Origin: Desulfurococcales archaeon
GTDB taxonomy: Archaea > Thermoproteota > Thermoprotei_A > Sulfolobales > NBVN01
Direction of reading: 5' to 3'
Assembly (NCBI GenBank): GCA_023255955.1
Contig: JAGDWD010000010.1
Coordinates: forward strand, 74,765-98,764
DNA: 24,000 nucleotides
Within the stretch, counting starts at the first letter, position 1. The number at the start of each line of letters is the position of its first letter. The notes under the pieces were generated by a model, which did no database searches, was not told the origin of the DNA, and saw only the letters and a program-made list of their open reading frames with translations. Position numbers and translations under genes: made by a program. Of the stretch, positions 1 to 24,000 are shown piece after piece.

Positions 1-14
1 ATTTATATGGATGC

Positions 15-341
15 TTAAGCCAGGAATAGCGCCATAAGCAACACGCTGATAGAGAATACCAGTGTATTTAGGTGATTATATGTAGATCTGCTCTGTCTAG
101 TGAAACTAATCCTCCTGTAGTGATCACCCTCCCTAATGTAGATACCTCCGGAGAATAGGTCTAGGAGTAGGTGGGTCAAATAACATGTGCCGGACGATAT
201 TATTGCTGCCAGTATGTATCTATAGTCATAGAGAAACAGGGCGCTGACAGCAACAGCTATGCTAGCTGAGAGCATGGACGCGTTGAGCGGTTCGTGTGTC
301 CGCGGGGATCTGCGCGCCCCTCTATGTCCTAGAAAGTCCAT
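15..341 (-). CDS. DUF457/YdjM-like membrane-bound metal-dependent hydrolase; the true N-terminus is probably upstream of the ATG-defined ORF
   Basis: The motifs LGHRG...THE and THLLLDLFSGG resemble the HRGxTHS and HxxxD signatures of DUF457 polytopic membrane proteins. In-frame hydrophobic sequence (IKLLVHVLLASALSAWLL...) continues upstream to 470. Confidence 0.5.
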   Translation of the reverse strand: MDFLGHRGARRSPRTHEPLNASMLSASIAVAVSALFLYDYRYILAAIISSGTCYLTHLLLDLFSGGIYIREGDHYRRISFTRQSRSTYNHLNTLVFSISVLLMALFLA

Positions 342-501
342 TAGCCAGTTTAGACTTAGGGACGTTACATACGAGATATTCAGTAGTACCAGGTTTTCTC
401 CTAGATGAAGTGCCCTCAGTAGCCAGGCAGATAGGGCTGAAGCTAGGAGTACGTGTACTAGGAGCTTTATTTACTTTCACCAACGACTCTAAGTAACTGA
501 A

Positions 502-513
502 CTTATAAAATTA
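502..513 (-). promoter_or_regulatory. TATA-like box (minus strand TAATTTTATAAG) placed for a transcript starting near 470-480
   Basis: An A/T-only 12-mer lies about 32-43 bp upstream of codon 468-470. It is far too distant to serve the ATG at 341. Confidence 0.3.
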
Positions 514-641
514 CATTCATAGAGCATTGTGCTACACGATAATTTCCGGCTACCTAAGAATAATCATTGCTTAGGTGGATTCAGAGCTCATTACTTCACT
601 CACAGATTATTACACAGACGTTACCGAAAGTAAGTTCTAGC

Positions 642-1769
642 TTAATATCCCCGCAGTGCGAGATAGGTACCTAGCAATATGAGGGCTAGCCCTCCAATCA
701 ACTCTATGAGCGCTACCCTCCCCGAAGCCCTCTCCAGAATCTTCAGTAACCTAGCTGAAAGTATTGATGTGACTATGTAAGGAGCTAGAAAGGACCCGAC
801 ATACAGCACTAAGACCAGTAACACCTCAACACTGGAGATAGCACCTACTGCGGTCTGGAGTAGAATAAAGTAGCCAGCTCCACACGGTACCGCACTGACT
901 GCTGCGAGGGCTCCGAGGATCAAGGGGAAGGAGCTCGCCGCTGCTGAGGGTAGTGTAGGCTGGTGGCCCAGGTCTCTACAGGATCTACCACCAACTAGAC
1001 ACCCTAGGAGACCTCTGGAGTGAGCTACCATGTAAGCTCCGAAGCCGATGAAGAGAACCCAGGAGTAGGGCCTCACTAAGCTCAATACGCTGGACAGACC
1101 GAGCACGATCATGAGGTAGCCCGAACCCAGCCCAGCAACAAACAGTAGGAGCTTACCTAGAGACCTCTCGGTTGCTGAGTAGGAGAGGAGTAGCGCCATA
1201 TAGAGGTAGAGGACGCAGGGACTGAAAGCAGTTGCTAAACCAGCTACTACAGCCCCGAATAAAGCACCCGCAAGAGTTACGCTAAGCTGTTCTCGGGGGG
1301 TGGGGACACAGACAGCCTGGTAGTCCCCGGAGATTACCTGAGTCCAGTACGTATCGTTAAGGTAGACACCTACGTGGATCAGTACAGGAGTCCCGCCTTT
1401 CACTACCAAGACTACCGGAACCTCGGAGATGTAGCTCCTGTCGACGTAGCTAGCTAGTACCGAGGTAAGCTTCTCATAGTAATTCTTGTGTTGTAGTATG
1501 TCAACGTAGACCATGGCGTTGGACCCGGCAATCCTCTTCAGGTAGTTCTCCATTTCAGCACATTCAGGACAGCCCCTAATCCCGAAGACGTAGATATCCG
1601 CACTACCTAAGCCCTCAGCTAGCTCCGAGACCAGCCCAGCGAACTGATCTGAACAGCCTACCTCCTTACCTCTATAGAAGACAGGGACACCACTAGCACT
1701 AACAGAAAGCTGGGGAAGTAGTAGAACCACTAAGATCAGAGCTATTAATGCTGGAGGAACACGTCTCAC
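642..1769 (-). CDS. Fusion protein: signal peptide, extracytoplasmic thioredoxin/glutaredoxin-fold domain (CPEC), and a CcdA/DsbD-type transmembrane thiol-disulfide electron transporter
   Basis: The N-terminal hydrophobic signal is MRRVPPALIALILVVLLLPQLSVSASG. A GCPEC redox motif is followed by about 6 TM helices carrying the two CcdA/DsbD-type conserved cysteines (AFSPCVLYLY and AVPCGAGY). The GTG start overlaps the upstream stop as GTGA at 1766-1769. Confidence 0.7.
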   Translation of the reverse strand: MRRVPPALIALILVVLLLPQLSVSASGVPVFYRGKEVGCSDQFAGLVSELAEGLGSADIYVFGIRGCPECAEMENYLKRIAGSNAMVYVDILQHKNYYEKLTSVLASYVDRSYISEVPVVLVVKGGTPVLIHVGVYLNDTYWTQVISGDYQAVCVPTPREQLSVTLAGALFGAVVAGLATAFSPCVLYLYMALLLSYSATERSLGKLLLFVAGLGSGYLMIVLGLSSVLSLVRPYSWVLFIGFGAYMVAHSRGLLGCLVGGRSCRDLGHQPTLPSAAASSFPLILGALAAVSAVPCGAGYFILLQTAVGAISSVEVLLVLVLYVGSFLAPYIVTSILSARLLKILERASGRVALIELIGGLALILLGTYLALRGY

Positions 1770-2362
1770 TTCCTCCTCCCTATTAAGGCGTAGGCTACTA
1801 CAGCAACACCAACACCGATTAGAAGCACGGGGATCAGTACTCTCTCACTGAAGGGGCTTGAAGAGCTTTGAGGTAGGATTAGGTATCTTGAGATGATGCT
1901 TTGCTGCTCATCGAAGCTTATCGACACCTCATACGCCTTAAGCATAGACTGCTCAGGTACGAAGACCTGTATCTTCTCGCTGGGGGTTCTCGAAGTTATG
2001 TTGTTCCAGAAGTTCTTATCTGTTATAGCCCCTATAACGACAGCTAAGATATATTTCCAGTCCTTGATTACTAGGGTTGTGGGTATGCCCCCAAGCTCCT
2101 CCTGGGGTACCCCCTTCGTAGCTAGGAGACCGATAACAGCCCGGAAATTCTGGAGGCACGCATTGTCGAGGTCCGCCTTGCAGAAGTAGCTTTTACCAGG
2201 GTATGCCTGAGTAAAGAACTGATCTAGGGCCTTACAGTAGGGGCATGTAGTCGCCCCGAAAATATAGAAGAAGCTACTTCCGTCCCCCACGGCTAGGGTC
2301 GACACTAATGCTATTAGAAGAAGCGCTAAGACCGTCACCACCATGCTTTTCCCACTAACCAC
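1766..2362 (-). CDS. Secreted/membrane-anchored thioredoxin-fold thiol-disulfide oxidoreductase (CPYC)
   Basis: It has an N-terminal signal/anchor (VVTVLALLLIALVSTLAVG), a TCPYC CxxC motif, and a C-terminal TM anchor (VLIPVLLIGVGVAVVAYALIGRRK). It is translationally coupled to the CcdA-like gene. Confidence 0.6.
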   Translation of the reverse strand: MVSGKSMVVTVLALLLIALVSTLAVGDGSSFFYIFGATTCPYCKALDQFFTQAYPGKSYFCKADLDNACLQNFRAVIGLLATKGVPQEELGGIPTTLVIKDWKYILAVVIGAITDKNFWNNITSRTPSEKIQVFVPEQSMLKAYEVSISFDEQQSIISRYLILPQSSSSPFSERVLIPVLLIGVGVAVVAYALIGRRK

Positions 2363-2454
2363 TCAGGGCACCACTGCTTATTGCGGAAGCTAGTTTAAAA
2401 CTGTACTGAACTGACTAGAAAAGATCCTGTAATCCAGTGAAGAGAAAATCCCCG

Positions 2455-2988
2455 CTAGGATTTAGAAAAATAGTAGCGGAATGCCTTTATGTTTACGTCT
2501 ACCCACTCCCTAGCTACTACCTCCTTTATGGTGTCCTCAACAGCTTCGGGAGGTACTATAGAGGTAACCTTGATTAGGTGTCCTAGAGCAACCATGTTAG
2601 CTACCCTAATGTTCCCTATCTCCTTCTCAGCTATATCCGTGTAAGGCTCTAAGTAGACTTTCCAGTTTCTTTGTGGGATGTTCGTAGTGTTCGATTTATC
2701 TATGAATACCAGAGCACCGTCCCTAACTAGGTCCTTGTAGGCATCTAGCTGTAGCTGATGCATGAAGATGGCTATGTCAGCCTTCATGACCTTTATGAAG
2801 TCGGCATCCTCCTCCCTATCAGCTACTACTAGGTCGACTCTCGAGTCACCACCTCGTGTTTCAGCTGCGTATATTTCACTACCCAGTATGTAGAGATTCG
2901 TGTGTTTGGCTATAGCTCTCCCGAGGATGTGTCCGAGTAGTAGTATCCCCTGACCTCCCCTACCCGCAATCAGTATCTCCATTCTCAC
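2455..2988 (-). CDS. 2-oxoacid:ferredoxin oxidoreductase, gamma subunit
   Basis: The N-terminal motif IAGRGGQGILLLGHILG is typical of OFOR gamma subunits. It is the last gene of a D-A-B-G cluster and has a GTGA overlap with the beta subunit gene. Confidence 0.85.
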   Translation of the reverse strand: MRMEILIAGRGGQGILLLGHILGRAIAKHTNLYILGSEIYAAETRGGDSRVDLVVADREEDADFIKVMKADIAIFMHQLQLDAYKDLVRDGALVFIDKSNTTNIPQRNWKVYLEPYTDIAEKEIGNIRVANMVALGHLIKVTSIVPPEAVEDTIKEVVAREWVDVNIKAFRYYFSKS

Positions 2989-3830
2989 TGGACACCACCT
3001 CCCCGTATTTTGTTTAAGTACTCGTAAATAGTGTCAGTGAAGCCCGGCTCATCCCTATCTACGAACTCACCGATGACGAATCCCTTCTCCCAGCTGTAAT
3101 CACTCTCCTCTATCGAAGGCTTGGCTTTGATCACTATTCTCTTTCTTATCTCCATGTAGAGATCTACCGGGCTCCTGAACCCTATATGCCTCCCAAAGAG
3201 CTCTGGACACGTAGATATTACCTCAACGAACGCCAGGCCTCGCTTACCGAGTGCTTTATAGAGGTACTGTTCGAGGAGCTGTGGATGGGTGATCGACCCT
3301 CGAGCAACGTAGTTTGCCCCGAGTGCTGCTGTCAGTTTAATCATGTTCATCTCCCTCTCAGGGTTCCCGTAGGGTGTCGTAGTTGTGTAGAGGCCTCTTG
3401 GAGTCGTAGGAGCTACCTGACCACCAGTCATTCCATATATCATGTTGTTAACCATCACCACCAGTAGGTCAGCATTACGTCTTATAGCGTGGAGTATGTG
3501 GTTACCTCCGATGGCTGCGAGGTCACCGTCACCTCCGACAACTATCATCTTCATCTCCGGCTTCACTATCTTCACAGCTAGAGCGAAGGGTATGGCTCTT
3601 CCATGTATTACATGTGCTGAGTCGAATAGTGGGTAGAGGGTCATCCTAGCTGTGCAGCCTATACCGCCAGCGAACCCTACGTTCTCCCTCTTTAGAGATC
3701 CTTCTTTAATCCTCCTATCTACAGCCCTCAGGAGAGTTCCCATGACTATGCCGAGGCCGCAGCCAGGGCACCACATAGTCGGTATTCTATCTGTCCTCAG
3801 GTACTTATCTAAGGGATGTGCTACAGCCAT
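2985..3830 (-). CDS. 2-oxoacid:ferredoxin oxidoreductase, beta subunit (TPP-binding)
   Basis: WCPGCGLGI is the N-terminal Cys motif. GGDGDLAAIGGNH matches the GDGxxxxxG TPP-binding motif. Operon context supports the call. Confidence 0.85.
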   Translation of the reverse strand: MAVAHPLDKYLRTDRIPTMWCPGCGLGIVMGTLLRAVDRRIKEGSLKRENVGFAGGIGCTARMTLYPLFDSAHVIHGRAIPFALAVKIVKPEMKMIVVGGDGDLAAIGGNHILHAIRRNADLLVVMVNNMIYGMTGGQVAPTTPRGLYTTTTPYGNPEREMNMIKLTAALGANYVARGSITHPQLLEQYLYKALGKRGLAFVEVISTCPELFGRHIGFRSPVDLYMEIRKRIVIKAKPSIEESDYSWEKGFVIGEFVDRDEPGFTDTIYEYLNKIRGGGVQ

Positions 3831-4945
3831 TGCTTCACCACCTCCACTATCTCCTGTGGTTGAGGTAAATCTAGGTCTATTATGGGGACACTCACCACCT
3901 CCTTATCTCTCAGGATAGCCCTCAGCTCCCTATAGTAGAGACCTACATTGTTTTCGATTACGAAGACCTTCTTAGCTGAGCTGACGAGCTTTCTTATACC
4001 GTCCTCGTAGATCGGGTACAGGGTCCTAAGCTTCAATGTTCCGACACGGTAGCCCTTCTCCCTGAGCATCTTTGCTGCTACCTGGGCTGAAAGTGCTGTC
4101 GAGCCATACGAGATGAAGGCGTAGTCACAGCCCTCCAGACCGATAGCTGAGTAGTCAAATAGCTTAGGAGCGCTATCAACTATCTTCCTGTAGAGCCTCC
4201 ACATGAGCTTCCTCTGAACGTCAGTTCTCGGTGCGTAGTAACCTCTCTCATCATGTGTTAACGACTCGACGAGGACATTATATCCGTCACCGAAGCATGC
4301 CATAGCCGGTACATGCTCCTTCACCGGTTCGTAGGGCTTGTATTTATCGGGAGGGGTGAGAGGTCTAATCCTCTCAATTATCTCAAGCTCTCCCCGCTCC
4401 CTCATAATTACCTTACCGTATGTGTGAGCTATAGTAGCATCTGTGAGGAGAACCACAGGGGTCCTCAACATCTCCGATACATTAAAAGCCTTCACTGTTA
4501 GGTCGTACGCCTCCTGCGGAGTGGACGCTGCTAAGACCGGGATAACCAATCCTCCATGGAATCCGTATGTTGCCTGAAGGACATCGTACTGCCCTGCCCT
4601 GGTCGGAACACCTGTGGATGGCCCTGTCCTCATGACGTAAGCTATCACCAGCGGTGTCTCAGTTATTACAGCTAGGCTGATCGCTTCCAGCATCAGTGAG
4701 AAGCCTGGGCCGCTTGTGGCAGTCATAGCCTTCGCACACGCCCAGGAAGCACCTATGACGGCGTTTATGGAGGCTATCTCGTCCTCGAACTGTATGACAT
4801 GTCCACCATGTTTAGGTAGCTCCCTAGCGAGATATTCGAATATATCAGACGAAGGTGTTATTGGGTAGCCAGCGTAGAACTTTAATCCAGCTACTATAGC
4901 TGCCTCAGCTATTGCTGTGTTACCGGTTATGTAATCTACCCTCAT
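3821..4945 (-). CDS. 2-oxoacid:ferredoxin oxidoreductase, alpha subunit
   Basis: GNTAIAEAAIVAGLKFYAGYPITPSS is the typical OFOR alpha N-terminus. It has an ATGA overlap with the delta gene at 4942-4945. Confidence 0.85.
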   Translation of the reverse strand: MRVDYITGNTAIAEAAIVAGLKFYAGYPITPSSDIFEYLARELPKHGGHVIQFEDEIASINAVIGASWACAKAMTATSGPGFSLMLEAISLAVITETPLVIAYVMRTGPSTGVPTRAGQYDVLQATYGFHGGLVIPVLAASTPQEAYDLTVKAFNVSEMLRTPVVLLTDATIAHTYGKVIMRERGELEIIERIRPLTPPDKYKPYEPVKEHVPAMACFGDGYNVLVESLTHDERGYYAPRTDVQRKLMWRLYRKIVDSAPKLFDYSAIGLEGCDYAFISYGSTALSAQVAAKMLREKGYRVGTLKLRTLYPIYEDGIRKLVSSAKKVFVIENNVGLYYRELRAILRDKEVVSVPIIDLDLPQPQEIVEVVKQWL

Positions 4946-5208
4946 TTCGCACCAACCTCAATAAATATCGCGAAATCCGGGCAGTTGTACTCGCAATTCC
5001 TACACCCAATGCACTTCTCAGGATTAAGAGCAACCACGTACCTGAAACCTCTTAAGTTTCTCTCGCTACCCCTACCTAGAACCTTCGTAGGGCAGACAGC
5101 TATGCATAGTCCACATTCCTTACACCTATCTGGGATTATGTTGATGAAGTACTTATTGGCCGCGATCCTCAGCTGAGACAGTCCCCGCACACCCACTTCA
5201 AACCCCAA
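4942..5208 (-). CDS. 2-oxoacid:ferredoxin oxidoreductase, delta subunit (2x[4Fe-4S] ferredoxin-like)
   Basis: It carries two CxxCxxCxxxCP motifs (CKECGLCIAVCP and CIGCRNCEYNCP). The TTG start is uncertain. The delta-alpha-beta-gamma order resembles KOR/VOR-type four-subunit enzymes, but substrate cannot be assigned from sequence. Confidence 0.8.
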   Translation of the reverse strand: MGFEVGVRGLSQLRIAANKYFINIIPDRCKECGLCIAVCPTKVLGRGSERNLRGFRYVVALNPEKCIGCRNCEYNCPDFAIFIEVGAK

Positions 5209-5231
5209 GAACCATATACTAAGCCACCTCC

Positions 5232-5243
5232 ATATATAAATAA
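5232..5243 (-). promoter_or_regulatory. TATA-like box for the oxidoreductase operon (minus strand TTATTTATATAT)
   Basis: An A/T-only 12-mer lies 24-35 bp upstream of the delta-subunit start. A GAGGTGG Shine-Dalgarno-like element sits at 5224-5230 on the minus strand. Confidence 0.4.
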
Positions 5244-5826
5244 GCTAAGTAAAGTTCAGCAGACTTTAGTAACCGACCTCATCCCCGCTCTTAAGGATGT
5301 GAATTCTTTGCGGGGTCTGTAGCTACATCCCCTCCTAGGGGCTTAGCCGCGAGCCGGTCCCCGAACTTACCACCAACAAAGAGCTATAGATTCTTCAAAC
5401 CATCCCACCCTTAAGAAGGCTCTCAGTCGTAAAATTAGGGTACACTAAGGTAGTATTGGGAATATAATGAAGGGTATAATTACTATTAAGAGTTAAGAAC
5501 TATTCAGTACCTATAACAGTGTTTTGTTAGAAAGACAACACGGATCTTCAAAACATGTTTGGCCACGTTACGAAAAGTCCTTCCGAAGGTAGTTATTATT
5601 AATGAGGAAGTAGACGGGGTGAGCACCTAGATCTAGTGAGGATAAAGTAGCTGAGACAGATACGCAGTATAGACGATGCGGTAGTAACCTAAACTTACGT
5701 AATTATAATGGTTCCACAGCTGCGGATCTAATAATTGTGGGGATGAGGAAATACATCTTTAAGAAGAAATAGATCGCATTTAGCAGATTACTGAGAATGG
5801 TGAGACCGGTAGCTACCCCACCTTGC

Positions 5827-6138
5827 TTAGGCCGATGTCACCGCTATCCTCAAGTCTCTACCTCTAACCTCAACAGAAACCAATTTCGAGGAGTATCTTA
5901 CTTCGAAACTTACTAGCTCTGCTCCAACTCTCTCCCCAACTGATGACAGAATAGTAGCTACTAACGAAATCCCTTTTGCTAGTTGCTCATCTAGTCCTAG
6001 TCTCTCACCTAGAACCCCGACTATGTTACCGGTGGATCTCTCAACTACAAGCACTCTCTCAGTAATAGGGGTGTAGTTATGGTGTGACTGCTCTTTAACC
6101 GCTATCTCCAAGTATATCACCGTAAAGAGAGTACACAA
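5827..6138 (-). CDS. Hypothetical small protein, possibly Roadblock/LC7-like; the start is more likely GTG at 6120
   Basis: The alternating beta/alpha pattern in ~100 aa (VLVVERSTGNIVGVLG...AKGISLVATILSSVGE...VSFEVRYSSKLVSVEVRGRDLRIAV) is compatible with the Roadblock/LC7 fold. No diagnostic motif is present. The TATA-like TTTTAAGG (minus strand, about 6143-6152) is only ~10 bp from 6138 but ~26-32 bp from GTG 6120. Confidence 0.3.
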   Translation of the reverse strand: MCTLFTVIYLEIAVKEQSHHNYTPITERVLVVERSTGNIVGVLGERLGLDEQLAKGISLVATILSSVGERVGAELVSFEVRYSSKLVSVEVRGRDLRIAVTSA

Positions 6139-6237
6139 CTATTTCCTTAAAAGATGGGACCCGCTTTAGCGGGGCTAACTTAACTAACATTATCAAGCAT
6201 ATTCCCCTATGAAAGCTCCTGCCCTCCGATACTAGCC

Positions 6238-6251
6238 ATAGATATCTATTA
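6238..6251 (+). promoter_or_regulatory. A/T-rich TATA-like element (ATAGATATCTATTA) upstream of the hypC-fusion gene
   Basis: It lies ~32-45 bp upstream of codon 6283. GGGAG (6273-6277) sits 5 nt before 6283. Confidence 0.3.
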
Positions 6252-6294
6252 GGGTTCCGTACATAACTTACTGGGAGCGCCTACGTGCTGGGGC

Positions 6295-7098
6295 GTGCTC
6301 GGTAAGCTAGTTGAGGTCAGCGGCATAGAGGGTGAGGTAGATGTGGGAGGTGCTAGAATACGGGCACTAGTTGCTGCTGAAGGTGTGAAGCCCGGGGACG
6401 TGGTTCTAGTTCATGCTGGGGTAGTCCTCGAGAAGCTGGGTCGTGAAGATGTGATAGCAAACCTAGCTGTCTACTACGACCTAATGAAGTATCACTACGT
6501 CTTTAACGGTATGCCGGAAGATGAGGCTGAGAAGAAAGCCGTGGAGGATCTTAAACGTCTTGCTCGAGAGCTGGGGATAGACGTGGAGGAGCTAGCTACC
6601 GCTCTAGGTAAGGAGCGGGAAGATGTGTACTCACAGCAACCTACCAGCCCTGAGGGAGTCCCTCCCAACTCCTTCCACATAGAGTACACAGTCCAGCTAG
6701 CTGAGACCGACTACCTTCAGGTCATGCACTACACTAACTACATCAAGGTCTGTGAGAGGGCTTTCATGGAGCTACTTTCGAGTGTGGGAATAGGGTACAG
6801 CAAGCTAATACATGAGTACGGTATCTTCATACCGACAGTTGAGGTTAAAGCAGAGATAAAATCCCCGTGCAGGCTCGACAATAAGCTGAGGGTCTATGTC
6901 TGGATAGAGGAGGTAGGGAGGAAGCACTTGAGGTATAAGTGCTCAGTATACAACACAGCAACAGGCCGCTTAGCAGCTAACATATCCCACGTCGCTGTCT
7001 GCACAGATACGGCTATATCCTCCAGCCATGAGATACCTGCTGAGGTGAGGAGCGTACTAGAGAAGTTAGTAATTCGGGAACCTCAAGCTAGTCGGTGA
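6295..7098 (+). CDS. hypC: HypC/HupF-family hydrogenase maturation chaperone fused to a 4HBT/YbgC-type hotdog-fold thioesterase domain; the functional start is probably at 6283
   Basis: The N-terminal ~75 aa, (TC)WGVLGKLVEVSG...VDVGG...VKPGDVVLVHAGVVLEKL, matches the HypC pattern MCLxxPGKVVEV...VDFGG...GDWVLVHxGFA. The C-terminal ~125 aa (FHIEYTVQLAETDYLQVMHYTNYIKVCERAFMELL...GIFIPTVEVKAEIKSPCRLDNKLRVYVWIEEVG) matches the 4HBT thioesterase pattern. Confidence 0.75.
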   Translation: MLGKLVEVSGIEGEVDVGGARIRALVAAEGVKPGDVVLVHAGVVLEKLGREDVIANLAVYYDLMKYHYVFNGMPEDEAEKKAVEDLKRLARELGIDVEELATALGKEREDVYSQQPTSPEGVPPNSFHIEYTVQLAETDYLQVMHYTNYIKVCERAFMELLSSVGIGYSKLIHEYGIFIPTVEVKAEIKSPCRLDNKLRVYVWIEEVGRKHLRYKCSVYNTATGRLAANISHVAVCTDTAISSSHEIPAEVRSVLEKLVIREPQASR

Positions 7099-7169
7099 AT
7101 AGAGCCCCTCAGAGTAAGAGGAAGAGTCCAGTACATCTAGCTCCCAATATTACTGCGTGAAGGTAGGTA

Positions 7170-7469
7170 CTATGCTGGAGCCCCTGCCGTAGATAAGTTC
7201 CTCATCCACCTTAAGATCATTAATCCGAACACCATTAACAGCAATGCTAAAACAGCGGACACTATTATCGGTACCAGAGGGTACTCACCTACACCGAAAC
7301 ATATAGGTATGAACATTATTACGACGCACCCCCCACCGGAGAAGTTAATTCCCTGACTCGATGAGGCGGTACCTAGAGCTATGGGCAACAATACAGCAAC
7401 GAAAGCTAGGGCGAACCCCAGGATTATGAACGTGAGGCCTACCTTGAAGAGCTTCAACCGGAGACCCAC
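7170..7469 (-). CDS. DUF131-family small archaeal membrane protein (paralogue 2)
   Basis: It has two or three TM helices. The central GGGCVVIMFIPICFGVG resembles the DUF131 GGxxxxGPxPIxFG core. Confidence 0.5.
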   Translation of the reverse strand: MGLRLKLFKVGLTFIILGFALAFVAVLLPIALGTASSSQGINFSGGGCVVIMFIPICFGVGEYPLVPIIVSAVLALLLMVFGLMILRWMRNLSTAGAPA

Positions 7470-7795
7470 CTCCAGTGACCGGAGGATAAGATAATGAACG
7501 AGACCACCGCGGTAATGAGTAGAGCTATGGCGAGCAGTATAAGGATCTTTGTGATCCTCTCACTCGTACCGAAAACTATCGGTACGGGCCCCACTATCAG
7601 GATGCCACCACCTTCAACCTTTCTCTCACCACCTCCAGGACTACCCGACTCTCTGAGCACTGAGAACATCATTATCAGCATACCTACTAGCACGAGTAGG
7701 AACGATACGACTAGCAGTAGGAATGTAAGGTGCAGCATCTGGGGCGCCTCCCTTACAACACTTAGGTAGGGCTCTAAAAAAGCTTTCTTAGGCAC
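7454..7795 (-). CDS. DUF131-family small archaeal membrane protein (paralogue 1)
   Basis: The central motif GGGILIVGPVPIVFGTS is flanked by TM helices. It overlaps the downstream paralogue by 16 nt. Confidence 0.55.
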   Translation of the reverse strand: MPKKAFLEPYLSVVREAPQMLHLTFLLLVVSFLLVLVGMLIMMFSVLRESGSPGGGERKVEGGGILIVGPVPIVFGTSERITKILILLAIALLITAVVSFIILSSGHWRWVSG

Positions 7796-7821
7796 CCTAA
7801 GGACTAGCCCAGAGAAGGGAC

Positions 7822-8487
7822 CTACCTCTTCTTCACAAACTCATCGAGGGTTCTGCTAACACCCCTTCTAACAGTCTTCCAAGACATTCTAACACACCTC
7901 GGGATGTGCCCCGCGGATCTGACCTTGTTTAGCCAGCTAATTGTTCGTGGGTCTGACGGGTACCCACTCCCGATCTCACCGTAGATATTGGATAGGCTCC
8001 TAATGTGGAGGTCTCTCATAGTCTTAGCAACTATCGAAGCTGCCGATACCTCTATGAAGTCCCTGTCAGCTCCGGGCTCCATAACCACCTCCACATCAGG
8101 GAAGTACTTCCTGCACACTGCCTCTACTTGTTTCTCTCTACCTGCTATCTCGTCGATCACTATCCTCACCGGGTTAAGTCCTCGCGACTTGAGGTGTCTT
8201 ACAGATCTCTCCACAGCTCTAACCTCCAGGTCGTTTATGTTTTCCCTATCTATCTCCTCAGGGGTTATCCTGTTGACGATTATAGCCTCAGAACACTCTA
8301 TTACTTTGAGGAGGAGTTCGTACCTCCTAGACCTACTCAGAAGCTTACTATCCCTCACACCGGCTTCAGCTAGTTCTACCCTGCGGTCACTCGCTACAGC
8401 AACAGCTACTACAAAAAGGTCTCCGACTAAGGAGCCTCTACCTGCCTCATCTATCCCTACCATAACCTTTCTTAAGCTCTTCAACAC
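7822..8487 (-). CDS. rnhB: Ribonuclease HII
   Basis: It carries the GIDEAGRGSLVGDLFV active-site motif (GIDEAGRGxxxGPxV), the downstream DSK motif, and a typical archaeal length of ~220 aa. The start may be the second Met at 8463. Confidence 0.85.
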   Translation of the reverse strand: MLKSLRKVMVGIDEAGRGSLVGDLFVVAVAVASDRRVELAEAGVRDSKLLSRSRRYELLLKVIECSEAIIVNRITPEEIDRENINDLEVRAVERSVRHLKSRGLNPVRIVIDEIAGREKQVEAVCRKYFPDVEVVMEPGADRDFIEVSAASIVAKTMRDLHIRSLSNIYGEIGSGYPSDPRTISWLNKVRSAGHIPRCVRMSWKTVRRGVSRTLDEFVKKR

Positions 8488-9289
8488 ACCACCTCAATCT
8501 ATTAAACTGAATCTGCTTTCCAGTCTCCAGCGAGTAGAAGGACTCTAAGACGGTGTACCTAGGTTCTATTATCCTCCTCCTCAGGACATCTAGGTACTCG
8601 CTCAGTAGGGTTCTCTGCAGTTCGAGGTGGGAATCGACGACGTGGTACCCGCTCATCGTGTATCCATGGAGATGGACGCAGCCAATTGCTCTAAGGGTTC
8701 TCGGTGGTGCCTCTCTTAAGATCTCAGATAGGGACATGGGCCTCCTGTAGAGGCGGCTATACCTCTCAACTGCGTGAGGTATGTCTAAGCAGATCAACGC
8801 CCCGTAATCGAGGTAGTTCACTACCTGCTCTAACCCCCCGCAACAGTAGCTTCTAGTAGTCTCGACATATAGAGGAGCACCTAGCTCACTAGCAACCTCA
8901 GCAATAGCTGTGATCGACTTCAAGCCAGCTGAGACACATACATCCACATTATCGGAGCACACCGCCTGGTCCGTCGAGGCATGGACCACTAGGTAGGTAA
9001 TGTCGAGGCTGCTTAGTTCCCGTAAACACCTAATAACGTAGTTGAGGGAGGTTTCCCTAACCTCGTCAATAGGTGATGCTATGTACACCTCACGCCAAGG
9101 TAGGTGGACCCCCATCTCAAGGCCCGAGCTTAAGAGTTGCTTTAGAGGACCTATCTCGGAGAGCTTTACCGACCTACATAGCGGGTAGTCCAGACTCAGT
9201 TCGAAGCCGTCGAATCCTCCATCAATAACCTCACTTACTAAGCTACCCCTCCTGAAGTCCTTGTACCAGAGGGTTAGAAAAATCCTCAT
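8447..9289 (-). CDS. Xylose isomerase-like TIM-barrel protein (sugar phosphate isomerase/epimerase or AP endonuclease 2 superfamily)
   Basis: GFDGFELSLDYP, LVVHAS and HLHGY-type beta-strand-end motifs are typical of this superfamily. Substrate is unknown. Confidence 0.55.
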   Translation of the reverse strand: MRIFLTLWYKDFRRGSLVSEVIDGGFDGFELSLDYPLCRSVKLSEIGPLKQLLSSGLEMGVHLPWREVYIASPIDEVRETSLNYVIRCLRELSSLDITYLVVHASTDQAVCSDNVDVCVSAGLKSITAIAEVASELGAPLYVETTRSYCCGGLEQVVNYLDYGALICLDIPHAVERYSRLYRRPMSLSEILREAPPRTLRAIGCVHLHGYTMSGYHVVDSHLELQRTLLSEYLDVLRRRIIEPRYTVLESFYSLETGKQIQFNRLRWCVEELKKGYGRDR

Positions 9290-10344
9290 CCTCTTCGATC
9301 ACCAGCAGCCTTCGAGATGAGGTTAATGACCGTGGTTAGAGGATCCTCAAGTGAGGTAGCTAGTTTCAGATACCTCTCCTTCTCGGTAGTAGACTGCGTG
9401 GACATCTCCCCGGAGAGCTCCTCAAGTTCCTGTAGTGAGCTAACTCTCCTAAGTGGGAAGCCCCAACTTTCCACACATCTATTCACCGGTAGATCTAGGG
9501 GGGTGTAGGTTATTGCGGGAGTTCCTACTAGTGCTGCTTCCCGAGCCATCGAGGCCCCACCAGAGACTACAAGCCTCGAGTAGTAAGTCAAGGACGGCCC
9601 GCTGAACCCCTTTTCCAGGACTATCACACCCTCTCTCCTCAGGTTTACATGCTTCGAGTAGCGGGGTAGTAGAACGACATCGTAGCCGAGACCTGCCAGG
9701 ACGTCGAGGACCTTATCAGGTGGTAGTAAACTGAGTGAGCGGTAGTATGTAGCCATCTCCTCCGCAGGTCTGAACACCACGTAGTCCCACGGTCTGAGAC
9801 CGAGTACTCTGACCTCGTCCTCACTAGGCTTCAACCTCTTAACCCACCCGACCTCGTCGACCCCTCTGTAGGTCAGTACCTTAGTGAATCTCTCACTAAC
9901 GTATGTTAGGATCTCACTCCTCGGGATGCAGTCGGAGAAGATCACGGTATCTGCTAGAGGTAGTGATAGCCTGCTCGGTATGGTTGAGTGCGGGGAGTCT
10001 GTTAGAGCTATGTAGCGCACCCCCACACCAAATGCTACTCTGGCCGCAGATGGGTTGGGGTACGCGACGAGGAACTCAGGAGAGAATTTCCGCACTATGT
10101 TAACTAGTGCTGACATCCTCACAGCATCCTCGAAAACCTTAGAGTAGGGGTCTCCCTCCGAGTACCTACCGACAGCTATGTAGTCCAGACCTAGGTACTC
10201 TAAGACCTTACACGTGAACTCGTACTCTCGGCACGTAACTAGGACATCGAAGCCTAATGAGAGTAGCTCCCTAGCTAGAACCCCGAGGAGGACTCCCTGC
10301 TTCGATGTGAGAGCATCTACCCAAACCCTCCCAGCACTACCCAA
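9286..10344 (-). CDS. DUF354-family protein (GT-B/UDP-GlcNAc 2-epimerase-like fold)
   Basis: The N-terminus VWVDALTSKQGVLLGVLARELLSLGFDVLVTCREYEFTCKVLEYLGLDYIAVGRY follows the DUF354 pattern (iwiDixtPkhvxxfxxiixeLxkxGhevxiTaRd). Length is ~350 aa. Confidence 0.6.
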   Translation of the reverse strand: MGSAGRVWVDALTSKQGVLLGVLARELLSLGFDVLVTCREYEFTCKVLEYLGLDYIAVGRYSEGDPYSKVFEDAVRMSALVNIVRKFSPEFLVAYPNPSAARVAFGVGVRYIALTDSPHSTIPSRLSLPLADTVIFSDCIPRSEILTYVSERFTKVLTYRGVDEVGWVKRLKPSEDEVRVLGLRPWDYVVFRPAEEMATYYRSLSLLPPDKVLDVLAGLGYDVVLLPRYSKHVNLRREGVIVLEKGFSGPSLTYYSRLVVSGGASMAREAALVGTPAITYTPLDLPVNRCVESWGFPLRRVSSLQELEELSGEMSTQSTTEKERYLKLATSLEDPLTTVINLISKAAGDRRG

Positions 10345-10522
10345 ACCTCCTCAACCTCCACTAGGTTTTCTAAACCAGTTATTAGTAGGTAACTACATCT
10401 CCTACATTATCTTAGCACGTAAGAAACAATTACCCTTTGAGGTAAGGGATAGTGAATTTAACCTAGCTAGGACGAGCCTCTGGAGCAAAGATCTGGGGCA
10501 GATTCCTCATCTACGGCTTTAG

Positions 10523-10945
10523 TCACCTTCTCTTCATCATCTTCATCATCGATAGCTCGTTAAAGTTCGTATTAACCTGGGACCTCCACTGGTAGACCCA
10601 GCCTGGGACTATCGGCCTCGCATAGGTGGGCGCCTCCATACCTCCGAGCTCTACGGAAGCTTGAGTAGCTAAGTACGTAGCAACTGCGGTCACAGCAGCA
10701 GCTATCTTCTCCTTTATCGAGGTAGTAGAAGGCTCTGCCGGTACAGCCGCCTTAGGTACGGCCTCAACTGTCGGAGGCGGGGTAGGTGTTGTCTCCTCCG
10801 CTCTGCTGGTGGGTGGGGCTTTCTCTTTTGCTGGGAACTTAGCGGAGATGCGGATCGCTATCACGATGATGCCGAGTATTATGAATGACAGTATGTACGC
10901 GTAGATTATCGCTATAGTGTCTAGCGCGCCCATAGCGGACTCCAA
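10523..10945 (-). CDS. Single-pass membrane protein with a Pro/Thr/Ala-rich linker; architecture resembles OadG-type decarboxylase gamma subunits
   Basis: An N-terminal TM (IAIIYAYILSFIILGIIVIAI) is followed by FPAKEKAPP...PTPPPTVEAVPKAAVPAEP and then IKEKIAAAVTAVATYL (compare OadG xxVIAAAIxxH). No partner subunits are nearby. The ATG at 10933 is a more likely start than TTG 10945. Confidence 0.3.
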   Translation of the reverse strand: MESAMGALDTIAIIYAYILSFIILGIIVIAIRISAKFPAKEKAPPTSRAEETTPTPPPTVEAVPKAAVPAEPSTTSIKEKIAAAVTAVATYLATQASVELGGMEAPTYARPIVPGWVYQWRSQVNTNFNELSMMKMMKRR

Positions 10946-11041
10946 GACTACGAAGTGCTAGACCTTTAAAAGCTTGTGTGACCCCATCTATATACTAAAA
11001 ATACCTATTAAACTACCGTATACCCTATTGGAATTGAATTA

Positions 11042-12574
11042 CTAACCTGGTTGAGTTGCTAGAGATAGTCCCTCGCTTCTAGGGTCAGATGCGAACTGAG
11101 CTAGCTGCTTAGATTTCTTCACTACAGCTACGTGTACCAGGCCCGTAGATCCGTAGTCCTCCACTATCTCTACTGTGAGGCCAGCTACCTGAGGGGCTCT
11201 AAGCCTCGGCTCTACAACAACTCTCTTAGTCGTACCAGAAGTCTCTGTGAATATGAACCTTGGGGCGTCTAGGGCCTTGGGGAGGCTCATCCTGTAGATG
11301 AAGATGTTCTCGAAGATCCTGGTATGTATCTGAGGTCTCCAATCACCCCCAGCACAGCCGATTACATACCTCTCGTCCCCACCATCGATAGCGAGTACTG
11401 AGAGAGTGTGGAGAGGCCTCTTCCTAGGTGCTGGGCTGTTAGGTAGTCCAGCCTTCTTCGCGAAGCCGTACCCTCTATTCTGAACCGGGAATCCCAGTGC
11501 TACTAGCCCGGAACCGAATGGGTGGAAGAGGCTCTGGATAAACCCCACTAACGACTCCCCGTCATAGATCGTGAAGAATGTTGTATCACCACCTCCTGGG
11601 GGAGTGTTCTGCGCGGTCTGCTTGTTTAGGAGGAGCTGCTTAGCCTTACCGTAGCTCACAAACTCCGAGACGTCTATGCTGACATACTCCGGATCCCCTA
11701 AGAACGTGTCTCTGAACCCGTAAGCTACCTCCACTATCTCCGACCACCTCTCTATCCGTGAAGGCTCGTCGAAGGGTAGCTGGTTGAGCCCCAACTCATA
11801 GATAGCTGATAGCATTTGGAGTGTCGTAACACCCTGTGTGTTAGGGGGTAGCTCGTAGGCTACCATACCATCGAGGTCCAGCCTCAGAGGCCTCACCTCA
11901 AGCCCCTCATGGTCCATGAGGTCGTCCAGCCCTATATCAACCCCCTGCTCCTGGAGCTCGGTCACGAATTGCTCAGCCAGCCTACCATAGTAGAATTCGT
12001 CCCACCCCCTAGTAGCTAGGGCCCTCAACGTCCTAGCCATTTCCTTGTTTACTATGTAGGTCCCCGGCTCGATGCTCTTGAAGTACTTCACCCACCTGTA
12101 GCTCGAAAGCTCGTTCTCGACCTGCTTAGACGCCCTAGATAGGTAGTAACCTGCGTAGAAACCGTTATAGGCGAGGGACTCTGCGGGCCGCAAAAGCTTC
12201 TCTAGAGGCATTGAGCAGAACTCCTCGGAGAGAAACCCCCAGAGGTATGCTAGCCCTGGAACGGTTACTGTTAACGGGCCTCTCCTCGGGGCGAGCTTGA
12301 GGTACTCATCTGCTTTAAAGCCTGACGGTGATCTACCGCTAGACATATACGCTAGGACGTCGTCACCGTAGAAAGCCATCATGAATCCGTCTCCCCCGAG
12401 ACCACCAGTCTGAGGGAGAACCACTGAGAGAACAGCACTCGCAGCGATAGCAGCGTCGAACGCGTTACCTCCCTCCTCAAGAACCTCAAGAGCTGCTTTA
12501 GAAGCCAGGTAAGAATCCGAAGCTACTCCTCTAGAACCGAAGACCGACTTAACTACCGGCATTGCTACCACCAC
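11042..12574 (-). CDS. ggt: Gamma-glutamyltransferase family protein
   Basis: EEGGNAFDAAIAASAVLSVVLPQTGGLGGDGF is the N-terminal GGT signature. GGGDTTFFTIYD contains the autoprocessing/nucleophile Thr region. No obvious signal peptide is present. The start is GTG 12574 or ATG 12562. Confidence 0.85.
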   Translation of the reverse strand: MVVAMPVVKSVFGSRGVASDSYLASKAALEVLEEGGNAFDAAIAASAVLSVVLPQTGGLGGDGFMMAFYGDDVLAYMSSGRSPSGFKADEYLKLAPRRGPLTVTVPGLAYLWGFLSEEFCSMPLEKLLRPAESLAYNGFYAGYYLSRASKQVENELSSYRWVKYFKSIEPGTYIVNKEMARTLRALATRGWDEFYYGRLAEQFVTELQEQGVDIGLDDLMDHEGLEVRPLRLDLDGMVAYELPPNTQGVTTLQMLSAIYELGLNQLPFDEPSRIERWSEIVEVAYGFRDTFLGDPEYVSIDVSEFVSYGKAKQLLLNKQTAQNTPPGGGDTTFFTIYDGESLVGFIQSLFHPFGSGLVALGFPVQNRGYGFAKKAGLPNSPAPRKRPLHTLSVLAIDGGDERYVIGCAGGDWRPQIHTRIFENIFIYRMSLPKALDAPRFIFTETSGTTKRVVVEPRLRAPQVAGLTVEIVEDYGSTGLVHVAVVKKSKQLAQFASDPRSEGLSLATQPG

Positions 12575-12887
12575 CCTAACTATGCGGTAAGCCGATATAA
12601 CAAGACATCAGAAACAGAATTAAAGTATATTCCATCGATGTCACATCACCGTATACCTTCAACCATAGACCACTAATCCCTTTCCTCACCACATGTTCCA
12701 GACCCTAACCTGATTGTGTTGCTAGTTCGTACCTCTAATTCAAGATATCGGTCTTGAGATTACTACTTTACGTGATGGTAGAACCCTATGATCTCTTACG
12801 ATCTTAACGCAACAGTGGGATTTGATTGGTTTAATCGAGACGGTGAACTGTTAAAATATATTCTACCCAGCAGAACTGCTAAGCAAA

Positions 12888-12915
12888 TTTAATTATTTAA
12901 TACTACTTAAAATAG
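12888..12915 (+). promoter_or_regulatory. A/T-rich candidate promoter region (TTTAATTATTTAATA ... CTTAAAATAG) for the three-gene operon
   Basis: These are the only strongly TATA-like stretches in the 395-bp spacer close to the first ORF. The exact box and transcription start are undetermined. Confidence 0.25.
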
Positions 12916-12969
12916 TGGTGGAATTACACGAGCAAGTTACTGAACGTTGTTTTAGGGCTTTTAGATGAG

Positions 12970-13923
12970 TTGGAGACACCTGAGCAGGAAGGTGTTGCTG
13001 TGATCCCCGAGACATACTTACCTCTTTTCTCTAAGGTCTTAGACTCATTTGGCACTATCCTCACACTTTACCCTGAGGATGCCAGTCTAACGACCCCGTC
13101 AGGTAAGTGGCGCTGGATTAAGCTACCTGTTAAAGACTTTGAAGAACCCGTAATCCAGCTGTCCGGCTCTATTCTTGAGGAGTATGGTGAGGTAGCTAGG
13201 AGCATAGTTTCCTATATAAGTCCGGTAGTTACGCGGTCTGTAATGATCGTTTCAGGAACTCGTGACCATACTACTGTGACAGCATATGAGGTGCTGAAGC
13301 TAATGGAAAACTTAAGGATGTTTCCCGACGTACATCTCATCCTAGATGTGGACCTCAGCGATGTAGGTAAGCTTGATAAGATCAATATAGCATCGCTTAT
13401 CGGTCGCTTGATGGCGTTCAAAAACTTCTCGATAATTCTATTCTCTATTAATAGAGTAGCGGAATACTCAACCAAGCTGGGTCAGGTAGACTACGTCGAG
13501 CAGTGTCTCGCAGAGATCTTGACTAAGTTCTTTAGGAACCCTATTACCGGCACATACATCCCCATATGCCTGAGCTTAGAGCCTGTCTCAATATTTAGAG
13601 ATGCTACCTCAGCTATAGACATAGCATTCTACGCATACACGAGACTACATAGAGCACCCCTTAACAACACGCTATTTGGGGTAGTCAGAGTGTGGAAGGG
13701 TATGAGGGAGAGGTTAGGAGCTCTGAGGGAGATTACCGAAGACAGGTTGGTCTTAGAGTATCTAGATAACGATAAAATAGAAGTGAAAGCATTAATCAGA
13801 TACGGGATAATGAATGTCCTCAGTGAGGGTGTGGAGATGTTACGCGAGATAGCTCGTTCTGGGGATGCTATCACTATCGCAGCCAGACTTTCACGACTTC
13901 AAGACAGGTTGGTCAGCGTGTGA
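12970..13923 (+). CDS. Hypothetical soluble alpha/beta protein (operon gene 1); no canonical nucleotide-binding signature
   Basis: The 317-aa ORF has a TTG start and no in-frame ATG/GTG upstream back to the stop at 12913-12915. It shows a regular beta-alpha-beta pattern at residues ~88-165 and a helical C-terminal third. The gap to the next ORF is 3 nt. Confidence 0.6.
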   Translation: METPEQEGVAVIPETYLPLFSKVLDSFGTILTLYPEDASLTTPSGKWRWIKLPVKDFEEPVIQLSGSILEEYGEVARSIVSYISPVVTRSVMIVSGTRDHTTVTAYEVLKLMENLRMFPDVHLILDVDLSDVGKLDKINIASLIGRLMAFKNFSIILFSINRVAEYSTKLGQVDYVEQCLAEILTKFFRNPITGTYIPICLSLEPVSIFRDATSAIDIAFYAYTRLHRAPLNNTLFGVVRVWKGMRERLGALREITEDRLVLEYLDNDKIEVKALIRYGIMNVLSEGVEMLREIARSGDAITIAARLSRLQDRLVSV

Positions 13924-13926
13924 GCT

Positions 13927-15996
13927 ATGAATAGAGATGTATTGACCAGGAAGTTTATGGTATCGTGTATTTACCTAGCCTACTTCCTGGTGTTACTCTG
14001 GGCAATACCTATATGGGAGTATTTGGAGCTAATAGTTCTCTCAGCTCTCTCCGTTGCTGTGGTTTTCGTTGTCGGTGATAGGCACCCAGGTATCGCCACG
14101 ACCTTCATAATTCTACTGATAGCGACATACCTGGGTAGAGTTTACACAGTTAACGGCGTGACGTATTCCCTACCTTACGCTAAGGTAGCAGTAATTTCCC
14201 TTCTTTCCATGTTAATTATCCCAATATATCTCACTATGTCTGAAGCAGGTGAGCTTTCTGAGGTTATTATTGGGGGAGCATATATAGTTGCTTTCATGGC
14301 GTCTGTTGCTGGGCCGAGATCTTTAGCTATCTCTCTTTCTCTATTTGCTTCACTATCCACTGTCACGGTAGGTTACATGCTAGCCATAGCTATGAGCGTC
14401 TCATACTCCGTATTCTACTTGACAGCTACATACGTAGCTAAGTTCTCTACAACGGATGTTAGTAAGCTGGTAGCAATACCGATAGAGTTCTCAAGGATAG
14501 AGAAGGAATATCTAGGTGACTGGGCTTTGATTAGGCTATTCTTATCTCTCACTCTATTCGCACTCGGCCTCCTGCTCAGTAGATTTGCTGAGGAAAGAAT
14601 GAGGAAAACCTACACCAGTCACCTAGAAAGGAGGATAGTGAAAGCCTTCGTCTTGGGGATAGCCACGAAGATGGCTATAGCTATTTCAATCACGGTGTTA
14701 GCTACCCTACTCACTACTAGCTTAGCTGATATCCCGGCAACAGTTTTAATTACAGTTGCGGTAGTAGGGGCTCTAAGCTCTATCAGAAGCTACATAGATC
14801 TAGCTGAGAGAGTTCATAGCCTGGTAGCTGAATGTCACGAGCACGCGGAGTCTCTGAGCTATAAGATCAAGATATCTGAAGCTGTTCTAGGAGAATTTCA
14901 GGGTAGCTCTCTGAGATCGTTCAAAGATCTTGAAGAGAGTTCTTCTGAGGCTAAGAAAGTCCTCTCCAGCTATGAGAGCATAAAGCACTTGGGGGTTACA
15001 GATTACCCCGCTATATTTAGGACCTGCCGAAAGCTTGAGGAAGTTGACGAGGAGTTAGGTAATAAGATCCTCAACGTCGTCTCAGAACTTGATAACAACA
15101 TAAAGACCTTACTCAGCATTAGCGCTTCGGAGGTCCGAAAATCCCTTATCCTCATCCTGGATGAGATGAGAACACTACGGCGGGAACCGGAAAGGATGGG
15201 TGCTCTCCCTGACCTGATATCTAGGATCACACAAGCTCTCAGGAGATACTGCCACGAACTCCACAAGATGTTATCGGAGACTATACCTAAGTCCTATGGA
15301 GACATATTTGGAATAGAGTTCTCGATTAGAGAGATCCCGAAGTGCTCAGGAAGTAACTTCGGAGATATACAAGCATATCAGAACTACGTACTAGCAGCTC
15401 TACTAGGTATGGATAGACAGCTAGATTCATTAATAAGTAAACTTGATAAACTAGCAAGTGAAGCACGTAGATTGAGTGGGGTGCTGGAAGCTCACGGGCT
15501 TAGGAGTCACCAGCTAATGAAGTTACTTGAGGTTTACCGGAAGTATTTCTCTCAAGCCTACCTAGCAAACTCTTTAGAAGCTGTTGAGAAAGTTCTCTTC
15601 ATGTCGGAGATCTACAGGAATGTCATGTCGGAAGTATCGACTCTTCTAGAGGGATTTCAACCCGTAGAAATTAATGATAGCAACATAAGTCGAGTTACTT
15701 CCGAGTTTATGAAACCTCTAGAAGAATCATTAAGAGAGCTCGCATCCCACGAAATATCTTTCTTAGACTCTATAGTAGTTCTTGAGGGAGTTCTTAAAAA
15801 CGTATCGAGCTCCACATGGTCATTCTCGAGCATGTACACTCTGTTAGAGAGTCTCCAACTACTTAGATCTATCCAACCTCTCGTATCGGACTACATTAGA
15901 GATGGGGTTAGGAGGGGCTATAGATTCGAGGAGATATTCCCGTTGAGGGAGGATTTACGTCAGTTCTGGGTTATTCTATACGGTTCGGGTGGTTAA
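13927..15996 (+). CDS. Hypothetical polytopic membrane protein with a large helical cytoplasmic C-terminal domain (operon gene 2)
   Basis: The ATG start lies 3 nt after the gene 1 stop. About 9-10 hydrophobic segments fall in residues 10-290, followed by ~400 aa rich in E/K/L/S with long predicted helices. I recognise no enzymatic motif. Confidence 0.65.
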   Translation: MNRDVLTRKFMVSCIYLAYFLVLLWAIPIWEYLELIVLSALSVAVVFVVGDRHPGIATTFIILLIATYLGRVYTVNGVTYSLPYAKVAVISLLSMLIIPIYLTMSEAGELSEVIIGGAYIVAFMASVAGPRSLAISLSLFASLSTVTVGYMLAIAMSVSYSVFYLTATYVAKFSTTDVSKLVAIPIEFSRIEKEYLGDWALIRLFLSLTLFALGLLLSRFAEERMRKTYTSHLERRIVKAFVLGIATKMAIAISITVLATLLTTSLADIPATVLITVAVVGALSSIRSYIDLAERVHSLVAECHEHAESLSYKIKISEAVLGEFQGSSLRSFKDLEESSSEAKKVLSSYESIKHLGVTDYPAIFRTCRKLEEVDEELGNKILNVVSELDNNIKTLLSISASEVRKSLILILDEMRTLRREPERMGALPDLISRITQALRRYCHELHKMLSETIPKSYGDIFGIEFSIREIPKCSGSNFGDIQAYQNYVLAALLGMDRQLDSLISKLDKLASEARRLSGVLEAHGLRSHQLMKLLEVYRKYFSQAYLANSLEAVEKVLFMSEIYRNVMSEVSTLLEGFQPVEINDSNISRVTSEFMKPLEESLRELASHEISFLDSIVVLEGVLKNVSSSTWSFSSMYTLLESLQLLRSIQPLVSDYIRDGVRRGYRFEEIFPLREDLRQFWVILYGSGG

Positions 15997-15998
15997 AT

Positions 15999-16874
15999 AT
16001 GCTTTGCAGAGATAATCAGATAGTGACCCCGTGTCAGTTGGAGTTTGCTGATACCCACCTAGTCTTACGTTTTAGAGGAACTTGGAGAGAGCTCATTATA
16101 GAGTTCAATTCTATAACTGAGCTGATCTTCGACGAGACTATGGGCAGGCTAATGATATATACTCGAGTTCAAGATAGTGCGTTAGAAATATCGCCCCAGA
16201 GCATTGAGGACCTAGACTCGATCTCAAGGATCTTAGCTGTGATGGCTCTTTCAGAGAACCCCTCAGTGCTTGACAGAGTAGAGGAGTTCCTGAAGATATT
16301 CGGTGATGTAACTTCAGGGATAATCAAGTTAGTTGCATTACTTCAGGAAGTTGACGTTAGAGGAGGAATTAACTGGAATAAAATATCCGAGGTAGCCGGA
16401 GAAATCACCGAGGCAGTTAATATGTTGTCAGGTAAGGTACCGGGTTTCTACAACGAGAGCTTCAGGTCTTTAATGAACTCTATTGAGAGCCGACACATCA
16501 AGGAAGTTATTCGGAGAGCCGAGGCCGTACTTACGCACGTATACAACGCTTCTAGATCCAGCTTAACTGGACTCATCCCAGGTACTTGCTCCGAAGTTCT
16601 TCTAGATCTAGTGCTACTCTATGTACTTACGTCCTCGACGGCCTCGAAGAGGATTTCTGTATCGGAGAGAGGCTTAGTAACGATCAGAGAGGTGTCCGAG
16701 GTTGCTTCAGCAAGGTATGCGAATGTATTCGGGGTTCAGGAAAGCCATTTAGTTAGGATCAGGGAACTAATCCGTGACGGTGTAGCCAGCGTAGGGGAAT
16801 TCATTAGGGAAATTATGGATGCGCTACGGAGTACTTCCACTGGATTCAGTCGAGGAGGTAATCTAGGTAGATAA
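15999..16874 (+). CDS. Hypothetical protein with a small beta-rich N-terminal domain (PH/GRAM-like pattern) plus a helical domain (operon gene 3)
   Basis: The ATG lies 2 nt after the gene 2 stop. Residues 1-85 alternate short hydrophobic strands and end in a helix (HLVLRFRG, ELIIEF, ELIFDE, RLMIYTRV, ALEISP, then LDSISRILAVMAL). The rest is helical. Confidence 0.6.
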   Translation: MLCRDNQIVTPCQLEFADTHLVLRFRGTWRELIIEFNSITELIFDETMGRLMIYTRVQDSALEISPQSIEDLDSISRILAVMALSENPSVLDRVEEFLKIFGDVTSGIIKLVALLQEVDVRGGINWNKISEVAGEITEAVNMLSGKVPGFYNESFRSLMNSIESRHIKEVIRRAEAVLTHVYNASRSSLTGLIPGTCSEVLLDLVLLYVLTSSTASKRISVSERGLVTIREVSEVASARYANVFGVQESHLVRIRELIRDGVASVGEFIREIMDALRSTSTGFSRGGNLGR

Positions 16875-17163
16875 TGCTTTCCCTACTTATTCTATCCCCG
16901 GAGATCTCTACACCCTCAAGCTCTAGAAGCCTATGCTTAAACTCTCTGCTGGGCCTGCCGCTCAAGGTGTAGCCACCTAAGTCTCTCGAAGCTGAGACGA
17001 CTCTGTGGCATGGGACTACTATAGGGTTTTTATTGTACTTCAACATGCGGGCTACTGCGCGGGGTGATGTTTTGAGTACCTTAGCTAGGGAGCTGTACGT
17101 GGTTACGTAACCCGGGGGTATTATCTGAAGTAAAATAAATAGTATTTCCTTCTTCCTTATCAA
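16846..17163 (-). CDS. ogt: Single-domain methylated-DNA-protein-cysteine methyltransferase (MGMT/Ogt C-terminal DNA-binding domain only)
   Basis: It carries the IPPGYVTTYSSLAKVL, NKNPIVVPCHRVV (PCHRV active-site Cys) and LLELEGV motifs. At 105 aa it lacks the N-terminal domain. The start is TTG. Confidence 0.8.
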   Translation of the reverse strand: MIRKKEILFILLQIIPPGYVTTYSSLAKVLKTSPRAVARMLKYNKNPIVVPCHRVVSASRDLGGYTLSGRPSREFKHRLLELEGVEISGDRISRESIIYLDYLLD

Positions 17164-17166
17164 GCC

Positions 17167-17379
17167 CTATCCAGACTCTGCTTTCTTAGATTTGATTACT
17201 ATGACTCCCTTCTCCTCGTTCCTCTCTATTATGTACTCTTCTCCCCATTTCTCGATCATGGACTTAGGTATGTAGAGATTTAGTGGGAGCGTGTAGTACT
17301 CGTAGGTGTAGGTCTTACCCCGAACACTCTTTCTCCCGGAAATTTTCCTTACCTTAACTTCTCTTCTTCTAACCGACAT
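17167..17379 (-). CDS. Small basic protein, possibly AbrB/SpoVT-like DNA-binding
   Basis: The 70-aa ORF has an ATG start and a K/R-rich N-terminus. LNLYIPKSMIEKWGEEYIIERNEEKGVIVIK fits the AbrB swapped-hairpin pattern (xIPKxxxxxxgxxxgxxxxixxxxxGxIvI). Gaps to both neighbours are 3 nt. Confidence 0.35.
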   Translation of the reverse strand: MSVRRREVKVRKISGRKSVRGKTYTYEYYTLPLNLYIPKSMIEKWGEEYIIERNEEKGVIVIKSKKAESG

Positions 17380-17382
17380 TCT

Positions 17383-19011
17383 CTACCCTACAAACGTAGG
17401 TCTTACAGTATTTAAGCTTTTCGCTGAGATCCTCAAGTGCCTGAGCTTATCCTCTGGGCCCGTGATGAGCTCGGAGTCCTGCTCGTAGCTCCTACCTAAC
17501 CTCAGGGCTAGCTCGGCCTTACCCAGCTCGTACCCTAGGTAAGCTACATGTTCTGGGGTTAGATCGAACATTCTTACCACAGCTCTAGCTAGAGACATGG
17601 CTTCCTTACCCAGGAACCTGGCGAGGGTTTCCCCACTGTCCCTACTCAATACATCGATAACTAGCTGCCTCCTTTCATGATCCACATATATCTTAACATA
17701 GTACCTGGGGTCGGCCCGGTACTCTACGGTTCCCACCTCCACTGTAGGCGCACTAATTGAGGGTACTGCTCTAAGGCCCGACCGCTTACTCTTGACTATT
17801 AGGAGGTTAGCTCCGTCGGGGGAGTCCTTCGGTGGGGATCTCCTCAGATAGGATGAGTACGTCATGTACCTAGCTACAGCATGCTCCTCTATAGCTCTGA
17901 AGACCTTATCACTCTCCTCAGTAGCTAACACTAGAGAAGCACCCAGCTCGAAAGCCATAGTAACAAGTAGAGCTATCATACCGTGACTGTCAGCGTCGAC
18001 CATCTCATAGACGTTAGCTGTACTAAATAGGTGCGGGTAGTTGAAGCTCTTCCTCGACTGGTAGAACCTGGTGATAGACTCAGCAAATCCTACCCCGGGA
18101 GGTCTGATGAGTGGGTCCACAACGATCTTGCTGATCCCTACCTCCACGAGCTTAGAGGTAGCTGTTGATAGACTAGCTAGAGAGTCCTCAACCCTGTCTA
18201 CCGTGTCGGGTATCACCACAACACCTTTATCGCTACCGATTAAGTGAGCGACGACATCGACATCTTTACCGGTTACATTGAGGACTAGGTCAACCGAGTC
18301 AGCTACGTCCTTAGTAAGGTCCCCAACCCTCGGGAGATCTACACCTATGATCCCGGAACCTAGGACTTCCCTAGCCCTAGACGCTAGCTCAGCTATGAGA
18401 CTTTGCTCACACCTCCCTGGGCAACCCACGACAACACCTTCAAACCCTGCCTCAACAGCCCTCACCAGCTTCTCATCGAACTTGCGGCGATCTGATGCTG
18501 ATATCTCAACCAGGAGTAGGAGTGGTGGTGGATCGGTGAACACCTCACGCCCTCCGAGGGTGAAGAGGGCCCTCTTCATAGATACTACGGAAGCATACCT
18601 CCTCGCAAGGTCTGCGGAGAAGAAATCCTTAAGCAGGTCGTCTGCGGGTACGTCCTTACTGAGCTTCAAACCCTTCTCAAGTAGGTCTAGCGCTAGCGGT
18701 ATATCACCAGCATACTTCGGCCCCTTATAGACGGTACAGCCGATCGCCTCCTCAACCACCCGGGTAGACCCAGCAACAAGACCCGGTACCAGCACGATAT
18801 CGTAGTCACACCTACCGAGCTTCTCCCTCAGCTCAGTAGCCAGGTCTTCACAGCTAATGAACTGAGCAACAACAGCACTAGAAACAAACACCTCTACCCA
18901 GTACTTCCCACTCAACGACCTAGCAATCTCCGAAACCATGCCCTGAGCAGACCGTGTAGTAACGAGTAGCACCCTCTTCAAATCCTCCACACCAAGCAAG
19001 ATAGCCCACAC
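17383..19011 (-). CDS. Dihydropteroate synthase-like pterin-binding protein with a C-terminal DUF4346-like domain (archaeal MJ0107-type)
   Basis: Overall architecture and length (~540 aa) fit this type. An N-terminal Rossmann-like segment (RVLLVTTRSAQGMV) is followed by a TIM-barrel-like central region (GFEGVVVGCPG, GIIGVDLP, VDLVLNVTG, KIVVDPLI) and a C-terminal YYVKIYVDHERRQLVIDV segment. The start is uncertain: GTG at 19011, or TTG/GTG ~30-40 nt downstream. Confidence 0.5.
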   Translation of the reverse strand: MWAILLGVEDLKRVLLVTTRSAQGMVSEIARSLSGKYWVEVFVSSAVVAQFISCEDLATELREKLGRCDYDIVLVPGLVAGSTRVVEEAIGCTVYKGPKYAGDIPLALDLLEKGLKLSKDVPADDLLKDFFSADLARRYASVVSMKRALFTLGGREVFTDPPPLLLLVEISASDRRKFDEKLVRAVEAGFEGVVVGCPGRCEQSLIAELASRAREVLGSGIIGVDLPRVGDLTKDVADSVDLVLNVTGKDVDVVAHLIGSDKGVVVIPDTVDRVEDSLASLSTATSKLVEVGISKIVVDPLIRPPGVGFAESITRFYQSRKSFNYPHLFSTANVYEMVDADSHGMIALLVTMAFELGASLVLATEESDKVFRAIEEHAVARYMTYSSYLRRSPPKDSPDGANLLIVKSKRSGLRAVPSISAPTVEVGTVEYRADPRYYVKIYVDHERRQLVIDVLSRDSGETLARFLGKEAMSLARAVVRMFDLTPEHVAYLGYELGKAELALRLGRSYEQDSELITGPEDKLRHLRISAKSLNTVRPTFVG

Positions 19012-19050
19012 AGCAAAAAACTACCGTAAACCTGCTACAACCACAAAACG

Positions 19051-19058
19051 ATAAAAGT
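19051..19058 (+). promoter_or_regulatory. TATA-like box (ATAAAAGT) with a purine-rich upstream BRE-like AAAACG, for the tRNA
   Basis: It lies 20-27 bp upstream of the mature tRNA 5' end at 19078. Confidence 0.4.
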
Positions 19059-19077
19059 GAAGAACCTAGGAAACATA

Positions 19078-19155
19078 GGGCCCGTGGCCCAGCCAGGATA
19101 GGGCGCCGGCCTTCGGAGCCGGAGGTCCCGGGTTCAAATCCCGGCGGGCCCGCCA
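19078..19155 (+). tRNA. tRNA-Arg (anticodon UCG) with genomically encoded CCA
   Basis: The manual cloverleaf is acceptor GGGCCCG/CGGGCCC, D-stem GCCC/GGGC, anticodon stem CCGGC/GCCGG with loop CUUCGGA, T-stem CCGGG/CCCGG with loop TTCAAAT, discriminator G, and CCA. There is no intron. Confidence 0.95.
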
Positions 19156-19186
19156 CACCCCCTAACCACCTCCCTAGGCTTAATGG

Positions 19187-19192
19187 TTTTTT
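19187..19192 (+). terminator. Oligo-T tract (TTTTTT), a likely archaeal terminator for the tRNA
   Basis: The T6 run lies ~30 nt downstream of the tRNA 3' end. Confidence 0.35.
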
Positions 19193-19604
19193 AACTCATC
19201 ATTTCTTGATTATTTCCTCTTCCTGAAATTCGTTGATTATTATGAGAGGTATGAGAGGGTAGTTGCTGACTGGTTTACCTTTACTGTAGTATTCTTATAA
19301 CTAGACTCGTAACTTTATCAGACCCTGCCTCTAGGAGAGCTGAGATGTTATTTAGGAGTGCGTGAAGCTTCTCTCTTTCTGCCTCTGTAATTTTCCCTCT
19401 AAGTGTTAAGTCGATATCACAACCAGCGTAACTAAGCAACTATAGATAGTATCACATTAACGTTATAGGCCGATAGCTGATGTAAATCACCCAACTTGGA
19501 GGGATCTTTACACCTAAGTCTATAGGAGAGGGGCATGTTACTGAAACTATGCTAATTCTTTCCTGAATTTAAATTTAGAGGTAAACCGCTATATTTGGAT
19601 TCCC

Positions 19605-21170
19605 GTGCTTGAGGAGTTTAAGTACTGTTTAGATGAAGGGACTGACAGCGACCTAATATCTTTTAGAGATGTTTTACGGAGATTCGTAGCTGGGGCTCAA
19701 ACCATTAGAAGTGTTGATGGATTCCTAGTTCAGCTCGGTGTACTAGTCTTTGAAGTTGAGGAATTACTTGGTAAGGATGCGGAAAGAGTAGGCTCTGTAG
19801 TTAAGAAGTTACTAGCCTGTAGAGAGGTTGTCGAAGCGTTGAGGCCCCTAACTAGATATACTAAGGAGGTAAAGCACCTAGTTACAACAGACCCTAGGCA
19901 CAGATCCCTCAGACCCTACCTGGAGGACTTGCTTAAGCTCTTGGAAAGCATACCACCATCTGTAGAGGTTAAACACCTAGAGATAAGGAGACCTAGTCTT
20001 CCAGAGCTTGAGGTAACGCATAAAGAGGAGGCCGTCCGACCCTTAAGAACTCCCACCATCTTCGAAGAGTATACACGTGAAGCTGATATCCCCAAGAAAG
20101 AAAGTAGCAATAGTAAAAACACCGGTACTCGGAAGAAAGTCGGTCTAATTTTGCTGATAGTTGTGCTTATGCTATTGATTACCTATGTATTGCCACACCA
20201 TACTATTAATTATACTACTAGTTGGAGTTTCTTTACTATTAATTATACTACTAGTTGGAGTTTCTTTTCCTCAGCTGGTGCTCCCAGAAAACTGGTACTC
20301 AATAATACACACATCACCCTAGTTATGGAGGGTAGGCCTTACGGCTGGTTAAAAATGGGTGATACCACTGTTCTCTACTTAACTCCTGAAGCAGGGGGTG
20401 GGTCGGAGCTCCTCAGTCCTGATTACTTGTTTGTGAATAGTACTCATGGTGTAATGGTTTACTCAGCTAGGCGAATAGTGAGCGCTTTGAGAAGGGTAGG
20501 CATGTTAAGCTATGTATCAACATATAAAGTACTAACTAGAGAAGGGTATGTGTGTCATTTTTCTATAAGCATCGAAGAGAAAATAATTCCCGCTAGCTGT
20601 ACAAGTGTACTGCTTTTAGTCAGACCAGACCCCCATATAGATCTATTAGAAGCAGTTATGTACGGATATAATACCACAACACTGGAAATAATTAGGAAGG
20701 AGGTTCTTGGAGGTAAGCTCCTTAGCAATGAAGAGACTCTACGGAGGGTTCTATCGTGGCTCGAGAAGAATACTGAGTACGATTACGAAAAAGCTGAGGC
20801 CACTTCATTTAGTGTTCTCACACCTCTTCAGTTTCTTAAGGTAAGGAAGGGGGTGTGCTCAGATTACGCTGTTTTTACTGCTGCCGCCCTACTAGCCGGC
20901 GGGTTTAAGGAAGTATTCATAGTGATTATTAACACTTCCGTAGGCTGGCACGCTACTGCTGGCGTAGTACTTAATGAAATGTTTTTGGTAGCCGATCAAA
21001 GATTACCGCCTATAGAGTGGGGTGACTACATAGAATACTGGTTTAAACCCGTGGGTGAAGTCCAAGTCTTAAAGATTCGTATGGACAGAAACACTCCCGT
21101 AGTTGAGGGTTGGGTCGTGAATCCTAGAGAGCTGATATACCATATCCGGACAGTTACCCTGAGAATTTAA
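19605..21170 (+). CDS. Membrane-anchored transglutaminase-like (cysteine protease fold) protein
   Basis: It has a GTG start, a ~175-aa helical cytoplasmic N-domain, and one TM (VGLILLIVVLMLLITYVL). The extracytoplasmic domain carries a Cys-His-Asp triad with the expected spacing: GVCSDYAVF (Cys418, codon 20856-20858), GWHATAG (His449) and VADQ (Asp464). Confidence 0.7.
   Translation: MLEEFKYCLDEGTDSDLISFRDVLRRFVAGAQTIRSVDGFLVQLGVLVFEVEELLGKDAERVGSVVKKLLACREVVEALRPLTRYTKEVKHLVTTDPRHRSLRPYLEDLLKLLESIPPSVEVKHLEIRRPSLPELEVTHKEEAVRPLRTPTIFEEYTREADIPKKESSNSKNTGTRKKVGLILLIVVLMLLITYVLPHHTINYTTSWSFFTINYTTSWSFFSSAGAPRKLVLNNTHITLVMEGRPYGWLKMGDTTVLYLTPEAGGGSELLSPDYLFVNSTHGVMVYSARRIVSALRRVGMLSYVSTYKVLTREGYVCHFSISIEEKIIPASCTSVLLLVRPDPHIDLLEAVMYGYNTTTLEIIRKEVLGGKLLSNEETLRRVLSWLEKNTEYDYEKAEATSFSVLTPLQFLKVRKGVCSDYAVFTAAALLAGGFKEVFIVIINTSVGWHATAGVVLNEMFLVADQRLPPIEWGDYIEYWFKPVGEVQVLKIRMDRNTPVVEGWVVNPRELIYHIRTVTLRI
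20202..20267 (+). repeat. Perfect 33-bp tandem duplication (2 copies), in frame, inside the transglutaminase-like gene
   Basis: ACTATTAATTATACTACTAGTTGGAGTTTCTTT occurs at 20202-20234 and again at 20235-20267 with no mismatch. It encodes TINYTTSWSFF twice, immediately after the TM helix. Confidence 0.95.
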
Positions 21171-21501
21171 CTCCAGCTAAAGTTATTGTTTGGTTCACTA
21201 AAGTACCTCACAGCTCTTCACATGAAATCTCGATGCGTTAGTGGATGGCCGGCAAAGGACACTACAAATAAATCCAGTAGACATGACTTCTAATAAATTT
21301 TTGGATGATATGCCCAGACCGATGTTGAACTGAGGGAGCGGTTTGACTAAGCTGCAGGGTGGTATAACTATAATTCTGGGAACTCTACGTAAGTTATAGC
21401 TAGATCCCTGTGGGTGAGGTGAAGTATCTAGAAACTATTTCCAGGTGATCCGTACGCTGATCTCACCCAGTTAACTTCAATAGCAGTGTTGATGAGGTTT
21501 T

Positions 21502-22145
21502 GTTCGTGACAACGTTAAAGCAAACAAGGTAACCATAAAGAACCTGAAGATAAGCAAACACTACTATTATGGTATCTCTCTGGATGGTTCGAACCATAAC
21601 AAAATATTAAATAACATTGTATCATCAAATAGGAACGGTATCCACCTGGTTTATTCGTCTGATAATGTGATATTTAATAATATCCTTTTAGTAATCTAAT
21701 AAACGCAGTTCTTAAGGCTGCTGGTAGGAATTATTGGAATACTACTAGGACTGTTGGGAGGAATATTGTTGGAGGTAACTACCTCGGTGGAAACTGCTGG
21801 AGTAATCTTAATGGAACAGGATTCAGTGATACCTGCGAAGATAGAGATAAAGATGGAATATGCGATAAACCACTCCGATTAGATAAAATAACGTTGACTG
21901 GCTACCACTAGCTAAACCAACAACACCTATTATATTACTATAACTCGGACTACAACAGCAACTACCACGCGACCTATAACTACTACTGCTACAGTTACTA
22001 CTACTGTAACACAGCCTCCAAAACTACGACTACTACATTTACTGTAACTCAGAATACTGCAACGGTAACCACTTCACATACTGTTACTACAGCTCGATAT
22101 GAAACAACTACGGTACTTCTGGATGTCCTACTAACTACCTACTAG
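21502..22145 (+). pseudogene. Decayed gene for a secreted right-handed beta-helix (NosD/CASH-like) protein with a Thr-rich stalk and hydrophobic C-terminus
   Basis: Frame A reads VRDNVKANKVTIKNLKISKHYYYGISLDGSNHNKILNNIVSSNRNGIHLVYSSDNVIFNNILLVI and ends in a double stop at 21697-21702. A shifted frame reads NAVLKAAGRNYWNTTRTVGRNIVGGNYLGGNCWSNLNGTGFSDTCEDRDKDGICDKP. A further shift gives NVDWLPLAKPTTP. Thr-rich TTTATTT.../TTTTTFTVTQNTATVTTSHTVTT segments then end in VLLDVLLTTY and a stop at 22143-22145. No intact ORF of 60 aa or more exists here. Confidence 0.55.
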
Positions 22146-22437
22146 AGTAGCAGAGTAGATTAGGTTGACCTACCATCTAAGTCTCCTAAGAGCTTCCTAC
22201 CCCTCTAGATGGTTATGTGGCTCCTTCCTTAAAGGTAGTTGGATAATTCTCCCAGAGTTAGTTGCTAGAGGTAGAAGTAGGACCTACCTGGCTACTAGGA
22301 TTCAGGGCTTGGCCGGGCTTTAAAGAACTACTCGGTTCTTTTAGAGGGTGGGCCTGCGTGCGGGGGACTCGAGCTTTAGATGGTTTAGTAGATTAAGATG
22401 GTGAGGTAGTACCCACTCCATTATATATTTAGTTGTT

Positions 22438-22617
22438 TTATAGTGAACTCTGCGTAGTGTAGTGTGGGTTGCTGTAGTAGGCTTCACGAATCTTATTCAG
22501 TGTAACCTTAACTGGCATTTCAGCCGGGGCCCGCATTGACATCTGAAATAGACCAATCCCGATCATTGTTACTACTAGGACAGCGAGCAAAACCCCGATT
22601 AAGAGTGTTTTCCTCAA
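22438..22617 (-). CDS. Candidate 59-aa small membrane protein (below the ORF-track cutoff)
   Basis: A TTG start at 22617 gives (M)RKTLLIGVLLAVLVVTMIGIGLFQMSMRAPAEMPVKVTLNKIREAYYSNPHYTTQSSL, with a clear N-terminal TM/signal segment. There is no other support. Confidence 0.25.
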   Translation of the reverse strand: MRKTLLIGVLLAVLVVTMIGIGLFQMSMRAPAEMPVKVTLNKIREAYYSNPHYTTQSSL

Positions 22618-22868
22618 AAGCTTATCCCTATTATATGCTGAAGGTAATAAAATATAGCCCTATAGATTCGCTGCATGTAGAGCTGTCAGCCCACTCCGCA
22701 GGCTTAAGTGGAGTAACCCTCTAAGACCTCGTTATTACTCTGCAGAACTACCTTTAGGAGTTAGTAGATAAAGTACCTACTAGAGATCCTCCTAGTTGGT
22801 TCTATGTATCACTTAACTATGTAGATGGCCTCGGTATACTCAAGGATAAAGTATTTCCTGGGGGATGG

Positions 22869-24000
22869 TTAAGTCCTTGTTGTACCTGCAGGTATCTCTA
22901 CTCTAGATACGTGGACGGAGCATGAGATGCAGGGGTCGAAGCACCTAATTAAGCTTTTAGCTACTTCAACGGCCTTACTGTCGAGTGCCGAGCCATAGAG
23001 TTTACCCTCTATTAGGTACTCCATGCAGGCTAGGTTCTGTGCTGTAGGTGTTATGATGTTGGAGCTCCTTACCCTCAGGTTATCATCTAGTAGGTACCTA
23101 TGGTAGAGGATTCCTCTGGGAGCCTCAGTTACGGCTACGCAAGGCCCTCTAACACGGCTCACCTTAGGTGGGCTGGATACTGTCCTCTCCCTGTAGCTAC
23201 TGAGGAAGTCTCTTAGTTCGAGTAGTGTGTTGTAGGTCTCAGCTATCCTAGCTACGACGCTTTGGTAGACCCCCCTCAACTCCCTATTCCAACCAAACTC
23301 CTCCAGGAGTTCTCTAACTTCTTCCCTCAAGTACTTCATGTAATTATTGTACCTAGCTATAGGACCTACTAGGTAGGGCTCACCGGTCACGAGCCTATAC
23401 CTCAGAGCATTTGAGTAGCTTACCTGCTCTGTCAGTACGTAGTTCTCGAACGACTCCACCCCGAAGTATGTCCCGTCGTCGAGCACCAACTTATTGCTTG
23501 CCCAGCAGTAACTCCCTGAACATGCCGTGGCCATATACCTCAGTTTGTGGACCTCCTCCGAGATGCTCCTCAATCCTAGGACGAACCTGGCTAGACCCTC
23601 GAAATCATTCAGGATCTCGTTCAGATCCCTACTTAGAGCTCTGACCTTCTCCGAGCTTGGGAAGCTGTAGACTCCCCCAATCCTGATGTTAACTACGTTG
23701 TGGAACCTCCCCCCTAGGATCTCCATAGCCTTCCTAGCCCAGAGAACTATCTTGGAGGCAGACTGGAATAGGTGGGTATAGCTCTCAAATAACTCCCCGA
23801 TGGACCCTAGACCTATGAGGTCGGGTAGGTTCAAGTACGCTACGTGTATTACGTGGCTCTTAACCCTCTCAGCACCTAGCACAGCCATCCTAAGCTCCTC
23901 CTCGTACTCAGGCACCTCAATCTCGAAGCAGTTCTCGAAAGCCCTGCACGCAGTTACTACATATGAAACACCGCAGAGACCGCATATCCTGCTCACTAGA
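22869..24000 (-). CDS. [NiFe]-hydrogenase large subunit (partial; the N-terminus lies beyond the window end)
   Basis: The C-terminal Ni-binding motif DPCISCSVH is followed by a 13-aa extension (VSRVEIPAGTTRT), as expected for endopeptidase processing. The N-terminal motif RICGLCGVSY lies near 23960-23990. The reading frame stays open to position 24000, and the M at 23996 is an internal GTG. Confidence 0.85.
   Translation of the reverse strand, partial: LVSRICGLCGVSYVVTACRAFENCFEIEVPEYEEELRMAVLGAERVKSHVIHVAYLNLPDLIGLGSIGELFESYTHLFQSASKIVLWARKAMEILGGRFHNVVNIRIGGVYSFPSSEKVRALSRDLNEILNDFEGLARFVLGLRSISEEVHKLRYMATACSGSYCWASNKLVLDDGTYFGVESFENYVLTEQVSYSNALRYRLVTGEPYLVGPIARYNNYMKYLREEVRELLEEFGWNRELRGVYQSVVARIAETYNTLLELRDFLSSYRERTVSSPPKVSRVRGPCVAVTEAPRGILYHRYLLDDNLRVRSSNIITPTAQNLACMEYLIEGKLYGSALDSKAVEVAKSLIRCFDPCISCSVHVSRVEIPAGTTRT

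Follow-up and report, generated by a model that had tools for sequence, protein, structure and literature searches.

In the window analysed here, a 24,000-nucleotide stretch of a Desulfurococcales archaeon contig, three adjacent genes (P1, P2 and P3) may encode, with a probability that we put at roughly 0.4, a lineage-specific complex at the cytoplasmic side of the cell membrane, of a scaffold or signal-coupling type. These are genuine genes that evolve under selection, always occur side by side, are inherited together and match no known family, and P2 combines a transmembrane (TM) domain with a helical stalk. The three products would interact physically, with docking on the C-terminal head of P2, in a role that we infer to be non-enzymatic.

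Gene organization and expression signals

The coordinates, strand and product lengths of the three open reading frames (Table 1) exactly match those of the earlier note, as do the gaps of 3 nt and 2 nt between them, and each frame is far longer than expected by chance. In orthologues, the P1-P2 and P2-P3 gaps range from +3 to -17 nt. Public gene calls place the start of P2 at 13957, giving a product of 679 aa; the orthologues favour 13927, as in the earlier note.

Table 1. Features of the P1-P2-P3 locus (positions in the window)
Feature	Position	Strand	Remark
TATA-like box TTTAATTA	12888..12895	+	kept in three clade-A lineages
P1 in-frame 5' extension, conserved N-terminal helix WWNYTSKLLNVVLGLLDE	12916..12969	+	N-terminus of all orthologues
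P1	12970..13923	+	317 aa as called
P2	13927..15996	+	689 aa
P2 membrane domain, aa 1-290, 9-10 TM helices	13927..14796	+	hydropathy; low-confidence AF2 helices
P2 cytoplasmic stalk, aa ~291-525, very long predicted helices extending the last TM helix	14797..15501	+	
P2 C-terminal head, aa ~630-689, ...QPLxxxYIxxGxxxGYRFExxFPLxxxLRxLWxLLYGSG	15814..15996	+	conservation
TACGGTTCGGGTGG	15979..15992	+	codons of invariant Y-G-S-G, also Shine-Dalgarno-like GGTG(G/A)
P3	15999..16874	+	291 aa
P3 3' end / MGMT-like gene overlap, 29 nt	16846..16874	.	end of the unit
MGMT-like gene, convergent with P3	16846-17163	-	neighbour

The true N-terminus of P1 is probably encoded 5' of the TTG at 12970, as the in-frame 5' extension specifies a helix common to all orthologues. 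Differences between this segment and its counterpart in L004 are mostly synonymous (about 8, against 1 non-synonymous), so that it is coding. In the window it contains no canonical start codon in frame, and a TAG (12913-12915) stands directly 5' of it; three assemblies and a 98% identical strain all show this same start-less state. The TATA-like box lies 25-28 nt 5' of the first conserved P1 codon in three clade-A lineages. It is the probable promoter of the P1-P2-P3 operon, and its distance from the first codon would be compatible with a leaderless archaeal transcript.

At the other junction, the GGTG(G/A) motif within the 3' end of P2 stands 6 nt before the ATG of P3 and is conserved at the DNA level in six of six lineages, which would support translational coupling of P2 and P3. 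All three genes appear to be co-transcribed as one unit, and the overlap between P3 and the convergent MGMT-like gene is retained in all lineages, at 24-41 nt.

Distribution, synteny and selection

A search of 5.8 billion proteins found the triad in only about six species-level lineages, which form two genus-level clades of uncultured hot-spring archaea; the clade that is taxonomically placed belongs to the GTDB order Sulfolobales, family NBVN01. An exhaustive HMMER scan of 1.84 billion representatives with P1 returned only 2 clusters. Genome contigs scanned with clade-A-specific P2 patterns yielded nothing, and those scanned with a two-clade P1 alignment yielded one MAG. Conservation across archaea, for which the earlier note had proposed a check, was not borne out, the triad being confined to these two clades. 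The note's reading of the three genes as one tightly coupled set was supported: each locus carries P1-P2-P3 complete and in this order, even at 29-34% protein identity and with an inversion next to it. That note had named confident family hits, or absence of the triad from other genomes, as grounds for abandoning its hypothesis; both were looked for, and we found no confident family profile match and a unit that is conserved in other genomes.

The chromosomal site of the triad is constant in all lineages found, amid housekeeping genes; its neighbours include GGT, MGMT, DUF354 and an AP_endonuc_2 TIM-barrel gene. The triad is vertically inherited and lineage-specific, and dN/dS values of 0.31-0.46 indicate purifying selection. 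Between clades, its proteins share 29-34% identity, compared with 58-71% for the neighbours, so that the triad evolves about twice as fast; its GC3 is also lower than that of the neighbouring genes. The host genome is streamlined (the one MAG whose size is recorded has about 1.3 Mb), and the retention in such a genome of a fast-evolving, vertically inherited orphan operon argues that the triad is needed.

Family and motif searches

All three products had been described as uncharacterised, and no curated family or solved structure matches them. Pfam, NCBIfam, PADLOC, PHROGs, PDB sequence profiles and Foldseek gave no significant match for the triad, and the published literature holds nothing on P1, P2 or P3, with NBVN01 and DRZP01 appearing only in taxonomy tables. 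The reported lack of Walker A, Cys-cluster, nuclease and protease motifs extends to every orthologue: across six lineages there is no conserved Walker A, tubulin loop, CxxC, HExxH, GxSxG or PD-(D/E)xK, and no invariant His in P1, P2 or P3. The three proteins were also considered as paralogues of one another, which was rejected on hhalign probabilities of 0.3-6%.

Architecture of P2

As the earlier note had proposed, P2 is polytopic with an all-helical domain of about 400 aa: hydropathy gives 9-10 TM segments in residues 1-290, and helices are predicted thereafter. Its conservation profile reads as anchor, stalk and head, that is, a conserved TM domain, a fast-evolving stalk of long helices and a conserved C-terminal head. 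In the membrane domain, 20-37% of columns are invariant per 30-residue block; invariant Ser, Tyr and Glu residues occur inside and between the TM helices, and the domain has no invariant His or Cys. The loop at residues 164-199 is conserved and probably faces outward. A Lys/Arg-rich loop (219-239) lies two TM helices ahead of the C-domain, and by the positive-inside rule this position places the C-domain in the cytoplasm.

The stalk is the only part of P2 that AF2 modelled with confidence (pLDDT 65-91 over residues 290-520), with predicted helices at 269-323, 330-355, 360-396, 401-419, 421-461 and 478-522 and a heptad-like periodicity with z up to 4.4. It is also the fastest-evolving part, with 3-13% invariant columns over residues ~270-450; the exception is a conserved patch, YQNYxLxxLxGxDRQxD, at residues ~484-500. 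The head, at 30-45% invariant, is the most conserved part of P2, and P1, P3 or both may dock there. The P2 model from AF2 (pLDDT 53.5, with a TM part of low confidence) had no fold match in PDB or BFVD, the best Foldseek match in PDB reaching a TM-score of ~0.1. No Pfam or NCBIfam match related the TM domain to GT-C, Wzy/O-antigen ligase, archaeosortase, CPBP, MFS or other families.

P1 and P3

P1, the most conserved protein of the triad, has no clear TM segment, and its invariant acidic and polar residues include R98-D99, D128, D136-K137-N139, S167-T168, E204 and D211. Its description as an alpha/beta protein comes solely from an AF2 model of low confidence (pLDDT 42), a quality below what fold assignment needs; a Foldseek search of PDB with this model (pLDDT 42.5) returned noise, with TM-scores of at most 0.21. 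The nucleotide-binding-like fold that had been suggested for P1 found no backing, as P1 is without a nucleotide-binding motif and its sole Gly-containing loop varies (SGTRDHTT versus ADLRDESL). In a test for P-loop NTPases, Walker A was absent from six of six orthologues by regular expression, Walker B was not conserved, and neither Pfam nor NCBIfam gave a P-loop match. A tubulin/FtsZ-like identity, to which the order of secondary-structure elements and the loop 'VSGTRDHTT' had pointed, was rejected: the Gly is not conserved (ADLRDESL in clade B), there are no Gly-rich T1/T4 loops, and there is no Pfam match at E<=1. Likewise, the N-terminus 'VAVIPETYLPLFSKVLDS' was rejected as a GT2-like beta1-alpha1 element, with no Glycos_transf_2 match in three lineages.

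P3 starts with a module of about 85 aa that shows a beta-strand-like alternation (invariant C3, R4, C12, E15 and E70-D71-x-D73); a helical domain of some 190 aa follows, in which G123-I124-x-W126-x-K128 and P194-G195-T196 are invariant, and the tail is variable. It has no clear TM segment; one hydrophobic helix, at 192-210, carries the invariant E199 and D203. The beta-rich nature of the module is read only from its residue pattern, an alternation suggestive of about five strands followed by a helix at ~68-85, which would be compatible with a PH-type arrangement. P3 matched no PH, bPH or GRAM profile, and the 'PH-like' label that it had been given is a conjecture.

Proposed mechanism and alternatives

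As a scaffold or signal-coupling complex, the triad would be expressed from a single transcription unit with coupled translation. P2 would be the platform, seated in the membrane by a conserved domain of about ten TM helices; the conserved polar residues and conserved outward loop of this domain suggest that it binds or senses something, beyond anchoring. The last TM helix would extend as a helix of about 55 residues and enter a bundle of long amphipathic helices, which would serve as a spacer free to drift in sequence, and the patch at ~484-500 together with the C-terminal 60 residues would form a head several nanometres below the membrane. P1, as a globular protein, and P3 would dock on this head, and the whole would act as a scaffold or a membrane-to-cytoplasm coupling device, rather than as an NTP-driven machine or a classical enzyme. 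A cytoskeletal or membrane-remodelling reading of the triad is pure conjecture.

The strong conservation of P1 and the invariant Ser, Tyr and Glu residues in the TM helices of P2 could also suit a membrane enzyme system, in which P1 would be a divergent Rossmann-like metal-dependent enzyme (of transferase or hydrolase type) with a lipid or envelope precursor as its substrate, the TM domain of P2 would hold or translocate that substrate, and P3 would be an accessory subunit. In the low-confidence model of P1, D99, D128, D136-K137, S167-T168, E204 and D211 follow predicted beta-strands of a beta-alpha-beta core, and the neighbouring DUF354 and AP_endonuc_2 TIM-barrel genes may be sugar-related, a weak link. 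We nevertheless regard such a system as unlikely, given that three divergent lineages show no enzyme family match at E<=1, that P1 lacks an in-register conserved DxD, His or nucleotide-binding loop, that the rapid evolution of the triad is atypical of a core enzyme, and that the genes next to the triad are encoded on the other strand and conserved separately. Decidedly unlikely is a novel transporter or channel, with the ten-helix domain of P2 conducting a solute or ion and the helical domain, P1 and P3 acting as gate or regulator. Conserved polar residues within the ten TM helices, and a TM domain more conserved than the stalk, would fit this role, but P2 matches no transporter family or fold (the TM part of its model being of low confidence), internal repeat or inverted-repeat symmetry is not evident in it, and a 400-aa helical tail with two dedicated partners would be unusual.

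The earlier note had also entertained a defence-type function. Rapid evolution, a GC3 that is low relative to the neighbours and a narrow distribution are in keeping with a membrane-anchored antiviral or virus-interaction module, Zorya-like in joining a membrane sensor to tail-recruited effectors, as are weak coiled-coil-type PADLOC matches (JetA, 17.6 bits; ZorA tail, 13.7 bits). Those matches, however, are limited to the coiled-coil stretch and differ between orthologues, and PADLOC gave no reproducible match of P1, P2 or P3 to catalogued anti-phage systems in five lineages. The triad carries no nuclease, ATPase, protease, TIR, Sir2 or other effector motif; it occupies a fixed, syntenic housekeeping site in all lineages, with vertical inheritance and no integrase or island context; and the outward-facing loop of P2 is conserved, not hypervariable, with dN/dS <1. 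No copies were found in viral contigs (IMG/VR) scanned with P1, P2 and P3 alignments or, by tblastn with P2, in phage and plasmid records, PHROGs gave nothing significant and a BFVD fold search nothing. A viral or plasmid origin was rejected on these results, and the defence function, which they likewise disfavour, strikes us as highly improbable. Least credible is that P1, P2 and P3 are unrelated lineage-specific genes, merely adjacent and without a common function. Since synteny covers the entire region in every lineage found, the adjacency of the genes cannot by itself count as independent evidence of a shared role, but gaps of 2-3 nt or overlaps are kept over deep divergence, the SD-like motif within the 3' end of P2 is conserved, and the three genes are alike in phyletic pattern, evolutionary rate class and GC3 shift.

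Significance

If the membrane-anchored complex is real, it would add three protein families and an assembly that are all new, and would do so in the Thermoproteota (GTDB order Sulfolobales), archaea whose cell biology serves as a reference for eukaryote-like machineries. It is a long shot that the triad is a membrane-anchored cytoplasmic apparatus of a kind not seen before, which emerged in the ancestor shared by two NBVN01 genera or changed there beyond recognition. The head of P2, on its coiled-coil stalk, would then position P1 and P3 beneath the membrane in the service of envelope or cell-shape organisation, division-site or chromosome anchoring, or signal relay; other Thermoproteota would do that job with different proteins, and the folds or assemblies of P1, P2 and P3 would be without a characterised counterpart. 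Newness here means that the tests used, with weak structure models, matched no known family or system, which is absence of evidence. The impact of the triad is limited by its occurrence in about six uncultured lineages, as a real but narrowly distributed and not recognisable system; its locus illustrates the extent of lineage-specific cell biology that is invisible to sequence homology.

Comparison with known systems

ZorA, of the Zorya anti-phage system, is a membrane protein of MotA/ExbB-like type whose very long helical tail extends into the cytoplasm and recruits soluble effectors. P2 is like it in its N-terminal membrane domain, its long helical cytoplasmic tail and the adjacent genes for soluble partners. 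The 13.7-bit match to the ZorA tail, however, occurs in one orthologue only, covers only coiled coil, and is missing from the window and from the other orthologues. Unlike Zorya, the triad has no MotA/ExbB domain (no MotA_ExbB Pfam match), no ZorB-like partner and no ZorC/D-type nuclease or helicase; no Zorya partner genes lie nearby, and the locus is chromosomal, syntenic, vertically inherited and outside defence islands. The second PADLOC lead, to the MksF-type kleisin JetA of Wadjet (17.6 bits, E 3e-4), falls on P2 residues 289-410; it was rejected because the match is absent in four orthologues and reflects coiled-coil composition. JetA is soluble whereas P2 is polytopic, and the neighbours of the triad are GGT, MGMT and similar genes, with no JetB/C/D (SMC ATPase, Toprim nuclease) near it.

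A looser likeness, drawn from general knowledge, is to chemoreceptor units (MCP, CheW and CheA). By analogy, P2 may likewise be a membrane sensor with a drift-tolerant helical stalk and a conserved cytoplasmic part, to which a small beta-rich adaptor and another soluble protein could bind. P2 differs in having about ten TM helices, not two, and no MCPsignal, HAMP, CheW or HATPase profile was matched.

Two further likenesses are to proteins of cell division and scaffolding. CdvA of the crenarchaeal Cdv division system is membrane-associated and has an N-terminal beta-barrel module, a helical domain and a flexible tail. The putative beta-rich N-module, ~190-aa helical domain and variable tail of P3 would give it a similar coarse layout, but P3 matches no CdvA or PRC-barrel profile, ESCRT-III/Vps4 genes are not adjacent to the triad, and no AAA ATPase lies near it. 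P2 and P3 from three lineages matched no Snf7, PspA_IM30 or CdvA profile in Pfam or NCBIfam, and the only match in a PDB profile search was to the helical core of Vps23 (14.9 bits, E 0.1). In EzrA/DivIVA-type scaffolds, which carry at most one TM helix and whose partners are known, a helical cytoplasmic region organises partner proteins. Although P2 differs from them in its ~10 TM helices and has no sequence or fold match to them, it may be seen as sharing their combination of a membrane anchor with a long helical cytoplasmic region.

Organization of the triad locus

The three adjacent genes encoding P1, P2 and P3 (the triad) matched the earlier note exactly in coordinates, strand and gaps when re-checked, with 3 nt separating P1 from P2 and 2 nt separating P2 from P3. 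Public gene calls place the start of P2 at the ATG at 13957 (679 aa); because the 10 additional N-terminal residues are kept in all orthologues, we favor the start at 13927. The 3' end of P3 overlaps the convergent MGMT-like gene by 29 nt (16846-16874), and as such an overlap (24-41 nt) is common to all lineages, a terminator cannot fit between the two genes.

Features of the window and of the P2 protein
Feature	Position	Strand	Description
TM ORF and GGT block	10523-12574		counterpart in L006 (clade B) at 7791-9939
Palindrome	12869-12880		AGCAG-AA-CTGCT, perfect
P1 upstream helix	12916-12969	+	in-frame extension 5' of the called TTG
P1	12970-13923	+	317 aa, TTG start
P2	13927-15996	+	689 aa
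P3	15999-16874	+	291 aa
MGMT-like gene	16846-17163	minus	convergent with P3
70-aa gene	17167-17379	minus	between the MGMT and PterinBD-DUF4346 genes
DUF553/transglutaminase-like gene	19605-21170	+	membrane protein; GC3 0.40
Tandem duplication	20201-20267		33 bp, 2.0 copies, 100% identity
ORF-poor interval	21171-22868		1.7 kb, no ORF of at least 60 aa, ~40% GC
H/ACA snoRNA-like signal	21461-21626	+	RF00540, 30.6 bits (gathering score 40), E 0.019
P2 zone 1, TM domain	residues 1-290		conserved; 20-37% invariant per 30-residue block
P2 zone 2, stalk	residues ~270-450		almost unconstrained; 3-13% invariant
P2 zone 3, conserved patch	residues ~480-510		YQNYxLxxLxGxDRQxD
P2 zone 4	C-terminal 60 residues		highest conservation in P2; 30-45% invariant

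Every locus carrying relatives of the triad has the same gene order: APE2, DUF354, a ~140-aa TM ORF with GGT (gamma-glutamyltranspeptidase), P1, P2, P3, MGMT, a 70-aa AbrB/MazE-like gene and PterinBD. The gene-neighborhood comparison proposed in the earlier note found P1, P2 and P3 together in each of these loci, unsplit and with gaps of +3 to -17 nt. The block of the single-TM ORF and GGT is inverted between the two genus-level groups of triad-bearing lineages (clades A and B), so that in clade B both genes lie directly upstream of P1 on the same strand; despite this inversion, the triad and the downstream genes have not moved. Because the whole region is syntenic, adjacency of the triad cannot by itself serve to test whether the genes are functionally linked. 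The 70-aa gene is conserved and syntenic in all lineages, and its L006 copy has a weak, sub-cutoff AbrB/MazE-like match (PF04014, E 0.017).

Other signals do bear on linkage. P1, P2 and P3 share a phyletic pattern and an evolutionary rate class, and their GC3 is jointly shifted (0.46-0.50, versus 0.54-0.61 in housekeeping neighbors). The sequence TACGGTTCGGGTG(A/G), which encodes the C-terminal YGSG of P2, is conserved at the DNA level and supplies a GGTG(A/G) Shine-Dalgarno-like motif ahead of the P3 ATG, and in clade A a conserved TATA-like TTTAATTA precedes the first conserved P1 codon by 25-28 nt. From these sequence signals, it is a well-founded inference that the triad is one unit, co-transcribed and coupled in translation. 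Low expression, relaxed codon selection or an old foreign origin would each fit the low GC3. The TATA-like box is directly preceded by a perfect palindrome, only partly conserved in L004 (AAAAGAATTGTT) and L012 (TAAAGAACTGTC), which could be a regulator binding site.

The 5' end of P1 is anomalous. The conserved N-terminal helix encoded upstream of the called TTG differs from that of L004 by about eight synonymous changes and one non-synonymous change, indicating protein-level selection (the stretch spans 12913-12969 in the window, 8967-9040 in L012 and ~8957-9013 in L013, a strain 98% identical to the window). No in-frame ATG, GTG or TTG precedes the helix in the window, in L013 or in the L005/L007/L012 lineage, and the TTG start of L004 aligns with a TAG in the window. 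Both the window lineage and the L005/L007/L012 lineage have a GTG 1 nt out of frame ("GTG G AA"), at the likely 5' end of a leaderless transcript. This arrangement may reflect a +1 shift, non-canonical initiation or a helix that was lost only recently.

Elsewhere in the window, a perfect tandem duplication within the DUF553/transglutaminase-like gene, which has the lowest GC3 of the window, doubles the 11 residues TINYTTSWSFF. The ORF-poor interval beyond it yielded a single Rfam signal, below the gathering score.

Distribution and evolutionary rate

Each triad protein falls into only three to four clusters among 5.8 billion proteins, and the P1 profile, run exhaustively with HMMER against 1.84 billion representatives clustered at 50% identity, recovered two clusters only. 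The distant P1 cluster (34% identity) comes from the NCBI MAG "Sulfolobales archaeon" GMQS_201709_bins_9, a 1.28-Mb genome of 48% GC classified by GTDB as o__Sulfolobales; f__NBVN01; g__DRZP01 (PMC11094006 supplementary file 5). With six more loci from a scan of JGI metagenomes, the triad is found in about six species-level lineages of uncultured hosts, comprising clade A (the window, L004 and L005/L007/L012) and clade B (L006, L008/L009 and L010/L011). Judging from the 58-71% identity between its flanking proteins and those of L006, the window's own organism would also fall within NBVN01. For DTCV01 and Zestosphaera, other genera of NBVN01, neither the genome scan nor the exhaustive search with P1 gave a match, and the distribution suggests that the triad is restricted to two genera. 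No relatives were found on IMG/VR viral contigs or in phage or plasmid records.

Relative to L013, dN/dS was 0.31 for P1, 0.41 for P2 and 0.46 for P3, versus 0.07-0.22 for most neighbors with enough substitutions, all from small counts. Between-clade identity was 34%, 33% and 29%, respectively, versus 58-71% for five flanking proteins. The triad is thus constrained yet evolves about twice as fast as its neighbors. Fast evolution alone can explain why distant homologues go undetected, and therefore "no homologue" cannot be taken to mean "no ancestor".

Searches and protein anatomy

Profile searches bore out the earlier note in calling the three proteins uncharacterised: neither the window proteins nor their orthologues at 60% and 30% identity had a significant match in Pfam, NCBIfam, PADLOC or PHROGs, and sequence searches of the PDB with single sequences, clade-A profiles and two-clade profiles returned nothing below E 1e-4 and nothing sensible. 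Similarly, regular-expression searches of six orthologues per protein agreed with its reported lack of Walker A, nuclease and protease signatures, finding no conserved Walker A/B, tubulin loop, CxxC, HExxH, GxSxG or PD-(D/E)xK motif. None of the three proteins has an invariant His, and mutual comparison showed no relationship among them, so paralogy was rejected. Only one curated-library match, PADLOC JetA (17.6 bits, P2 residues 289-410), scored below 0.001. We rejected this assignment: four P2 orthologues lack the match and instead give other long coiled-coil models at 11-14 bits (ZorA tail, LmuB, JetC) or none, which indicates coiled-coil composition rather than homology.

AF2 models of P1 and P2 were built from four-sequence alignments. 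That of P1 (pLDDT 42.5), in which a beta-alpha-beta core leads into another alpha/beta part and then a pair of C-terminal helices, is too weak for fold assignment and gave only noise in Foldseek; that of P2 (pLDDT 53.5 overall, 65-91 across residues 290-520) had no Foldseek match in PDB or BFVD. Every testable case of membership in a known family came out negative. By the tests available, the three proteins appear to lie outside any known family or system, a reading drawn from absence of evidence and weak models.

Hydropathy gave 9-10 TM segments in P2, as previously estimated, and none in P1; the single hydrophobic helix of P3 (192-210) contains acidic residues that are invariant. A Lys/Arg-rich loop of P2 (219-239, 7 K+R) lies two TM helices ahead of its 400-residue C-terminal domain, and by the positive-inside rule this domain is predicted to be cytoplasmic. 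In the P2 model, the last TM helix runs on as a helix over 269-323, followed by helices at 330-355, 360-396, 401-419, 421-461 and 478-522. The helical domain has heptad-like hydrophobic periodicity (z up to 4.4), and this, together with the four zones of column conservation across five or six lineages, points to an anchor-stalk-head layout (TM domain, long-helix cytoplasmic part and C-terminal part). P1 is evenly conserved along its length, and some 14 of its charged residues are invariant. The invariant residues of P3 include C3, R4, C12 and the acidic E70-D71-x-D73 in the N-module, and G-I-x-W-x-K and P-G-T in the helical part.

Interpretation

We favor, at a probability of roughly 0.4, a complex that is specific to these lineages, inherited vertically and situated on the cytoplasmic side of the membrane. 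P2 would be its membrane platform, P1 and P3 would dock on the conserved P2 head, and the assembled complex would serve as a scaffold or a membrane-to-cytoplasm coupling device with no NTPase activity. That it represents a membrane-anchored cytoplasmic apparatus of a kind not seen before is decidedly doubtful.

A membrane enzyme system, in which P1 would be a divergent enzyme with an acidic site, is conceivable if unlikely, and it is rather improbable that P2 is a transporter or channel of a new type controlled by regulators. Three unrelated neighboring genes we regard as a very slim prospect. The defense-type reading in the earlier note, as a defense or virus-interaction module, is scarcely more probable: the rapid evolution and low GC3 of the triad would suit it, but the fixed housekeeping context, vertical inheritance, dN/dS below 1, lack of an effector motif, absence from mobile DNA and an outward P2 loop that is conserved rather than hypervariable all argue against it. 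The note's observations stood, and its interpretation only in part.

The proposed membrane-anchored complex resembles several known systems, in architecture only. P2 is like ZorA, which combines a membrane domain with a long effector-recruiting tail, and like anchored coiled-coil scaffolds of the EzrA or DivIVA type; the layout of P3 resembles that of CdvA, and the triad as a whole recalls chemoreceptor-CheW-CheA units.
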